The notes beneath the pieces are model-generated. The model did no database searches. It saw only the letters and a list, made by a program, of their open reading frames with translations, and had not been told where the DNA came from. 64,000 nt of DNA, from contig JBCCJI010000014.1 in assembly GCA_039027855.1 (NCBI GenBank), positions 33,492-97,491 of the forward strand, given 5' to 3'. Positions 1 through 64,000 of the stretch are shown piece by piece. How positions within the stretch are numbered: the stretch's first letter is position 1; each line of letters starts with the position of its first letter. The translations under genes were made by a program, and so were the position numbers. This stretch comes from Pseudomonadota bacterium (lineage in GTDB: Bacteria; Pseudomonadota; Alphaproteobacteria; Rhodobacterales; Rhodobacteraceae).

Positions 1-909
1 ACACTGCGGGACATGTGGCCGTTTAGTGGATCGCTGCACTACGAAGCGATCGACGCCGAAACGCGGCAGCGAGCAGGCTACCCTCCCCTACCGATGACAC
101 GGCGGACAATCGCGCCGCTCGATCTCGACCGCTGGACGCATCGCCGAAAGCTCAGCGCCTGGCGCGATCTCGATCTGCATATCGTCGGGCTCAGCCATTG
201 GATTGCCGAGGCCGCGCGCCAGTCCGAGCTGTTCGGACATCGACCCGTTACCCGGATCCCCAACACCATCGACCTGGAGAGATTTCACCCGCGCAACCGG
301 GCAACTGCACGGCAGATCATCGGCCTGCCCGAAGACGCACGGATCATCCTGTTCGGCGCCGTCGGCGGAGGTCGCGATCCACGCAAGGGCGCGACACTAC
401 TATACCGCGCGCTCGACGAGGTATGGCAGGCGCTGGCGCCTGATGAGCGCGCACGCACCATGGCAGTGCTCTACGGCTCGTCGGTCGGACGCGCCGATGG
501 TGAAGGCATGCCGGTGCGCGCGCTCGGCCGGTTCGAGGACGACGCCTCGCTGGCCCTGTTGCACGCCGCCGCCGATCTCTTCGTGGCCCCCTCGGTTCAG
601 GAAAATCTGCCCAACACGGTTATTGAGGCGGCAGCATGCGGCCGCCCGGCAATCGCGTTTGATATCGGCGGCATGCCCGACGTGATCCGCCATGGCGAGA
701 CCGGTTTCCTCGTGCCCCTCGGTGATGTCTCGGCTCTCGCGCGACATCTGCGCGACATGCTCGTCGACGACGGACTCCGCGAGAGGCTGGGCCATGGCGC
801 GCGGCGTCATGCCGAGGCTAGCTTCGCCCCTCAGCATGTCCTGCCCGCCTATGCCGCGCTTTACGCCGATGTCCTCGCGGCACGGGGGCGTGCAGCGCAC
901 AAATGGTGA
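1..909 (+). CDS. Glycosyltransferase family 4 (GT-B), 5'-truncated by window edge
   Basis: Frame is open from base 1; GT4 motifs VAPSVQENLPNTVIEAAACGRP and DIGGMPDVIRHGETGFLV. Confidence 0.9.
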   Translation, partial: TLRDMWPFSGSLHYEAIDAETRQRAGYPPLPMTRRTIAPLDLDRWTHRRKLSAWRDLDLHIVGLSHWIAEAARQSELFGHRPVTRIPNTIDLERFHPRNRATARQIIGLPEDARIILFGAVGGGRDPRKGATLLYRALDEVWQALAPDERARTMAVLYGSSVGRADGEGMPVRALGRFEDDASLALLHAAADLFVAPSVQENLPNTVIEAAACGRPAIAFDIGGMPDVIRHGETGFLVPLGDVSALARHLRDMLVDDGLRERLGHGARRHAEASFAPQHVLPAYAALYADVLAARGRAAHKW

Positions 910-995
910 TGCCGACAGTCTTAGAGGCGTTAGAGGCGACCCAACCGCGCGCCCATCACCGGCCGTTCCGATGATCGATCGGCGGAGCCCGCCAG

Positions 996-2162
996 ATGCT
1001 TGATCAGACGCTTGGCGGCACCGCCGCGTCGCCCAACGCCAGCGTGGTCTTTGTGACCCGCAAATGGCCGCCTGCGGTCGGTGGCATGGAGACCTATTCG
1101 CGGCGCCTGACAGAGGCGATCTCGGCGGAGCGGGCCATCCGTGTGATCGCGGCACCGGGCAGAGAGGACGGTAGCCCGCCATCGGCGATCGCACTGGTGC
1201 TGTTCGGCCTCCGCGCCGGATGGCGCCTGCTCGCCCCCCGGCTCGCCCCCCGGCTCACTCACCGGCACACCGCAGCTTTGCTGCATATCGGCGATATGGC
1301 GTTGTGGCCGCTGGCGCTCCCCGCCCGGCTGCGCGGTTGCCGGGTGGTCGTACTCTCGGCCCACGGCACCGATGTGGGCTTCGCGCGAAGGCGCAACCTC
1401 AAAGGTCGGCTCTATCGCGCGTATCTGCAGCTGGGAGCGTGGCTCTTGCCCCGTCTTTTCTCGCGTCGCGCTGTCATTGCGAACTCCGCAGCAACCGCCA
1501 CGGCGCTCCGCGAGGTCGGTTTCCCAGCCACCCGGATCGTACCGCTGGCAACGGATCTGCGCCTGTCGGGCATGCCACCCACCATACCGGCAAAGCGGCT
1601 CCTGTTCGCAGGACGCCTCATCAAGCGAAAGGGGCTCGGCTGGTTCGTGCGAAGTGTGTTGCCGGGGCTGCCCGAGGAGATCGGTCTCGATGTCGCCGGC
1701 ACCGTCTGGGATGCCGATGAGGGCACGGCGCTTGAGGATCGGCGGGTCCGGTTCCTCGGCCCTCTTCCACCGGAGGCGCTGGCTCAGGCCTATCGCGAGG
1801 CACTCGCGGTCATCGTGCCCAACGTGGCCGGCGCCGAGGGCGAGTTCGAGGGTTTCGGCCTTGTCGCGGCCGAAGCCGCGGTCGCCGGCGCCGTCGTGCT
1901 CGCCGCCCGGCGGGATGGTCTGGTCGAGGCTGTCCGTGACGGTGAGACGGGCTTTCTGCTGCCATCGGGCGATGCCGCGGCATGGCAGTCCCGGATCATC
2001 GAGGTGGCCGGATGGCAGGGCGAAGCTCGCGCAGCCTTCGTCGCGCAGGCGCAGGTGCGCGCCGCCGAAGTCTATAGCTGGCAGCGCGTCGCGGCCGACA
2101 CCATGGCGGTCTACGACGCTCTCATGGCCTCTCAGGCGACCGACAACCCGAAAGATCGCTGA
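996..2162 (+). CDS. Glycosyltransferase family 4 (PimA/RfaB-like)
   Basis: N-terminal KWPPAVGGMETY; FAGRLIKRKG; EGFGLVAAEAAVAG; DGETGFL. Confidence 0.9.
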   Translation: MLDQTLGGTAASPNASVVFVTRKWPPAVGGMETYSRRLTEAISAERAIRVIAAPGREDGSPPSAIALVLFGLRAGWRLLAPRLAPRLTHRHTAALLHIGDMALWPLALPARLRGCRVVVLSAHGTDVGFARRRNLKGRLYRAYLQLGAWLLPRLFSRRAVIANSAATATALREVGFPATRIVPLATDLRLSGMPPTIPAKRLLFAGRLIKRKGLGWFVRSVLPGLPEEIGLDVAGTVWDADEGTALEDRRVRFLGPLPPEALAQAYREALAVIVPNVAGAEGEFEGFGLVAAEAAVAGAVVLAARRDGLVEAVRDGETGFLLPSGDAAAWQSRIIEVAGWQGEARAAFVAQAQVRAAEVYSWQRVAADTMAVYDALMASQATDNPKDR

Positions 2163-2205
2163 AGAGACAGCGCGAAAGCCGCGCTCGATGCGGATGCTGC
2201 GATGC

Positions 2206-3195
2206 TCAGTCCGCCTTTGGCCCAAGCGCCACCTGCCATAGCGGCAAGAGTGCCCGCGCAAGGAACGGGATCGAGGCGAGACCGACAGCAAGACCGACGA
2301 CACCCGCCGCCGCGGCGTTGGCGATCCAGGTCATCGCGCCCTCCAGCACGCCGAAGCCCTGGCCGATCCCCTCGGCCCAATGGTGGATCGCGTGTTCAAG
2401 GCCATGCTGGCCCATCTCGGCAAGACCGTGGATCAGAATGCCGCCGCCGACCCAGAGCATCGCGGCCGTCCCGACCACCGTAAGCCCGGTCATCATCCGG
2501 GGCACGATCGTGCTGACCAGCAGGCGGCCAAAGCGGATGCGGGCTTCGGCCCCCGGTTCCTCCGGATCGGTGGCGGCTAGTCGTATGCCGAAATCATCGG
2601 CCCTTACCAGCAGCGCGACCGCACCATAGACGGCGAAGGTGATGAGCGTGCCGACGATGCCGAGAACCAGCGCCTGGTTCAGGAACGGCGCATCGGCGAC
2701 GGTGGAGAGGGTGAGCGCCATGATCTCGGCCGAGAGGATGAAATCGGTGCGAATGGCGCTTGCGACGCGGATCTCCTCCAGTTCCTCGGCGGTCTCGGCG
2801 CCGCCCTGCACCTCTTTCTCGTGCTTCTCCGCCGCATGCGGCCGCACCGCGTGCAGCACCTTCTCCGCCCCCTCATAGGCGAGGTAGAGCCCACCCAGCA
2901 TCAAAAGCGGCGTGATCAGCCCCGGCGCGATGGAGGCGAGCAGCAGCGCGGCCGGCAACAGGAACAGAAGCTTGTTCTTGAGCGACCCCTTAGCGATGCG
3001 CACGATGATCGGGATCTCACGGTCCGAGGGAAGACCGGTGACATAGCCGGGCGTCACGGCAGCATCGTCGATGACGATCCCGGCCGATTTGATGCCGGCC
3101 TTGGCCGTCTGGGCGGCGATATCATCAAGCGAGGCGGCGGCCGTGCGCGCCAACAGGGCAACTTCGTCGAGCAGCGCTAGTAATCCGACACTCAT
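2206..3195 (-). CDS. DUF808 (YedI-like) inner membrane protein
   Basis: Start moved to MSVGLLALLDEVA; family motifs VIDDAAVTP, REIPII, KGSLKNKL, AIRTDFILSAEIM; several TM segments. Confidence 0.85.
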   Translation of the reverse strand: MSVGLLALLDEVALLARTAAASLDDIAAQTAKAGIKSAGIVIDDAAVTPGYVTGLPSDREIPIIVRIAKGSLKNKLLFLLPAALLLASIAPGLITPLLMLGGLYLAYEGAEKVLHAVRPHAAEKHEKEVQGGAETAEELEEIRVASAIRTDFILSAEIMALTLSTVADAPFLNQALVLGIVGTLITFAVYGAVALLVRADDFGIRLAATDPEEPGAEARIRFGRLLVSTIVPRMMTGLTVVGTAAMLWVGGGILIHGLAEMGQHGLEHAIHHWAEGIGQGFGVLEGAMTWIANAAAAGVVGLAVGLASIPFLARALLPLWQVALGPKAD

Positions 3196-3574
3196 GGGCG
3201 GGCCTCCGTGGTCCTTTGCTGCTTGATAACGCGTCGGCGAAGGATCGTCGCCTGTGCAAAGCCCTGCCCTGCACCGCCGTGACCGCCGTGGCGGGCAAGC
3301 CGCAGTGCGGGGCACCGGGCCAGACGATGCCGGCGGATCAAAGGTGGCGCAGAGCAGGGCGCCGGCACGCCCGCCCTTGGACCGCGCACACGTCGTCGAT
3401 CACGCTGGATCAGAGGTCCCTCGGCGGCGCGTTCCCGCTAAAGGACGCCGGAAAAAAGTCTCCGCAAACCGCCGGCCGATCCCAGGCGACCCCATGAGAT
3501 GACCCCATGAGATCTCGGGCGACCGGGCACCCATGCAGCACGCATCGCGGCGACCAGCCGCGATACCGTTAAGC

Positions 3575-4486
3575 TCAGCGGCTGGCGTAGAAGGCGCGGC
3601 CGATCGAGGCGGGGGCGTTGGCGCGGGCGATGGCGGGGTTAATGCTGATCAGCACCAGCGCCGCGATGGTAGCGAGATAGGGCACGGCGGCCAGCGCCTG
3701 GCTCGGCAATGGCAGGCCAAAGCTCTGGCCGTAGAACTGCAGCTGGGTAAAGGCCGCGAACAGAAAGGCGCCCAGCACCAACCGCTCGGGCTTCCAGGTG
3801 GCGAAAACCACCAGCGCCACGGCGATCCAGCCCCGCCCGGCAGTCATGTTCTCCCCCCACATGGGCGTGTAGGCGAGGCTCAGATAACCACCGGCAACGC
3901 CCGCCATCGCGCCGCCAAACAGCACCGCCAGGCTGCGGATCAGCACGACCCGCAGGCCCATCGCATGCGCCGCCTCCGGGCTGTCGCCCACCGCCCGCAG
4001 CCAGAGGCCGAGGCGCGAGAAGCGCAGCAGCACGAACAGCGCCACGGCCAGCGCCAAGGCCGCGTAGACCAGCGGGTCCTGCCCGAAAAGGATGCGCCCG
4101 ATCGGGCCTGCGGTCGACAGCCCCGGGATGTGGATCGGCGATGGCGGCGTCACCGTCTCTCCCACATAGCCCTGCCCGAACAGGCCCGAAGCACCGATGC
4201 CGAAAATCGTGAGCGCGAGACCCGTGGCCGCCTGGTTCGCCAGCATCAGCACCGAGACCACGACGAACACCACGGCCAGCGCCATGCCGGCCAGCGCCCC
4301 CGCGACGATCCCGATGTACGGATTGCCGGTTGTGAGCGCCGCGGCAAAGGCGGTGACAGCGCCCACGAGCATCATGCCTTCCACACCGAGGTTTAGAACC
4401 CCGGTCCGCTCGGCCACCAGCTCGCCGAGGCCGGCAAAAAGGAAGGGCGTCGTGGCCACCAGGACCGAGGCGACGAAGGCTTCCAT
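3575..4486 (-). CDS. ABC transporter permease (BPD_transp_2, nucleoside/purine NupC-like)
   Basis: ERTGVLNLGVEGMM, MTAGRGWIAVALVVFATWKP; overlaps the upstream permease by 1 nt. Confidence 0.9.
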   Translation of the reverse strand: MEAFVASVLVATTPFLFAGLGELVAERTGVLNLGVEGMMLVGAVTAFAAALTTGNPYIGIVAGALAGMALAVVFVVVSVLMLANQAATGLALTIFGIGASGLFGQGYVGETVTPPSPIHIPGLSTAGPIGRILFGQDPLVYAALALAVALFVLLRFSRLGLWLRAVGDSPEAAHAMGLRVVLIRSLAVLFGGAMAGVAGGYLSLAYTPMWGENMTAGRGWIAVALVVFATWKPERLVLGAFLFAAFTQLQFYGQSFGLPLPSQALAAVPYLATIAALVLISINPAIARANAPASIGRAFYASR

Positions 4487-5598
4487 CAGCCATCCTCCGT
4501 TGCGGCGGTGCCGGCGTTCGGCGTTGCGACCGCTGGGCTTGGCGTCCAGCGGATCCGGTAGCGCGTCAGCGTATCAGCGGCGAGCAGGAAGAAGAGCAGC
4601 AGGCCCTGGAACAACGCCGTGACGTTCTTCGGCATATTCAGCATGATCTGCGCGTTCTCACCGCCGATGAAACTGAGCGCGAGGAGCGTCGCACCGATCA
4701 GCGCACCGGCCGGGTTCAACCGCCCGAGAAAGGCGACGATGATGGCGGTGAAGCCGTACTCGGCCGAAATCTCGGGCTGCAATTGGCTGACGGTGGCCGA
4801 CACTTCGATCGCCCCAGCCAGCCCTGCGAGCCCGCCCGAGAGCATCAGCGCAAACCAGATCGAACGGTTGCGCTCGAAACCGGCAAAGGCACCGGCCCGC
4901 GGCTCGGCACCCAGCACGCGGAGCGCATAGCCCTGGCGCATGCGCGCCAGCATAAGCCCCAGGCCAAGCGCCACGGGGACCGCGATCAGCAGGCCGGCAT
5001 GCAGCCGCGTGCCCGGCATCAGCACCGGCATGATGAAGGCATCGGGGAAATCGCGCGATTGCGGAAAGCCGAAACCCGCCGGATCGCGCAGCGGCCCGCG
5101 CACCGCCCAGTCGAGCATCAGCGCCGCCACATAGGTGAGCATCAGCGTCACCAGGATCTCGTTGGTGCCGAACCGCGTGCGCAGGAAGGCCGGGATCGCC
5201 GCCCAGGCCATGCCGGCCAGCGTGCCGACGATCAGATACATCGCCAGCCAATGGAGACCGGTCAGCTCACCCGGAAACTGCAGGGCCATTGCCCCGGCGA
5301 TCAGCGCGCCGAAGGTGTATTGCCCGGCCGCGCCGATATTCCACACATTGGCGCGAAAGCCGACGGCGAGCCCCGCGCCCATCAGCGCAAGCGGCACCAT
5401 CTTCACCACCACCTCGGCGCGGGTATAGGCATCGGTGAGCGGCGAGACGAAATAGACGTAGAGCGCCTCGAGCGGGGGACGGCCGAGCAAGCCCATCATC
5501 ACGGCGCCCGCGATCAGCGTCGCCGTCACCGCAGCGACCGGCGCCAGGATGAGCAGGGCGAGCGTCGGCTCGTTGCGGGGCTCAAGGCGCAGGCTCAT
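4486..5598 (-). CDS. ABC transporter permease (nucleoside/purine NupB-like)
   Basis: NVWNIGAAGQ, NEILVTLML, YGFTAIIVAFLGRLNP. Confidence 0.9.
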   Translation of the reverse strand: MSLRLEPRNEPTLALLILAPVAAVTATLIAGAVMMGLLGRPPLEALYVYFVSPLTDAYTRAEVVVKMVPLALMGAGLAVGFRANVWNIGAAGQYTFGALIAGAMALQFPGELTGLHWLAMYLIVGTLAGMAWAAIPAFLRTRFGTNEILVTLMLTYVAALMLDWAVRGPLRDPAGFGFPQSRDFPDAFIMPVLMPGTRLHAGLLIAVPVALGLGLMLARMRQGYALRVLGAEPRAGAFAGFERNRSIWFALMLSGGLAGLAGAIEVSATVSQLQPEISAEYGFTAIIVAFLGRLNPAGALIGATLLALSFIGGENAQIMLNMPKNVTALFQGLLLFFLLAADTLTRYRIRWTPSPAVATPNAGTAATEDG

Positions 5599-7244
5599 GC
5601 CGCGGCCCCGGGATGGCCGGGGGCTCGGCCCGCCTTGGCAGTCTGTTCGCCAGCTTCACCGGCATCGGGATCGCCATCGGGGAATGCGTCCGCAGGCTCA
5701 CCTGGGGCGGGCGGTACCTCGACCTTCTGTCCCGCCATCATCAGGCCGATGAGGCGAGCATCGAGGCGGGCGGTCTCGCGCGCTGTGCTCAGGCGGCCGC
5801 GATACATAACCGCGATCCGGTCCGACAGCGCGAAAAGCTCGTCGAGATCCTGGCTGATGATCAGCACCCCCGCCCCGTCGGCGGCAAGATCGACCAGCGC
5901 CTGGCGGATGCGCGCGGCCGCCGCCGCATCCACGCCCCAGGTCGGCTGATCGACGACCAACAGGCGGGGTTTGCGCAGGATCTCGCGGCCCATGATGAAT
6001 TTCTGCAGGTTGCCGCCCGAGAGGCTCGCCGCCACCGGTTTCTCGGTCGAGGCGCGCACGTCGAACGCCTCGCGCACCCGGTCGACCCAGGCGCGCGCGC
6101 CGGCCATGTTGAGAAACCCGCCACGGGTCATGCGCGCCTCGCCATGGTGGCTCAGCATCAGGTTCTCATCGAGACCCATGGCCGGCACGGTCGCGTGGTG
6201 GCTACGATCCTCGGGCACAAAGGCTGCCCCGAGGCGGCGGCGCGAGGCCGGGTCGCGATGGGCCGCGCGCTTCTGGTTGATCTCGATCGCGCCCTTTAAC
6301 AGCGGCAGGCGGATCTCGCCGGTCAGTGCGCGGACCAGCTCGTTCTGACCCTCGCCCGCGACACCGGCGATGCCGACGATCTCGTGGCTTTTGACCTCGA
6401 GATAGATGTTGCGGAGCTTGCGCCCGCCGGTCTGCTTTTCGCTGAGGGTGAGCGCGCGCAGGCGGAGGCGCGTCTTGGGCTCACCATCCGGTTTTGGCGG
6501 GCGGGCGACAGCCGCGATCTTATCGCCCACCATCATCTCGGCAATGTCGCCCGCCGGTGTGACGGCCGGGTCGCAATGGCCGACGAGCCGCCCGCGTCGC
6601 AGCACGGTGGCCCGCTGGCAAAGCGCTGTCACCTCGGCCAGGCGATGGGTAATGTAGAGGAGCGCACAGCCCTTGTCGGACAGCCGGCGCACCGCCTCGA
6701 ACAGGGTGTCGGCCTCCTGCGGGGTCAGCACGGAGGTGGGTTCGTCGAGGATCAACAGGCGCGGGTTCTGCAGCAGGCAGCGCACCACCTCGACCCGCTG
6801 GCGTTGCCCGGCCGAAAGGCTGTGCACCCGGCGGTCGGGGTCGAGCGGCAGACCGACCTCGCGCGAGATCTGGTCGATCTTCTCCGCCAACCCGCCAAGC
6901 GAGAGGTGCGGCAGCGCGATGGCGATGTTTTCGGTAACGCTCAACGCATCGAACAGCGAGAAATGCTGAAACACCATGCCGATACCGGTGGCCCGCGCTT
7001 CGGCCGGGCTCGACAGCCGGGCGGGCGCGCCCTGCCAGCGGATCACACCCGCATCGGGTGCCAGCAGCCCATAGAGCGTCTTGACCAGTGTCGATTTGCC
7101 GGCGCCGTTCTCGCCCACCAGCGCGTGGCGCTCTCCGGGCATCAGGCTTAGCGAGACGGCATCGAGCGCGGTGAAATCACCAAAGCGCTTGGTCAGGCCC
7201 TCAACCTCAAGCAGCGGGACAGCCGTCGGCACAGCGGCGCTCAC
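5595..7244 (-). CDS. ABC transporter ATP-binding protein (CUT2, two NBDs)
   Basis: Walker A GENGAGKST; LSAGQRQ and LSGGNLQK signatures; ILDEPT. Probable GTG start at 7244; the longer ORF overlaps gpt. Confidence 0.9.
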   Translation of the reverse strand: MSAAVPTAVPLLEVEGLTKRFGDFTALDAVSLSLMPGERHALVGENGAGKSTLVKTLYGLLAPDAGVIRWQGAPARLSSPAEARATGIGMVFQHFSLFDALSVTENIAIALPHLSLGGLAEKIDQISREVGLPLDPDRRVHSLSAGQRQRVEVVRCLLQNPRLLILDEPTSVLTPQEADTLFEAVRRLSDKGCALLYITHRLAEVTALCQRATVLRRGRLVGHCDPAVTPAGDIAEMMVGDKIAAVARPPKPDGEPKTRLRLRALTLSEKQTGGRKLRNIYLEVKSHEIVGIAGVAGEGQNELVRALTGEIRLPLLKGAIEINQKRAAHRDPASRRRLGAAFVPEDRSHHATVPAMGLDENLMLSHHGEARMTRGGFLNMAGARAWVDRVREAFDVRASTEKPVAASLSGGNLQKFIMGREILRKPRLLVVDQPTWGVDAAAAARIRQALVDLAADGAGVLIISQDLDELFALSDRIAVMYRGRLSTARETARLDARLIGLMMAGQKVEVPPAPGEPADAFPDGDPDAGEAGEQTAKAGRAPGHPGAAA

Positions 7245-7249
7245 AGATC

Positions 7250-7756
7250 TCAGCCCCGGCCGCGCAGGGGATCGACGTATTGCAGCGCCATGTCCCAGGG
7301 GAAGAAGATCCAGGTGTCCTGGCTGACCTCGGTGACGTAGGTGTCGACCTCGGGCGCGCCGCGCGGCTTGGCGTAGATCGTCGCGAAATGGGCCTTGGGC
7401 AGGTGCTCGCGGATCAGCCGTAGTGTGCGACCGGTATCGGCCAGATCGTCGACCACCAGCACACCCGTACCGTCGCCCACATGGGACGGATCGGGCGTTT
7501 TGAGCAACCGCGCCTGCCCCTGGGTCTGATGGTCGTAGGACTTGACGCCGACGGTGTCGACGACGCGCACGTCCAGCTCGCGCGCCACGATGCAGGCCGG
7601 CACCATGCCGCCGCGGGTGATCGCCACCACCGCCCGCCAGGCGCCCTCGGCGCCAGGACCGCGGCCGGACAGTCGCCAGGCGAGCGCACGGCTGTCGCGG
7701 TGCATCTGCTCCCACGACACGTGAAAACCCTTCTCGTAGGGAAGCCTCTCGTCCAT
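7250..7756 (-). CDS. gpt: Xanthine-guanine phosphoribosyltransferase
   Basis: [24 protein letters not shown] motif [23 protein letters not shown]. Confidence 0.92.
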
Positions 7757-7924
7757 CACGCGCCCATTCGGCCGGCTGCTACCCCTTCGCTCATAGACCA
7801 AACCGACCCGCGTCTCAAAGAGGTCACTCGCCTTGTCGTGAAAAGCAATGGACGGCAGGGGCACGATTGCTGCAGCGCAACCACAGGGGCCTTGGCGCTG
7901 TCCCTGACGGCTAACGAGGGAGGG

Positions 7925-8563
7925 TCAGGCAGCCGCCGTTGCGCCGACGGTTTCCGCAAGCTCCGCGGCGAGGGCCGCGATCTCCTCGGCGGCGCGTGCG
8001 GCACGGGGTACTTCACCCGCCCCGCGACCGGTCATAAACGCCTCGGCAAAGGCCGACCGGGCGCCGATACGGGTGGCGAGAACCGGGGCGCCGAGCGCGC
8101 GCGCCTCGGCCATCGCCGCCTCGGCCACCCGGCCGCGCGGGGGTACACGGTTCATCACGATGGCATGCGGGATGCCGATGTCGTTCAGATGGTCGAGCGT
8201 CGCCCGCGTCGCCCAGACATCCGCGGCCGAGGGCTGACAGGGGACCAGCGCGAAATCGGCGGCGCGCATGGCCGACCGGCCCAGGCTGTCGGCCGATCCC
8301 GGCGCATCGACAAAGGTCCAATCCGCGCCCCTGGCCGCGTCGTTGATATCGGACCGTGCCCGCCATTCGGCGCTTTCGATCACGTCGATGGGCGGCAGAC
8401 CCGAGGGGCGCGCCCGCGACCAGTCGAGCGTTGAGCGCTGGGGATCGAGATCGAGCAGGCGCACGCGGCGCCCCTGCCCTGCCATGGCGGCGGCAAGCGA
8501 GGTCAGCAGCGTCGTCTTGCCCGCGCCGCCCTTTTGCTGGGTCAGCAGGATCACATGGCCCAT
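7925..8563 (-). CDS. parA: Short ParA/MinD-family ATPase with no adjacent ParB
   Basis: Deviant Walker A QKGGAGKTT; DLDPQRS; FVDAPG; ALVPCQPSAADVWA. Confidence 0.85.
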   Translation of the reverse strand: MGHVILLTQQKGGAGKTTLLTSLAAAMAGQGRRVRLLDLDPQRSTLDWSRARPSGLPPIDVIESAEWRARSDINDAARGADWTFVDAPGSADSLGRSAMRAADFALVPCQPSAADVWATRATLDHLNDIGIPHAIVMNRVPPRGRVAEAAMAEARALGAPVLATRIGARSAFAEAFMTGRGAGEVPRAARAAEEIAALAAELAETVGATAAA

Positions 8564-8607
8564 CGCCGCGCCCTCCCTGTGTTCTCGATTCCTATGACAC
8601 TACAGGA

Positions 8608-8632
8608 AGGGGCCTACGGCGCCTAGGCCCCT
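8608..8632. terminator. 9-bp perfect hairpin between the RND gene and parA (possible terminator or operator)
   Basis: aggggccta-cggcgcc-taggcccct; weak U-tract. Confidence 0.35.
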
Positions 8633-8697
8633 ATATCCTGTATTCGACCATTGGCGACAGCCGCTCATCGGCGCCTCAGTCACTCCGCCGGCATGAG

Positions 8698-11600
8698 TCA
8701 CTCCGCCGGCATGGTCTCCTCGCCGCGGCCCGTCAGGCGGCGGAGGGTGGCGCCGATCCAGCGGGCCAGCACGTAGAAGGTCGGCGTGAAGATCAAGCCG
8801 AAGACCAGCACCCCCAGCATGCCGTAGAACACCGTGGTGCCGAGCGAGATCCGCATCTCGGCCCCCGGCCCCGTCGCGATCAGCAGTGGCACGACACCCA
8901 GGATGAAGCTGAGCGAGGTCATCAGGATCGGCCGGAGCCGAAGGCGCGCGGCCTCGATGGCGGCGGCGACCCGGTCACGGCCCTCCGCCTCGGACTGGCG
9001 GGCGACCTCGACGATCAGGATCGCGTTCTTGGCCGCCAGACCGACGAGCACGACAAGACCCACCTGGGCGAGGATGTCGTTGGACAGGCCGCTCCAGATG
9101 ATGCCCTGCATCGCCGACAGGATGCACATCGGCACGATCAGGATGATCGCCAAGGGCAGCAGCCAGCTCTCGTATTGCGCGGCGAGCACCAGGAACACGC
9201 CGAGCACCGCGAGCGCGAAGATGAAGCCCGTGCCCCCTTCCGCCAGTTTCTCCTGCAGCGCGAGCTCGGTCCATTCATATTGCATGCCGGATGGCAGCGT
9301 GGCATCCGCCGTCGCCTCGATCCGCGCGATGGCCTCTCCGGTCGAGACACCGGGCATCTGCCCGCCCTGCACGGCGGCCGCGTTGAAGAGGTTGTAGCGG
9401 GCGACGCGGTACGGGCCGGTGTCGTCCCGGAACGTCGCGACAGAGCCGATGGGCGCCATCTCCCCCGATGACGAGCGCGTGCGCAGATTGGCGATGTCGC
9501 CGGGATCGTCGCGGAACTGCCCGTCGGCTTGCACCGTCACGCGGTAGGTCTGGCCGATGAAGTTGAAATCATTGACATAGGCCGAGCCGAGATACCCCTC
9601 CAGCGTCTCGTTCACCTGGGCCGCCGTCACGCCGATCATCTCGGATTTCACCCGGTCGATATCGGCAAAGATGCGCGGCGTCTTGGTGTTGAACAGGGTG
9701 AAGGCGCCGGCGATGCCCTCGGTCTGGTTGGCGGCGCCCGACATGGCGTTGGCCGCATCCTCCAGCGCCGCGAGCCCGCGCCCGTTGACATCCTGCACAT
9801 AGATCTTCCAGCCGCCGGTCGTGCTGACACCGCGCACCGGCGGCGGGGCGATCAGGAAGACGATGGCCTCGGGGATGGCGCCAAACAGCTGGCCCTGCAG
9901 TTCGCCCTGCACCCGCGACGCCGGGTAGCCGTTCTCCGCGCGCCAGGCGAAATCTTTCATCGGCACGAAGATCACCGCGCTGTCGGGTGCATTGGTGAAG
10001 GTCGCCCCGTTGAGGCCGACTATGGGCACGGTATTGGCGACCGCCGGGTGCTGCAGGATCACGTCCGAGGCCTTGCGCGCCACCGCATCGGTGCGCGATA
10101 GGGCCGAGCCCGGGGCAAGCTGCACGACCGTGATCAGATAGCCCTGGTCCTGATCGGGGATGAAGCCCGTGGGCGCTGCGTTAAAGCGGTCGACGGCCAG
10201 GAAGATCAGCCCGCCATAGATCACCATCATGACCACGCCCACGCGCAGGATCTGCCGGATCGCCCCGGCATAGGCCGCCTCGAGCCTGCCGAAGACGGCG
10301 TTGAAGCCCCGGCTGAACAAACGGACGGGATAGCCCACTGCCCCCATCACGCCGCCACTGCCGGTCTCGTCAGGCGCGCGCATCAGCAGTGCCGCGAGCG
10401 CTGGCGACAGCGTCAGCGAGACCAGTGTCGAGATCGCGGTGGAGGCCGCGATGGTCAGGGCGAACTGCTCGAAGAACTGCCCGGTGATGCCGGTGACGCT
10501 GGCCACCGGCACGAAGACCGCCAGCATCACGAGAGAGGTGGCGATGAGCGCGCCCGCGACCTCGGTCATCGTCAGGCGCACGGCGTCGCGCGGGGCCATG
10601 CCCTCGCGAAGGTGCCGCTCGGTGTTCTCGACGACGACGATGGCGTCATCGACCACGATGCCGATGGCGAGCACCAGCCCGAAGAGCGAGAGCTGATTGA
10701 GCGAGAAGCCCAGCATCGCCATCGCGGCGAAGGTGCCGACGAGACTGACCGGGATGGCGATCACCGGCACCAGCGCGGTGCGCCAGGACTGCAGGAAGAT
10801 CAGGATCACGAGCGCCACCAGCACGGCGGCCTGCAACAGCGTGAGGTAGACCTCGTCGATGGAGGCCGCCACGAACTCGGTCGGGTTGTACACGATGGTG
10901 TATTCGAGCCCGGCTGGGAAATCGGCGGCCAGTTCGTCCATCAAGGCGATGATCTCGGCCGCGGTGTCGAGCGCGTTGGACCCCGGGCGCTGGAACACGC
11001 CGATGGGCAGCGCCGTCGTGCTGTCGAGATAGCCGTTGATCGCATAGGACTGCGAACCAAGCTCGACCCGGCCGATATCGCCGACCCTGATCGTCCCGCC
11101 CTGATCGTCGGTGGCGACCACGACGCTGGCAAAAGCCTCGGGGGCGACCAGCCGGCCGGCCGTGGTGACCTGCAGCTCATAGGCAGCCTGCTCGGCCACC
11201 GGCAGGCGGTTGATCACGCCGGAGGCAACCTCGGCGTTGTTCGCCTGGAGCGCGGCGACCACGTCGCCCACGGTCAGTCCGCGTGACGCCACACGTTGCG
11301 GATCGAGCCAGACGCGCATCGAATAGGCGCGCTCGGCAAAGACGGTCGCGGTGCCGACACCGTCGATACGGCGCAGACGGTCCACCACCTGCACATTGGC
11401 ATAGTTCGAGATGTAGAGCTGATCGCGCGACGCGTCGGGCGAGAACATGTGCACGACCATCATCAGATCGGGCGAGGATTTCTCCGTCGTAACACCCTGG
11501 CGGCGCACGCTTTCGGGCAGGCGCGGGTCGGCGGCGGCAACGCGGTTCTGCACCAGCACCTGCGCCTGGTCGATATCGGTGCCGAGATCGAAGGTCACCG

Positions 11601-11880
11601 ACAGGCTGTAAGAGCCATCGCCGGTCGATTGCGAGGCCATATAGAGCATGCCCTCGACGCCGTTGATCTCCTCCTCGATCACGGCCCCCACGGTTTGTGC
11701 CACCGTCTCGGCCGAGGCGCCCGGGAAACTGGCGGTGACCGAGACCGAGGGCGGCGCGATCTCGGGATACTGCGTCACGGGCAGGTTGACGTAGGCGAGC
11801 CCGCCCGAGAGCAGCAGCAGGAGCGAGACGACCGTCGCGAAGATCGGGCGGTCGATGAAGAAATGGCTGAAGCGTCCCAT
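8698..11880 (-). CDS. RND efflux permease (HAE1, AcrB/BepE-like)
   Basis: FIDRPIFA, QYPEIAPP, LAIGIVVDDAIVVVEN, GLAAKNAILIVE, RLRPILMTS. Confidence 0.95.
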   Translation of the reverse strand: MGRFSHFFIDRPIFATVVSLLLLLSGGLAYVNLPVTQYPEIAPPSVSVTASFPGASAETVAQTVGAVIEEEINGVEGMLYMASQSTGDGSYSLSVTFDLGTDIDQAQVLVQNRVAAADPRLPESVRRQGVTTEKSSPDLMMVVHMFSPDASRDQLYISNYANVQVVDRLRRIDGVGTATVFAERAYSMRVWLDPQRVASRGLTVGDVVAALQANNAEVASGVINRLPVAEQAAYELQVTTAGRLVAPEAFASVVVATDDQGGTIRVGDIGRVELGSQSYAINGYLDSTTALPIGVFQRPGSNALDTAAEIIALMDELAADFPAGLEYTIVYNPTEFVAASIDEVYLTLLQAAVLVALVILIFLQSWRTALVPVIAIPVSLVGTFAAMAMLGFSLNQLSLFGLVLAIGIVVDDAIVVVENTERHLREGMAPRDAVRLTMTEVAGALIATSLVMLAVFVPVASVTGITGQFFEQFALTIAASTAISTLVSLTLSPALAALLMRAPDETGSGGVMGAVGYPVRLFSRGFNAVFGRLEAAYAGAIRQILRVGVVMMVIYGGLIFLAVDRFNAAPTGFIPDQDQGYLITVVQLAPGSALSRTDAVARKASDVILQHPAVANTVPIVGLNGATFTNAPDSAVIFVPMKDFAWRAENGYPASRVQGELQGQLFGAIPEAIVFLIAPPPVRGVSTTGGWKIYVQDVNGRGLAALEDAANAMSGAANQTEGIAGAFTLFNTKTPRIFADIDRVKSEMIGVTAAQVNETLEGYLGSAYVNDFNFIGQTYRVTVQADGQFRDDPGDIANLRTRSSSGEMAPIGSVATFRDDTGPYRVARYNLFNAAAVQGGQMPGVSTGEAIARIEATADATLPSGMQYEWTELALQEKLAEGGTGFIFALAVLGVFLVLAAQYESWLLPLAIILIVPMCILSAMQGIIWSGLSNDILAQVGLVVLVGLAAKNAILIVEVARQSEAEGRDRVAAAIEAARLRLRPILMTSLSFILGVVPLLIATGPGAEMRISLGTTVFYGMLGVLVFGLIFTPTFYVLARWIGATLRRLTGRGEETMPAE

Positions 11881-11883
11881 GGA

Positions 11884-13083
11884 TCAGTTGCCACCCATGT
11901 CGCCGGCCCGACTGTCGTCGCGAAACTCCAGCGTGATCTCCTCGGGCGTGACGCCGGCGCCGGGGCGCGCGCGCAGGACGCCGGTGACGATCACCTTCAT
12001 GTCGGCACTCAGCGGGCCACCCGTGACGGCGCGGAGGCCCCGGTGCAGCGGGCCGAGAATCACGGGCATGGGCTGGACGATCCCCTCGGCATTGACCGTC
12101 ATCACGATCTTGGTCGCCTGATCGGAAAGGATCGCCTCGTCTGGCACGAGCAACGCCTCGAACGGGCCCGACCCTTCCAGCCGGATCCGGCCGAACAGGC
12201 CCGGCACCAGGATATCGGGCGGATCCTCAACCACCGCCCGCACCTGGATCGTGCCGGAATTCGGGTTGAGCCTGTTGTCGACGAAATCCAGATAGGCATC
12301 GTTGGGGAAGCCCTCCTCATCCTGCACCTGGATCGCGGCGGCCATGCGCGCGCCGCTTCGAGACGGGCGCTGTTCGATCGGGATCATGCGGGCGTAGCGG
12401 AGGAAATCCGCCTCGGAGGCGGTGAACTCGAAGTCGATGGGCGAGATCCGCACCAGCGTCGCCAGCAGGGTGGTCCCTGAGGTGCCACCGACGACCAGGT
12501 TGCCGACATCGATGGTGCCGGCGGAGATCCGCCCATCGAAGGGCGCGGTGATCGTCGTGTAGTCGAGATCGAGCTGGGCCGAGATCAGTTCGGCATTGGC
12601 GACCTGAACCTCGGCATCGGCCTGGGTCAGGGATGCGCGCGTGCGATCGACCTCCTGCACCGTGCCGACATTGCGCTCGGCCAATTGCAGGGCCCGGTCG
12701 AGCTCGATCTGCGCCAGCTCTCGCCCCGCCTCGGCCGAGGCAACGGCGGCGCGGGCACTTGCCACCGCGTTCACGAAAGGCCGCTGGTCGATGACGAAAA
12801 GCACGTCGCCTTCGCTGACCAGGGCACCGTCCTCGAAGCGCTGTTCGTAGAGATAGCCCGAGACACGGGCGCGCAGCTCGACGCTGTCGGCCGCCACAAA
12901 GCGGCCGGTGAAGATGTCGTAGTCGATCACCTGATCCTTGAGCGGTGTCGCAACCTGAACCGGCGGGTTGGGCGGCATCTGCGCATGGGCCGTTCCGGAC
13001 ACGGCCAGCGCCGCGATCGGCACCGCGAGCAGGGTCTGGAGAACGATGGCGCAGCGGGGAAAGACGCGATGGAGCGCGGGCAT
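11884..13083 (-). CDS. RND periplasmic adaptor (membrane fusion protein)
   Basis: VELRARVSGYL, LFVIDQRPF, LDYTTITAPFDGRIS, PGLFGRIRL; 3 nt before the permease. Confidence 0.93.
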   Translation of the reverse strand: MPALHRVFPRCAIVLQTLLAVPIAALAVSGTAHAQMPPNPPVQVATPLKDQVIDYDIFTGRFVAADSVELRARVSGYLYEQRFEDGALVSEGDVLFVIDQRPFVNAVASARAAVASAEAGRELAQIELDRALQLAERNVGTVQEVDRTRASLTQADAEVQVANAELISAQLDLDYTTITAPFDGRISAGTIDVGNLVVGGTSGTTLLATLVRISPIDFEFTASEADFLRYARMIPIEQRPSRSGARMAAAIQVQDEEGFPNDAYLDFVDNRLNPNSGTIQVRAVVEDPPDILVPGLFGRIRLEGSGPFEALLVPDEAILSDQATKIVMTVNAEGIVQPMPVILGPLHRGLRAVTGGPLSADMKVIVTGVLRARPGAGVTPEEITLEFRDDSRAGDMGGN

Positions 13084-13260
13084 TCGGCGGGACCTTATCT
13101 GACGCCGCGTGACGGAAATGGTCCGCGGCAAACGGTACGCGACCATATCATTTCAGCCGGCCAGCACAGGCCGGAGGGCGCCGTCAGTCTGCCATTGAAA
13201 CGCTACCGAGGCCGCGCCCGACATTGCCGCAGGGTCGAACTCACCTGTCCGCCTCCCGTC

Positions 13261-16200
13261 TCAAAAGTCCTTGCGCCAGTTGAGGCCCACTGATGGGCCG
13301 GTGGTCCCGCCGACCTCGCCATCGACCGTGAAATCGCTGAACACGTCGATCTCGACCTGCACCTTGGTCTCGCCACCGTCGATGGGCTGTTCGGCGCCGA
13401 CAAAGACGCCTTCTGACACGTTGCGCCCGACCACAACGGCCGTCGAGCCGCCCTCGGTGGTCTCCACGCGCAGGACGTCGAGGCCCACGGCACCGCGGAT
13501 CTGATCTGCCGTGCCGCCAGTCCCGTCCAGCAGCGTCGCCACCGCCGAGGCAAGTTGGAGCGCCTCCAGCCCCGACAGCGACTGCGCGGAACGGCCAAAC
13601 AGCACGCGCGGCAGCACCTCGTCCTCGGGCAGGGCCGGATCGCTCTCGAAAAGGATCTCGGGGCTCGAGCCGGTGCCGCGCACGCGGATGAAGCCGGTAA
13701 TGCCCTGGTTCTCGTGGCTTAGGCTGACATCGAGACGCGGGTCGATCACCCGCCCGCCTGAGAAGACCACTTCGCTCGGCTCCAGCGCGAAGAACTTGCC
13801 GAGAAGGTCGAGCTCGCCGCGCCGGCTCTCGACCGCGCCGGTGATGCGCGGCGCCGCGGCGGTGCCGGCGATGTCGAGATTGATCGCCCATTCGCTGTTG
13901 AGACCGCGGCCGCGCACGAACACGTCCTGCGGTGCGCGGATGGCGAGGTCTAGGGTGATGTCACCACCGGCGCCGCCATCACCCTCCTCGACCTCCTCGC
14001 CCTTGAAGCGGATCTCGCCGAGATCGGCGACCGAGGGGGGCACGGCGTTGACCAACCGAACCTCGGCCCGGTCGATGCGCAGTTCACCCGACAGATCGAG
14101 CGCGGTGAGCGGCCCCGCGGCCGCGATATCGGCGCTGATCTGGGCGGTCACGTCATCGCGGCGCACCAGCACCGCGTCGTCGATATCGACCTTTGCGTCG
14201 AGTTCGGGGCCAGCGAGCGCGATGGTCGCCGCGAGCTTGCCCGAGGCACCGTCATTGGCACTGACATCGAGCGCGACGTTCTCCGTCCCCTCCAGCCGGC
14301 TGGTCACGGTCAGGTCGGTCAGGATCGTCCCGGTTTCGAGGTTCTGGTACTGCCCGCGCGCCACGCCGAGATCGCCGCTGATGGTGGGCGCTGCGGGGGT
14401 GCCACCGATGCGGAGTGCGACGTCCACATCGCCGTCCAGCACATGGTCGGGGGCGGGAACCAGTACCCATAGGCGCCCGATCTGGCCCTGCCAGTCGACG
14501 CTGGCCGAAAGTGGCCCGTTCTCGTTCAGCGCCGGTGCGGGGCCCGAAGTGGCGACCAGCGGCACGGCCGCTTCGACGCGCACGGGGTCGCCGAACGGCC
14601 CTGACAGCGCCACGGTGCTGGCGAGGCTGCGGCCATCCCACCGGCCGTCGAGATCGAGACCGACGCCCGAGATGGTCCCGAGGTCCTGCGAGGTCGCGAT
14701 GTCGCGTGCCGTGCCGGTGAGCGTGGCGCTGGCACGCCCGCGCCGGGTATCGAACCGGGTGTCGAGATCGACGGTCCCGGCAGTGATCGGGATCGCCTCG
14801 ACAAGGCTGCGGAGCTGCCCGAGATCGCCAAAATCGAGGGCAATCGCGCCGCCGGCACCGTTGGGATAAAGCGCGACATCACCGGTCAACGCGCCGCCCG
14901 GCAGGCGCAGATCGAGCCCGCTGAGATCGGTCGCCGTGCCCTGCTGGCGGATACGCAGCGGCTGTCCGAGCGCAATCTCGGCCTCGTCGAGGCCGACGGT
15001 CAGCTCGGACACACGGGCATCGAGGGGCCCGTCGACATCCGCCTCGGCCCGCAGGCGCGCGGCCAGCGCCTTGCCGAGCGCCTCGCCCGTTGCGTCAAGC
15101 GCCAGGGCAAGGCGCGAGAGCGGGCCGCGAGCGGTCAGCACCGGATCGGCGATGGCGATGTCGCCGGCCTCGATTGCCGCGATGTCGATGCGGGTATCGA
15201 GGCTGGGTGTGCCGAGCGCATCGGCGATCCGGGCGGTGAGCCTGATGTTGTCGACGCGCGCGCCCTCGGCGGCGACCGAGGGCACAGCGGCGCGGGCGTC
15301 GACATCGGTGCGCCCTGCCCGGTCGGTCAGCGTGGCGTCGAGCCGCGCCTCGCCGATCTGCGCGCCGCCCGCGGCCAGGCCCGCCATGCGCAGCGCCACG
15401 GTGCCCGCCGGCGTGTTGAGCGCGGACATATCGGCATCGACCGTGACGCGACTGGCCGAGGCCGCGCCGGCAAGATCGGTGGCCGTGATGCGCGCCGTCG
15501 CCCGGCCGGTGCCGGTCAGGTCGGAGGCGTCGGCCTCGATCTCCACGCGGGCGATGCGGTTGCCGGCGGCCTCCATGCCCTGGATCGCGGCGGTTGCCTG
15601 GACCGCCGGCGCCGAGGTGAGGGTGGCGAGCGTGGCATCGGCTTCGATGCGGCTCACGGCGGCGTCTGCCGCGGGTGCGGCGAGACCCTCGATCAAGGCT
15701 TTCACGGTGCCGCCCGGGTCTCCGGCGAGGTCGGCCATGTCGAAATCGACCGTGGCGCGGTCGAGCGCGGCGTCCGGTCCGTCGAGGTCGATCACGCGCA
15801 GCTGTCCCTCGGCCGCCGCAGCGCCGGTTAGATCGACCAGCGTCGCCTCGGCCTCGACCCGATCGAGCGCGTAGCCCATGGCCGCGATATCCTCGATGCG
15901 AGCCGTCACGGGGCCCGCAGGCGCGGTGTCGAGATCCGCCATGCGCGCGGTCACCCGCGCACGTCGCACCGTCGCCCCCCCCTCGACCGCGGGCGAGGCA
16001 ATGCCCGAGATCACGAGCTCCGCATCGGCGCTCGGCGCCTTGTCGAGGCTCTTGACGCTGAGCAGCCCCTCGACCGTGTCGATCGCGACAAGACCGGGGG
16101 ACGAGATCCGCGCCAGATCGAGGTCGAGATCGACGCTGCCGCGGCGGGTCAGGCTGACGAGCGTGGCGTCGAGCGTACCGGTACCGACCCGCCCTTGGGG

Positions 16201-18390
16201 ATGACGGGCATCACCGAGCGTGATCGTCAGATCGCCGCCGGGATCGCCCAAGAGATCGGTCATGCGCCCCTCGATGCCAAGCGCCGCCACCGTTGCCTCG
16301 AACCCCGCGAAGTCGCGGAACGAGAGGTCGATATCGGCCACCTGCTGGCGCTCGGTCGTCCCGAAGGCCTGCTCCACGGTCTCGGTCGAGAGCGTGACGG
16401 TCCCGCTGCCCTGCCCCTGAAGCTCAAGCCCGGTCGCCGCCTCGGCCCGCGCCAGTGATGGGATGTCCAGCGTGATCTCCCCGGCCATCAGCGTGCTGGA
16501 CAGGTCGAGATCGATGGCACCTGCGATGGTCGCATCGAGCGCCGCGAGCGTCATTTCGGTGAGTTCAAGGGTATCGGGCTGCAGCGCGAAGGCGGTCGAG
16601 ATCCGCGCCGGGCCAAAGCGCGACCCCTCGGCAGTCAATGCGATATCGCCCTCGGGCACCGTGCCGAACGTGGCGTCATGGGCGAGCGCGACGGCGCCAT
16701 AGGCCTCGTCCTCAAAGGTGAGGTCGGTCAGCGCGATCTCACCGGCGAGGCGCGGCGCGGCCTGTTCGCCGACCAGCCGGCCCTCCATCACAAACGCACC
16801 CTCGGCATTGGCGTCATAGGCGGTCGCGAGGGGGGCCAAGCGCGGCGCCGACGCACGGTAGCGGAAATCGAGCGTCCCCGCGCCGCTGTCAGCCACACCC
16901 TCGGCCTCGACCGTCAGGGGGCGGGTCTCCAGCCGGAAGGTCGAGAGGCGGAGGACATCGCCCTCCAGCCGGCCGCGCGCGGCGAGCAGAGCATCGCCGA
17001 GGATGCGCGGCGTCAGCCGGTCGAGGCGCAGGCCCGCGATATTGCCGTCAAGCGCAAAGACCGAGGCGGCTTCCTCGGCCGACAGGCTGGCGGTCACCTG
17101 TGCCGCCCCGATATCCAGCGAGGCGCTGGTAAGCCCCGCGATATCGAGATTGCCCTCGCCCACGGGCAGATCGGCGGTGCCGCCAAGCTGGCCCTCGAAG
17201 CTCAGCCGTTCGAAGGCCAGCGCCGCATCCTCCTGCAGCACGCCGGGATCGGCATTCAGACTGACGGCGAGATCGAGCGGGCCGGCGCGGTCGACAAACC
17301 CGGTGGCGCTGGCCTGCAGGGCGGGGCTCTGCAGGGCACCGCGCTCCACGCGGATGATGCCGTCATCACCCTCGACCACCGCCAGAGCCAGCGTCGCCTG
17401 CGTACCAAGCAGCCGCGCGATACCGGGATCGAAGTCCGGGCCGGGAGAGACCGCCAGATCAGCGGTGACCCCCAGCGGCTGGCCGAGGCCAATGCGGGCG
17501 CCACCCTCCACCGAGATCACATCGTCCGAGGAGACGGAGAGATCGACATCCCAATCGGTTAGCGGACCGTTCGCGGTGATCAGTGCCCGGCTGGCGCCGT
17601 CATTGGGCAAGCCCGCAAGCTCGGCAACCAACCCGCCCGCCGCCTCGTCGGCCTCAAGCCGAAAATCGAGCACCCCGTCATCGAAGGTATGGCGATAATC
17701 GACAAGGATCCGCCCCGACACGCCGTCGGTCCGCGTGACTTCGAGCTTAAGAGCCTGCACATCGCCCTCGTCGCGCGCATTACCAAGCGCATCAAAGCTG
17801 AAGCCCTGCTGAGCGACGGCACCGGGCGCAATTGTCACCCGGTCGAGGCGCATCTCGTCCACGATCACCGTCAGCGGCGCGCGCGGCCACTCGAACAGGC
17901 CGCCGTCTTCCCCGTCTTCCTCGTCGTCGCTCGCGATCTCGGCATCGTCCTTGATCTCGACCGAGGCACTGGGCGCGCGCAGATACTCCACTTCCTCGGC
18001 TGCGAGGCTGTTGATCTGGACCGTGCCGCTCAGAATGCCGCCGGCACTCCAGTCCAGCGAGGTGCGCCCGATCCTCAGCCAGACGCCGTCGGCATCGGCG
18101 ATGGTCAGGCCCACGATGGCGGTCGAGCCGTCATCGGGCTGCTCGACCCCTTCGGCCTCGATCTCGAATTCGCCGGGCACGCTGATCTGGTCGAGGACGA
18201 AGTCGACGAGGTTGTTCTGCAGACCGAGGAAGGAGAATTGTGCCGCAGCCGGCGGGATCGCGAAGGCAAGCGGCAGGCCGATCAGGGCCACAAGGCCGAG
18301 GCGGGAGCGCAGGACGGGGCGCCGTTCAGGGCGGAGACGGGGAAGGGCGCGAACAGGGCGTGTCGGGGTCATGCGGGTTCTCTCGCGCAT
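13261..18390 (-). CDS. tamB: Translocation and assembly module TamB (DUF490)
   Basis: 1709 aa with beta-taco-type repeats; C-terminal FVRGRGLNSEW, LPEDEVLPRVLFG, GLNWRKDF; coupled to tamA. Confidence 0.88.
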   Translation of the reverse strand: MRERTRMTPTRPVRALPRLRPERRPVLRSRLGLVALIGLPLAFAIPPAAAQFSFLGLQNNLVDFVLDQISVPGEFEIEAEGVEQPDDGSTAIVGLTIADADGVWLRIGRTSLDWSAGGILSGTVQINSLAAEEVEYLRAPSASVEIKDDAEIASDDEEDGEDGGLFEWPRAPLTVIVDEMRLDRVTIAPGAVAQQGFSFDALGNARDEGDVQALKLEVTRTDGVSGRILVDYRHTFDDGVLDFRLEADEAAGGLVAELAGLPNDGASRALITANGPLTDWDVDLSVSSDDVISVEGGARIGLGQPLGVTADLAVSPGPDFDPGIARLLGTQATLALAVVEGDDGIIRVERGALQSPALQASATGFVDRAGPLDLAVSLNADPGVLQEDAALAFERLSFEGQLGGTADLPVGEGNLDIAGLTSASLDIGAAQVTASLSAEEAASVFALDGNIAGLRLDRLTPRILGDALLAARGRLEGDVLRLSTFRLETRPLTVEAEGVADSGAGTLDFRYRASAPRLAPLATAYDANAEGAFVMEGRLVGEQAAPRLAGEIALTDLTFEDEAYGAVALAHDATFGTVPEGDIALTAEGSRFGPARISTAFALQPDTLELTEMTLAALDATIAGAIDLDLSSTLMAGEITLDIPSLARAEAATGLELQGQGSGTVTLSTETVEQAFGTTERQQVADIDLSFRDFAGFEATVAALGIEGRMTDLLGDPGGDLTITLGDARHPQGRVGTGTLDATLVSLTRRGSVDLDLDLARISSPGLVAIDTVEGLLSVKSLDKAPSADAELVISGIASPAVEGGATVRRARVTARMADLDTAPAGPVTARIEDIAAMGYALDRVEAEATLVDLTGAAAAEGQLRVIDLDGPDAALDRATVDFDMADLAGDPGGTVKALIEGLAAPAADAAVSRIEADATLATLTSAPAVQATAAIQGMEAAGNRIARVEIEADASDLTGTGRATARITATDLAGAASASRVTVDADMSALNTPAGTVALRMAGLAAGGAQIGEARLDATLTDRAGRTDVDARAAVPSVAAEGARVDNIRLTARIADALGTPSLDTRIDIAAIEAGDIAIADPVLTARGPLSRLALALDATGEALGKALAARLRAEADVDGPLDARVSELTVGLDEAEIALGQPLRIRQQGTATDLSGLDLRLPGGALTGDVALYPNGAGGAIALDFGDLGQLRSLVEAIPITAGTVDLDTRFDTRRGRASATLTGTARDIATSQDLGTISGVGLDLDGRWDGRSLASTVALSGPFGDPVRVEAAVPLVATSGPAPALNENGPLSASVDWQGQIGRLWVLVPAPDHVLDGDVDVALRIGGTPAAPTISGDLGVARGQYQNLETGTILTDLTVTSRLEGTENVALDVSANDGASGKLAATIALAGPELDAKVDIDDAVLVRRDDVTAQISADIAAAGPLTALDLSGELRIDRAEVRLVNAVPPSVADLGEIRFKGEEVEEGDGGAGGDITLDLAIRAPQDVFVRGRGLNSEWAINLDIAGTAAAPRITGAVESRRGELDLLGKFFALEPSEVVFSGGRVIDPRLDVSLSHENQGITGFIRVRGTGSSPEILFESDPALPEDEVLPRVLFGRSAQSLSGLEALQLASAVATLLDGTGGTADQIRGAVGLDVLRVETTEGGSTAVVVGRNVSEGVFVGAEQPIDGGETKVQVEIDVFSDFTVDGEVGGTTGPSVGLNWRKDF

Positions 18391-20333
18391 CAGAAGGCCT
18401 GGCCGATCGAGATGAAGAACTGGAAGGCGTCGTCTTCCTCGCGGGCATCCAGCGGCACGGCGACATCGAGCCGGATTGGGCCGACGGGGGAATAGTACCG
18501 GATACCGCCGCCGACGCCGACCTGCACGCCATCTTCGAAGCTCGGAAAGATCTCGGGGCTGACCGATCCCGCCTCGGCAAAGACCACGCCGCCGAGATCG
18601 CCGAAGATCGGGTAGCGCAGCTCGAGCCCGGCCTCGACCACCGATCGGCCACCGACCGGATCGCCATCCTCGTCGAGCTCGCCGACGAAATCCTCGGCGA
18701 AGCCACGGATCGAGCCGGAGCCGCCGGAGTAGAAGCGCCGCGTGGCCGGCACGTCATCCAGGCTGTCGGAGGGCAGCACGCCAAGGCGGGTGCGCCCGGC
18801 CAGCACCCAGCGGCGTTCCTCGTCGAAGGGGATGTAGGTGCTGGCCGAAGTGTCGATCCGCGTAAACAGCGTGGCTTTACTGTCGAAACTGCCGGCAAAC
18901 GGTGTCAGCTCCACCCGGGCGCGGACACCGCTGGTCGGGTTCAACAGATCGCCGGTGCTGTCATAAGCCGCAAACAGCGGGATACCGGCAAGGAGCGCTG
19001 TCTCTTCCTCGTCCTCATCGGTGATCAGGCTGGCTTCCAACAAACCGCTCGCGCCGACGATCCACTCATCCGAGAGGGTGCGGGTCAGACCGGCGGTCAG
19101 CGTCACGCCCAGCTCCTCGAAGGCATCGTCATCGATCCGGCGCAGCTCGAAGGAGGACACGAAATCCTGCTTCGGGCGAAGATACTGCGGCTTGCGGTAC
19201 TCGGCGCGCGCCACCTGCTGATCGAGCGAGGCATCGAGGGTCAGGTTAAGCCGCTCGCCCGCGCCGAAGAGGTTGCGATGCTCAAAGCCGGTGCGCACGC
19301 CCGGCCCCTCATCGGTGTTGAAGCGCACGCCTGCCGTGACGGTGCGGAACGGCGCCTCCTGCAGGACGGCGCGGACCGGTGCTGCGCCCGGGCTGCCATC
19401 CGCCGGTCCCTCCGGCTGCTGCTCGGGCAAGGTCACAAAGCCCGAGCGAAACAGACCCGTCGACAGAAGCGCGCGCTGGTATTCCGAAAGCCGCGCCGGG
19501 TCGACAGGATCGCCCTCTTGCCACAGAATGTAAGTCTCGAGATAGGCGGTTGAGACGTTTGGCGCGCCCTCGATGGTCAGCGGGCCGAAACGCCACTGCC
19601 GACCGGTGATGATCCGGCTGTCGACTTCCAGCGTGCCGGTTTCGAGATCGGCGAGCGAGCCGCGGCCATCGGGTTCGGCATAGAAAAACCCCTGCTCGCG
19701 GATCGCGGCCAGCGCCCGGCCCTCGGCCGCCAGGATCGGTGCCGCCTCGGCCGTCATGCCGATGGGGCTGCCATAGGCCTCGGCAGGGCCGATGGCAGGC
19801 GGCGCGCCGGGCTCGAAGCCGGTCAGCGCGAAGCTGTGTCGGGCAAGCTGGAACGCCGCGCCGGGGTCGATCACCACACGGGCGACCGCTTCGGTTAGGA
19901 CGGTCTCCCCATCCTCGGGCGTTTCGCCAGATACTTCGTTTGCTGGCGCTTCCTCGGCTGACGTCTCCTCGATCTCGACCGCCACCGAGGGTCGGAAATA
20001 GCCGAAACTCGCCAGGATGCGGCGGGCGATCGCGATATCGCCCTCTGCCCGGCGGCGCAGAAAGGCGATGGACTGGGCGCCATTTTCCTGACGCCGATAG
20101 ATCGCCAGTGATCCCTGAAGCAGGGCGTCAATTTCGGGTGTTGGCGCGCCAATTACCTCGGGGGTGTAGGTGACCGTGGTTTCGGGCGGTTCGAAATCCA
20201 CCACCTCTTCGAAATCGCCGCCGCCCCCACAGGCCGCCAACATAAGGGCTGCCGTGACGACGAGCGCGGCGCGGTACGGCCTGGGGACGCGAGGCGTCAG
20301 AGGGCAGGCGGGCATCGAATGACGGGGGGGCAT
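18390..20333 (-). CDS. tamA: Omp85-family autotransporter assembly protein TamA
   Basis: POTRA-like region, FEHRNLFGAGE, RFYSGGSGSIRGF, YYSPVGPIRLDVAVP, C-terminal FFISIGQAF. Confidence 0.92.
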   Translation of the reverse strand: MPPRHSMPACPLTPRVPRPYRAALVVTAALMLAACGGGGDFEEVVDFEPPETTVTYTPEVIGAPTPEIDALLQGSLAIYRRQENGAQSIAFLRRRAEGDIAIARRILASFGYFRPSVAVEIEETSAEEAPANEVSGETPEDGETVLTEAVARVVIDPGAAFQLARHSFALTGFEPGAPPAIGPAEAYGSPIGMTAEAAPILAAEGRALAAIREQGFFYAEPDGRGSLADLETGTLEVDSRIITGRQWRFGPLTIEGAPNVSTAYLETYILWQEGDPVDPARLSEYQRALLSTGLFRSGFVTLPEQQPEGPADGSPGAAPVRAVLQEAPFRTVTAGVRFNTDEGPGVRTGFEHRNLFGAGERLNLTLDASLDQQVARAEYRKPQYLRPKQDFVSSFELRRIDDDAFEELGVTLTAGLTRTLSDEWIVGASGLLEASLITDEDEEETALLAGIPLFAAYDSTGDLLNPTSGVRARVELTPFAGSFDSKATLFTRIDTSASTYIPFDEERRWVLAGRTRLGVLPSDSLDDVPATRRFYSGGSGSIRGFAEDFVGELDEDGDPVGGRSVVEAGLELRYPIFGDLGGVVFAEAGSVSPEIFPSFEDGVQVGVGGGIRYYSPVGPIRLDVAVPLDAREEDDAFQFFISIGQAF

Positions 20334-20468
20334 CGGCTCTCGGCTCGCGAACGGTTACCCCATGGCTAACCTGTCGCACGGGTTGTGCAACCGATGATCT
20401 GCTGCGGAAAGACAGTGGCATCGGCGCGACGTTGGGTCACGCGAGCGGCGCGGGTGCCAGCCGCGCTG

Positions 20469-21500
20469 TCAGGCCCCTTCGAAGCCGATGAGGACACCGG
20501 CGGTATTCAGTCCGATCTCGGCGATGGCATAGCCGCCCTCCATCACAAAGACCGTCGGCAGGCGGGCCTTGGCGATCCGCGCGCCCATGGCCGTGAAATC
20601 CGGTGTCTCGAGGGTGAAGAAGCTGATCGGATCGCCCTTGTAGGTATCGACACCGAGCGACACGACGAGCGCCTCTGCCCCGTGCGCCGCAATCCGCGCC
20701 AGCGCGTGATCGAGTGCCGCCGACCAGTCCTGCCACCCTGTGGCGCGGGGCAAAGGCAGGTTCAGGTTGGCCCCTTCGCCCGGGCCCTCGCCGGTCTCGT
20801 CGGCACCGCCAAGAAAATGGGGAAAGGCCTCGTCAGGGTCACCATGCAGCGAGGCAAAGAACACGTCGGCGCGGTGATAGAAGATCGATTGCGTGCCGTT
20901 GCCGTGGTGGAAATCGACATCCAGCACAGCGACCCGCGCGGCACCGCCATCGCGCAGCGCCTGGGCGGCGAGCGCGGCGTTGTTCAGAAAACAGTAGCCG
21001 CCATACATGTCTGCCGCGGCGTGATGGCCCGGCGGGCGGCACAGCGCAAAGGCCGCCCGGGCACCACCCGCCACGCGCGCGGCGGCACTCAAGGCGACAT
21101 CGGCGGCGGCACGCGCGGCCTGGTAGGTGCCGGGGCTGATCGCGGTCTCTCCGGCCAACGCATACCAGCCAAGCCGGCCCTCGATATCGCGCGGCACCAC
21201 CGCCCGCGTCATCCGGCGCGAGGGCCAGACCGTGGGCATCGCCTCACCCGCATTGCCGGCCGAAGCCCAGTCTTCCCATGCGCTCTCAAGAAAGGCGAGA
21301 TAACCAGCATCATGGATGCGCGCGACGGGCTCGAGCCCATGCTCGACCGGCCCCTCGGGCGGGGACAGACCCGCATCCGCAAGCGCTGCCAGGATATGAT
21401 ACACCCTCTCCGGGCACTCGAAAGGGCGCACGAGTTCCCCTCCGTGAAGCTCGGTCTTCGCATCGCGCAGCCGGTGGCGCTCGCTGTGGATCGTGATCAT
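20469..21500 (-). CDS. Histone deacetylase family protein (acetylpolyamine amidohydrolase-like)
   Basis: PFECPERV, CRPPGHHA, GGYCFLNNAA, LDVDFHHGNGTQ, LGVDTYKGDP, MEGGY. Confidence 0.9.
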   Translation of the reverse strand: MITIHSERHRLRDAKTELHGGELVRPFECPERVYHILAALADAGLSPPEGPVEHGLEPVARIHDAGYLAFLESAWEDWASAGNAGEAMPTVWPSRRMTRAVVPRDIEGRLGWYALAGETAISPGTYQAARAAADVALSAAARVAGGARAAFALCRPPGHHAAADMYGGYCFLNNAALAAQALRDGGAARVAVLDVDFHHGNGTQSIFYHRADVFFASLHGDPDEAFPHFLGGADETGEGPGEGANLNLPLPRATGWQDWSAALDHALARIAAHGAEALVVSLGVDTYKGDPISFFTLETPDFTAMGARIAKARLPTVFVMEGGYAIAEIGLNTAGVLIGFEGA

Positions 21501-21607
21501 GGAACCTTTTCCCGGCGGGTCGTGTTATCCGACGGGCGCGAAGACTTTCGGACCATGCGGTCCGCGAGGATCGCGCGCAGCAATCGACTGAACACCGGAG
21601 GCCGCTG

Positions 21608-23245
21608 ATGGACAAGGCCAGCGACGATGCAGGCGGGGCCGCGGTCGAGGCGGCGAGCGGCGAGATATCCGGCGCCGCGGGGGAGACGAGACCCTCGGGA
21701 CGGCGGATCGCGCGCGCGGCGGTCGAGATCCGCAATGCCGCCATGGCGGATATCCCGGCGATCCAGGCCCTGACGGCGGGCGCCTATCCGGGTGAGAAGC
21801 CCTATACCCAGGGCCAGATCCGGGGGCAGATCAACGCCTTTCCCGACGGGCAATTCGTCGTGACGTATGACGGCGTGGTGGTGGGGTATGCCGCGACCTT
21901 CATGGTGTCCGAGCGGCTGGCGCTCGCCGATCATAGCTGGGCCTCGATCACCGGAGACGGGCATGCCGCACAGCACAACCCCAAGGGCGATTGGCTCTAT
22001 GGCATGGAGGTCTGCGTCGACCGCGCGCGCCGGCGGCTTCGGATCGGCAAGCGGCTCTATGAGGCGCGCAAGCGGCTGTGCCAGGATCTGGGGCTGAAAG
22101 GCATCGCCTTTGGCGGCCGCCTGCCCGGCTATCAGCGCAAGCGCAAGCTTTACCCAAACCCCGACGACTACCTGCGCGCGGTGGTGGAGAAGGCGGTGCG
22201 CGATCCGGTGGCAAGCTTCCACATCCGCTCGGAATTCGAGCCGCAGCGGGTACTGCGCGGTTATCACCCCGAGGACCGCGAAAGCGGCGGGCATGCCGCG
22301 CTGATGTTGTGGCGAAACCCCTATTTCGACCCGGAATATGATCGCCAGAGCCTGCATCGGCGCGACCCGCAGGTGGCGCGGGTGACGACCGTGCAGCTGG
22401 CGGCGAAACCGGTCGAGACGCGCGAGGATTTCTACCGCCATCTCGAGCATTTCATCGACGCGGCGGCGGATTACGAAAGCGATTTCGTGGTCTTCCCCGA
22501 GCTTTTCACCCTGCAGATGCTGGCGGCGGAGAAGCGCAAGCTCGAACCCGAGGAGGCGATCGAAAAGCTCTCGACCTACACCGAGGAATTCGTCGCGCGG
22601 CTCAAGGCTTGGGCGATCGGGTTCAACATCAATATCATCGGTGGCAGCCACCCGACGCGCACCGATGACGGCGATATCCAGAACGTCGCCTATGTCGCGC
22701 TGCGCGACGGGTCGGTGCATGCGCAGGAGAAGCTGCACCCCACACCGGATGAGCGCTATTGGTGGAACATCAAGGGTGGCGACGAGATCAACGCGATCCA
22801 GACCGACTGCGGCCCGATCGGGGTGATGATCTGCTATGATAGCGAGTTCCCGGAACTGGCGCGGCGGCTGGTGGATCAGGGCGCGCGATTGCTGTTCGTG
22901 CCCTATTGCACCGACACGCGGCACGGGCATCTGCGGGTGAAATACTGCTGCCAGGCGCGCGCGGTCGAAAACCAGGCTTATGTCGTGACCGCCGGCAATG
23001 TGGGCCATCTGCCGGATGTGGAGAACATGGATATCCAGTACGCCCATTCGGCGATCTATACGCCCTGCGACTTCCCGTTCGCGCGCGACGGCATCGCGGC
23101 CGAGACCAGCGAGAATGTCGAGATGGTCGCGGTCGCCGATCTCAACCTTTCGACGCTGAGTTGGGCGCGGGCGCAGGGCTCGGTGCGCAACCTCCGCGAC
23201 CGGCGGTTCGATCTCTACAGCGTGCGCTGGAAAGAGGCCGAGTGA
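21608..23245 (+). CDS. GNAT acetyltransferase / carbon-nitrogen hydrolase fusion
   Basis: GNAT motif A VDRARRRLRIGKRLY; nitrilase triad VFPELF, QEKLH, ICYDSEFPE. Confidence 0.9.
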   Translation: MDKASDDAGGAAVEAASGEISGAAGETRPSGRRIARAAVEIRNAAMADIPAIQALTAGAYPGEKPYTQGQIRGQINAFPDGQFVVTYDGVVVGYAATFMVSERLALADHSWASITGDGHAAQHNPKGDWLYGMEVCVDRARRRLRIGKRLYEARKRLCQDLGLKGIAFGGRLPGYQRKRKLYPNPDDYLRAVVEKAVRDPVASFHIRSEFEPQRVLRGYHPEDRESGGHAALMLWRNPYFDPEYDRQSLHRRDPQVARVTTVQLAAKPVETREDFYRHLEHFIDAAADYESDFVVFPELFTLQMLAAEKRKLEPEEAIEKLSTYTEEFVARLKAWAIGFNINIIGGSHPTRTDDGDIQNVAYVALRDGSVHAQEKLHPTPDERYWWNIKGGDEINAIQTDCGPIGVMICYDSEFPELARRLVDQGARLLFVPYCTDTRHGHLRVKYCCQARAVENQAYVVTAGNVGHLPDVENMDIQYAHSAIYTPCDFPFARDGIAAETSENVEMVAVADLNLSTLSWARAQGSVRNLRDRRFDLYSVRWKEAE

Positions 23246-23294
23246 GCGGGGCAGCCTTGATCAAAGCGGCGCGCGCCATCGGCGCTGCGGCGCT

Positions 23295-24839
23295 TCAGTT
23301 CTGCGAGAGGATCAAGGGGTCTTCGGCGAAGACGACGCCGCGTATGCGCGCAGCACTGGCGTCGTAGACCGTTCCATAGCGCTCGGCCAGATCGTCGAGA
23401 AAGGCATCCCAGCGCTCTCCCGGGGCCGGATCGCCGACGGGGTCGACCTCGGCAAACACCACGACCGAGCGGCAGGATGCTGCATCGTTCGGCGTTTCGG
23501 TGACTGCAGTCCCATCCCCGAAACACTCGCCGAGCGCGCGCTCGAGCGCGGCCATGTCCGCGGTTTCGGTCTTGTGATCCAGCCGGTGCGCGCCATCGAT
23601 CCAACCAGCGCCGAAGTAACGCGCTTCGCGGTGGAGCCTGAAGAACACAAAAACCCGATCACGCTCCAGGTCGGCAAACTCGCGGACGGGGGCATGGAAT
23701 TCCAACGCATCGCTCTCGCGCTCGGGGTAATAATGGTGCGGCATCGCCGCCAATGTCGCGGCGAACGAGACGACACCGAGCCCCCAGGCGGCTGGTCGAC
23801 GCCATGACAGGATCGCGAGAACCAGCAACACGCTGGAAAAGATCGTGAAAAGCTGGATCGTGCGCACGAGGTAGATGGGATGCCAGATCCCCACGATCGC
23901 GGCGATCAGCGGCCCTGCGGCAAGGAACATGCCCATGCGGATCGCCATGTCGCGGTCGCGTAGCCAAAGCTGATACGCGCCCCACAGCAACACGAGATAC
24001 ATCAGCGGCTTGAGGTATTTCGGATAAGGATAGGCGCCCGTACTCATCTCATAGAACAGCATGGGCGTCGTGGGCAGCATCCACTTCATGTCGGGATCGC
24101 CCATCTGGCTCAGCAGGTGCAGCGTTTGCGGCACGGCCAGCAGCGTACCGATGCCAAGCATCACAACGATGACCCAGAACTCGCCCGGCCTGCCCCGCAA
24201 GAGCTGCACAACCGCGATCAGCGCAAAGCAGAAGAAGATGAAGGGCGCCGTGTAGTGGGTCATGAAGGCGAGCGTGAGCGACACGCCGCCGAGCAAGACC
24301 AACCAAGGCGTCGCCCGGCGCGAATCCAGCAACCCCTCGGGCGCGCGGAGTGCGCGCAGATAGCAGAGAAACGCCACGAGGTAGAAGAGCGTCAGCAGCG
24401 GATACATCCGCACAAAGCGCCCATAATGGATCTGCATCGGGGCGACCGCGAAGAACAGCCCGGCGAGCGCCGCGGTCTTCCAATCCAGGAAATGGCGCAG
24501 GATGACATAGAAAAGCGGGATCGCGGCGATGCTCTCGAGCACCATGAAGAGCCTGACGCTCAGGCGGCCGTCACCGAAGACCGCCACCCACGCCTTGATG
24601 CTGGCGAAGAAGACCGGCGGATGGATGTCGGTCGCGCGGTCGAGGGCGAAGAGGTCGGCCAAGCTCTGGCGCGCATAGTTGATCGAGTGAAACTCGTCGA
24701 TATGCAGCGCCCGGTGGTCGAGCCACAGCACGCGGACGGCGAAGGCGAACGCCGTCAAGGCGAGCACGACGCAAAGATCGATACGAAGCGCCGACCATGC
24801 GGCCACGCGGGCGGGCTCCTCCGTTGTGTCCGTCACCAT
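23295..24839 (-). CDS. GT-C membrane glycosyltransferase (GT39/ArnT-like)
   Basis: HIDEFHS...DIHPPVFF in the first loop; RFVRMYPL; THYTA; many TM segments. Confidence 0.75.
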   Translation of the reverse strand: MVTDTTEEPARVAAWSALRIDLCVVLALTAFAFAVRVLWLDHRALHIDEFHSINYARQSLADLFALDRATDIHPPVFFASIKAWVAVFGDGRLSVRLFMVLESIAAIPLFYVILRHFLDWKTAALAGLFFAVAPMQIHYGRFVRMYPLLTLFYLVAFLCYLRALRAPEGLLDSRRATPWLVLLGGVSLTLAFMTHYTAPFIFFCFALIAVVQLLRGRPGEFWVIVVMLGIGTLLAVPQTLHLLSQMGDPDMKWMLPTTPMLFYEMSTGAYPYPKYLKPLMYLVLLWGAYQLWLRDRDMAIRMGMFLAAGPLIAAIVGIWHPIYLVRTIQLFTIFSSVLLVLAILSWRRPAAWGLGVVSFAATLAAMPHHYYPERESDALEFHAPVREFADLERDRVFVFFRLHREARYFGAGWIDGAHRLDHKTETADMAALERALGECFGDGTAVTETPNDAASCRSVVVFAEVDPVGDPAPGERWDAFLDDLAERYGTVYDASAARIRGVVFAEDPLILSQN

Positions 24840-25036
24840 GCTTCCCCTCGGCTTTCGCAACGCAGCGTGGTGCTGTTGAACCGGCACCGCAAGCCGCCGC
24901 CTGCGCTCAAACCCCGTCATACCCGCGCAGTCCTAACGCCTTGACCGGTAACCAGCCCGTTGCGGCGGATCAAGCGCTGCCGCAGCCATAGCCAGCGGCC
25001 GCCAGCCCGGTGCCCTGGCGCAGTAGCCTGCCCGCG

Positions 25037-26095
25037 TCAGCGGTCGTTGCGGACGGGGATGGCAGCGGCGCCGAGCAGCGTGGCGACGGCATCGTGGATC
25101 ACGTTGCCGAGCGTCTCGAACCGCTGAGCGAGCGGCGAGGTGGCGCGCCAGACGAGGCCGAGTGTCCGCGACGGACCGGCGGGCCCGAAAGAGAGGCATT
25201 CCAGGGTCTCGGCGCGCACCTCGATCCGTGCCGCCATGGCAGGGATCAGGGTGACGCCCATCCCGGCCTCGGCCATCTGCGCCAATGTGGACAAAGAACT
25301 TACACTGAGCGTCTCGCCCATGCCTGGGCCCGCATCCAACCCCGTATCTCGCGCTGTCATCGAGGCGGTGGCGTCGGCCGTCACGCCCGTCCGACTGAGG
25401 CCAGCAGGGCCTAGGGCACCGGTGCCGCCCGTGCAGAACGAGAGGGCCTGATCGCGAAAGCAATGCCCCTCTTCGAGCAGGAGCAGACGCTCATCGAGCA
25501 ACATGCCGAGATTGGCTTCCGCCATCTCGCCGTCTTCCGGCACCGGCGCGCTGTCCTCGGGCCGTCGGCGGAGCATCAGGAAGGGCTCGGCGATGAGCGG
25601 CAGCGTGACGAGGCCCGGTCGCTCAGCGGGCAAGGCGAGCAGCGCAAGATCGAGCTTCGCCGCCGCGATATCGTCGAGCAGCCGCTCGGTCTGGCTTTCG
25701 CGCACCACGAGGTCGAGATCCGGCGCAGACTGGGAAAGGCGACCGAGCAGCGTCGGCAGCAGATAGGGCGCCACCGTCGGAATGATCCCGAGTGTCAGCC
25801 GGCCGGTAAGCGCGGCCGGTTCCCCCTGGCCATGGACCTGCCCGATATCGGCAAGCTCGGCGACACCCTGCAGGATCGCGCTGGCCCGGCGCGCCACCTC
25901 GTGGCCGGCCGCTGTGATCTCCACCCGGCGGGCGCGACGCTCGACAAGCGGCACGCCGATGGTGGTCTCGAGTTCACGGATCTGCATGGACAGCGCCGGC
26001 TGGCTGATGGCGACCGCCCGTGCGGCATCGCCAAAATGCCGGTGGCGCACCAGCGCATCGAAGTAGCGCAGCTGTCGGAGCGTGATCGGTATCAT
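25037..26095 (-). CDS. oxyR: Hydrogen peroxide-inducible LysR regulator OxyR
   Basis: LysR HTH (TLRQLRYF...SQPALSMQIRELE); LLLLEEGHCFRDQALSFC with both redox Cys; divergent from katG. Confidence 0.92.
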   Translation of the reverse strand: MIPITLRQLRYFDALVRHRHFGDAARAVAISQPALSMQIRELETTIGVPLVERRARRVEITAAGHEVARRASAILQGVAELADIGQVHGQGEPAALTGRLTLGIIPTVAPYLLPTLLGRLSQSAPDLDLVVRESQTERLLDDIAAAKLDLALLALPAERPGLVTLPLIAEPFLMLRRRPEDSAPVPEDGEMAEANLGMLLDERLLLLEEGHCFRDQALSFCTGGTGALGPAGLSRTGVTADATASMTARDTGLDAGPGMGETLSVSSLSTLAQMAEAGMGVTLIPAMAARIEVRAETLECLSFGPAGPSRTLGLVWRATSPLAQRFETLGNVIHDAVATLLGAAAIPVRNDR

Positions 26096-26123
26096 CAGAA
26101 AACCTGATCGCAGAATGTCGATA

Positions 26124-26144
26124 ATACGATTTTACCTGATCGTA
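26124..26144. promoter_or_regulatory. Candidate OxyR operator
   Basis: Perfect inverted repeat ATACGAT-N7-ATCGTAT between oxyR and katG, resembling the CTAT-N7-ATAG OxyR spacing; acctgatcg also repeats at 26102 and 26133. Confidence 0.55.
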
Positions 26145-26192
26145 TCAATTTGGGCAAAAGCGTGTAGGTGACATGCGCGTCGCCACCGTTAG

Positions 26193-28409
<2,217 letters not shown>

Positions 28410-28438
28410 CGCCGCTCCATCAGTGATCGGATGTGAGG

Positions 28439-28471
28439 GCCCGCCGCAGAGATGCGGCGGGCTTTGTCGTT
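28439..28471 (+). terminator. Rho-independent terminator of katG
   Basis: gcccgccgca-GAGA-tgcggcgggc followed by tttgtcgtt. Confidence 0.8.
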
Positions 28472-28716
28472 TGGTGCTTGGCAGCACCCAGCGGCTTCAC
28501 GCCGTCTTGCGCCACGGTAAGACGGCGACCGTCTCAGGGGCGCGCATGCCCTGCGCCAGCGCAGCGGCGACGCAGCGGCTTCGCTGTCGGGACATGTCAT
28601 GACAGGCGCGTCCGGACACGAAAACAACCCGTCTGGGCGCGAAATGACCTGCCGTGGGACGCCGATTGCGCCCAGAGGTCGTGGAGCCGACCACCGCAAC
28701 CTGCTAGGCTCGTCGC

Positions 28717-29535
28717 ATGTCGAAAAAGACCGAAAGCATCGAGATCCGTGTCTCACCCGAACTGAAGGCGGCGCTTGCTGCGCGGGCCGAGGACGAGGGT
28801 CGTTCCATGAGCGATCTTGTCCGCGACCTGATCGAAAGCGAGCGCTCTGGCTCTGGTTCTGGCGCTGGCGCGGGCACCCGGCAGGGCGACGGTGGCGGCC
28901 TTCCCGCAACCGATCCCGGAGACGACGAGATGATCCTGCCCTCCCGCCGTGGCGCGCTGCGTGCCGCCCTGCTCTCGCTACCCGTCGCAGCGCTTGGCGT
29001 GGTCTATGCGCTAAGCGCGCAGACACCGGCCACAGCCTCTTCGGAGTTTCGCGTGATGTTCGCCGAGCTCGACGCCAATGGCGACGGCCGCGTCGAAGCG
29101 CCCGAGTTTGCCAGTTTCCTCGTTCGCGAGGAGGAGTTCGAGCCCGAGGCCGACTGTGCCGACAAAGGCGAACCCTGCACGGCGCTGGAGCGCGCCACCA
29201 ACGAGATCGACAGACACGACAGCGACGCCAATGGCGTGATCACCTATGACGAGCTCGAGGCGTTCCTGATCCGCGAACGGGCCGAAGTGTTCATCGAGCA
29301 CGACGTGAACGCCAACGGGTTCGTCACGGCCGATGAGTTCGCGCTGGTCCAGGCCTTCCACGCGATGGAGGATGGCGAGGCGATCCCCGCCGCCTGCCGT
29401 ACCCTGATCGAGGAAGAAACGCCCGAAGGCGCCGCCGAGGCCTGCGATGCCGGAGAGCATCTGCGCATCGAGATGGCCGAGTTCGACGCCAACCGCGACG
29501 GGCGCGTCGCCTTGCTGGAGTATCTCGCCCACTGA
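28717..29535 (+). CDS. Ribbon-helix-helix / hydrophobic helix / four EF-hand protein
   Basis: N-terminal SIEIRVSPELKAALAARAEDEGRSMSDLVRDLIE (RHH pattern); EF loops DANGDGRVEAPE, DSDANGVITYDE, DVNANGFVTADE, DANRDGRVALLE. Confidence 0.8.
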   Translation: MSKKTESIEIRVSPELKAALAARAEDEGRSMSDLVRDLIESERSGSGSGAGAGTRQGDGGGLPATDPGDDEMILPSRRGALRAALLSLPVAALGVVYALSAQTPATASSEFRVMFAELDANGDGRVEAPEFASFLVREEEFEPEADCADKGEPCTALERATNEIDRHDSDANGVITYDELEAFLIRERAEVFIEHDVNANGFVTADEFALVQAFHAMEDGEAIPAACRTLIEEETPEGAAEACDAGEHLRIEMAEFDANRDGRVALLEYLAH

Positions 29536-29618
29536 GAGCCGGGGCCCCGGGTGGACCGGCGCCCTTCGGACTATCTGCGCCCAAGACCGGCTACCAAGCA
29601 CCGGCGATCAAGAACCGG

Positions 29619-29867
29619 CTACACCGTGACGGGGCGCCTTAAGGCCGCTGGCGGCGCAAGCTCCGCGCCGCCAAACAGGGTCAGCGCCTGGATGCCCGGC
29701 GTGATCCCGTCGGTCCGCCCGATCACCGTCGCGCGCCCAAGCGCCTGGCCCTGGTCATCGATCATCAGCGCCGCATCCCCGGCGCCATAGGGCGCGTTGG
29801 GATCGGTCTCGACCACCAGCGTGACAACCCAACCATCCTCCGCCGGTGGCGGCACGAATTGTGACAT
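29619..29867 (-). CDS. Small hypothetical protein (82 aa)
   Basis: SD GAGGGA upstream of ATG 29867; globular-looking sequence; no family recognised. Confidence 0.55.
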   Translation of the reverse strand: MSQFVPPPAEDGWVVTLVVETDPNAPYGAGDAALMIDDQGQALGRATVIGRTDGITPGIQALTLFGGAELAPPAALRRPVTV

Positions 29868-30041
29868 CCCCATTCCCTCGCTCCCCCAAGCGATGCGCCT
29901 GCCGCGCAGACTGCGACAAGCCCGTTGACGTTCGATTGAAGTCGCGGCGAGGCGGGGCACAGATGCTGCGACCGATGCGCCGCGGTGGGTTGCAGATCTC
30001 GCCTAACGGTGGCCTGCGACCGTCTGGACGGGTCGGCAGAA

Positions 30042-30056
30042 TGTTATAAAGTAACA
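30042..30056. promoter_or_regulatory. Zur box
   Basis: TGTTAT-AAA-GTAACA, one mismatch to the proteobacterial Zur core TGTTAT-N3-ATAACA; AT-rich island 50 nt upstream of DUF1826. Confidence 0.7.
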
Positions 30057-30106
30057 GCCCTACGAGGCCACGGGGCGCGGGCGACCGCTGTGGAGAGAGC
30101 GAGCCT

Positions 30107-30766
30107 ATGGTTGCCAGCATGCCGCTGCGTGAGATCATGCGTGACAGGATCGTCGGGGTCGGCATGGCCAAGGCCCCGGATGGCCTGCAAAAGATCCGTC
30201 ATCGCGGCTGTTCGGCGGTGATCTGGAACCGAACGCCGCCGCCTGGTTTTGTTCGGTGGATCGACTGTCTCGACCCCGCGCGCCTCCCGCGCGCCCGCGT
30301 GGTGGTGCCTCTGGACGAGGTGGCCGCAACCGTCGCGGCGCTTTGTACCGAGAGCGCGATGCCCCCCGGAGAGCATTGCGACTGGTTCATCGACGACGTG
30401 GCACGGCTTGCCCTACTGTTCGCCGCGCAGATGTCAGCGGCCGGGATCGACACCCCGTTCCTGCGCCTGCGCCTCGATGCGGTGACGACCGATTCCTGCC
30501 GGCGTTTCCATGTCGATGCGGTGAAAGCGCGGCTGGTCTGCACCTACCGCGGCCCGGGTACGCAATACGGCACGGCGCGCGGAGGCGATGCGCCTGCGAC
30601 CGTTTTCGATGTTCCCCCCTGCGCGCCGATCCTGCTGCGCGGGACGCTTTGGCCGGCCAACCCGCCCACAGGCCTCGTCCATCGCTCACCGCCCATTGCC
30701 GGTACGGGGAGGACGCGCCTGGTGCTTGTACTCGATCCGATGAGCGCGCCTGTGGACGCCTTCTGA
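30107..30766 (+). CDS. DUF1826 domain protein
   Basis: LRLRLDAVTTDSCRRFHVD, RLVCTYRGPGTQY, GLVHRSPPI, RLVLVLD (HxD...H). Confidence 0.8.
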   Translation: MVASMPLREIMRDRIVGVGMAKAPDGLQKIRHRGCSAVIWNRTPPPGFVRWIDCLDPARLPRARVVVPLDEVAATVAALCTESAMPPGEHCDWFIDDVARLALLFAAQMSAAGIDTPFLRLRLDAVTTDSCRRFHVDAVKARLVCTYRGPGTQYGTARGGDAPATVFDVPPCAPILLRGTLWPANPPTGLVHRSPPIAGTGRTRLVLVLDPMSAPVDAF

Positions 30767-31053
30767 TGCGGCGCAATCTCGGCCGAACGAGCCTCCGTCT
30801 CAAGCACCGCCGACAAGACCCGATGCGCGAGTTCGACAGCCTGCCCGTTGAGCTGCGCGCCTGGCTGGCGACGGCCATGCTGCCGTGGCGCCCGCGTTCG
30901 GTCGGGCGCAGCTTTGCCCGTGCCCTCGCGCGCACCGGCGACCGCAGGCTGGCCCTCGCCGAGCTCGACCGTATCGAGGCCCGCCTGATCGCCCGCGATG
31001 CTCAGCGCGTCTGGGGTGACGACTACCCGGCACCAAGGGCCCCTCGTCCCTGA
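30766..31053 (+). CDS. DUF6525-like small protein
   Basis: MRRNLGRTSL, DPMREFDSLPVELRAWLA...LPW...S, VWGDDYP; TGATG coupling to DUF1826. Confidence 0.7.
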   Translation: MRRNLGRTSLRLKHRRQDPMREFDSLPVELRAWLATAMLPWRPRSVGRSFARALARTGDRRLALAELDRIEARLIARDAQRVWGDDYPAPRAPRP

Positions 31054-31126
31054 CACTCCGCCCCCTCACGCCTCAGCGGGAGACTGTGCGGCGCCTGTCT
31101 TCGGGGCTTGGGCGCAGGCGAGGCGC

Positions 31127-31468
31127 CTATGCGCTCTCCCCTGAGGCATCATCGCTTTCGTCCTGACGGGTGTCGGCGAGAGCCCGGCTCTCTTTCTTGA
31201 GCCGCCGGCTCGGTGGGCAAACCTCGCCCAAGAAATCGGTCAGCGTCACGGTCAGTGTCTCGCGCTGCAGGCCATACCGGATGTGGTTCCCCTCGCGCCG
31301 GCGCCAGACCAGACCCGCGGCCTCCAGCACCGAGAGATGCTTTGAGATGGTCGGCTGCGCCATGTCAAAGCGCGCCGCGATCTCGCCCGCGGTCAGGTCG
31401 ACCTCGGAGAGATAGGCGAGGATGCGCCGGCGCGGCGTCGAGGAGAGCGCCTCGAAGATGCGTTCCAT
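31127..31468 (-). CDS. ArsR/SmtB-family regulator (SdpR-like)
   Basis: IFEALSSTPRRRIL, TAGEIAARFDMAQPTISKHLSVLEAAGLV. Confidence 0.88.
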   Translation of the reverse strand: MERIFEALSSTPRRRILAYLSEVDLTAGEIAARFDMAQPTISKHLSVLEAAGLVWRRREGNHIRYGLQRETLTVTLTDFLGEVCPPSRRLKKESRALADTRQDESDDASGESA

Positions 31469-31553
31469 GGATATTGCCCGTTGCCTATTTAGTTTTATGG
31501 CGATATAGCACTTTGCCTATAGAGGTATTCCTTTGGAGCGAGGGAGACAAGCC

Positions 31554-32561
31554 ATGACCGAGATCGCAAGCGAGACGCCGTCGACCGAAACCGCAAGGCC
31601 AGCGCGCCATGTCGTCATCGGCGGCGGCAGCGGTTTCGTCGGCACGGCACTGCGCGAGGCGCTTCAGGCGCGCGGCGACCGGGTGACGCTGATCTCGCGC
31701 CAGCCGGGCCCTGGTCGGATCACCTGGGACGGTCTTGCCCGCGACGGGCTGCCCGCTTGCGACGTGGTGGTGAACCTGGCCGGCCGGCACATCCTCGACC
31801 CCCGCCGGCGTTGGGACGCGCGCTACCGCGACGAGGTCATCCGCTCACGCGTCGAGACGACCGAGGCGCTGGTCGATGCCATGAACGCGATGGCGACCCC
31901 GCCCGAGGTCTTCGTCTCGACCGCGGGCAAGTGCTTTTACGGCACCCGCGAGATGACCGATGGGGCCAGCTACCCGGTGCTGGACGAAGAGAGCGCACCC
32001 ATGGGGCAGGACTTCCCCGGCGAGCTGGTGGCGACCTGGGAGCAGGCGGCCGAGCGGGTCGATGCCAGCCGCATCCGCCATGTGCGCCTGCGCCTTGGCA
32101 TCGTGCTCGGCAAGGTCGAGCCCCAAGGCCGCCTCGCCAAACTGTGGCGCATCGGCCGGCATAAGGGGATCTTGCCTGCAATCCGCCCGCTCTTTTGCCT
32201 CGGCCTCGGCCCCAAACTAGGCCACGGGCGCCAGCCCTTTCCCTGGGTGCATGTCGACGACGTGGTGGGGATCATGCTGACGGTCATGGAGGATCGTCGC
32301 GCCGTCGGGCGCTACAACTGCGTCGCCCCCGGGATTGTCAGCAGCGGCCATTTCCTCGGCGCCTATGCCCGCCATCTGCACCGGCCGGTCCTGTGGCGGG
32401 CGCCGCGCTGGCTGATCACGCGGCTGGTCGGCGCAGAGCGCGTGTCGATCCTGCTTGAGGGGCAGCACGTCGTGCCCCGACGGACGCTGGCAATGGGCTA
32501 CCGCTTCCGCTTTCCGACACTGGGGCCCGCGCTGTCGGATCTGGTCGAGATCACGATCTGA
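31554..32561 (+). CDS. TIGR01777 / SDR39U1-family NAD(P)-dependent epimerase
   Basis: GGGSGFVGT, VVNLAG, PFPWVHVDD, LLEGQHVVPRR; SD GGGAG before ATG 31554. Confidence 0.88.
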   Translation: MTEIASETPSTETARPARHVVIGGGSGFVGTALREALQARGDRVTLISRQPGPGRITWDGLARDGLPACDVVVNLAGRHILDPRRRWDARYRDEVIRSRVETTEALVDAMNAMATPPEVFVSTAGKCFYGTREMTDGASYPVLDEESAPMGQDFPGELVATWEQAAERVDASRIRHVRLRLGIVLGKVEPQGRLAKLWRIGRHKGILPAIRPLFCLGLGPKLGHGRQPFPWVHVDDVVGIMLTVMEDRRAVGRYNCVAPGIVSSGHFLGAYARHLHRPVLWRAPRWLITRLVGAERVSILLEGQHVVPRRTLAMGYRFRFPTLGPALSDLVEITI

Positions 32562-32581
32562 GCGCGCGCCCCGCGGGGCCA

Positions 32582-33397
32582 TCAGTCGACAAAGGCGCGC
32601 TCGACCACGAATTCGGCGGGTTTCGAGTTTGCGCCCTCGGTCAGGCCGCGGGCTTCGAGAAGCTCCTTCAGATCCTTCAGGAAATCCATCGAGCCGCAGA
32701 TCATGCCGCGATCCACCGCCGGGTCGAGCGGCGGCAGGCCGAGGTCCTCGAAGAGCTTGCCGCTCTCGATATTGTCGGTGATGCGGCCCATGCGCTCCGA
32801 GGTCTCGCGCGTCGTGGTCGCGTAGTGGACAAGCTTTTCGCTCGCCTCCTCGCCGACCAGCGGATCGTCCTTGGTCGTCGCCACCAGTTCCTTGCCGTAG
32901 TCGAGCTCCGCCACCTCGCGGGTGGTGTGGCAAAGGATCACCTTCTCGAACTTCTCGTAAGTCTCGGGATCGCGGATGATCGAGGCGAAGGGCGCGATGC
33001 CCGTGCCGGTCGAGAACAGGTAGAGCCTCTTGCCGGGCACCAGCGCATCGTTGACCAGCGTGCCGACGGGCTTTTTGCGCATCAGCACCGTGTCGCCGTT
33101 CACGATCTTCTGCAGATGCTCGGTCAGCGGGCCCCCGGGCACCTTGATCGAGAAGAACTCAATCTCCTCGTCCCAGCTGGGTGAGGCGATGGAATAGGCG
33201 CGGAACACCGGCTTTTCGGCATTGGGCAGGCCGATCATCACGAATTCGCCCGAGCGGAAGCGGAAGCTGCTGGGGCGCGTAATGCGGAACTTGAAGAGGC
33301 GGTCAGTGTAGTGCTTCACCTCGGTCACCGTTTCGGCAAAGACGCCTTTCGGGATCGGGAAGGCGGTGTCGGGCGCCGTGGCCGCGTCTGCCGTCAT
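32582..33397 (-). CDS. fpr: Ferredoxin-NADP(+) reductase, bacterial subclass I
   Basis: FRFRSGEFVMIGL, RAYSIASP, STGTGIAPF, MICGS, C-terminal FVVERAFVD. Confidence 0.95.
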   Translation of the reverse strand: MTADAATAPDTAFPIPKGVFAETVTEVKHYTDRLFKFRITRPSSFRFRSGEFVMIGLPNAEKPVFRAYSIASPSWDEEIEFFSIKVPGGPLTEHLQKIVNGDTVLMRKKPVGTLVNDALVPGKRLYLFSTGTGIAPFASIIRDPETYEKFEKVILCHTTREVAELDYGKELVATTKDDPLVGEEASEKLVHYATTTRETSERMGRITDNIESGKLFEDLGLPPLDPAVDRGMICGSMDFLKDLKELLEARGLTEGANSKPAEFVVERAFVD

Positions 33398-33889
33398 TTC
33401 CACACCTTTCTCACGTTATATTCCGTCTCTCACATCCTTCGGCGGACGTAGGGCCTTTCGCAGCCGCGAACAAGCTTAGGCAGGGCTTTCGCTGGCGGGC
33501 GCGCCGGAAACACCGGCTGGCGAGCACGCGATATCCATCGATCCCGATCCTAACGCGGAGCAGGCAGGATGCGGCTGCAGTTTTGTGGCCGAGACGGGTC
33601 GATAACGCCACACCGACCAACCGGCAGGTGGCAAGACGCGACCCGTCTGCTTGGCATGGTGACCGCCGCGACATAGGTGGCCGCGGTGGGAGAGAGGCCG
33701 GGCACGCCTCGCGCGCTGCTTGTCGGGCGGCATTTGGCAGACAGTGCGCAGCGGGCGGGTCGATCGAGACCATGCGATAGGTGCGTCGTCATCAGGGGGC
33801 CATGGCGGTTTTCCGCTCATTGTCCTCGACTGACCGCCGGGCGTGACGATCTGCGATGTGATGTAATGGGTGCTGGCACAGGGCTCGCC

Positions 33890-34711
33890 ATGGCTGACAG
33901 AGACGAAAGCCTGACAGCGGGCGGGCCAGCGGCGACGCCACCGGTCTCTCGACCCGCGCGGAAGAAGAAGCGGCGTGCGCCAGCCGACCCCAAGACCGAG
34001 CAGCGCAGGCGCCGGCGCGAACGCCGCTGGCTGAAGCCGCTCGATACGCCGCGCAAGCGCCTGAAGGCCTGGGCAAACATGCTGCTGGTCGATCACGGCA
34101 TCTTCCGCGCGCTTTATTCCAACACGCACCGCGTCACCGCGCTGATGTGGCGCTCGGCCCAACCGATGCCGCATCACATCCGCCGCTTCGCCCGCGCGGG
34201 CGGGGCAACGGTCGTCTCGCTGAGAGGGGGCACCCAGTTCGGCTCACTCCCTCTGGAGCTCGAGGCCTGCGATACCGAGGGACTGGAGTTCGAGACCATC
34301 GTGCTCCGCTCGCGCGGTCTGCCCAAGCGCGATGAGCTGCTCGAGACGCTGGATCGGCTGGAGACGCTGGAGACGCCGGTGCTGTTTCACTGCAAATCGG
34401 GCGCCGACCGGGCCGGTTTCATGAGCGGGCTCTGGTTGATGCACATCGAGGGTGCCGATGTTGCGACCGCACAGGCGCAGCTGAGCCTCGCCTATGGGCA
34501 TTTCCGTCGCTCCAAAACAGGCATTCTCGATGCCTTCTTCGAGGCTTATGCCGCCGATCAGTCGCAGGCCGCCACCGGTGATGGCGCCCATCAGCAATTG
34601 TCGCTGAGGGAGTGGGTGGCAACGCGCTATGATCCGGCGGCAATTCGCGCGGCGTTTCGCCCGGCGGGGCTGGCCAGCCTGATTGGCGACGGCATATTGC
34701 GACGGGAATAA
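33890..34711 (+). CDS. Cys-based protein tyrosine / dual-specificity phosphatase family protein
   Basis: CX5R loop HCKSGADRAG; WRSAQP; QLSLAYGH. Confidence 0.8.
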   Translation: MADRDESLTAGGPAATPPVSRPARKKKRRAPADPKTEQRRRRRERRWLKPLDTPRKRLKAWANMLLVDHGIFRALYSNTHRVTALMWRSAQPMPHHIRRFARAGGATVVSLRGGTQFGSLPLELEACDTEGLEFETIVLRSRGLPKRDELLETLDRLETLETPVLFHCKSGADRAGFMSGLWLMHIEGADVATAQAQLSLAYGHFRRSKTGILDAFFEAYAADQSQAATGDGAHQQLSLREWVATRYDPAAIRAAFRPAGLASLIGDGILRRE

Positions 34712-34761
34712 GCTGCGGCGGGCTGGTTTCAGCGGGCGCCGCCAACGGGTTGGAGAGCGCG

Positions 34762-36078
34762 ATGAACCTGCAGAGCGGCGTGACGGGAGCAACCGGGACT
34801 GAGGTGGCGAATGCTGCCGGCGCGGCGCCAACGGTGGCTTCCATTGGAGCACCGACGCTGGCGCATGGGCGGCACTTCCTCTCGATCCCCGGCCCCTCGG
34901 TGATGCCCGACCGGGTGCTGGCCGCCATGGGGCGGGCGATGCCCAACATCTACGAGGGCGATCTCGTCGAGATGTCCGAGGCGGTGCTGGCACGCCTGCC
35001 CGGGGTCGCGCGCACTGCCGGCCGCGCCTTCTGCGCGGCATCGAACGGGCATGGCGCTTGGGAGATGGCGCTGACCAACACGCTGTCGCGCGGCGACAAG
35101 GTGCTCGTGCTGGAAAGCGGCCGCTTCGCCGTCGGCTGGGGCGAGATGGCGGGCGTGATGGGCGTCGAGGTGGAGGTGTTGAACGCGCGCCAGCACAGCG
35201 CCGTCGACCCGGCAGCGGTCGAGGAACGCCTGCGCGCCGATACCGAGCATGCCATCAAGGCCGTGCTGGTGGTGCAGGTCGATACCGCAAGCTCGGTCTG
35301 GAACGACATTGCCGCGATCCGCAAGGCGATCGACGCGGCCGGCCATCCGGCGCTCTACATGGTCGATTGCATCGCCTGTCTCGGCTGCATCGAATACCGC
35401 ATGGATGAGTGGGGCGTCGATGTCACGGTGGCGGGTTCGCAAAAGGGCCTGATGACCCCGCCGGGGCTCGGCTTCACCTGGGCCGGGGAGAAAGCCTGGG
35501 CCGCGCATCAGAAGGCCGATCTCCGAACCGCCTATTGGGACTGGACCGCGCGCAGCCAGGACGGGCGGCATTACCTGCGCTACTGCGGCACGCCGCCGGT
35601 CAGCCACATCTTTGCGCTGAGCGAAGCGCTGGCGATGCTGGAGGAAGAGGGGCAGGAGAACGTGTGGGCGCGTCACCGGGTCATGGCCGATGCGGCGCGT
35701 GCGGCCGTTGCGGCCTGGGCCGCGCCCGCTGGCCTCAGCTTCAACGTGGCCGAGGCGGCCGAGCGTTCGGATGTGGTGACCACGGTGCTGACCGGTGAGA
35801 TCGACAGCGAGCGGCTTCGCAAGGTGGCCGAAATCAGGGCCGGCCTGACCCTCGGTGTTGGTCTCGGCGCCTTCGAGGGGCAGGCCTTCCGCATCGGCCA
35901 TATGGGCCACCTGAACCCGCCAATGCTGCTCGGCACACTGGGCACCATCGAGGCGGCGCTCCTGGCGATGGGCGCGCCGATCGGCGGCTCGGGGGTTGCT
36001 GCGGCGGCGGCGGCGATGGCGCCCTCGCTCGGGGCCGAGGCGGTGCCCGCGGGCAGCACCCAAGGCTTCAACCCCTGA
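34762..36078 (+). CDS. Class V aminotransferase (serine/alanine-glyoxylate aminotransferase family)
   Basis: LSIPGPSVMP, NGHGAWE, VDCIACLG, GSQKGLMTPPG (PLP Lys), FRIGHMG. Confidence 0.9.
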   Translation: MNLQSGVTGATGTEVANAAGAAPTVASIGAPTLAHGRHFLSIPGPSVMPDRVLAAMGRAMPNIYEGDLVEMSEAVLARLPGVARTAGRAFCAASNGHGAWEMALTNTLSRGDKVLVLESGRFAVGWGEMAGVMGVEVEVLNARQHSAVDPAAVEERLRADTEHAIKAVLVVQVDTASSVWNDIAAIRKAIDAAGHPALYMVDCIACLGCIEYRMDEWGVDVTVAGSQKGLMTPPGLGFTWAGEKAWAAHQKADLRTAYWDWTARSQDGRHYLRYCGTPPVSHIFALSEALAMLEEEGQENVWARHRVMADAARAAVAAWAAPAGLSFNVAEAAERSDVVTTVLTGEIDSERLRKVAEIRAGLTLGVGLGAFEGQAFRIGHMGHLNPPMLLGTLGTIEAALLAMGAPIGGSGVAAAAAAMAPSLGAEAVPAGSTQGFNP

Positions 36079-36135
36079 GATAAGGCCTCAAGATCACGAC
36101 CATGAGGCGTGGCCGGGCTGCACCCGGCCAACCGC

Positions 36136-36513
36136 TCAGCGCGCGCGGTAGCTGGCGAGCCCCATGAAGGCGAGCGCAATGCCAAGATAGAGCATCGCGG
36201 CAAGCGGCCCCTCCCCCGGCATGAAGGTATGACGCTCGAAGCTGAGGCCCCGCGGTGGATCGGCAGCGAGGGCGATCTCAGCCGGTATCACGGCCACGGG
36301 CAGATCACGTACCACGCTGGCAACCTGGGTGCTGGTGCAGCCGAGGCAGGCGGCATCCGCCGCCACAGCCGCACTGAGCGGGATGGTGGCGCCGCCGGCC
36401 GCGACGGGCACCAAGGCACCGATCAACACGGATGCGATGAAGGCGCCTTGGCTGCGCCCGCGCGACCGCGTCAGTCGCACCGGGTGCACTGGTGACGATA
36501 GGGATCGGCTCAT
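36136..36513 (-). CDS. Small exported hypothetical protein with a C-terminal TM helix and basic tail
   Basis: N-terminal hydrophobic segment; ends PGEGPLAAMLYLGIALAFMGLASYRAR; SD GGAGGAG. Confidence 0.5.
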   Translation of the reverse strand: MSRSLSSPVHPVRLTRSRGRSQGAFIASVLIGALVPVAAGGATIPLSAAVAADAACLGCTSTQVASVVRDLPVAVIPAEIALAADPPRGLSFERHTFMPGEGPLAAMLYLGIALAFMGLASYRAR

Positions 36514-36592
36514 GGCGTGATCGCTCCTCCTGCTCCCGCGCGACCTTGAGGCCGAGGCATGAACGGAGATTTGAGCGACAGGGTAAACCGTT

Positions 36593-37021
36593 TCAGCCGT
36601 CGGTGTCGCCGGGGTCGCGGCGCAGCCGCTTCACCTGGCCGCGCGCGGTCTTGGCGTCGAGGCGGCGGCGCTTGGAGGCGTTTGTCGGGCGGGTCGGCAC
36701 CCGCTTCTTCGGCACCACGAGTGCCGCGCGGATCAGGCTGATCAGGCGCGCCGTCGCTTCCTCGCGGTTGCGCGCCTGGCTGCGGTGGGTGTCGGCCTGG
36801 ATCACGATCGCCCCGTCCTCGGTCCAGCGCCTGCCGGCGATGCGGCGAAGCCGGGTCTTGACCGAGGGTTCGATATTGGGCGAACGCGCCGCTTCAAACC
36901 GGAGGCGCACCGCCGTCTCGACCTTGTTGACGTTCTGCCCACCGGGGCCCGAGGCGCGGGCGAAGGTCTCGCTCAGCTCCCAGTCGGCCAGCGTCACCGC
37001 GTCGCTCACCCGGATCGGCAT
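36593..37021 (-). CDS. arfB: Alternative ribosome-rescue peptidyl-tRNA hydrolase ArfB (YaeJ)
   Basis: ASGPGGQNVNKVETAV; RSQARNRE; basic tail RVPTRPTNASKRRRLDAK. Confidence 0.93.
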   Translation of the reverse strand: MPIRVSDAVTLADWELSETFARASGPGGQNVNKVETAVRLRFEAARSPNIEPSVKTRLRRIAGRRWTEDGAIVIQADTHRSQARNREEATARLISLIRAALVVPKKRVPTRPTNASKRRRLDAKTARGQVKRLRRDPGDTDG

Positions 37022-37040
37022 GGTCGGGCCACAGGCACGC

Positions 37041-37697
37041 CTAGTGTGCGGCGCCCGGTGGCGCGGCCGGGGGCGCATCCGGCGGGGCAATCAGGCGCAG
37101 CGCCTGGCGGTAGGGCACGAGCGCAGCCGCCGCGACGGCCAGCTTCACGAGGAAATCGCCAACCGCCAGATTGACCCACAGCGCCACCTCCGGCCCGGCG
37201 TAGAGGAGCGGCACCGGCGCAGTCGCCCAATCGGCATCCTCGCCCAGAAAAGCAAAGGCCGGCGCAAAGGCCAGGGAGAAGAACAGCAGCGTATCAAGCG
37301 CCGATCCGACAACCGAGGACACCGCTGGCGCTTGCCACCAGGCTCGGGCGCGAAGGCGGTCGAACACCGCCACATCGAGCAGCTGCGCGGTCAGAAACGC
37401 CGTGCCAGAGGCGATCGCGATCCGCGGGCTGGCCAGCCAGGCCGACAGGAGAATGCCCACCACAAAGCCCGCGATCACCACGCGACGTGCCGCACCCGGC
37501 CCCATCACGCGGTTCGACAGGTCGGTGACGAGGAAGGCGAGCGGATAGGTAAAGGCGCCCCAGGTCAGCAGATCGTTGATCGGGATCTGCACCAGAAAGT
37601 TCGACGCCGCGACCACGACGGCCATGGCGAGCGCCCCGACCAGCACACCCTTCAAGCGGTGGCGCTCGGTGTCTTGTCCGGTCATGTCGCGCGTCAT
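37041..37697 (-). CDS. yhhQ: Queuosine precursor transporter (VUT/YhhQ family)
   Basis: VVAASNFLVQ, TWGAFTYPLAFLVTDL, RIAIASGTAFLTAQLLDV, DFLVKL. Confidence 0.85.
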   Translation of the reverse strand: MTRDMTGQDTERHRLKGVLVGALAMAVVVAASNFLVQIPINDLLTWGAFTYPLAFLVTDLSNRVMGPGAARRVVIAGFVVGILLSAWLASPRIAIASGTAFLTAQLLDVAVFDRLRARAWWQAPAVSSVVGSALDTLLFFSLAFAPAFAFLGEDADWATAPVPLLYAGPEVALWVNLAVGDFLVKLAVAAAALVPYRQALRLIAPPDAPPAAPPGAAH

Positions 37698-37965
37698 CGG
37701 CTGAACTCCATGCCTGCTCGGTCGCGGGCGGTCTCTCCCGCCATTTCCCTCTCGCCCGGCGCGTGGCGTGGCGGTTCCCGGGGGACCGCGGTGCCGTGTC
37801 GTCGTGCTTGGTGGCGGGCTAATCGCATCGAGAGCGTTCGGCAAGAGAGGAGCGACGAGACCCGCGGCGGCGACGACGCCGGAGTGGGTGCGGCGCGTGC
37901 TGCAAGGCCGAGCGCGTAGGCGGCCTGATTGGGATTGTGCGGGCGCTGAGGAGGATTGCAGCGGC

Positions 37966-38446
37966 TGTGGATAACCTGGTGGATTAAACTGCGGACAACG
38001 GGCTCGCGGTATGCAGTGGCGGCGGTAAGATATTGTCCACACTGATGAACGACAGTGCTCAGGAAGGGTCTTCCTTAACGTTTGATTGCGGTTTTGGACG
38101 GGTTTCACCCGCGATATCAGGCGCCAGAACATGGCGCCGCGTGGCCGTGCAAAGCCGTCTGGTGTGAGATGGCTCTGCGCAGGATGGTTAAGGTTGCAGC
38201 CTGCGCCTTTATGAAATGATTTTTATCACTTAAAATCAGTATTTTATGGGAAATTCTTTATGACACTGTCCCAAAAAATTACAGTTTCCGACAGGTGGAG
38301 ATGACTCTCGCTTTGATCATCTCAGCGTGTCGCAGTTCCGATAATCACCGTCGCCATTAACTTATGGAGACATCAGATGGTTTCGCCGTTCGTTTTACAC
38401 CGGGACGACAGCTCGATGACACCGACTGAGACGCTACTGTGGACAA
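37966..38446. promoter_or_regulatory. Cluster of DnaA-box-like 9-mers with an AT-rich tract and an IHF-like site
   Basis: TGTGGATAA 37966 (perfect); GGTGGATTA 37978; TGCGGACAA 37990; TTGTCCACA 38033; TGTGGACAA 38438; AT-rich about 38205-38285; AATCAGTATTTTA 38234. Confidence 0.5.
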
Positions 38447-38715
38447 CCGCAGCCTGCCGCTCGGGAAGGGCCACGTCTTCTGACAAAGCGGCCCACGCCG
38501 AAGCGGGATCAGAGAGGTAGCAGCGGAGATGCCTTTGGTGCGGCGCAGCGCTCTGGATCGAGGCGTGTCCTAGCGGCAACAAGCGCGGCGACGCCGTCAC
38601 GGTGAGGTCGCGCTCGGACGGTGGGAGGCGGCAGCCAGGCGCCCGGTCTGAGGCACCCGCTAGGGCACTCACTCAGGCACGCGCTGGGACACGCGCGATC
38701 TTGGAGCGGAAGCTC

Positions 38716-38741
38716 GAATCGCATTAGAACAAATTAAGAAC
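38716..38741 (+). promoter_or_regulatory. LexA (SOS) box upstream of imuA
   Basis: GAAC-aaattaa-GAAC (38727-38741), the alphaproteobacterial consensus, extended by an in-phase GAAT-N7 half-site at 38716. Confidence 0.9.
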
Positions 38742-38760
38742 AAGCGAGTGCCAAGACACC

Positions 38761-39549
38761 ATGACCCACACCCCGCGATCGCCAAGCAGCCAGGCCCTGC
38801 TTCACCGCGACACCGCACAGGCGCGGATGGTGCCAGGCCTCTCGATGCTGGCGCGCGGGCGGGTGCACGAGGCGACGGGTCCCGGGCGGCGCAGTTTTGC
38901 GGCGGCACTGGCCGGCGAGGCCGTGCTGGAGGCAGGAAGCGGGCGCAGCAGCACGGCGGTGCTCTGGATCATCGAGGCGCGCGAGGGTGAGATACTGTGC
39001 CCAGCAGGCCTCGCGCCGCTGCTCGATCCCGCAAGACTGCTGATCGCGCGGCCGACGGGGATGCTGGCGGTGCTGCAGGTGGCGGAGGAGGCGCTCCGCT
39101 CGAGCGCAGTGGCGATGGTGATCGCCGAGCTTGACGCAGCGCCCGATCTCACCGCCAGCCGACGGTTGCAGCTTGCGGCGGGCACCGGGGCCGGGCGCGG
39201 CCTCTGCCTCGTGCCGGAAGGGCGGCTCGCGACCAACGCTTCCGAGACGCGCTGGCACTGCAGCCCGGTGAACCCGTCCGCGCCGCCTTCCGGAGCCGAG
39301 GCCACCGGCCAATCCGCAGCACGCGGCCCCACGCCCGTTCAACCCATCGGCGCCCTGCAGCACTGGGAACTGGTGAAGAACAAGCGCGGCCCGCTCGCCG
39401 CCTGGCAGGTGATGCTGGGCGGTGTCTGGCCAGGGCGTTCGCTGAGCCAGCCAGCACCGGTGGCGACATCCTCCGCGAGAGAGCAACAAGGGGCGCAGGG
39501 GGCGATCACCGCCGCGGCCGAGACCACACCACTCCGCGCCGGTGCGTGA
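38761..39549 (+). CDS. imuA: ImuA (RecA-like mutasome accessory protein)
   Basis: RGRVHEATG, QVAEEALRSSAV, RRLQLAAG, ETRWHC; SOS box upstream; first gene of the cassette. Confidence 0.88.
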   Translation: MTHTPRSPSSQALLHRDTAQARMVPGLSMLARGRVHEATGPGRRSFAAALAGEAVLEAGSGRSSTAVLWIIEAREGEILCPAGLAPLLDPARLLIARPTGMLAVLQVAEEALRSSAVAMVIAELDAAPDLTASRRLQLAAGTGAGRGLCLVPEGRLATNASETRWHCSPVNPSAPPSGAEATGQSAARGPTPVQPIGALQHWELVKNKRGPLAAWQVMLGGVWPGRSLSQPAPVATSSAREQQGAQGAITAAAETTPLRAGA

Positions 39550-39777
39550 GGCTGGCCGATGGAGCGACTTGGGGCGCGCGCCGGGAGACAGGCTGAGAAG
39601 CGTGCCCGCGCAGCTGCACTGGACAGCGCGCCGGACAGCGCGCCGCCGCTGCAACAGCGCCGCACCGCCCTGCCCGACCCCGCCGGTCGCGCCATCTGGC
39701 CCCGCATGGCCAAGCGACAACCCCATACCGGCATCCAGAACCGCACCGAGCCCGCAACCCCGCCCAAAGCGAAAGCG

Positions 39778-41703
39778 ATGCCGCGCCGCCTGATCGTCGC
39801 AGCCCTGCCCTATCTCGCTGCGGAACATGCGCTGCGGCGCGAGGGGTTGACCGGGCTCGTCGAGCCCTTCGCGCTGATCGAGGCGCAGGGCAGCGCACGC
39901 CGCGTTGTTTCGACCAATGCCCGCGCTGCGGAGCTGGGGCTGATGGCTGGCATTGGGCTAGCCGATGCGCGGGCGCTGGTGCCGGGTCTCGTCACCCGCA
40001 CTGCGGCGCCCGAGCGGCTGAGGGTATTTTGGCGCGCGCTGGAGCGCTGGGCGGGGCGGTTCTCACCCATCGTGGGGCGCGATCGCGGCCTCACCCCCAT
40101 GCCCCGCCTGCAGGCCGGGAGCGCGCAGACCACCCCGCGGCCCACCCCGCGACCAGGGGACAGCCGGCGGGCGCGCGCGCCAAAGCCCAACGCCGCGGCT
40201 GGCCCCGAGGGTGGCGCGCTGGTGATCGACGCGAGCGGTGCCGCGCATCTCTTCGGCGGCGAGGCCGCGATGGTCACGGCGGTGGTCGACGGTCTGGCCG
40301 AGCTTGGCCTCACCGCCCGCGCCGCCATGGCCGATACCCGCGGCGCCGCCTGGGCGGTCGCGCATTTCACCGATGATGCAGTGCGCGTAGTCCCCCCGGG
40401 CGCGACACGGCGCGCGCTCGAGACGCTACCGCCGCGGGCGCTCCGCCTCGATGCCAAGACGGTGGAGGGGCTGGAGGCGGTCGGCCTCACCCGGCTGGGC
40501 GATATGGCGGGCCTGCCCCGCGGCCAGCTTGCCCGCCGTTTCGGGCTGGAGACCGTGCGGCGGCTGGACCAGGCGCTGGGGCTGGAGCCGGAGCCCGTGG
40601 CGCCGGCACGCGCCGCACCGCATTTCGCGACCCGGCTGACGCTGGCCGAGCCCATCGGCCTGACCTCTGACGTGACCGCCGGGCTCGAGCGGCTGCTGGA
40701 GAGCCTCTGCGCCCGGCTGGAGGCGGCCGAGCAAGGGGCGCGGGCGCTCAGGCTGAGCGTTCGCCGGGTCGACGGGGCGGATCAGTCAGTGGCGATCACC
40801 CTTGCGCGGCCGATGCGCGACCCGATGCGCCTGCGCGCGCTCTTCGCCCCCAAGATCGACGAGTTGGACGCGGGTTTCGGCATCGACGCGCTGCGCCTGG
40901 CTGCGACCGCGACAGAGCCGATGGCACCAGTCCAGTCCAGTGGACAGGCCGTTGGAGGGGCCCGTGTGCAGGCCAGTGTGCAGGCCCGTATGCAGGCCGA
41001 TGGCGGCTCGGCCGGACAGGCCGTCGGCCCATCGGGCGGCAGGGCGCGCGCCGTGGCGGGGGCCAGCGCCCCCTCGGCCGCCCATGCCGAGGCGGGCGAG
41101 AGCGCACGGCTTGCCGACCTGATGAGCCGGATCGGCAACCGCATCGGCTTCGAGAACCTGCAGCGCCTTGTGCCGGCCGAGAGCCATATCCCCGAGCGCG
41201 CCTTCTCCATCGCCGCTGCGGGCTTCAGCGAACCCGGCGACTGGCGCGCGGCCGGGGCGGTGGCGACCCCCGCCTTGGCGACACCGGCCGTCGGGACCGG
41301 CCTGCCCCGCCCCCTGGTCCTGTTCGCACCAGAGCCGGTGCTCCAGGCCCCAGGGCCCGAGGCGATCACACCCCGCGCCGCCGAACCCGGCTGGCCCCCC
41401 GATGCGGCGGGCCCCACCCGATCAACGACCGGATCGCAGGCCGGATCATTGGCGCCATCACCCGCGGGTGGGCTGCAGGTCCCGCCACCAAAGCGCTTTC
41501 GCTGGCGCGGCCGGGTCCTGCGTCTCGCCTGCGCCGAAGGGCCGGAACGGATCGCCCCGGAATGGTGGTGGGACGACCCGGCCTGGCGGAGCGGCCCGCG
41601 CGACTACTGGCGCGTCGCCTGCCACGAGGGCCCGCGGCTTTGGCTGTTCCATACCCCCGCAGCGCCCCTGCCCGCCTGGTCGGTCCATGGCATCTTCGCC
41701 TAA
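39778..41703 (+). CDS. imuB: ImuB (inactive Y-family polymerase)
   Basis: LADARAL, RFSPIVG, IDASGAAHLFGGE, EGPERIAPEWW, RDYWRV, HGIFA; start may be up to about 220 nt further upstream. Confidence 0.9.
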   Translation: MPRRLIVAALPYLAAEHALRREGLTGLVEPFALIEAQGSARRVVSTNARAAELGLMAGIGLADARALVPGLVTRTAAPERLRVFWRALERWAGRFSPIVGRDRGLTPMPRLQAGSAQTTPRPTPRPGDSRRARAPKPNAAAGPEGGALVIDASGAAHLFGGEAAMVTAVVDGLAELGLTARAAMADTRGAAWAVAHFTDDAVRVVPPGATRRALETLPPRALRLDAKTVEGLEAVGLTRLGDMAGLPRGQLARRFGLETVRRLDQALGLEPEPVAPARAAPHFATRLTLAEPIGLTSDVTAGLERLLESLCARLEAAEQGARALRLSVRRVDGADQSVAITLARPMRDPMRLRALFAPKIDELDAGFGIDALRLAATATEPMAPVQSSGQAVGGARVQASVQARMQADGGSAGQAVGPSGGRARAVAGASAPSAAHAEAGESARLADLMSRIGNRIGFENLQRLVPAESHIPERAFSIAAAGFSEPGDWRAAGAVATPALATPAVGTGLPRPLVLFAPEPVLQAPGPEAITPRAAEPGWPPDAAGPTRSTTGSQAGSLAPSPAGGLQVPPPKRFRWRGRVLRLACAEGPERIAPEWWWDDPAWRSGPRDYWRVACHEGPRLWLFHTPAAPLPAWSVHGIFA

Positions 41704-41748
41704 GACGCGATACTCTGGCTCCAAGACATTGAGCGGCAGGCGATTTCG

Positions 41749-44046
41749 ATGGCGAAGGACGATCAGCAGCCTCCCACTCCGACAACTGCGCCCGGTCGGG
41801 ACCCGGCCGATCCCTTCGCTCACCCGGCCGCGCCGGGCGCCGTCCGTGCCAACGCCGAATCCCCGGCGACTGGCGCGACCGGCGCCACGCCGATGGCCCG
41901 CCAGCCAGAGACAGCGCCCGAACCGGCCGAGACGCGGGAGCACGAGCAGACCGAGACGGACGCGGCTGCCGTCGCGCAGATCCGCGAGATCAGCCAGAAC
42001 GCCCGCACCACTTGGTTCGGCCTGCTCGCCCTGCTGGCCTTCGTCGGCGTCACCCTGATGGCGCATGAGGACGCCAACTTCTTCGCCCGCGGTGTCGAGA
42101 CCCAGCTGCCGCTCGTCGGCATCGAGGTTCCCACCGTCGCCTTCTTCATCGGCGCGCCGGTGCTGCTGGCCGCAGTCTATGCCTATCTCCACCTCTACCT
42201 CGTCTCGCTGTGGGAGGCGCTGGCCACCGCCCCCGCGCGGCCGGGCGGCGCGGCGCTGATCGACCGGATCTATCCCTGGCTCCTCTCCCAATCCGCCGTG
42301 CGCCTGCGCTGGCGCGCCCGCACGCGCCGGATCGAGGGCGACGAGGGCTCGGCCCGCCATACCGCGATGGACAAGGTGACGGGCGCAGTGGCGGTGTTCA
42401 TCACCTGGGTGCTGGGCCTCCTCGCACTCGGCCGCCTCTGGACCGAGAGCTGGGCGCTGCACAATCCCTGGCTGGCGCTCTGGACCGGCGCCTGCCTGCT
42501 GTTCGCGGGCTGGGTGGGCGTCCGCGGCGCCCTGCTCGCCTGGCGCGTGCTCACGGTGGAGGCACCGCCCAGCGACCGCTCGGCCCATGTCACACCCGCC
42601 TGGATGCCGCTGACCACGACACTCAGCGCCGTGATCATCGCCCACCTCTCCTGGCAGTCGACCCATGGCGGCCTCTACGAGTTTCGCGGCGGCCAGCTGA
42701 TTTCGATGCCGGCCGAGCGCAGCCCGTTCACGAGGCCTGCCAACATGCGCGAAGCCCGCCTGATCCCCCGCCCCGAGGGCTGGCAGCCCTACGATGTCTG
42801 GTTCGAGACCTTCGAGGCCGCATGGCGCGAGCGGAACGCGCTGCCCGCCGAGAGCGAGATGCCCGTGCGCCGCCTCCGTGATTTCTGGGGCGACGCCAAG
42901 ACGGCATGGCAACGCCACCTCACAAACATCGAAGGCCCCTCCCTCTCCCGCGCCGATCTCCGGGAGGCCGATCTGACAAGGGCCTTCCTACCCGCTGCCG
43001 ATCTCCGCGGCGCCAGCCTCGACGGGGCAGATCTGACCGAAGCCCGCCTCCCCGGCGCCCGCCTTGATCCGGCTGATCCGTCCAACGATCAGGGCGACGA
43101 GATCCGATCAACACTGCGCGGCGCGATCCTCGACCGGGCGCAGATGCAGGGGGCCGACCTCAGCGAGGCACAGATGCACGGGGCCTACCTCGGCATGGCG
43201 CAGATGCAGGGGGCCAACCTATCCAATGCGCAGATGCAAGGGGCCGACCTCCGCTTGGCACAGATGCAAGGGGCGAACCTCCGCGGGGCGGAGATGCAGG
43301 GGGCGAACCTCCGCGTGGCGCAGATGCAGGGGGCCAACCTCGTCGCGGCGCAGATGCAGGGGGCCAACCTCCGCGAGGCGCAGATGCAGGGGGCCAGCCT
43401 CTTCGGGACGGAGATGCAGGGGGCCGGCCTCTTCGGGACGGAGATGCAGGGGGCCTACCTCTTACAGGCGCAGATGCAGGGGGCCGACCTCCGCTGGGCG
43501 CAGATGCAGGGGGCCAGCCTTATAAGAGCAGTCATGGTTGGCGCGTCTTGCCCGGCGGCCACTCTCCGAGGCGCCGCCGGGCGAAACGCGGCTTTGCTCT
43601 GCACCGGGTTGTCGGCGGGCGCGCTTGCCTTCGTCACCGGCAACAGCGGCACTCGGCTACCGGCTGGCCTGGCCATCGAGAGCTGCCTGCTGCCGGGCCC
43701 CATGCCCGAGGATATCGCAGCCGCTCGCGCGCAACGGCCCGGTGACGCTTCAATAACCGAGTTCAACCGGCAGTTCGGCCGTCTTGGCCGGGAATCCTTC
43801 GCGTCGCTCGTCACCTGTCACCGTGACGCCGAGGACGTGCTCCAGCAATTCCCGCACACCATCCACGGCACATGGACCGCGCAGGATGACGGCAGTTGGC
43901 GCGACACAGTTACCGGCGATGTCTATGCCGAGGTCGCGGAACACGACTGGCGGCTCCTCCAGGCGCATACCGTCGACTGGCCACCGGCGCGGGAGGGCAT
44001 CGTCGTGCCCTCGGTGCCCGCGCCGGCCGCCGATCGCCCCCAATAG
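41749..44046 (+). CDS. Multi-pass membrane protein with a C-terminal pentapeptide-repeat domain
   Basis: About 5 hydrophobic helices in the N-terminal half; A(D/N)LxxAxMxG repeats in the C-terminal half. Confidence 0.85.
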   Translation: MAKDDQQPPTPTTAPGRDPADPFAHPAAPGAVRANAESPATGATGATPMARQPETAPEPAETREHEQTETDAAAVAQIREISQNARTTWFGLLALLAFVGVTLMAHEDANFFARGVETQLPLVGIEVPTVAFFIGAPVLLAAVYAYLHLYLVSLWEALATAPARPGGAALIDRIYPWLLSQSAVRLRWRARTRRIEGDEGSARHTAMDKVTGAVAVFITWVLGLLALGRLWTESWALHNPWLALWTGACLLFAGWVGVRGALLAWRVLTVEAPPSDRSAHVTPAWMPLTTTLSAVIIAHLSWQSTHGGLYEFRGGQLISMPAERSPFTRPANMREARLIPRPEGWQPYDVWFETFEAAWRERNALPAESEMPVRRLRDFWGDAKTAWQRHLTNIEGPSLSRADLREADLTRAFLPAADLRGASLDGADLTEARLPGARLDPADPSNDQGDEIRSTLRGAILDRAQMQGADLSEAQMHGAYLGMAQMQGANLSNAQMQGADLRLAQMQGANLRGAEMQGANLRVAQMQGANLVAAQMQGANLREAQMQGASLFGTEMQGAGLFGTEMQGAYLLQAQMQGADLRWAQMQGASLIRAVMVGASCPAATLRGAAGRNAALLCTGLSAGALAFVTGNSGTRLPAGLAIESCLLPGPMPEDIAAARAQRPGDASITEFNRQFGRLGRESFASLVTCHRDAEDVLQQFPHTIHGTWTAQDDGSWRDTVTGDVYAEVAEHDWRLLQAHTVDWPPAREGIVVPSVPAPAADRPQ
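43138..43527 (+). repeat. 13 tandem 30-bp coding repeats (AQMQGAxLxx)
   Basis: Unit gcgcagatgcagggggcc(n3)ctc(n6) at an exact 30-bp period. Confidence 0.95.
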
Positions 44047-44091
44047 CGAGACGGCCGCGACGATCCTGCGCTTGCTCGACACGGCTCAAAA

Positions 44092-44106
44092 GAACATTTA
44101 TCGAAC
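44092..44106 (+). promoter_or_regulatory. Second LexA box directly abutting the dnaE2 start codon
   Basis: GAAC-atttatc-GAAC followed immediately by ATG 44107. Confidence 0.85.
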
Positions 44107-47100
44107 ATGGCTGTTGAGCTCGCCGCCACGACCAATTTCACCTTCCTCACCGGGGCCTCCCACCCCGAGGAGATGGTGGAGCGTGCCGCCGAGCTTGGCC
44201 TCGACGCCATCGCCATCGCCGACCGGATGAGCCTTGCGGGCGTGGTGCGCGCCCATGTGCGCCTGAAGGAGATCGCGCGCGAGGAGGTTGCGCGGAAGGC
44301 CCCCAACATCACCGGGCGCGACGTGGTCGACCACGCCAAACGCATCCGCGCACTCAGCCGGACCGACCCGTCCTCGCGGCTGGAGGAGCCGCTGCCCGAG
44401 GGGCTGGAACAGGCACCCGAGAGCTATCGGAGCCTGCCGAAGCTGATCATCGGCAGCCGCCTCGCCTTTACCGACAGCGCGGTCGAGGTGGTGGCGCTGG
44501 CGCCCGACCGGGCGGCCTATGCCGGGCTCTCGCGCCTCCTGACGCTCGGCAAGCGGCGCGCGGCCAAGGGGGAATGCCATCTGCAGATCGCCGATCTGGA
44601 GGCAGAGGACACCCCCTGGCATCGCCGGCTGATCGGGCTGATCGTCCTGCCCGACCCGCTTGCCCCGCTCGACCCCGATCGGGCGGGCACCGAGGCGCCG
44701 GCCCCGCGCGGGCCACGGGCTGGGGCGCCCGCCGCCGGCGCCGGTGCGATCCTGTCAGACGCCGCGCGGCTTGCGCGCCGGTTTGGCCGGGCAGCGGTGC
44801 TGGCAGCGCCCCGCTATGACGGGCGCGACGATGCCCGCTTTGCCGCGCTGGCCGCCATGGCCGCACGGCTCGGCCTGCCGCTCGCCGCCAGCGCCGAGCC
44901 GATGATGCACCGGGGCGCGCGCCGCCGCCTCGCCGATATCCTGACCTGCATCCGCGAGCGGCTGACCGTCGACACCTTGGGCACTCGCGCCCTGCCCAAT
45001 GCCGAGCGGCACCTGCGCAGCCCCGAGACACTCGCCCGGCTGTTCGCCGACCATCCGGCCGCGCTGATCGAAGCGGCTGAGATCGCCGCCGCCTCCAGCT
45101 TCAGCCTGGACGAGCTGGCCTACGAATACCCCGACGAGATCGTGGCAGGCGAGGATCCGCAGACCCGGCTTGAACGGCTGGCAGCCGAGGGGCTCGCCTG
45201 GCGCTATCCCGACGGCGTGCCGGACCTCGCGCAGAGCCTCGTCGACCGCGAGCTCACGCTCATCGGCAAGCTTGGCTATGCGCCCTATTTCCTGACCGTC
45301 CGCGATATCGTGGCCTTTGCGCGATCGCGCGGCATCCTGGTGCAGGGCCGCGGCTCAGCGGCGAACTCGGCCACCTGCTACGCGCTCGGCATCACCGAGA
45401 TCGGGCCCGAGCGGATCACCATGGTGTTCGAGCGGTTCGTCAGCGAGGCGCGCAACGAGCCGCCCGATATCGACGTCGATTTCGAGCATGAGCGCCGCGA
45501 GGAGGTGATCCAGCACATCTACGAGACCTATGGCCGCGAACGCGCCGGCCTGACGGCGACGGTCATCCATTTCCGCTCCCGCGCCGCGATCCGCGAGGTC
45601 GGCCGCGCGATGGGGCTGAGCGAAGACGTCACCTCGGCGCTATCCGGTCAGATCTGGCACTGGTCGCGCGAGGCGATCCACGGCGAGCGGTTGCGCGAGA
45701 TCGGCCTCGACCCGGCCGACCGGCGGCTGATGCAGACGCTGGCGCTGGTCGAGCAGATCATCGGCTTTCCCCGCCATCTCAGCCAGCATGTGGGCGGCTT
45801 CGTCATCACCGCGGGCCGGCTCGATGAGCTTTGCCCCATCGAGAACGCGGCGATGGAGGAGCGCACCGTCATCGAGTGGGACAAGGACGATATCGACGCG
45901 CTGGGTATCCTGAAGGTCGATATCCTGTCGCTCGGCATGCTGACCTGCATCCGCAAGGCCTTCGACCTGATCGCCGACCATAGCGGCACGCGCTACGTGC
46001 TCGACACCATCCCGCGCGAGGATCCGGCGGTCTATGACATGCTCTGCGCGGCCGACAGCCTGGGTGTCTTCCAGGTGGAATCACGCGCGCAGATGAACTT
46101 CCTGCCGCGCATGCGCCCGCGCACCTTCTACGACCTGGTGATCGAGGTCGCGATCGTGCGCCCAGGCCCGATCCAGGGCGATATGGTCCACCCCTATATC
46201 CGCCGCCGCTCGGGCGAGGAGCCGGTGTCGTTTCCCTCCGAGGAACTGGGCGAGGTGCTGGGCAAGACGCTCGGCGTGCCGCTGTTTCAGGAACAGGCCA
46301 TGCGCATCGCCATCGTCGCGGCCGGTTTCACGCCGGACGAGGCCGACCGGCTGCGCCGCGCCCTTGCCACCTTCCGCCGCTCGGGCACGATCCACACCTT
46401 TCGAGAGCGGTTCATCGAGGGGATGCTGGCCCGCGGCTATGAGACCGAGTTTGCCGAGCGCTGTTTCGCCCAGATCGAGGGGTTTGGCGAATACGGCTTC
46501 CCCGAGAGCCACGCGGCCTCCTTCGCGCTGCTGGTCTATGCCTCGGCCTGGCTGAAGCGCCACCACGCCGCGGCCTTCGCCTGCGCGCTGCTGAACAGCC
46601 AGCCGATGGGCTTCTACGCCCCGGCGCAGATCGTGCGCGATGCGCGCGAGCACGGCGTCGAGGTGCGCCCGGTCTCGGTGAATGACAGCTATTGGGATTG
46701 CACGCTGGAACGCGCCCCATCCTCGGCCGGCGGGCTGGCGCTCCGCCTCGGCTTTCGCATGGTCAAGGGGCTGAAGGAGGAGGACGGGCAGTGGATCGCG
46801 GCCGCCCGCGGCAACGGCTACCCGGATGTGGAGAGCCTGTGGCGCCGCGCGGGCATCGGGCGTGCGCAGATCAGCGTGCTGGCCAGGGCCGATGCCTTCG
46901 CCGCCGGCGGGGTCACAGCACCCTCCCGCGATGATGACGACGGCCCCCGCACCATCCCGCGACGCGAGGCGCTTTGGCAGGCGCGCGCGCTCTCGGGCGA
47001 CCGACCCCTGCCGCTGTTCGCCGAGGGCGAGGGCCGGCGCGAGGGCGCCGTGCGCCTGCCCGAGGCCAGCCTCGGCGAGGAAGTGGTCGACGATTACCGC

Positions 47101-47166
47101 ACGCTCCGCCTCAGCCTGCGTGCCCACCCCGTGGCGCTGCTCCGCGACCGGCTGATGGAGGAGTGA
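44107..47166 (+). CDS. dnaE2: Error-prone DNA polymerase DnaE2/ImuC, N-terminal part (PHP, polymerase, HhH); lacks the OB fold and SRDFH tail
   Basis: TTNFTFLTGASHPEE, GRGSAANS, PPDIDVDFE, HLSQHVGG, KVDILSLGML, YGFPESHAASFA; ends RAHPVALLRDRLMEE-stop. Confidence 0.93.
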   Translation: MAVELAATTNFTFLTGASHPEEMVERAAELGLDAIAIADRMSLAGVVRAHVRLKEIAREEVARKAPNITGRDVVDHAKRIRALSRTDPSSRLEEPLPEGLEQAPESYRSLPKLIIGSRLAFTDSAVEVVALAPDRAAYAGLSRLLTLGKRRAAKGECHLQIADLEAEDTPWHRRLIGLIVLPDPLAPLDPDRAGTEAPAPRGPRAGAPAAGAGAILSDAARLARRFGRAAVLAAPRYDGRDDARFAALAAMAARLGLPLAASAEPMMHRGARRRLADILTCIRERLTVDTLGTRALPNAERHLRSPETLARLFADHPAALIEAAEIAAASSFSLDELAYEYPDEIVAGEDPQTRLERLAAEGLAWRYPDGVPDLAQSLVDRELTLIGKLGYAPYFLTVRDIVAFARSRGILVQGRGSAANSATCYALGITEIGPERITMVFERFVSEARNEPPDIDVDFEHERREEVIQHIYETYGRERAGLTATVIHFRSRAAIREVGRAMGLSEDVTSALSGQIWHWSREAIHGERLREIGLDPADRRLMQTLALVEQIIGFPRHLSQHVGGFVITAGRLDELCPIENAAMEERTVIEWDKDDIDALGILKVDILSLGMLTCIRKAFDLIADHSGTRYVLDTIPREDPAVYDMLCAADSLGVFQVESRAQMNFLPRMRPRTFYDLVIEVAIVRPGPIQGDMVHPYIRRRSGEEPVSFPSEELGEVLGKTLGVPLFQEQAMRIAIVAAGFTPDEADRLRRALATFRRSGTIHTFRERFIEGMLARGYETEFAERCFAQIEGFGEYGFPESHAASFALLVYASAWLKRHHAAAFACALLNSQPMGFYAPAQIVRDAREHGVEVRPVSVNDSYWDCTLERAPSSAGGLALRLGFRMVKGLKEEDGQWIAAARGNGYPDVESLWRRAGIGRAQISVLARADAFAAGGVTAPSRDDDDGPRTIPRREALWQARALSGDRPLPLFAEGEGRREGAVRLPEASLGEEVVDDYRTLRLSLRAHPVALLRDRLMEE

Positions 47167-47172
47167 GCCGTG

Positions 47173-48345
47173 CTAGTCGATGGCCAGCGCGATGATCTGT
47201 GTGCTGCGAGTGCCGAAGGCTGCGAAGTTATCGTCGGAGATGACGATCAGCGTCTCGCGCCCGTCGGGCAAAAGCGGCCCCGTGGCCAGCGCCTCCAGAT
47301 TGTCGGGCGCGATGCCGAGATCGGCGAAATCCAGCAGCAGCGTCTTGGCCATCGGGGTGGCTGCCGCGGCGCCAGTCTGGTCGATCGCCGTCGCGGGCGT
47401 GGGGTCGACATGGAACAGGCGCACGGTGAACCCGACCCCGGGCGACCCCGCCGAGAACGAGCGCTCCAGCGCCAGCAGCGCGCCATCGGGGCGGGCCAAG
47501 AGCTCCACCAAACCGCTGTCGGTGTAGTTCCAGGCGGGCCACGGCGCCTGCGCCACCGGCTCGACATCATAGGCGAATTCACCCTCGAGCCGCGCCGTGC
47601 CGCCGGCAAGGCGATAGCGCAGCACGCGCACGCGCGGCCCGGCCTCAAGCGTCGCATCCGGGCCGTCCTGCACCAGCGCGCTCTCATGCGCGGCCCAGAG
47701 CGTGGCGCCGTCCGGGCCGAGGGTGAGGCTCTCGAACCCCTTGTTGACGCGCACGCCCTGCCCCGCGCCCGGCATGTGGTGGGCGGGAACATCCAGCGCG
47801 GCGGTCATGGTGAGATCATCAAAGCCCATGATCGCGGGACGGCCCGCGCTGTCGCGCTCGGACGCGATCCAGAGCCGGCCATCGCGGTCGATGACGATCC
47901 CCTCGGGATCAGGCTCCAAAGCATCCAGCGTGGCGCCCTCGGCGGTCAACAGCGGATGGGTGGCGGTGACGGTGACATCGCCCGCATCCAGGCTGCCATC
48001 GGCAAGATCTATCGACAGCGCATAGAGCCGCGGCGTCCCGTCCGGCCCGCCTTCGCGATCATCGGAGACGACGAGATACCCGCCGTCGGGCAAGGCGACA
48101 GCGCCCGAAAGCCCGCCGATGGTGGTGCCCTGGAAACGCGTGCCAGACGGGATCTCCACCATGCCGAGGAAGCTCAGCCGCAGCGGCGCAGCGTCGGGCT
48201 CGGCTGCGTGGGGAGCGTGCGCAAGGCTGCAGACGATCAACGCCGCAGCCGCACCAAGATGGCGGGCCTTAGTGATCGCGGCGTGACGTCGAATGCTTTG
48301 GCGCACGGCCTTTCCCCGACAGTGTCGCTCACTGGGACACGGCAT
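47173..48345 (-). CDS. Esterase-like activity of phytase family protein (secreted beta-propeller)
   Basis: GGLSG, VVSDD, DPEGI, NKGFESLT, DNLEAL, LIVISDDNF; signal peptide; start uncertain. Confidence 0.8.
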   Translation of the reverse strand: MPCPSERHCRGKAVRQSIRRHAAITKARHLGAAAALIVCSLAHAPHAAEPDAAPLRLSFLGMVEIPSGTRFQGTTIGGLSGAVALPDGGYLVVSDDREGGPDGTPRLYALSIDLADGSLDAGDVTVTATHPLLTAEGATLDALEPDPEGIVIDRDGRLWIASERDSAGRPAIMGFDDLTMTAALDVPAHHMPGAGQGVRVNKGFESLTLGPDGATLWAAHESALVQDGPDATLEAGPRVRVLRYRLAGGTARLEGEFAYDVEPVAQAPWPAWNYTDSGLVELLARPDGALLALERSFSAGSPGVGFTVRLFHVDPTPATAIDQTGAAAATPMAKTLLLDFADLGIAPDNLEALATGPLLPDGRETLIVISDDNFAAFGTRSTQIIALAID

Positions 48346-48466
48346 GCGCGGCCCCGGTCGGCGGTAGCAGGCGATTGCTGCTCGCTCAACCGCGGGTCCA
48401 AGATGGCGCGCCCGGACTGTCGCGACGTGTTCGATCCGCTATGCTGGTGCGACAAGGAGAGCGCCC

Positions 48467-49486
48467 ATGACCGACACGCCATCCCATCGCCTCTCGCTGG
48501 CGCGTATCCGCGCCGCGGCAGAGACGGTGCACCCGGTCTTTCGCGACACTCCACAGGTCGAGGCACCTGCGCTGTCGGGCGTGCTCGGCTGCATCGCGGT
48601 GATGAAGGTCGAGACGCTGAACCCGGTGCGCTGTTTCAAGGGGCGCGGGGCCACCTGGCTGATGGCCGAGGCGGCGCGAACCGACGACACCCGGTCGATG
48701 GTGACGGCAAGCGTCGGCAATTTCGGCCAGGCGATGGCCTGGGCCGCGCGCGCGCAGGGCCGCTCGCTCACGATCTTTGCGGCCGAGACGGCGAGCCCGC
48801 TGAAGATCGGGCTGATGCGGGCGCTCGGCGCCGAGATCCGGCTTGAGGGCGCGGATTTTGACGCGGCCAAGGCGGCGGCGCGCGCCCATGCCGAGGCGAC
48901 CGGCGCGCGGCTGGTCGAGGACGGCGCGGATATCGAGACGGCCGAGGGCGCAGGCACCATGGGGCTGGAACTGGCGGCGATGGACCCGCCGCTCGACGCG
49001 GTGCTCGTCCCGCTCGGTAACGGTGCGATGGTGACGGGGCTCGGCGCGGCGCTGAAGGCACTGTCGCCCGGCACCGAGGTGATCGCCGTGCAGGCCGCGG
49101 GCGCGCCGGCCATGACGCTCTCCTGGCGCGAGGGGCGGGCGATCGAGACGCCGGGCGTCGACACCATCGCCGACGGCATCGCCATCCGGGTGCCCATCGC
49201 CGAGGCGGTCGCCGATACCCGCGCGCTGGTCGACGACATGGTGCTGGTCGAGGATTTGGACACCATCGCCGGCATGGCCGCGTTTGAGCGGCATGCCGGC
49301 CTGGTGGTCGAGCCCGCGGCGGGCATCGCGGCGGGCGCTGTGCTGGCCGATCCCGCGCGCTTTGCCGGGCGGCGCGTGGGCCTGATCGTCTGCGGCGCCA
49401 ATGTCACGCCCGAGCAGCGGCGCGGCTGGTTCGACATGGCCGATGCCTGGCATGCCCAGCCCGCATTGGGAGGAGGACAGGCATGA
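48467..49486 (+). CDS. PLP-dependent threonine/serine dehydratase-like enzyme (fold type II)
   Basis: KVETLNPVRCFKGRGA, ASVGNFGQA, VPLGNGAM, TIADGIA, VEPAAG, VCGAN. Confidence 0.85.
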   Translation: MTDTPSHRLSLARIRAAAETVHPVFRDTPQVEAPALSGVLGCIAVMKVETLNPVRCFKGRGATWLMAEAARTDDTRSMVTASVGNFGQAMAWAARAQGRSLTIFAAETASPLKIGLMRALGAEIRLEGADFDAAKAAARAHAEATGARLVEDGADIETAEGAGTMGLELAAMDPPLDAVLVPLGNGAMVTGLGAALKALSPGTEVIAVQAAGAPAMTLSWREGRAIETPGVDTIADGIAIRVPIAEAVADTRALVDDMVLVEDLDTIAGMAAFERHAGLVVEPAAGIAAGAVLADPARFAGRRVGLIVCGANVTPEQRRGWFDMADAWHAQPALGGGQA

Positions 49487-50049
49487 GCAACGCCGATCAC
49501 CGCGACGTGCCGCCCCTGCCGAGGCCCGAAGCGGCGACCGGGCCGGATGGGCGGCCCATACCCCCACGGCGCGGGCGGCGCGGCGCCCGTGACCTCATCA
49601 CCTGCGCCGCGCTGGCCGAGGCGCCCGATGGAACCATGGCAACCGTGGCGGGCCTCATCATCACGCGTCAGCGGCCGGGCACCGCCTCGGGTGTCATCTT
49701 CCTGACGCTGGAGGACGAGACCGGCGTCGCCAATGTCGTGGTCTGGCCCAAGACCTATGAGCGGTTTCGCCGCGCCGTCATCGCCGGGCGGCTGGTGCGC
49801 GTGCGCGGGCGGCTGCAGCGCGAAGGCATGGTGCGCCACCTGATCGCCTGGACCATCGAGGACATGTCGCATCTTCTCGATCAGCTCGGGATAGAGGGGC
49901 ATCTGTCGAGCGAGCGCGGCGACGAGGGCCGACGTCCGATCCCGCCTGAGAAGCGCAAGAAGCCGCGCCATACGACCATGGCCAAGCAACGCGCCCGCCA
50001 CCCGCGCGAGGAGGCCAAGACGCTCTTCCCCTCGCGCGATTTCCACTGA
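49483..50049 (+). CDS. dnaE2: Stand-alone DnaE2 C-terminal part: OB fold plus SRDFH motif
   Basis: VAGLIITRQRPGTASGVIFLTLEDETGVANVVVW, RGRLQREG, ends FPSRDFH; strong SD GGAGGAGG; ATGA overlap with the upstream gene. Confidence 0.88.
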   Translation: MSNADHRDVPPLPRPEAATGPDGRPIPPRRGRRGARDLITCAALAEAPDGTMATVAGLIITRQRPGTASGVIFLTLEDETGVANVVVWPKTYERFRRAVIAGRLVRVRGRLQREGMVRHLIAWTIEDMSHLLDQLGIEGHLSSERGDEGRRPIPPEKRKKPRHTTMAKQRARHPREEAKTLFPSRDFH

Positions 50050-50251
50050 TCGCCGGTCCGCCCGCCCGGTTCGACTGGCCCGACTGGCCCGAATGCCAAC
50101 AACCGCGCGCCGCCTCGTCCCTTGCGAGGCCGGGCCATGGCCGATGGCCATCATTACCCGCGCCGTGCCAATCTCACCCATCACCGGGCGGCAAAGCCCG
50201 GGACACATATCAAGCGCCCGGACGGTATCGGGCGTCAGGGGAGGGATGGCG

Positions 50252-51016
50252 ATGACTGGACGGCTCGCAGGGAAGACAGCGCTGATCACCGGCGCCGCAT
50301 CCGGGTTCGGACGCGCGATGGCCGAACGCTTCGCGGCGGAGGGATCGGCGGTCATGGTCCTCGACCTCGACCCGACCGGTGCCGCGGGCGTCGCCGAGGC
50401 CATCGGTGCCAATGGCGGGCGCGCGATCTCGGCTGGCGCCGATGTCACCGACCGCGCGGCGATGGAGGCGGCGATCACCGAGACCGAGAGCACGCTCGGC
50501 CCGGTCGATATCGTGGTCAACAATGCCGGGTTCGCCCACCGCAACCGCCCGCTGATGGACGTCGACGAGGCCGAGTTCGACCGCTGCTTCGATGTCAACG
50601 TCAAGGCGATCTACCACGCGACGCAGCTCATGGTGCCGCGCTGGCGCGCCCAGGGCGGTGGCGTGATGCTCAATATCGGGTCGACCGCCGGCATCCGCCC
50701 GCGTCCGGGGCTCAGCTGGTACAACGCCTCGAAAGGGGCGGCGAACCTCGTCAGCCGTTCGCTGGCGGCTGAACTGGCGCCGGACAACATCCGCGTGAAT
50801 GCGCTCGCCCCGGTGATCGGGGTGACGGGCATGCTGGAAACATTCATGGGCGTCCCCGACACGCCCGAGAACCGCGCCCGTTTCATCGCGACGATCCCGA
50901 TGGGCCGGATGAGCGAGCCTGAGGATATCGCCAACGCAGCCCTCTATCTCTGCTCGGACGAGGCGTCGTTCATCACCGGCGTGGTGATGGAAGTGGACGG
51001 CGGCCGGACGGTCTGA
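50252..51016 (+). CDS. Classical SDR oxidoreductase (FabG-like)
   Basis: TGAASGFG, VNNAG, YNASK, NIRVNAL, VDGG. Confidence 0.9.
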   Translation: MTGRLAGKTALITGAASGFGRAMAERFAAEGSAVMVLDLDPTGAAGVAEAIGANGGRAISAGADVTDRAAMEAAITETESTLGPVDIVVNNAGFAHRNRPLMDVDEAEFDRCFDVNVKAIYHATQLMVPRWRAQGGGVMLNIGSTAGIRPRPGLSWYNASKGAANLVSRSLAAELAPDNIRVNALAPVIGVTGMLETFMGVPDTPENRARFIATIPMGRMSEPEDIANAALYLCSDEASFITGVVMEVDGGRTV

Positions 51017-51053
51017 ACCGCCGCCACGCCTGGCCGGGTACGATACCCCCCGA

Positions 51054-51572
51054 TCACTCGAAAACCGTGACACCCCGGGGCCGTCGCACGCTTTCGGGCA
51101 CGTTGTTGGCCGGCAGCACCCGCTGGAAACCCGCGCTTCGCTGCACGATGGCGCGGTCACCGGGCGCGAGGATCTCGTCCTCTTCCTCGAGAAACTGGAC
51201 CAGCACGACGGTGCGCCCGTCCTCCAGGGTCAGGGTGTACTCCACGCCCGGGCGGTTGCTGAAGGCCTGCTCCGCCGCAGCGCCGAGCAGCAGGCCGCCA
51301 ATCACGCCGCCGAGGATCGCCCCGGCGCGGCCGCTGCCCTGCCCCACCGCCGACAGCCCAAAGCCGCCCGCCGTGGCCCCGATGGCACTGCCGAGGCCGG
51401 TGTTCTCTCCCTGAATCTGCACGGGCCGCACGGCGAGGACGGTGGCGAACTCGACAAACAGCGGTCGGCCGACCTCGAAGGCGTCATATCGCGTCTGGGC
51501 GGGCGGCGCGCAGGCAGACAGCGCCATGAGGGCGACAAGGGTGCAGGTCGTAGCGATCGGTGTTCGGCGCAT
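51054..51572 (-). CDS. SlyB-like outer-membrane lipoprotein (glycine zipper)
   Basis: Lipobox LSAC; GSAIGATAGG...GGVIGG; GVEYTLTLEDG. Confidence 0.8.
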   Translation of the reverse strand: MRRTPIATTCTLVALMALSACAPPAQTRYDAFEVGRPLFVEFATVLAVRPVQIQGENTGLGSAIGATAGGFGLSAVGQGSGRAGAILGGVIGGLLLGAAAEQAFSNRPGVEYTLTLEDGRTVVLVQFLEEEDEILAPGDRAIVQRSAGFQRVLPANNVPESVRRPRGVTVFE

Positions 51573-51767
51573 GGGTCACCCCGGTGTTCGGACGCCACCG
51601 CGCGCGTGGCGGCGGCATTTTGACGATGATCTTTCCAGAAGGATGCCAGCGCCCTCTGAGATGGCCAGTCACAATGGCGCTGTTCCCAACGTCATCGCGA
51701 CCGCCCGCCGCAGACCGGGCGGATGCCCGCGGCGCCCTGTCCGGCGTCCGACACGGTGTATTGGGGG

Positions 51768-51844
51768 TGGTGGCGAGGGAGAGACTTGAACTCTCGACCT
51801 CACGATTATGAGTCGTGCGCTCTAACCGGCTGAGCTACCTCGCC
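51768..51844 (-). tRNA. tRNA-Met (CAT), elongator type
   Basis: GGCGAGG/CCTCGCC acceptor stem, D arm, CACGA-CTCATAA-TCGTG, TTCAAGT loop, encoded CCA. Paired G1-C72 and no GGG/CCC stem argue against fMet; Ile2 is not fully excluded. Confidence 0.93.
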
Positions 51845-51938
51845 ACGGTGAGCGCGCTGATACGGGAGGGCGCTGGGGGCGTCAAGAGAGCGCCAGCGGC
51901 GGTAAACCACCCGGTTCCGGCCAGCGGCGCGTCGCCTG

Positions 51939-53129
51939 TCAGCGGATCACGCGGCCGATCAGCGACAGCCAGTTCTCCGAGGCAATGCGCCGGATCAGCG
52001 TCTCGCCGTAACCGGCGGCGCGCATGGCCTCGATCAGCTTGGGCAGGCCGGTAACATCGCCCACCTCGCGCGGCAGCAGGCAGCCATCGAAATCCGAGCC
52101 GAGCGCCACGCCCTCTTCGCCGAGGCGCCCGATCAGGTGGTCGAGATGGCGGAGCATCACGTCGAAACCGGTGTCGCGGTTGTGCCGGCAGTCGGGGCGC
52201 AAAAACGCCACGTGAAAGTTGAGGCCGACGACCCCGCTCCTCTCGGCGATCGCGTCCAGCTGGCGATCGGTCAGGTTGCGTGCCGAGGGGCAGATCGCAT
52301 GGACGTTCGAGTGGGTCGCCACCAGCGGCTGATCGCTGACGGCGGCGACGTCCCAAAACCCCTGCTCGGTCAGGTGCGAGCAATCGATCATGACGCCCAT
52401 CGCCTCACAGGTGGCGACAAGCGCGCGGCCGGCATCGGTCAGGCCGGGCATCGGCTCGATCTCGGGCTGCGCGCTCATCGGCGCGCCATGGCCGAAGATG
52501 TTGGGCCGCGACCAGACCGGGCCAAGCGAGCGCAGGCCCGCCGCATGCAGCACTTCGAGCGCGGTCAGATCGGCATCGATACACTCCGCACCCTCGATAT
52601 GCGGCAGCATCGCGAGCCGGCCCGAGGCGCCCGCGGCCTCGATGGCGCTGCGTCCATCGACGAGGGCGACGAGATCGGGATGCCGGCGTTCGAGCTGTCT
52701 CAGCCGAGCCATTAAGCGCAGCGTGAAGGCGAGCGCGCGCGCCTGGTCGACGACATCGGCAGGTAGGCTCGCCTCATCCTTCGGCGCCGCGTCGTTGATG
52801 ATGGAATCGGTACCATTGGCGGGCGCCGTGTTGGCGGGCGAGCGCGCACACCCCGTCGGCGTGAACATCGCAAAGAAGCCGCCCATCATGCCCGCCTGTC
52901 GCGCCCGCGGCAGATCGATGTCGAGGCGGCGCCCCCGAAAACCACCGGCGAGCCCAGGCGGTGTTTGATCCTCCAGCGCCAGATCGCGGCGGGTGCCGGT
53001 CATCTCGGCCAGTTCGACGCGCAGGATCGTATCGTTATGCCCGTCGAACACCGGGACGGCCGGCGGGACGCGCGGCTTTGGCATCGGTGTCTCGGCAACC
53101 GCCACATCCGGCACAGGCTCGCTCGTCAT
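51939..53129 (-). CDS. Membrane dipeptidase family M19
   Basis: FDGHND, HIEGAE, WSRPNIFG, DCSH, THSN, RNLTD, LGSDFDG. Confidence 0.9.
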   Translation of the reverse strand: MTSEPVPDVAVAETPMPKPRVPPAVPVFDGHNDTILRVELAEMTGTRRDLALEDQTPPGLAGGFRGRRLDIDLPRARQAGMMGGFFAMFTPTGCARSPANTAPANGTDSIINDAAPKDEASLPADVVDQARALAFTLRLMARLRQLERRHPDLVALVDGRSAIEAAGASGRLAMLPHIEGAECIDADLTALEVLHAAGLRSLGPVWSRPNIFGHGAPMSAQPEIEPMPGLTDAGRALVATCEAMGVMIDCSHLTEQGFWDVAAVSDQPLVATHSNVHAICPSARNLTDRQLDAIAERSGVVGLNFHVAFLRPDCRHNRDTGFDVMLRHLDHLIGRLGEEGVALGSDFDGCLLPREVGDVTGLPKLIEAMRAAGYGETLIRRIASENWLSLIGRVIR

Positions 53130-53244
53130 CCGTATCTCTCCATGGGCGCGCGGATGGGGATGGAGATCATCTGAACCGTCTCAGGATCGAGACCAAGCAA
53201 TAAACGCGTCATTTACGTAAACCGATCATTGTCCTTCTCGTCGA

Positions 53245-54192
53245 TTGCTTGGTGTGGAGGACGGTGTGCGTGTCCCCTCCTGCCGGCGGGCGCCTCTGCC
53301 CCTGTTTCCGGCAGCGGGCGCCCGCCCGGCACCCGTTTCCCTGTCGCGTGACAGGCCTTTAGGCAAGCCCGCGTCTCGCTGGCGCTGGCGCTGGCGCGGT
53401 GCGGTGATTGCGCTGCTCACGGGCATCGCCAGCATGATCCCGTCTGACGAGGCCCGGGCGGGAGCCTGGACCAAGGAGAAGGGTGACGGCGCGGTGATCG
53501 TGACCATCGGGCGCCAGGCAACGCCGTCGACCCTGCTCACGCTCGGCCCCGCTTCCGACGACAAGGCAACCGCACAGATCTACGCCGAGTACGGTCTGTT
53601 CGACGGCATCACCGTCGGCGCCAGCCTCTTCAGTGAGACGCGGATCGGCGACGCGGGCATGCAAGCGAGCGCCAATGCCGCCGGTTTTCTGCGCTTTCGC
53701 CTCCACAAAGACGACCAGGGCAATGTGGCCGCCGTGCAGATCGGCGGCGCGCTGCCGGTCGAAAGCCTGCTAGGCGGCCCCTTCGGCGGCAGCAACCCCG
53801 ACAGCACGGCCGAGGTCAGGCTATCGGCACTTGCCGGGACCAGCTGGTGGGGCGACTGGGGCAGCGTTTTCGTGACCTCGGCCATCGGTGGCGCCTGGCG
53901 GAGCGAAGGGGCGGCCGACGAGATCAGGGCGGAGCTGACGGCAGGCTACAAGACCGGCGACTGCTGCATGGTCATCCTCGGCAATTTCGTCACCGTGCCG
54001 CTGATCGGCCGTGACAGCGAAGACACCATCGCCTGGAAGCTCTCGCCTTCCTTCGCCTATTCGCTGCCGCCGCTCTGGGGCGAGGCGACGCCGGATACCC
54101 CGCGTAAAACGACCCTTCAGCTCGGCGCGACGCTCGAGCCGATGAACAATCAGGATATTGGAGTCACTTTCTCGGTCTGGCGCCGTTTCTGA
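53245..54192 (+). CDS. Exported hypothetical protein, probable outer-membrane beta-barrel
   Basis: Signal-like segment ending ARA-GAWT; alternating beta pattern; C-terminal SVWRRF; start uncertain. Confidence 0.6.
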   Translation: MLGVEDGVRVPSCRRAPLPLFPAAGARPAPVSLSRDRPLGKPASRWRWRWRGAVIALLTGIASMIPSDEARAGAWTKEKGDGAVIVTIGRQATPSTLLTLGPASDDKATAQIYAEYGLFDGITVGASLFSETRIGDAGMQASANAAGFLRFRLHKDDQGNVAAVQIGGALPVESLLGGPFGGSNPDSTAEVRLSALAGTSWWGDWGSVFVTSAIGGAWRSEGAADEIRAELTAGYKTGDCCMVILGNFVTVPLIGRDSEDTIAWKLSPSFAYSLPPLWGEATPDTPRKTTLQLGATLEPMNNQDIGVTFSVWRRF

Positions 54193-54196
54193 GCCG

Positions 54197-54646
54197 TCAG
54201 GTCGAGAAGCCCGGCAGCCGCTTCAGCGATACGCCGGCGATGCGCCAGTCACCATCGATATTGCGCATCCGGTACTCCGCCTCCCAAGCGACCCCGGCCT
54301 CATCGACGAAGGTCACGATCTGGATCGGCCCGGCCGGTGTGTCGCTGTAGCGGCCCATGTCGTAACGGCGCGGCTTGCGGATCATCGGATAGCCGCGCTC
54401 TACCATCATGCCGAAGCGTGTGGGCGTGCGGAAACGGCCCTGCACCATCGGCGAGGCATGGCGGAAGGCCGCGACCAGATCATCGCGCAGGAAGGCGGAC
54501 AGCTGATCCTCGATCACGGCACGCACGGCCGCCCCCTCAGGGACCGTTTGCGCCGTCGCCTGATGCGGCAAAGCGGTGAGGGCGAGCATCAACGATGCCG
54601 CCACGATGGCAATCTGACGACGCATCCAGCTGTGCGGATCAAGCAT
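54197..54646 (-). CDS. DUF4864 family exported protein
   Basis: IEDQLSAFLRDD...AFRHASP...F..MVERGYP, YRM..IDGDWRIAGV. Confidence 0.75.
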   Translation of the reverse strand: MLDPHSWMRRQIAIVAASLMLALTALPHQATAQTVPEGAAVRAVIEDQLSAFLRDDLVAAFRHASPMVQGRFRTPTRFGMMVERGYPMIRKPRRYDMGRYSDTPAGPIQIVTFVDEAGVAWEAEYRMRNIDGDWRIAGVSLKRLPGFST

Positions 54647-54763
54647 GAGCGGCCCCTTTCGCGCTGCGATATTTTTGAGGGTGCAACGGAGAGGGTAAAG
54701 GTCAAACGAGCGCGGCAGCCGGTCGCGCCGGTTACCGCCACATGGGACGGGCCGGCAACCGGC

Positions 54764-57079
54764 TCATCGCTCGGTGAACTTGAACTCGATGCGACGGTTC
54801 GCGGCGAACTGAGCGGGATCGTCACTGTTCACCAGCGGCTGAAATTCACCGAAACCGGTGGCCGCGAGACGGCTGGGCGGCACGTTCTCATTGTCGACGA
54901 GGTATTCGACGACCGACAGCGCGCGCGCTTGGCTGAGCTCCCAGTTGCTGGCGAAGCGCCCGCCACGGCCGACCGGCACGGCGTCGGTATGACCGTCGAC
55001 GCGCAGGATCCAATTGAGCCCGGCCGGCACTTCGGCCGAGACCTCGCGCAGCACTTCGCCAAGCTGGCGCAATTGATCGCGCCCTTCGGGCCCAAGGCTG
55101 GCGGAACCGGGCGCGAACAGCACCTCGGACTGGAACACGAAGCGGTCGCCGACGATCTGGATATCCTCGCGCCCGCCCAGCACGTCGCGCATGCGGCCGA
55201 AGAATTCCGAGCGGAAGCGGGCAAGCTCGCTGACTTTCTGCGCCAGCGCCGCGTTTAGCTGCGTCCCAAGCGACTGGATGCGCACCTGCTGTGCCTCGTC
55301 GCGCGCGGCCGCATCGTCGAGCAGGGCCTGCAGCGAGCCGAGTTGTTGGCGCAGTTCCCGGATCTGGCGGTTCAACAATGCCGTGCGCCGCGCATCCTCG
55401 GCCGCCTGGGCGCGCGCGGTCTCAAGCTCGGCCTCGGCGCGGGCGAGCAGCGTGGCCCGCTGGTCCTCGTCAGCGCCGCTCAGCTCAAGCCGGTTCTCCG
55501 CCTCGGCGCGCGCCTGTTCGGCGGCGGCTAGCAGGGTCAGTGTCTCCTCTGCCTCCTGGCGCGCGCGATCGAGCTCCAGCGTGAGGGCGATCATCTCGGC
55601 ATCGGCCTGTTCGAGGCGACTGCGCACCTCCTCGGCCGCGGCGAGTTCGAGGGCGCGGGCCTCCTCCTCGGCGGTCAACCGCTCGCGCGCCTCGGCAAGG
55701 TCGCGCTCGGCCTCGGCACGCTCGGCAAGCAGGGCGTCGATGCGGGCCTGGCGCGCGGCCAGCAGCGCCGCCTCGTCCGCGGCTGCATCGTCAAGCGCTG
55801 CAAGCCGGTCGGCCTGTTCGGCGATGATTTCGGCATCGGCTGTCGCGGCTTCCTCAAGCGCCGCAATCCGTGCGGCCTGCGCATCGAGGCTCGCCTGCCG
55901 CTCATCGAGCGCCTGCTGCAGCGCCGCCATGCGTTCGGCCGCTGCGGTTGCGTCCGCCCCTTGCTCGGCGAGCGCCGCCTCCAGGCGTGCGAGCCGCGTG
56001 GCCTGTTCAGCGACGGTCTCGCCCCGGGCTTCCGCGGTCGCCGCTAGCGCCGCCAGCCTCTCGTCCTGGGTGCGCCGCTCCTGCTCCAGACCGGCGATCC
56101 GGGCCTCGCGCTCGGCCAGCGTCGCCGTCAGCGTCTCGAGCCGGGCCTCAAGCGCCGCGCGCGTCTCATCCAGATTAGCAATGCGCTCGGCGCGCTCGGC
56201 ATCCGCATCGCTCAGCCGTGCAAGCTCGGCCGAGAGGGCCGCGGCCTCCTCGGTGCGTGCGGACAGTTCGGCCTGCAGGTTCTCGATCCGGCGGTCCTGG
56301 GCGTCGCGGCGTGTAGCGAGCCGGGTCACCTCGGCTTCCAGCTCGGCGAGGCGTGCGGCCCGCGCCGTCGCCTCTGCGCGCAGATCGCTCTCGGCCTCCT
56401 GCAGGGCCGCCAGCAGGCGCTCGGCGCGCGATGCCGCGTCTTCGGCACCGGCTGCGCGCTGTTCGAGATCGCTGCGAGCCGCCTCCAACCGGGCGATCTC
56501 GGCCTCCAGCGCGTCGCGGCGATTGGCCAATTCGCTCGCGGCGGCGGCGGCGGCCTCGCGCGCCGCGCTTGCATCGGCCAGCTGCTGCGCCAGCGCCAGC
56601 CGCGCGTCCTCGGCGGCGCCGAGGGCCGCGGCCTGCGCCTCCAGGTCGGCGGCGACGCGGTCGCGCTCGGCGGCGAGCGCATCGGCGCGCGTCTCGGCGG
56701 CGCCCAGCGCTGCGCTCAGCGACTCGATCCGGCGGTTCAGGGCGTCGCGTTCGATCTCGCCCGCATCGAGCGTCGCCCGCAGGTCGAGCGCCTCCTGCTC
56801 GGCCTCGCTCCGCGCCTCTCGCTCCAGCGACAAGGCGTCGGTCAGGCCCGACAGCTCAGCCGCCAATCGATCGAGCGCCGTCTCCTGCTCGGCGATCTGG
56901 TCGGCCTTTTCGTCAAGCTGCTGGCTCTGCGTCTCGACGGTGGTCTGCAGCGTGAACTGCGCGATCATGAAGATCGACAGCACGAACATGAGGATCAGCA
57001 GAAGCGCCGTCATCACGTCGACAAAGCCCGGCCAGATCGAGGCCTCGACTTGTCTGCCGCTGCGCCGGGTATAGGCCAT
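54764..57079 (-). CDS. MotB-like protein: TM helix with Asp, very long coiled coil, OmpA-like peptidoglycan-binding domain
   Basis: WPGFVDVMTALL; about 600 aa of Ala/Glu/Arg heptads; RVDGHTD, SNWELSQARA, ANRRIEFK. Confidence 0.88.
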   Translation of the reverse strand: MAYTRRSGRQVEASIWPGFVDVMTALLLILMFVLSIFMIAQFTLQTTVETQSQQLDEKADQIAEQETALDRLAAELSGLTDALSLEREARSEAEQEALDLRATLDAGEIERDALNRRIESLSAALGAAETRADALAAERDRVAADLEAQAAALGAAEDARLALAQQLADASAAREAAAAAASELANRRDALEAEIARLEAARSDLEQRAAGAEDAASRAERLLAALQEAESDLRAEATARAARLAELEAEVTRLATRRDAQDRRIENLQAELSARTEEAAALSAELARLSDADAERAERIANLDETRAALEARLETLTATLAEREARIAGLEQERRTQDERLAALAATAEARGETVAEQATRLARLEAALAEQGADATAAAERMAALQQALDERQASLDAQAARIAALEEAATADAEIIAEQADRLAALDDAAADEAALLAARQARIDALLAERAEAERDLAEARERLTAEEEARALELAAAEEVRSRLEQADAEMIALTLELDRARQEAEETLTLLAAAEQARAEAENRLELSGADEDQRATLLARAEAELETARAQAAEDARRTALLNRQIRELRQQLGSLQALLDDAAARDEAQQVRIQSLGTQLNAALAQKVSELARFRSEFFGRMRDVLGGREDIQIVGDRFVFQSEVLFAPGSASLGPEGRDQLRQLGEVLREVSAEVPAGLNWILRVDGHTDAVPVGRGGRFASNWELSQARALSVVEYLVDNENVPPSRLAATGFGEFQPLVNSDDPAQFAANRRIEFKFTER

Positions 57080-57085
57080 CGGTTC

Positions 57086-58354
57086 TTACCCGCCGCCGCC
57101 CGACGAGGTGCGCACGTCGATCAGCTGGATCAGCGCGCGCAGGTCCTGACGCAGGGCGTTGGTACTCTCATGCCGGCCGACGCTCAGGTCATCGGTCAAC
57201 TGACGCAGTTGCGCCTCCATCGAGCGAAGGGCCTGCTTCGATTCCGCATCCAGACCGCCCGAGCGCCGGTTCTCCAGCGACCGGTCCAAAAGCTGCACGA
57301 CCGCCTGCTGGCCCGAGGCGACCGAGGCCTGTGCCGCGTCGATGCGTTTCAGCACATTCAGCGTGGCATATTCGCGGCTCGACTGGTTCTCCCGCGCCTC
57401 GCGCATCTCGCTGACCATCTGGCCCACAGCCGAGCGTTCATGCTCGATCTGGTTGGCCATCTCAGCGACCACATCGGCGGCGCGGGCCAGCCGGTTCTCG
57501 GCCTCGATCCGGGCCACCTCGGCCTTGGTGGCGAATTCGGTGGTCTTCTCCAGCCCCTCGTCGACACGCTCCAGCAGGGCGACCAGCACGCCCTCGGGCC
57601 CCTCGCCCTCGTTCATGACGCCAAGACGCGTGAAGGAGGAGATCCATTCCTCCAATTCGCGGTAGAAGCGGTTCTGCGCATGACCCGCGAAGATGTCGAG
57701 CAGGCCCACCACCAGCGAGCCTGCCAGCCCCAGCAGCGAGGAGGCGAAGGCCGTGCCCATCCCGCCGAAGAGCGCGACGATGCCCGCAAGGAAGGTCTGG
57801 AACCGGTCGGCCTCCCCCGCGCCTTCCGCCGCCGCGGCGCTGTCGCTCTCGAAGAACTCGGCCAGCGTTCCCTCAAGCGCTGTCACCGTCAGCGACAGAC
57901 CGAAGAAGGTGCCGAGCAGGCCAATCAGGATCAGCACATAGATGATGTAGCGGGTGATATCGCGCGTCTCGTCCAGACGCTGGGCCACGCTGTCCAGCAC
58001 GACGCGGGTCGATGAGGCGGCCAGCCTGCGCGACATCCGTCCCTCGCGCATCAGCGGCGCCATGGCGGCGAGCAGCGCGGGAGGCTTGTTGCCTTCCTCG
58101 AAGTTGCGGTCGAGATCGCGGATCCAGCCGACCGCGGCGCGCAGGCGGAAGACCTGCAGGAACGTGGCCAAAGTGCCGGCGGCGAAAACCACCACGATGA
58201 CGGCATTGAGGACTGGATTGGCGTTGAAGATCGGCTGGATCTGCGGGAGCAGGACGACCACGGCGGTGAACACCACCACCAAGACCGTGATCATCGGCAG
58301 GATCTGCCGGGTCGGCGGCGAGAACTCGACGTCGAGCTCTGGCTGTCGGCTCAT
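57086..58354 (-). CDS. MotA/TolQ/ExbB-family proton-channel protein with a cytoplasmic helical tail
   Basis: LIGLLGTFFGL, GMGTAFASSLLGLAGSL; helical C-terminal region of about 170 aa. Confidence 0.85.
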   Translation of the reverse strand: MSRQPELDVEFSPPTRQILPMITVLVVVFTAVVVLLPQIQPIFNANPVLNAVIVVVFAAGTLATFLQVFRLRAAVGWIRDLDRNFEEGNKPPALLAAMAPLMREGRMSRRLAASSTRVVLDSVAQRLDETRDITRYIIYVLILIGLLGTFFGLSLTVTALEGTLAEFFESDSAAAAEGAGEADRFQTFLAGIVALFGGMGTAFASSLLGLAGSLVVGLLDIFAGHAQNRFYRELEEWISSFTRLGVMNEGEGPEGVLVALLERVDEGLEKTTEFATKAEVARIEAENRLARAADVVAEMANQIEHERSAVGQMVSEMREARENQSSREYATLNVLKRIDAAQASVASGQQAVVQLLDRSLENRRSGGLDAESKQALRSMEAQLRQLTDDLSVGRHESTNALRQDLRALIQLIDVRTSSGGGG

Positions 58355-58510
58355 GATGTGTCCCGTCCCCTCAGTGCGCCCGCATCCGGACGTGTGGCGG
58401 CGACACTAGTCGCTCGCGCCCGCGTTGCCAGCGGTTTGTCCCGCCTTTTCCGGGCTTTCCCGCCCGGTGCGGCAGTCATGTCGTGATCGCCTGGCCACGG
58501 ATGACCCGCA

Positions 58511-59296
58511 TCAGGTCGCGATCATCCCCTTGAACGTCTCGAACACCTCGCCGTTGGCGGCGATGATGTTGCCGGTCTGCAGCGGATCGCCTCGCCCGAT
58601 GGGCCCCACCAGCCCGCCGGCTTCCTGCACGAGCAGCAGCCCGGCCGCCAGATCCCAAGGGCTGAGCTCACGCTCCCAGAAGCCGTCGTAGCGCCCCGCC
58701 GCCACATAGGCGAGATCGAGCGCCGCCGAGCCCAGACGCCGGACACCGGCGGTTGCGGGCAACAGCTTGGAGAGATCGGTGATCATGCTCGGCAGCGTCT
58801 GCTTGGCGCCAAAGGGGAGACCGGTGGCGAAGAGGCAATCCGCGATCTCGCGCCTGCCAGAGACACGCGCGCGGCGGTCGTTCACCCAGCAGCCGCTGCC
58901 GGCCTCGGCCACAAACATCTCGTCCTTGGCGGGATCGTAGACGACGGCGGCCGTGATCTTGCCCTTGTGCTCCAGCGCGATCGACACCGACCAGTGCGGC
59001 AGGCCGTGGAGGAAATTGGTCGTGCCGTCCAGCGGATCGACGATCCAGCGGCGCGTCTGGTCACGCCCCTCGACGGGATCGCTTTCCTCGGCCAGCCAAC
59101 CATAGGCGGGCCGGGCCTCCATCAGGCTGTCGCGGATCTTCTCCTCGGCCCGGCGATCGGCGTTCGAGACGAAATCACCTGCGCCCTTGCGGCTGACCTG
59201 CAGGTTCTCGACCTCGCCGAAATCGCGCACGAGCGCCCGGCCCGCCCGGCGCGCAGCCTTGATCATCACGTTGAGGTTGGGCGACATCATTGCCAT
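58511..59296 (-). CDS. suhB: Inositol monophosphatase SuhB
   Basis: DFGEVENLQV, WIVDPLDGTTNF, RRLGSAALDLAYVAAGR, WDLAAG. Confidence 0.92.
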   Translation of the reverse strand: MAMMSPNLNVMIKAARRAGRALVRDFGEVENLQVSRKGAGDFVSNADRRAEEKIRDSLMEARPAYGWLAEESDPVEGRDQTRRWIVDPLDGTTNFLHGLPHWSVSIALEHKGKITAAVVYDPAKDEMFVAEAGSGCWVNDRRARVSGRREIADCLFATGLPFGAKQTLPSMITDLSKLLPATAGVRRLGSAALDLAYVAAGRYDGFWERELSPWDLAAGLLLVQEAGGLVGPIGRGDPLQTGNIIAANGEVFETFKGMIAT

Positions 59297-59395
59297 CGAG
59301 AATTTCCCGTTGAGGGCCGGCGGAACAGACGTAGCGAAAGCGCGCCCGCCGTTCGGCTACGCTGCGCTGACAGGATTGTCGAGAGGGGGGCAGGA

Positions 59396-59755
59396 ATGCG
59401 CTTGCAAGCGGATAGCGACATGGCAGTCGATATCTTCGTGCGCCGCGTGACGGCCCCGGGCACGCTCTGGATCCTCGATGACGACGGCTACATCGCGGGC
59501 TGTCCATCACTCAAGGAACCGGATCGCTGGGTCTTCCCCGTCTTCTCGGACCGTGCCTATGCGCAACGGGGCGCCTGCTGGGAAGACGCGCACCCTCCAG
59601 CCGCGGTCTCCCTGTCGCTATTCGTCGAGAAGATCTTGCCCGAAGTCATTCGCGAGGGGCGACTCATCGGGCCCAACTGGGATGGCAACATGGCTGGCGC
59701 CGAGGTGGAGCCGGCAACCATGAGGTCGCTGCTCGATGACGCGCAAACGACATAG
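59396..59755 (+). CDS. DUF2750-like small protein
   Basis: LWIL.DDG, FPVFSDRAYAQ, LIGPNWDG...G.EVEP. Confidence 0.65.
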   Translation: MRLQADSDMAVDIFVRRVTAPGTLWILDDDGYIAGCPSLKEPDRWVFPVFSDRAYAQRGACWEDAHPPAAVSLSLFVEKILPEVIREGRLIGPNWDGNMAGAEVEPATMRSLLDDAQTT

Positions 59756-59781
59756 CCGAGACAACAAATATCGCAGCCCGG

Positions 59782-60345
59782 TCAGGCGCGCTCGACGTAT
59801 TCCATGGTCTCGGTGTTCACCACGATCTTCTCGTCCTGCCCGACGAAGGGCGGCACCATCACCCGTACGCCGTTGTCGAGGATCGCAGGCTTGTAGCTAT
59901 TGGCCGCGGTCTGGCCCTTCACCACCGGCTCGGTCTCGGTGATCGTGCAGGTGACCTTTTCGGGCAGCGAAGCGCTCAGCGCCTCGGTCTCATAGTACTC
60001 GATCGTCACCGTCATGCCGTCCTGCAGGAACGGACGGCGATCGCCCATCAAGTCGGCCGAGAGCTCGATCTGCTCAAAGGTCTCCTGGTCCATGAAGACC
60101 AGCATGCCGTCGGTCTCGTACAGAAATTGCTGGTCCTTCTGCTCCAGGCGCACCCGTTCCACCTTGTCGGCCGAGCGAAAACGCTCGTTCAGCTTGGAGC
60201 CGTTGCGCAAATTCTTCATCTCGACCTGGGCGAAAGCACCGCCTTTGCCAGGCTTGACGTGGTCGGTCTTCACCGCGACCCACAGGCCGCCATTGTGTTC
60301 CAGCACGTTGCCTACGCGGATCTCGTTGCCGTTGATCTTGACCAT
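59782..60345 (-). CDS. efp: Elongation factor P
   Basis: [23 protein letters not shown]. Confidence 0.97.
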
Positions 60346-60572
60346 GAATGCCGTCCGTCGCTGCGTATCGCATCACTCGCGGCGCTCTGGAGTCCGCCTC
60401 GCTGGCGCCTATAGCGGGCTGGAGGGACCTTGGAAAGGCGCGAGCGCATTGCGGCGTCCGATGCCGCATGAAGAGGCTCTTCTTATGCTACCAAATTTTG
60501 TGTAATAATGAGGGGGTTCGCGGTGTGATGTGTTGAGTGCCTTCCTCCAGCCAAGAGACAGGGGCGACGAAC

Positions 60573-61019
60573 ATGAACATGCCAAGGCGGTCGATCCTGG
60601 CGCTCGGCTCGGTCTTCCTGCTTGGCCCGTCCCTGGCGGGCATCGGCCACAGCCGCGCGTCCCCCGTTATCGCGGGAGGCTTCGACGTCATCGGCTATTT
60701 CGACGGCAAGCCGCAGCGCGGTACGACCTGGCACGCGGCCGAGATGGGCGGCAACACCTACCGGTTCGCAAGTTCTCGAAACCGCGACCGCTTCCTGGCG
60801 GCGCCCCAGCGCTTTGCGCCGGCTTATGAAGGGCACTGTGCCTATGGTGTCCGGATGGGACAGAAATTCCGCACCGATCCAAGTGCGTTCGACATCGTGG
60901 AGGGGCGCTTGTTTCTCTTCCTCGACCCGGGCACGCAAAGCGTTTGGCGCCAGTCGCCCGATCGCAACATCGCGGTGGCCGACGGGATCTGGTCAACGTT
61001 GAAGGCCGGACCGTTCTGA
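60573..61019 (+). CDS. YHS-domain-family exported protein with a Tat-like signal
   Basis: MNMPRRSILALG; GGFDVIGYF, YRFASSRNRDRFLAAP..FAPAYEGHCAYG. Confidence 0.75.
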   Translation: MNMPRRSILALGSVFLLGPSLAGIGHSRASPVIAGGFDVIGYFDGKPQRGTTWHAAEMGGNTYRFASSRNRDRFLAAPQRFAPAYEGHCAYGVRMGQKFRTDPSAFDIVEGRLFLFLDPGTQSVWRQSPDRNIAVADGIWSTLKAGPF

Positions 61020-61026
61020 GACCACG

Positions 61027-63051
61027 ATGACCGATACCGGAACCACCATGCCAAACAGCGCGACGCGCGCGCTCGAGCGGGTAACGGCGCCCAACTCGGT
61101 CCATCCTGGCCGGGCGCCGCTGCATCTGCAGGTCTTCGTCCGGCTCGCGCCCATCGTGGCGGCGGTGTTCCTGATCTCGATCGCAACCTCGGCCTGGTTT
61201 GGCTTTCGCGCCGATCAGCGTGAGCTGCACGATAAGCTGGTGCATGTGATCGGTAATCAGTCGATCGTCATGGCGCAGCCGATGGCCGACCGTGAGACGC
61301 GGCTGATCGGGCTGATGGCAGCCGGCGTGATGGCCGACCCGGACATCGTCTATGCCCGCCTGACCGATACGGAAGGCGAGGCTGTGCTGGTGCTGGGCAT
61401 GGCGCCTGACTACGGCATCATCGAGCGCCAGCCCGTTCGCCTTGTCGAGAACGGCGTCATTCAAACACTCGGCGCCATCGAGATCGGCGCCAGCTATCGT
61501 GGCCCCGTGGCGACGCTGCTGCAGAACCTCGCCACCTCGATCAGTGGCGTCCTGCTGGCGACGGCCGCTTGCTGGATCGCTTTGATCGTCGTGCTGAAAC
61601 GCGTGGTCGGCACGCCGGTCTCTGAACTGCGCCGGGAGATTGACGCCTGGCGCGGCCAGGGGCGCGAGCGCACGGATGGCGACGGCATGGAAGGTGACGA
61701 GATCGTCGCCCTCACCTCAGCCTTCGAAGCGCTGAAGATGGAGCGCTGGCGCCATGAAGAGGCGCTGCAGACACTGCTCGACGATCTCGAACGCCGGGTG
61801 GATCAGCGCACGCGTGCCATGCGCCAGGCCCGCGATGCGGCGCAACAGGCCAATGCCGCCAAGGCGGATTTCCTGGCCGCGATGAGCCACGAGATCCGCA
61901 CGCCGATGAACGCCATCCTCGGCATCGCCCACGCGCTCTCGGATGGCGATATTGACCGCGAGACCTGTGACGACGGCAAAAGCCTCAGGATCCTGCGCGA
62001 TAGCGGACGCCAGCTGATCACCCTGCTCGACGAGATCCTCGATCTCTCGAAGATCGAGGCTGGCAAGCTCGCCATCAAACGCGAGGCGACCGAGCTGCAT
62101 GCCCTCGTCAGGAGTGTCGGCGAGATGTGGCAGGCACAAGCCAGCCTGAAAGGCGTGGCCCTGTCGGTCGAGATCGCGTCAGACGTGCCCACGCGGGCCG
62201 AGGTCGACGGTGTGAGACTGCGACAATGCCTCGGCAATCTGGTCTCGAATGCCGTCAAGTTCACCGAGGCGGGCTCGATCACGATCAGCCTCGGTCTCGA
62301 TGCGGGCGGCGTTCGGGATGGCGTGAGGGGCGGCGATCAACGGCTGCGCCTTTCGGTGAGCGACACCGGCCCAGGCATCACGCCGGAGACGATGGCTGGA
62401 TTGTTTGAGCCGTTCACGCAAGGAACCAGCGGCGGGCAGCGGGTGGTCGGCGGCACCGGACTTGGCCTCGCCATCACGCGGCGGCTGATGCGGTTGATGG
62501 GCGGCGATGTCGATGTCGAAACCAAGCTCGGTCGCGGTTCGATCTTCACCATGCGCTTTCCCGCGGCGGTCGCGTGCGAGAGACAGGCCGACACGAGCGA
62601 GCCCGATGACCTACCCGATCTGAGCGGCGTCAGGATCCTGGTCGTCGACGACGTGGCGACCAACCGCTACGTGGCGCGCCTGCTGCTGGAGCCCGCCGGA
62701 ACCGAGGTCATCGAAGCCGCCAATGGTCCGGCAGCGCTGGAATGCCTGGCAGAGACGACGGTGGATCTTGTGCTGCTCGATCTGCACATGCCCGAGATGG
62801 ATGGCTTCGAGACCGTGGAGCGGATTCGCGCCATGGGCGCGCCCGCCAGCGAGGTGAGGCTGATCGTGTTGACCGCCGACACGCGAGATGCGCTGCAAGA
62901 CCGTCTCTACGACCAGCCGATCGACGCGATCATGACCAAACCCTTCGATGCGGACGAGGCGATCCGGACCATCGGGCGGATCATCGGTCGGGCCCCATCA
63001 TCCGATGCCGGCGGCGAGGTCATTCCGTTCGTCCGACGGTCCAGCGCCTGA
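61027..63051 (+). CDS. Membrane hybrid sensor histidine kinase / receiver
   Basis: Two TM helices; H box MSHEIRTPMN; NLVSNAVKFT, DTGPGI, GGTGLGL; REC VVDD...LLDLHMP...TKP. Confidence 0.93.
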   Translation: MTDTGTTMPNSATRALERVTAPNSVHPGRAPLHLQVFVRLAPIVAAVFLISIATSAWFGFRADQRELHDKLVHVIGNQSIVMAQPMADRETRLIGLMAAGVMADPDIVYARLTDTEGEAVLVLGMAPDYGIIERQPVRLVENGVIQTLGAIEIGASYRGPVATLLQNLATSISGVLLATAACWIALIVVLKRVVGTPVSELRREIDAWRGQGRERTDGDGMEGDEIVALTSAFEALKMERWRHEEALQTLLDDLERRVDQRTRAMRQARDAAQQANAAKADFLAAMSHEIRTPMNAILGIAHALSDGDIDRETCDDGKSLRILRDSGRQLITLLDEILDLSKIEAGKLAIKREATELHALVRSVGEMWQAQASLKGVALSVEIASDVPTRAEVDGVRLRQCLGNLVSNAVKFTEAGSITISLGLDAGGVRDGVRGGDQRLRLSVSDTGPGITPETMAGLFEPFTQGTSGGQRVVGGTGLGLAITRRLMRLMGGDVDVETKLGRGSIFTMRFPAAVACERQADTSEPDDLPDLSGVRILVVDDVATNRYVARLLLEPAGTEVIEAANGPAALECLAETTVDLVLLDLHMPEMDGFETVERIRAMGAPASEVRLIVLTADTRDALQDRLYDQPIDAIMTKPFDADEAIRTIGRIIGRAPSSDAGGEVIPFVRRSSA

Positions 63052-63312
63052 TCCAACACCTCGGCCACACCTGGTGCAGACCCTGGGAAAACCCTGCCTA
63101 GGGCTTTCATGCAGCCGCTGATCGCCCGTGCGCGAAGCGTCGGCGTCGTGCGATAATGCATGATGCAACCCCGCACCGGAACCGAATGAAAGCCTGGAAA
63201 TGGCGAAAAAACGGCAGGTTGAAGGCAGTTTTTAATTGCTTCTGCCAGCCCGCGGGTGATTCCATCGCGTCAGAGGCGAAAAGCCCGGCTAGTGTATCTG
63301 CGAGGTAGAGTA

Positions 63313-64000
63313 ATGACTGTGCGGGATCAGGGGACCGCTGGCGGGCGAGGCGATCTCGCCATTTTGGTGGAGGCGTTGCCCGATGGTGTGATGTTGGTGG
63401 GGCGCGACCTGCGGCTCCGGGCCGGGAACGCGCTGTTGGCGGATATGTTCGGGCTGGATGCGGCGCTGCTGCGTCCCGGGACGGCGCTCTCCGAGGTGTT
63501 GCAGGCAATCTCGGCCGCCGGCGGTTTCGACCGCGATGGCGAGGTGGGCGACGACGCGATCGAGACCATGATCGCGGAGTGGACGGCCGAGCAGCCGATG
63601 CGCGAGCGGCGCCACCTGACCGATGGGCGGATCATCGACGTGATCGTCGAACCCCTCGCGGATGGCGAGGTACTCGCAGTCCATCAGGACGTGACCGAAC
63701 GCCATGCCGCGGATGCCGAGCGCGACAGCCTCTCCGACGACCTAATGACGATGCTCGACAGTCTCGAGGACGGGATTTGCATCGTCGATGCCAAGGGGCG
63801 CCTGCTGGCCTTCAATCCCCGCTTCGTCGCGCTGATGGGCGCACGGGCCGGCAGTATCCGTCCCGGCGACACCGTGCGCCGTCTGGCCAGTGCCTTTGGC
63901 GATCTGGAGCATCTCTCCGGCACCCGCCGGGCGGTCGAGGCACAGCGGCGCACGCGCATTCTGAGCGATGCCGGCGCCAACTGCCTGATCCAGACCTTCC
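63313..64000 (+). CDS. PAS_7-repeat sensor protein, 3'-truncated by window edge
   Basis: Not in the ORF track (no stop). MTVRDQG...EALPDGVMLV...N..LADMFGL...LRPG...DGRIIDV...HQDVTE, then a second PAS LDSLEDGICIVD...FNPRF. Confidence 0.85.
   Translation, partial: MTVRDQGTAGGRGDLAILVEALPDGVMLVGRDLRLRAGNALLADMFGLDAALLRPGTALSEVLQAISAAGGFDRDGEVGDDAIETMIAEWTAEQPMRERRHLTDGRIIDVIVEPLADGEVLAVHQDVTERHAADAERDSLSDDLMTMLDSLEDGICIVDAKGRLLAFNPRFVALMGARAGSIRPGDTVRRLASAFGDLEHLSGTRRAVEAQRRTRILSDAGANCLIQTF

Follow-up and report, generated by a model that had tools for sequence, protein, structure and literature searches.

The window analysed here is a 64-kb stretch of DNA (64,000 nucleotides), and positions 28717..29535 of its forward strand form one open reading frame encoding a protein of 272 amino acids. 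All of the elements named in the original prediction are present in this frame where they had been placed. The protein consists of an N-terminal ribbon-helix-helix (RHH) domain (28717..28851), a disordered Gly/Ser-rich tether (28852..28929), a Sec-type signal peptide or signal-anchor (28930..29037), and a mature, calmodulin-like domain of 165 residues with four EF-hands that is predicted to be periplasmic (29038..29532), all encoded on the forward strand. An AlphaFold2 model of the 272-residue protein has a mean pLDDT of 86. Profile matches, structure prediction, and conservation support a layout in which a cytoplasmic RHH domain is joined through one membrane-crossing segment to periplasmic EF-hands, and an N-in, single-pass topology is predicted from the Lys and Arg residues before the membrane helix and the acidic domain with conserved cysteines after it. 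This architecture appears to be undescribed: our literature search found no paper joining RHH, EF-hand, and transmembrane, in line with the earlier remark that no characterised protein is built this way.

The domains of the full-length protein

The assignment of the N-terminus as an RHH domain is well borne out. Pfam RHH_1 matches residues 8-40 with 25.0 bits (cut-off 20.5), weaker matches come from NikA-like, FitA, and HicB profiles, and these RHH profiles are the only DNA-binding profiles that the 272-residue protein matches. The AlphaFold2 monomer shows an extended segment (residues 1-13) followed by two helices (residues 14-27 and 31-45), with pLDDT values of 88-95; in RHH proteins the strand pairs only in the dimer. 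Relatives keep the domain. The strand sequence MSKKTE.IE.R.SPE.K is invariant across the family, and Ser2 is encoded by unlike codons at different loci (TCG/TCC or AGC), indicating selection at the protein level. Distant members pass the RHH_1 cut-off or nearly do so, and the strand-helix-helix fold is also found in the AlphaFold2 model of one of them.

The Gly/Ser linker (residues 46-71), also noted originally, has pLDDT values below 50 and is predicted to be disordered. Among relatives it varies in both length and sequence, except at its 3' end, and its indels preserve the reading frame. The segment that follows is organized like a Sec signal peptide, with Lys/Arg in the n-region, a hydrophobic h-region, and small residues at positions -3 and -1. 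It reads MILPSRRGALR (n-region), AALLSLPVAALGVVYAL (h-region), and SAQTPATA (c-region), followed by S108, so that both the hydrophobic core and the AxA motif of the original prediction are in place. No variation is seen at position -1 (A107), and every protein has Ala or Val at position -3 (22 of 22), giving a predicted signal peptidase I site at A107|S108 (nt 29037|29038). Across a wider set of 141 family proteins, Lys or Arg stands ahead of the h-region in every case and [AV]xA is present in 113, and distant members have textbook c-regions. The h-region contains a conserved LP..Y motif, with P89 and Y97 conserved within a helix that AlphaFold2 extends over 24 residues (77-100). In the same 141 proteins the uncharged stretch has a median length of 27 residues and the h-region spans about 17-20, a length between that of a stable anchor and that of a cleaved signal peptide, whose h-region we take as about 7-15 residues. 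With so long an uncharged stretch, cleavage could be absent or conditional. The conserved (A/V)-x-A points to signal-peptidase cleavage in preference to allosteric transmembrane signaling.

The description of this segment as Tat-like did not survive comparison with relatives. A Tat signal is marked by a conserved S/T-R-R-x-F-L-K ahead of a weakly hydrophobic h-region, whereas here the twin arginine of the window protein is not conserved, relatives carry RS, TR, PR, and similar pairs at the SRRGALR site, and the h-region is strongly hydrophobic. No Tat-signal model was matched in an NCBIfam search. Sec export would also suit a periplasmic Ca2+-binding domain with disulfide bonds.

The mature domain contains the four EF-hand loops and four cysteines that had been recognized in the letters. 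Using the pattern D-x-[DNS]-x-[DNSG]-G-x-[ILV]-x3-[ED], occurring in pairs, we located canonical 12-residue loops at residues 119-130, 168-179, 196-207, and 257-268 (nt 29071-29106, 29218-29253, 29302-29337, and 29485-29520, forward strand); the cysteines are Cys147, Cys154, Cys227, and Cys243 (codons at nt 29155, 29176, 29395, and 29443, forward strand). Pfam EF-hand_1, EF-hand_5, and EF-hand_7 each match four stretches and EF-hand_6 matches three (E 1e-13 to 1e-17), Foldseek matches calmodulins with a probability of 1.00, and most of the domain is modeled at pLDDT above 90. The canonical chemistry of the loops predicts Ca2+ binding. The domain is acidic, with 43 Asp/Glu versus 12 Lys/Arg in its 165 residues, and two to four ectodomain cysteines are conserved among relatives, C147 and C227 being invariant in the mature-domain alignment. 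Assignment to lanmodulin (LanM; NCBIfam 18.3 bits, cut-off 135) or to the XopAW EF-hand family (NCBIfam 35.8 bits, cut-off 120) was rejected. Neither single-sequence nor profile searches found a close homologue of the EF-hand domain that lacks the RHH; among the EF-hand proteins next in similarity, nearly all start with a plain signal peptide.

An internal start and upstream boxes

At the junction of tether and signal peptide lies an internal in-frame ATG, M72 (28930..28932, forward strand), preceded by the Shine-Dalgarno sequence GGAG (28918..28921) with an 8-nt spacer. The original prediction had pointed out this methionine with its own ribosome-binding site, and we find that the pair is conserved at the nucleotide level. 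Among 22 family loci, which are related phylogenetically and hence not independent, 14 have GGAG beginning precisely at -12, compared with 0.6% of background internal ATGs, and 17 have it within -15..-8, compared with 2.3%. The motif is made up of the rare glycine codon GGA and the G that follows; GGA is always used at this place, while its share of glycine codons in family loci is 2-18%, mostly 3-8%. In L011, L002, L004, and L021, GGAG is kept despite differing amino acids. M72 itself is at least 90% conserved as Met in the close family, and 116 of 141 wider-family proteins have a Met close to where the hydrophobic segment begins. Because the position of GGAG is conserved, the rare GGA codon is used, and the motif outlasts amino-acid changes, a second product is likely, namely an ordinary secretory precursor of 201 residues. 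It would not be universal, as 4 of the 22 loci lack a Met ahead of the h-region. One of the two readings offered originally, a single gene making both an anchored regulator and an exported EF-hand protein, gains strong comparative support from the nucleotide-level conservation of the internal Shine-Dalgarno sequence and ATG.

Upstream of the gene we found a series of operator-like boxes on the forward strand. Two abutting, perfect 10-bp palindromes of the TGTC-N2-GACA type, TGTCGGGACA and TGTCATGACA, occupy 28585..28604; they are the only matches to TGTCNNGACA in the 64-kb window and give a PWM match at -132 of 10.1 bits. The main box, box 1 (cGTCCGGACACGAAA; 28609..28623), scores 24.2 bits with the PWM, and box 2 (cGTCTGGGCGCGAAA; 28630..28644) is a degenerate direct repeat 21 bp downstream of it. 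At L144, TGTCATGACACGAAA serves as the main box. All 24 loci have boxes of the form TGTCCGGACACGAAA at a distance of 70-190 nt ahead of the gene, with five of 15 positions invariant among their box-1 equivalents. Such boxes are found almost nowhere else: the PWM background is 0.02 matches per kb, the window has the exact box-1 10-mer only once, and the 17 fetched loci containing this 10-mer have it nowhere but upstream of the gene. Among loci, a second box recurs 21-22 bp past box 1, with a non-palindromic CGAAA tail common to both. The box includes a 10-bp palindrome, and the tandem copies stand about two helical turns apart. Searches with the 10-mer and the PWM found no second target site in the 64-kb window or in ~250 kb of flanks.

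The RHH strand KKTE.IE.R is conserved together with these boxes, which implies autoregulation, and the gene probably controls its own promoter. From the conserved, gene-specific tandem boxes we infer that the RHH domain dimerizes and binds DNA sequence-specifically, with the upstream boxes as its putative target. Scanning the upstream region for sigma-70 promoters gave no match, and the boxes may sit upstream of, over, or downstream of the promoter. We rejected the alternative that the boxes belong to a structured RNA leader and not to a DNA operator, since the predicted fold is not significant (z-score -1.2), no relevant Rfam family is matched, and the repeats are in direct orientation with a non-palindromic tail; the only Rfam match upstream is a weak fragment of the CC2171 sRNA, far below its cut-off. 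A metagenome-wide scan with a 14-mer of the box returned at least 119 loci, nearly all of them chance matches, and uncovered the divergent member L131, while a literature search for the box sequence returned unrelated contexts only (p53 sites, primers). A search for RNA runs from the organism of the window returned none. The orthologue at L015 is covered by contig-level metatranscriptomes; a gene in the same direction runs to within 30 nt of the boxes there, so these contigs cannot fix the start site of the orthologue.

Distribution and passenger domains

The fusion is no product of chance: it is found at full length in about 20 close relatives with 33-67% identity, in frame despite linker indels, and one frame is kept in 22 proteins from a word search and in 17 genome loci. 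A profile search, a type of check that had been suggested for the architecture, returned 83 cluster representatives at E<=1e-10, and among marine Alphaproteobacteria at least 80 clusters contain the fusion. Members of the family are frequent in marine Rhodobacterales and Rhizobiales, groups in which to our knowledge Ca2+ signaling is almost unexplored; cultured carriers include Thalassovita mediterranea, Aliiroseovarius crassostreae, Gymnodinialimonas hymeniacidonis, Hoeflea, and Nitratireductor.

Exported domains that are unrelated to each other, EF-hands and a beta-sandwich, stand behind the same combination of promoter box, RHH, and signal peptide, and distant members with other passengers keep both the box and the strand KK[TS]E.[IL]E[VI]R. 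In relatives of ~200 residues the passenger is beta-rich and yields a confident all-beta model, for which Foldseek found no match at E<=0.001 and only weak resemblance to LolA and C2. We found no conserved operon, partner gene, or neighborhood, every locus having different neighbors; given this lack of conserved gene neighborhood, the gene is, by sequence comparison, a standalone unit.

Candidate mechanisms and known systems

Our best model, to which we assign a probability of roughly 0.45, is that of an autoregulated, Sec-exported EF-hand protein with a membrane-tethered RHH that would be freed by signal peptidase and then by an intramembrane protease. The locus would be a self-contained, autoregulated unit, probably encoding two in-frame proteins. 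The long product (272 residues) would insert into the inner membrane via Sec with its N-terminus in the cytoplasm, the disordered linker tethering the cytoplasmic RHH to the signal-peptide-like segment and the disulfide-bonded, acidic domain with its four EF-hands lying in the periplasm. The short product (201 residues), initiated at the internal GGAG-N8-ATG, would be a secretory precursor of the ordinary type for this EF-hand protein. RHH dimers on the tandem TGTCCGGACAcgaaa boxes would set transcription of their own gene. In this model, the coupling between periplasm and DNA would be proteolytic, neither Tat-dependent nor allosteric: signal peptidase I would cut at (A/V)-x-A between A107 and S108 and free the EF-hand protein, and a site-2 protease of the RseP type or a signal-peptide peptidase would then remove or release the stub of RHH, linker, and signal peptide. 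Site-2 proteases are also described as processing signal peptides (PMC10202637). As the first EF-hand helix starts two residues past the predicted site, Ca2+-dependent folding may gate the cut, much as lysozyme binding gates cleavage of RsiV.

RsiV is the anti-sigma-V factor of Bacillus subtilis and Clostridioides difficile, for which signal peptidase acts as the site-1 protease. It comprises a cytoplasmic N-terminal regulatory domain, one membrane segment, an A-X-A/V-X-A signal-peptidase site, and a ligand-binding ectodomain, and cleavage is followed by a site-2 protease (PMC9044953). Our protein is organized likewise, its conserved (A/V)-x-A standing where membrane segment and ectodomain meet. 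In contrast to RsiV, it has a DNA-binding RHH as its cytoplasmic part where RsiV has an anti-sigma domain, its ectodomain carries four EF-hands and is not a lysozyme receptor, an internal start would give a plain secretory form, the two proteins show no sequence homology, and cleavage here is predicted from the motif. No anti-sigma profile was found in the protein, and no sigma factor gene near the locus. By analogy, the locus may work like RsiV, yet it stands outside the RsiV family.

ToxR, CadC, TcpP, and VtrA are built similarly, each with an N-terminal domain that binds DNA in the cytoplasm, one transmembrane segment, and a disulfide-bearing periplasmic sensor. It is conceivable, if somewhat unlikely, that our protein is an uncleaved one-component sensor of this type, with a permanent signal-anchor, in which Ca2+ on the EF-hands would alter the oligomeric state and so the RHH occupancy of the tandem boxes at its own promoter, and perhaps of others elsewhere in the genome. 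The long hydrophobic and uncharged stretch, the 24-residue helix of the AlphaFold2 model, and the conserved P89 and Y97 within it would all suit such a sensor, but an invariant -1 Ala, an (A/V)-x-A motif, and textbook c-regions would have no purpose in a permanent anchor. RHH proteins bind tandem sites as dimers or tetramers, as the boxes would require; still, with no second site in the window or the ~250 kb of flanks, a sensor acting only on itself would have no output, and the conserved internal Shine-Dalgarno sequence and ATG, which would give an RHH-less secretory precursor, would go unexplained. The occurrence of one DNA-binding head on varied ectodomains has a parallel among ToxR-like receptors, although an identical operator and reading head across different "sensor" domains would be unusual for distinct outputs. 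The known proteins differ further in having an OmpR-type winged helix in place of an RHH, in lacking a conserved signal-peptidase motif and an internal start, and in regulating other operons, whereas here only the gene's own promoter has a site within the window and flanks examined. Some ToxR-type factors are removed by RseP, according to the report cited above (PMC10202637). Feedback might instead operate without intramembrane release: the RHH would be active only in the cytoplasmic precursor, Sec targeting would sequester it, and transcription would drop when export backs up. We regard this scheme as unlikely, and equally its extension to a portable "secretion governor" for any passenger that follows. 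It would account for the same box, RHH, and signal peptide ahead of unrelated exported domains, and for a standalone unit with a disordered, variable tether, yet it would not need the conserved LP..Y of the h-region, and so hydrophobic an h-region would be expected to be targeted co-translationally, leaving little precursor in the cytoplasm. Sequence alone hardly separates it from the best model.

That the RHH does not read the boxes at all seems to us decidedly improbable. The boxes would then be another factor's site or a promoter element, and the N-terminus would have a non-DNA role (protein-protein contact, an antitoxin-like function, or export targeting). Consistent with this are the modest 25-bit score, the identity of the nearest solved RHH (the antitoxin MazE7, at weak similarity, E 0.04), the two invariant glutamates of the strand, E6 and E9, a feature unusual in a DNA-reading strand, and the unmatched sigma-70 scan. 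Yet at least four lineages, whose passengers differ, conserve box and strand together, and they do so at this gene alone; palindrome-type copies in tandem about two helical turns apart are the typical layout of an RHH operator; and no conserved toxin partner was found in the neighborhoods examined. It is extremely unlikely that the fusion is an annotation artefact in which an adjacent RHH gene and secreted EF-hand gene merely seem joined in the assembly. An internal ATG with its own Shine-Dalgarno sequence and a downstream part forming a complete secretory precursor are what such an artefact would produce, but no stop codon separates the two parts in ~40 independent isolate, MAG, and metagenome sequences of varying linker length, and interruptions are limited to L022 and L023, which look like frameshifts.

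Returning to the model of a tethered, proteolytically freed RHH, its separate parts have precedents. CopG, Arc, Mnt, omega, MetJ, and type II antitoxins, in which a small strand-helix-helix domain forms the N-terminus, bind at their own promoters to sites that are tandem or palindromic; our protein resembles them in passing the RHH_1 cut-off and in its tandem, palindrome-containing boxes. The known autoregulatory RHH repressors are soluble, and we know of none that continues into a signal peptide and exported domain. Regulated intramembrane proteolysis and transcription factors tethered to membranes are likewise well known. What appears not to have been described is an RHH ahead of a cleavable-looking signal peptide, nor the reuse of the same box, RHH, and signal peptide on unrelated exported domains. 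For the predicted short product, the precedents are Caulobacter CaBP and Pseudomonas aeruginosa EfhP, Sec-dependent, Ca2+-binding EF-hand proteins outside the cytoplasm (PMC13171946; see also PMC9132961 and PMC4053335). The short product would be of the same kind, whereas CaBP and EfhP have no fused DNA-binding domain and have three and two EF-hands, respectively, versus four here, and our protein contains inserts with conserved cysteines.

If the best model is true, the family would represent a new bacterial coupling of gene expression to protein export or periplasmic Ca2+, and a clean, conserved case of two proteins made from one bacterial reading frame by internal initiation; its compact combination of operator, repressor, and signal peptide might find use in synthetic biology. 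A broader reading, which we offer tentatively and consider doubtful, is that boxes, RHH, tether, internal ribosome-binding site, and signal peptide form a portable control cassette for exported proteins, in which export flux would meter transcription. One mRNA would give the RHH-less precursor and, less often, a precursor with the transcription factor as an enlarged n-region, and signal peptidase followed by a site-2 protease would release the factor only after successful export. In members with EF-hands, Ca2+-dependent folding beside the cleavage site would perhaps be metered as well. If true, this would be the first signal peptide to deliver a transcription factor. In a preprint on the MntS signal peptide, RHH is mentioned solely for NikR. 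For enterococcal pheromones, PMC10202637 (citing Saito et al, 2011) describes how a signal peptide already cut by signal peptidase is processed by Eep/RseP to give a bioactive fragment. Those short fragments act outside the cell or are degraded, whereas here the n-region would carry a folded transcription factor domain of ~70 residues.

Architecture and conservation of the fusion

The open reading frame at 28717-29535 (plus strand) encodes 272 amino acids, in which Pfam places RHH_1 at residues 8-40 (25.0 bits against a curated cut-off of 20.5), with weaker matches to NikA-like, FitA-like, HicB and further RHH families. EF-hand_1, EF-hand_5 and EF-hand_7 match four stretches each and EF-hand_6 three (E 1e-13 to 1e-17); the NCBIfam matches, to XopAW, YlcI and lanmodulin, all fell below threshold. 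For the C-terminal 165 residues, a PDB sequence search and Foldseek alike point to calmodulins and their four-EF-hand relatives. The AlphaFold2 model (mean pLDDT 86) comprises an extended N-terminus, two helices (14-27 and 31-45) that match the RHH fold expected of a monomer, a disordered linker (46-72), a single long helix (77-100) and a confident EF-hand domain (109-271). Each of the four EF loops (DANGDGRVEAPE, DSDANGVITYDE, DVNANGFVTADE and DANRDGRVALLE) is fully canonical, and cysteines lie at 147, 154, 227 and 243. The original prediction of an RHH N-terminus, four EF-hand loops and four cysteines therefore holds, as does its internal methionine at nucleotide 28930, which is M72 and is preceded by GGAG at 28918-28921.

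A search of 5.8 billion proteins returned 22 relatives, almost all of 256-292 amino acids and aligned over their full length at 33-67% identity. The original prediction had counted loss of the RHH domain from orthologues against itself; the aligned proteins all share an N-terminal MSKKTE.IE.R.SPE.K without variation. The Ser2 codon is TCG or TCC at some loci and AGC at others, which shows selection on the N-terminus as protein. Linker length and sequence differ between relatives, always with the reading frame kept. Scanning one genome per species gave 17 loci with the gene, in Rhodobacterales (Roseicyclus, Thalassovita, Aliiroseovarius, Cochlodiniinecator and Oceanibium), in Pelagibius, and in Hoeflea, Nitratireductor and a Rhizobiaceae MAG. 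By this comparison the RHH/transmembrane/EF-hand fusion is conserved and no accident, and the comparative data exclude an annotation artefact in which two genes appear fused. Two loci, in a Roseicyclus MAG (L022:6001-6287) and a Rhizobiaceae long-read MAG (L023:6001-6370), keep the upstream boxes and an intact RHH domain, with the frame breaking just past the internal methionine or the start of the transmembrane segment; these breaks are either assembly indels or pseudogenes.

Export signal, internal start and upstream boxes

The hydrophobic segment had been read as a Tat-like twin-arginine helix. The window protein does carry a Tat-like S-R-R-G-A-L-R, but most relatives lack the twin arginine, and a Tat signal is not supported. 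Relatives keep LP..Y within the segment and close it with S-A-Q-x-P-(A/V)-x-A, whose alanine at -1 never varies. Across 141 family proteins, K/R stands directly ahead of the hydrophobic stretch in every one, a methionine precedes it in 116 and [AV]-x-A closes it in 113; distant members have textbook-type c-regions (SSA|QD, ASA|QD, AQA|EV and SLA|DD). We conclude from these motifs that the segment is probably a signal peptide or signal-anchor of the Sec type. The uncharged stretch is long (median 27 residues, with an h-region of about 17-20), and so is intermediate between those of cleaved signal peptides and of stable anchors. An acidic mature domain with conserved cysteines (C147 and C227 are invariant) fits a periplasmic location for the EF-hands, as does the plain signal peptide at the start of nearly all of the next-nearest generic EF-hand proteins.

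GGAG starts exactly 12 nucleotides 5' of the pre-h-region ATG at 14 of 22 loci and lies within -15 to -8 at 17, against 0.6% and 2.3%, respectively, of 1508 internal in-frame ATGs from background ORFs of the same loci, the loci being related rather than independent samples. The glycine codon at this site is always the rare GGA (2-18% of glycine codons in these loci, mostly 3-8%), and GGAG is kept where the encoded residues differ (Met-Glu in L011, Gly-Gly in L002 and L004, Gly-Val in L021), while the remainder of the linker is unconserved. This pattern reflects selection on the nucleotides; a second translation start, which would yield a 201-residue classical secretory precursor, accounts for it most simply. 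The earlier suggestion of a two-product gene is thus favored by nucleotide-level conservation of GGAG and ATG, but does not extend to four loci that lack the pre-h-region methionine. At the first start codon, the window (28690-28716) and loci L006 and L004 lack a good Shine-Dalgarno sequence, other loci having GGAGG there; these three share TGCTAG(G/T)CT 6-8 nucleotides upstream, a sequence similar to an extended -10 element, in which case the long-form mRNA of this subgroup would be leaderless.

All 24 loci carry TGTCCGGACACGAAA or a near variant 70-190 nucleotides ahead of the first start codon, with five of the 15 positions invariant. The box holds a perfect 10-bp palindrome and is usually flanked at 21-24 bp by weaker, directly oriented copies that have the same non-palindromic CGAAA tail. 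In the window, two abutting palindromes (28585-28604) precede box 1 (28609-28623) and box 2 (28630-28644). Within the 64-kb window the exact 10-mer GTCCGGACAC occurs once, and in the 17 fetched loci having it, it lies solely upstream of the gene; TGTCNNGACA is found nowhere else in the window, and weight-matrix matches elsewhere number 0.02 per kb. In the box region, neither an Rfam family nor a significant RNA fold was detected, and scanning the upstream sequence for a sigma-70 promoter gave no match. An invariant RHH strand with an invariant palindromic array nearby is the classic signature of RHH autoregulation, and we infer that this RHH domain binds the boxes and regulates its own gene.

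A portable N-terminal module and its possible mechanism

A profile of the RHH domain, linker and signal segment alone, searched against 1.84 billion representatives, matched 1079 proteins at E<=1e-3 and 83 at E<=1e-10. Most are RHH-transmembrane-EF-hand proteins with two to six hands, the architecture originally proposed. Many members of 180-250 amino acids join the KK[TS]E.[IL]E[VI]R strand and signal peptide to a different domain. This passenger is a confident all-beta fold (pLDDT above 90) with two conserved cysteines (C-x3-G-x2-C), predicted to be periplasmic and found in proteins of about 200 amino acids (P0089, encoded at L143:3001-3627, P0087, P0101 and others); it had no Pfam match and no Foldseek/PDB match at E<=0.001, with weak resemblance to LolA and C2. 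The same upstream box precedes four distant members (L131, L143, L144 and L145), and two of the four have GGAG(G) 6-8 nucleotides 5' of the internal ATG. Because box, RHH domain and signal peptide are shared ahead of varied domains, with no gene neighborhood conserved in any comparison of loci, the evolutionary unit is box, RHH, tether, (SD-ATG) and signal peptide, preceding varied exported domains. One distant member, P0116 (L144:3001-4305; 434 amino acids), has about six EF-hand loops, and its main box is a variant palindrome, TGTCATGACACGAAA, identical to the window's second palindrome (28595-28604).

Our overall model, to which we assign a probability of roughly 45%, is an autoregulated gene with long and short products and RsiV-like release. 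Sec would insert the long product N-in, and its RHH dimers would occupy the boxes and govern the unit's transcription, while most exported EF-hand protein would come from the short product. Signal peptidase I would cleave at A107|S108, after which a site-2 protease or signal-peptide peptidase would act on the remaining RHH-tether-signal-peptide stub, by analogy with the logic of RsiV, where signal peptidase is the site-1 protease (PMC9044953); signal peptides, too, are known substrates of site-2 proteases (PMC10202637). In the AlphaFold2 model the first EF-hand helix begins two residues past the predicted cut, so that Ca2+-driven folding could, speculatively, gate cleavage. Model, architecture readings and box function have a comparative or predicted basis throughout.

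An uncleaved ToxR-like Ca2+ sensor is the less probable account, leaving the conserved A-x-A and internal start unexplained. A repressor that monitors secretion, active solely before membrane targeting, seems unlikely, and we put still less weight on another factor reading the boxes. To return to the autoregulated two-product model, its most far-reaching form, in which a signal peptide would deliver a transcription factor as part of a portable export-metering cassette, is doubtful; if true, this would be categorically new. The locus is predicted to work like the membrane-tethered regulators RsiV and ToxR, but lacks an anti-sigma domain, a winged-helix domain and a partner sigma factor, and so belongs to neither family. 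The mature domain resembles the periplasmic EF-hand proteins EfhP and Caulobacter CaBP (PMC13171946 for the latter), but neither has a fused regulator. A literature search found no RHH, EF-hand and transmembrane combination and no such operator sequence in bacteria, and the RHH/signal-peptide family proteins all lack a name, in agreement with the original statement that no characterized protein is known to have this architecture.

Neighboring genes and transcripts

Immediately upstream lies a divergent pair that looks like an ordinary oxidative-stress pair, an OxyR-like LysR-family gene (25037-26095, minus) and katG (26235-28409, plus, catalase-peroxidase), which is not conserved alongside the orthologues. 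Just past katG, 28435-28464 weakly matches only the last 30 model positions of the Caulobacter sRNA CC2171 (RF01867) at 20.5 bits (E 0.034), far short of the gathering score of 75; the match probably reflects chance or a terminator-like fragment. Downstream are a 113-residue ORF without a Pfam match (29619-29960, minus), a DUF1826 gene (30107-30766, E 5e-53) and, on the opposite strand to it, an ArsR-family gene (31127-31468), as well as an epimerase gene. A terminator scan of the plus strand gave no T-rich intrinsic terminator; a 12-bp GC palindrome, CCGGGGCCCCGG, at 29539-29550, four nucleotides past the stop codon, might act as a weak terminator stem or as a site for a protein. In a Paracoccaceae MAG, a HigB-like toxin and HTH antitoxin pair (L002:7916-8491) directly follows the orthologue; it is missing at other loci and therefore probably unrelated to the gene. 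One orthologue's gene is present in RNA libraries, as contig-level metatranscriptomes that report presence only and no transcript starts.

Follow-up and report, generated by a model that had tools for sequence, protein, structure and literature searches.

The error-prone polymerase gene dnaE2 in the window, i.e. the whole 64-kb stretch of DNA analysed, which comes from a marine alphaproteobacterium, is split into two genes between the HhH and OB domains, and this split DnaE2 is a real and new variant of the known ImuA-ImuB-DnaE2 system. Fission at this point probably left the two products, a core without the OB domain and a tail carrying that domain and a conserved C-terminal peptide, to make up a two-chain DnaE2 together, their joint action being what we infer. 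The preliminary description of the locus had proposed a natural, intein-free split, which is borne out, and both parts are kept by selection. It could not tell whether the split is lineage-wide or already reported: nine related species share it, four or more related clades have equivalent splits at the same HhH-OB loop, and the literature found does not describe a split DnaE2.

The core and tail genes

As initially proposed, the large ORF ends at the HhH-OB linker. The core terminates with ...LRAHPVALLRDRLMEE-stop in the loop preceding the OB domain, five residues past HPxALLRxRL when aligned to fused relatives. Pfam recognizes PHP (PF02811), DNA_pol3_alpha (PF07733), finger (PF17657) and HHH_6 (PF14579) domains in this ORF and no OB domain. 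Against the NCBIfam model NF004225 (error-prone DNA polymerase, 1047 positions) the core scores 1222.8 bits over profile positions 7-939, exceeding the curated cut-off of 939 bits. The catalytic motifs PDIDVDFEH and LKVDILSLGM are present in its translation, and PDIDVDFEH and LKVDILSLG occupy columns that are invariant across 66 fused relatives. No second dnaE2 copy is found within the 64-kb window.

Table 1. Features of the split dnaE2 locus (positions in the window)
Feature	Position	Strand	Remarks
LexA box GAACAAATTAAGAAC	38727-38741	+	exact GAAC-N7-GAAC; 20 bp upstream of imuA
imuA-like gene	38761-39549	+	262 aa; weak NCBIfam ImuA match
imuB (inactive Y-family polymerase homologue)	39559-41703	+	Pfam IMS, IMS_C; start codon uncertain
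Pentapeptide-repeat protein gene	41749-44046	+	765 aa; PF00805, E 6e-44; between imuB and dnaE2
Second LexA box GAACATTTATCGAAC	44092-44106	+	exact match; abuts dnaE2 start codon
dnaE2 core	44107-47166	+	1019 aa; PHP, palm/thumb, fingers, HhH domains
Phytase-like esterase gene (cargo 1)	47173-48345	-	390 aa; PF13449, E 1e-71
PLP-dependent threonine/serine-dehydratase-like gene (cargo 2)	48467-49486	+	339 aa; PF00291, E 8e-64
Shine-Dalgarno AGGAGG	49471-49476	+	6 nt ahead of tail ATG; predicted from sequence
Tail gene	49483-50049	+	188 aa; ends LFPSRDFH
Tail N-terminal extension	49483-49593	+	aa 1-37, new, Pro/Arg-rich; pLDDT 61-79
Tail OB fold	49603-49881	+	aa 41-133; PF01336, AF2 pLDDT 91-96, OB strand topology
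Tail C-terminal peptide ARHPREEAKTLFPSRDFH	49993-50049	+	conserved; stop codon follows

The missing part is indeed encoded downstream in an intact ORF, after a gap of 2316 bp. It picks up at LITCAALAEAPDG, matching the linker of the fused relatives, and corresponds to NF004225 positions 926-1047 so that core and tail tile the whole model; alignment to the fused relatives reveals no conserved residue lost between them. A PF01336 match above the gathering score (residues 54-122, E 1.7e-12) and an AF2 model in which strands 52-63, 72-77, 82-87, 104-114 and 117-127 form a five-stranded barrel at pLDDT 91-96 together identify a predicted OB-fold nucleic-acid-binding domain. In the C-terminal peptide, H173, P174, R175, F182, S184, R185, D186 and F187 are invariant across 51 stand-alone tails, and its F, S, R, D and F residues are also invariant across 66 fused DnaE2 proteins. 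The peptide is of low confidence and undocked in AF2 monomer models. In the model of a fused relative the break falls in a loop between two helices, and the last 40 residues are likewise undocked (pLDDT <50), which is consistent with what would be expected of a partner-binding peptide. We found no acquired docking element at the core C-terminus or the tail N-terminus, both new termini being variable. Searching solved structures by sequence matched the tail to nothing but an aspartyl-tRNA synthetase OB domain, and the C-terminal part of the core to nothing but DnaE1, with no usable domain boundary for either; a Foldseek comparison of the fused model with the PDB gave only DnaE1 and PolC and no DnaE2 or mutasome entry.

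The tail gene has the strong ribosome-binding site and the new Pro/Arg-rich N-terminus first described (37 residues, initially given as about 36), and its ATG shares bases with the stop codon of the dehydratase-like gene, as ATGA. The first ~14 residues of the extension (MSNADHRDVPPLPR) are common to two relatives (L001 and L002), and the start codon is homologous (ATGAGCAAC..., MSN.DH) in the window, L001, L002 and L005. The C-intein of Npu DnaE is close to 37 residues long, and the extension of 37 residues would thus be near the length required if a split intein of the kind known from cyanobacterial DnaE, or some recoding event, restored a single covalent chain. This is hardly credible, however: Pfam detects no Hint (intein) domain in the core, the tail or the intervening ORFs, the five residues past the junction leave no room for an N-intein in the core, and one of the genes separating the halves is on the opposite strand. 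Moreover, the extension is rich in Pro and Arg, has no Asn at its end (...GARD-LITC) and shrinks to only ~10 residues in relatives L004-L008.

The two genes between the halves are unrelated to dnaE2, as had been noted. The phytase-like gene is convergent with the core, their stop codons (TGA 47164-66, CTA 47173-75) lying 6 bp apart; its orthologues in L001 (65% identical) and L005 (56%) adjoin the tail gene. The dehydratase-like gene, which matches NCBIfam dehydratase families all under their cut-offs, has an orthologue only in L001 (83% identical). In the course of time the intervening genes have been exchanged, with a WYL-domain regulator in one branch and a phytase-like gene in another, to which the branch of the window adds the dehydratase-like gene. 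In agreement with the reported absence of insertion-sequence scars, Pfam finds no transposase domain in the core, tail or intervening ORFs, and only short repeats at chance level flank the halves. Scans for consensus promoters and terminators between the halves gave no match, such scans being uninformative in DNA of 70% G+C. A search of RNA sequencing runs turned up none that contains this stretch.

The window arrangement is not a misassembly, because its junctions are bridged by independent contigs of two samples. In one marine metagenome run, a 5204-bp contig assembled separately covers 46594-50400 with zero differences, running from the core 3′ end to the tail at an even depth of 31x, and contigs of a second sample cross all three gene junctions. 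The window does come from a metagenome-derived assembly, and a related bin (JBCCDG01) has two split loci at 19.6x and 102x coverage, which indicates a mixed bin. Nevertheless, with the same architecture in other species and in one long-read contig, an assembly or binning artefact joining unrelated pieces is exceedingly improbable.

Conservation, selection and recurrence of the split

The presence of the same split in nine related species, at nine split loci, places its origin before the divergence of at least nine species. In the split relatives the dN/dS ratio of the tail has a median of 0.21 (range 0.03-0.36 at dS 0.5-1.0) and that of the core a median of 0.14 (range 0.05-0.21), compared to 0.28-0.51 and 0.25-0.37 for the tail and core parts of fused relatives. 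Purifying selection on the split core and tail is thus no weaker than in the fused relatives. Since nine species share the split and both halves are under purifying selection, the two intact genes do not appear to be decaying, and the neutral evolution that the preliminary description had named as a possible refutation is not what these ratios indicate.

The reading frame is, after all, interrupted by two unrelated genes, and a genuine disruption of this kind is known in L316, where a DDE transposase lies between a 322-aa dnaE2 fragment and the tail. One could thus imagine that dnaE2 was inactivated by insertion of foreign genes and that both remnants are decaying pseudogenes. This explanation is very improbable: the selection analysis contradicts it, and at the window locus there is neither a transposase by Pfam nor a flanking repeat beyond chance, while the catalytic motifs, the C-terminal peptide, a conserved start codon and a strong ribosome-binding site have all been retained. 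The 202-aa tails of the P0099 type were considered as another clean split and rejected; their locus is an IS-disrupted dnaE2.

The statement that DnaE2 is normally one chain holds generally but not within Rhodobacterales, where about one third to one half of the sampled DnaE2 genes have no OB domain and end at the same loop. A stand-alone OB gene persists, up to 1 Mb away, and almost always behind its own exact LexA box. On a long-read 1.3-Mb contig, more than 1 Mb separates an intact tail from a core that adjoins imuB and follows a LexA box. A core and a stand-alone OB gene co-occur in at least five assemblies, a count of same-assembly pairs and not a census (L137 with L211, L195 with L312, P0233 with L022, P0133 with P0007, P0153 with P0084); such pairs are present in the cultured Roseovarius aquimarinus and Oceanomicrobium pacificus, with LexA-controlled OB genes. 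Among the matches listed, Ruegeria marisrubri, Phaeobacter sp. CECT 5382, Maritimibacter alkaliphilus HTCC2654 and Cereibacter johrii yielded a core alone. The SRDFH peptide has disappeared entirely from the stand-alone OB proteins of the largest split clade, and it therefore cannot be a universal tether.

Whether the tree is built from cores or from tails, two fused genes (L009 and P0124) nest within the split clade, so that fission and fusion at the HhH-OB loop appear to be recurrent. Together with the one homologous tail start among the split members, this nesting points to re-fusion after an ancestral split.

LexA control and the role of the detached OB protein

Exact copies of the alphaproteobacterial LexA site GAAC-N7-GAAC (GTTC-N7-GTTC on the opposite strand; PMC3323433) precede both imuA and the core gene, the box before imuA being overlapped by a further one with one mismatch (38716-38730). 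A comparable box is found 15-18 bp ahead of the core start in L002, L006, L008 and L009, the same relatives in which the pentapeptide-repeat gene also precedes dnaE2. An exact LexA box precedes the stand-alone tail as well in L002, L003, L004, L006, L007, L008, L010, L035, L036 and L115, its distance to the gene or to the aligned part being 17-148 bp, and 63 of 67 TAKG-type stand-alone OB genes have their own exact box, the chance of one within 400 bp being 0.013. In most split lineages core and tail should therefore be induced together. The window lineage departs from this rule. Before the tails of the window, L001 and L005 no LexA box was found, even when one mismatch was allowed; co-regulation with the core is consequently not evident in this lineage, and the core would be the regulated part. 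The earlier suggestion that the tail serves as an on/off factor thus finds little support, most tails having a LexA box and that of the window none.

A different explanation is that the core works alone as an OB-less DnaE2, while the OB protein, once detached, has turned into an autonomous damage-response factor that forms no complex with it, e.g. an SOS-induced single-strand-binding or recruiting protein. Several observations would be compatible with this, including the missing SRDFH peptide in the largest split clade, core-tail distances that can exceed 1 Mb, and the uncoupling of the tail from LexA and its joining to a metabolic gene in the window lineage. The OB domain is also absent from some DnaE2 and many DnaE3 proteins (PMC3919608), and that OB-less C-family polymerases exist counts against a two-chain reading. 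On the other hand, the DnaE2-specific C-terminal peptide is invariant in the tails of the window clade and clade B, at least five assemblies hold both genes, and most tails are under LexA like the cassette. We regard an independent OB factor as possible but rather unlikely.

In the two-chain DnaE2 that we favour, the dnaE2 gene of an SOS-induced ImuA-ImuB-DnaE2 cassette has been broken in a surface loop that links the beta-binding HhH domain to the OB domain. Its core part has remained within the LexA-controlled cassette, with the OB domain and the conserved peptide being made separately as the 188-aa protein, and the two products would act jointly at the lesion. The OB domain would bind the single-stranded template as in DnaE1, and the disordered C-terminal peptide may be a short linear motif that binds the core or another mutasome component and so recruits the small chain. 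Cleavage of LexA would switch on core and tail together in most split lineages. The tail of the window lineage has lost the LexA box, and transcription probably reaches it from the dehydratase-like gene; it would then be premade and damage induction limited to the core.

Relation to known systems

The canonical ImuA-ImuB-DnaE2 (ImuC) mutasome of Mycobacterium, Caulobacter, Myxococcus and Pseudomonas has the same cassette order, imuA, imuB, dnaE2. The products of the imuA-like gene and of imuB in the window are 40-44% and 34-39% identical, respectively, to that of the gene preceding imuB and to ImuB of related cassettes. As in the canonical system, LexA boxes precede the cassette, the polymerase core scores above the NF004225 cut-off, and the OB domain and the SRDFH peptide are both encoded in the genome. 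The window polymerase differs in that two genes encode it, with the break in the HhH-OB loop, the tail on a separate chain and its gene in a different predicted transcription unit; furthermore, the cassette contains a pentapeptide-repeat gene and dnaE2 has its own LexA box.

In cyanobacterial DnaE the break point lies inside the polymerase and not before the OB domain. As in the window, a C-family catalytic subunit is there produced from two separate genes (Synechocystis and Nostoc; PMC5054071, PMC3919608), but it is the replicative DnaE1, joined again by split-intein protein trans-splicing, while the DnaE2 of the window has no intein. The iPolY and ImuB-C modules, called 'a split ImuB' in DnaE2X systems (PMC12926913), resemble our case in that a mutasome component fused in the canonical system is present as two proteins, although it is ImuB and not the polymerase that is split, and in other lineages. 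The accessible part of Timinskas et al. 2014 (PMC3919608) mentions several DnaE2 sequences without an OB domain, of the same kind as the cores described here, and the rebuilding of fragmented sequences where intact relatives exist; it does not report the missing OB domain as a separate conserved LexA-controlled gene. A split DnaE2 goes unmentioned in a 2026 survey of bacterial polymerases (PMC12926913), and full-text literature searches found no description of one. In current annotation the cores are called 'error-prone DNA polymerase' and the tails 'OB-fold nucleic acid binding domain-containing protein' or 'partial', and this separate naming makes the pairing invisible, which affects annotation and surveys of polymerase repertoires.

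DnaE2 is responsible for mutagenesis induced by DNA damage, drug-resistance mutations in mycobacteria among them. What its OB domain and invariant C-terminal peptide do is not established in the literature searched, which is also silent on the requirement of this motif for mutasome function in mycobacteria that the preliminary description had stated. The natural split provides ready-made separation-of-function alleles and a way to test the role of the detached part; cultured Rhodobacterales with a core and an OB gene allow this directly where genetic tools exist. That the split has been kept for so long shows that the OB-plus-tail module can come as a separate chain. The controls on the detached OB subunit differ by lineage: a LexA box of its own, an adjacent WYL-domain regulator of PafBC/YafY-type (HTH + WYL) architecture or, as in the window, overlap with a metabolic gene. 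As a tentative and on balance doubtful extension, the HhH-OB loop may be a reversible point of fission and fusion, with the OB module as a separately regulated, trans-acting mutasome subunit; given these lineage-specific controls, its supply could set when or where the error-prone polymerase is competent.

Architecture of the split dnaE2 gene

The dnaE2 region of the window is an SOS mutagenesis cassette in which an imuA-like gene, imuB and a pentapeptide-repeat gene precede dnaE2 (see the table below). Its LexA boxes follow the GAAC-N7-GAAC motif documented for alphaproteobacteria (PMC3323433). At 38000-38500, in front of the imuA LexA boxes and past the upstream gene, the G+C content drops to 0.52 from ~0.70 in the surroundings, with long A/T runs. 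The pentapeptide-repeat protein consists of a hydrophobic N-terminal half followed by about 25 repeats of the family of Qnr and MfpA. Since its gene is kept between imuB and dnaE2 in the window and in the related loci L002, L006, L008 and L009, it may be an extra member of the SOS cassette.

Features of the dnaE2 region in the window and regulator genes in three related loci
Feature	Position	Strand	Remarks
LexA box, exact GAAC-N7-GAAC	38727-38741		directly 5′ of imuA-like gene
imuA-like gene	38761-39549		downstream of first LexA box
imuB	39559-41703		3′ of imuA-like gene
Pentapeptide-repeat protein gene, 765 aa	41749-44046		between imuB and dnaE2
Second LexA box, exact	44092-44106		abuts dnaE2 start codon
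dnaE2 core, 1019 aa	44107-47166		PHP, Pol3-alpha, finger, HhH; C-terminus ...LRAHPVALLRDRLMEE
Phytase-like esterase gene	47173-48345	opposite	ends 6 bp past dnaE2 stop
PLP-dependent threonine/serine-dehydratase-like gene	48467-49486		stop overlaps tail start (ATGA)
Tail ORF, 188 aa	49483-50049		AGGAGG 6 bases upstream of start
WYL-domain regulator gene	L002:4473-5159		YafY/PafBC-like architecture
WYL-domain regulator gene	L006:9177-9881		YafY/PafBC-like architecture
WYL-domain regulator gene	L010:1842-2543		YafY/PafBC-like architecture

A domain search detected no OB domain in the large dnaE2 ORF (the core). The preliminary description had proposed that the core ends at the HhH-OB linker and that the missing sequence resumes in the small ORF (the tail), preceded by a strong Shine–Dalgarno sequence and beyond two intact genes, with 6 bp between the convergent stops of the core and the first of them. 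All of this is borne out by the profile tiling, the alignments and the gene order, with both intervening genes intact at 47173-49486. The NCBIfam model of error-prone DNA polymerase is 1047 positions long; the core matches 7-939, scoring above the curated cut-off, and the small ORF 926-1047. Aligned with fused relatives, the core ends five residues past HPxALLRxRL and the small ORF picks up at LITCAALAEAPDG within the linker; no conserved residue is lost or doubled across the break in this alignment. By sequence, core and tail together make up a single DnaE2.

The tail begins with the Pro/Arg-rich extension noted earlier, here 37 aa long, followed by an OB fold (PF01336; residues 41-133 at pLDDT 91-96 in AF2), a low-confidence spacer and the terminal peptide ARHPREEAKTLFPSRDFH. 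On an AF2 model of the fused relative P0127 (pTM 0.75), the break maps to residues 1012-1020, a loop that joins two short helices immediately N-terminal to the first OB strand. The last 40 residues of P0127, including the conserved peptide, have a pLDDT <50 and are thus undocked on the monomer.

A misassembly, raised as a concern in the preliminary description, is ruled out by independent contigs from two samples. One of them, 5204 bp long and assembled separately from a marine metagenome run, is identical to the window over 46594-50400 at an even depth of ~31; in the second sample, contigs bridge the core/phytase-like, phytase-like/dehydratase-like and dehydratase-like/tail junctions. Over 45347-46672 the word depth of metagenome contigs climbs from ~30 to 120-1340 at the most conserved polymerase motifs; these words appear to be common to many related dnaE-type genes of the same community.

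Both parts are under purifying selection and neither evolves neutrally, according to Nei-Gojobori estimates on codon alignments. Among split members the median dN/dS is 0.14 for the core and 0.21 for tail residues 38-188 (range 0.03-0.36, dS 0.5-1.0); fused relatives compared with one another give 0.25-0.37 for the core and 0.28-0.51 for the tail region. As the catalytic motifs of the core and the C-terminal peptide of the tail are also intact, a decaying pseudogene can be rejected. A real disruption by an insertion sequence looks different: at L316:2847-6609 a 322-aa dnaE2 fragment, a 610-aa DDE transposase gene and a 202-aa tail are found and, unlike in the clean split, this tail starts ahead of the HPxxLL helix.

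Distribution and origin of the split

Whether the split is lineage-wide had been left open; the related species show that it is. A collection that represents each species by one genome gave nine distinct loci, from related uncultured marine alphaproteobacteria, whose stand-alone tail is 72-84% identical to that of the window. In seven of them (L002, L003, L004, L006, L007, L008 and L010) a truncated core lies 1.35-1.9 kb 5′ of the tail, with a gene for an HTH_11 and WYL-domain regulator between the halves; the ~0.55 kb from the core stop to this gene is devoid of a recognisable gene. L002 and L004, both from JBCCDG01 (isolate P01_A01_bin.79), are two different split loci at 19.6x and 102x, so that this bin mixes two organisms. 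The phytase-like and dehydratase-like pair precedes the tail in L001 as in the window, while L005 has only the phytase-like gene. The core does not adjoin the phytase-like gene in L001 or L005, the two closest phytase-type relatives; its expected place is taken by an unrelated stretch of lower G+C (L001:1-743) or a second phytase-like fragment (L005:1-291). The gene 3′ of the tail encodes an AMP-binding (acyl-CoA-synthetase-like) protein in the relatives versus a short-chain dehydrogenase in the window. From these differing flanks, the tail neighbourhood has been rearranged repeatedly.

The window, L001 and L002 have a homologous tail start, comprising the start codon and the residues that follow it (ATGAGCAAC..., MSN.DH.D.PPLPR), and L005 matches it more loosely; directly 5′ of the ATG the homology ends. 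Homologous tail starts next to varying intervening genes fit a single ancestral split, after which the genes between the halves were exchanged. Bootstrapped neighbour-joining of the core places the window, the fused P0124, the fused L009 (JBCBMO010000005.1) and the split L002 group in one clade with 99% support; L009 groups with the L002 group in 81% of the replicates, and a clade made up solely of split members turns up in just 0.2%. L009 likewise falls among the split tails in the tree of the short tail alignment, where support is weak. Both fused full-length genes, L009 and P0124, sit within the split clade in the core tree as well as the tail tree, which suggests either re-fusion or several independent fissions; the nesting of L009, taken with the common tail start codon, points to an origin of its fused gene by re-fusion. 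On a wider neighbour-joining tree, our parsimony count finds five fissions about as good as one fission plus six fusions.

OB-less cores are found well beyond this group. The protein collection contributed the 114 closest full-length relatives, of which 34 are OB-less and end ≤45 residues from the same HPxALLR motif; on a neighbour-joining tree these fall into at least four positions, namely the window clade, clade B, one Thermohalobaculum genome and the large clade A. In a further set of 80 Rhodobacterales dnaE2 loci among the matches listed, 43 are OB-less. Cultured carriers include Ruegeria marisrubri, Thalassococcus profundi, Shimia sp. SK013, Maritimibacter alkaliphilus HTCC2654, Phaeobacter sp. 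CECT 5382, two Palleronia species, Cereibacter johrii, Pseudooceanicola atlanticus and Roseovarius aquimarinus. In at least five cases one assembly has both an OB-less core and a stand-alone OB gene. Clade B tails are 142-aa proteins starting with M(R/Q)TLTCAEL, and a long-read clade B contig of 1.3 Mb has imuB and the core at ~1.15 Mb and an intact tail at ~0.13 Mb. In Thermohalobaculum an aspartyl/asparaginyl hydroxylase gene separates core and tail. In clade A the OB domain persists as a stand-alone protein of ~120-180 aa, 61-70% identical to the window OB domain, that stops soon past the fold and lacks the SRDFH peptide conserved at the DnaE2 C-terminus. This large SRDFH-less family of Rhodobacterales, which derives from the DnaE2 OB domain, comprises L021-L025 and 67 of L196-L315 among the matches listed; cultured carriers include Mameliella alba, Tritonibacter litoralis, Ruegeria marina, Roseovarius salinarum, Pelagimonas varians and Roseivivax halodurans.

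Regulation of the detached OB gene

Outside the phytase-type loci (window, L001 and L005), each stand-alone tail is preceded by an exact LexA box, at 17-148 bp from the tail gene or its aligned part (L002, L003, L004, L006, L007, L008, L010, L035, L036 and L115); in the WYL-type loci it sits between the regulator gene and the tail. When stand-alone OB genes were collected by a DNA pattern for RQRPGTAKGVIF, 63 of the 67 among the matches listed had an exact box within 400 bp upstream, which is a trait of one family of related genes rather than 63 independent events. Among the matches listed, none of the 32 fused genes had a LexA box within 400 bp upstream, and the chance background is 0.013 per 400 bp of these loci. 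Like the cassette, the detached OB gene is thus normally predicted to belong to the LexA regulon.

The phytase-type loci lack a LexA box upstream of the tail, even at one mismatch. Since the tail start overlaps the dehydratase-like stop, read-through expression from the dehydratase-like gene, independent of DNA damage, is suggested for the window tail, and the part under predicted LexA control is the core. This speaks against the earlier idea of the small subunit as an on/off switch, at least in the window.

Proposed joint action of core and tail

Several DnaE2 sequences without an OB domain were noted by Timinskas et al. 2014, who also rebuilt fragmented sequences where intact relatives exist (PMC3919608). 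A 2026 survey of bacterial polymerases sorts DnaE2 systems and reports a 'split ImuB'; in the available text of that survey the split of the mutasome is described for ImuB and not for DnaE2 (PMC12926913). A split dnaE2/imuC is otherwise undescribed in the literature searched, which covers few subscription papers, so that absence there is no proof. While OB-less DnaE2 as such is known, its pairing with a separate OB gene appears to be new.

The two genes are both conserved, jointly make up a complete DnaE2 and are usually co-regulated by LexA; their products would act jointly at the lesion. In C-family polymerases the OB domain touches the single-stranded template, as established for DnaE1. The AF2 monomer models leave the C-terminal peptide undocked despite its invariance, which is typical of short protein-binding motifs. 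In published AlphaFold models the PHP domain and the HhH region form the DnaE2-ImuB contacts, and the accessible part of that model description does not mention the OB domain or the tail (PMC12926913). Sequence comparison revealed no acquired docking element at the new termini, which are variable; any association would therefore use contacts of the fused protein, a third partner or DNA. The main competing reading, that the core acts alone and the detached OB protein is an autonomous SOS factor, is kept alive by clade A, whose OB proteins have lost the SRDFH peptide. The split is much wider than the window lineage, and as an observation it is robust and unusually widespread.
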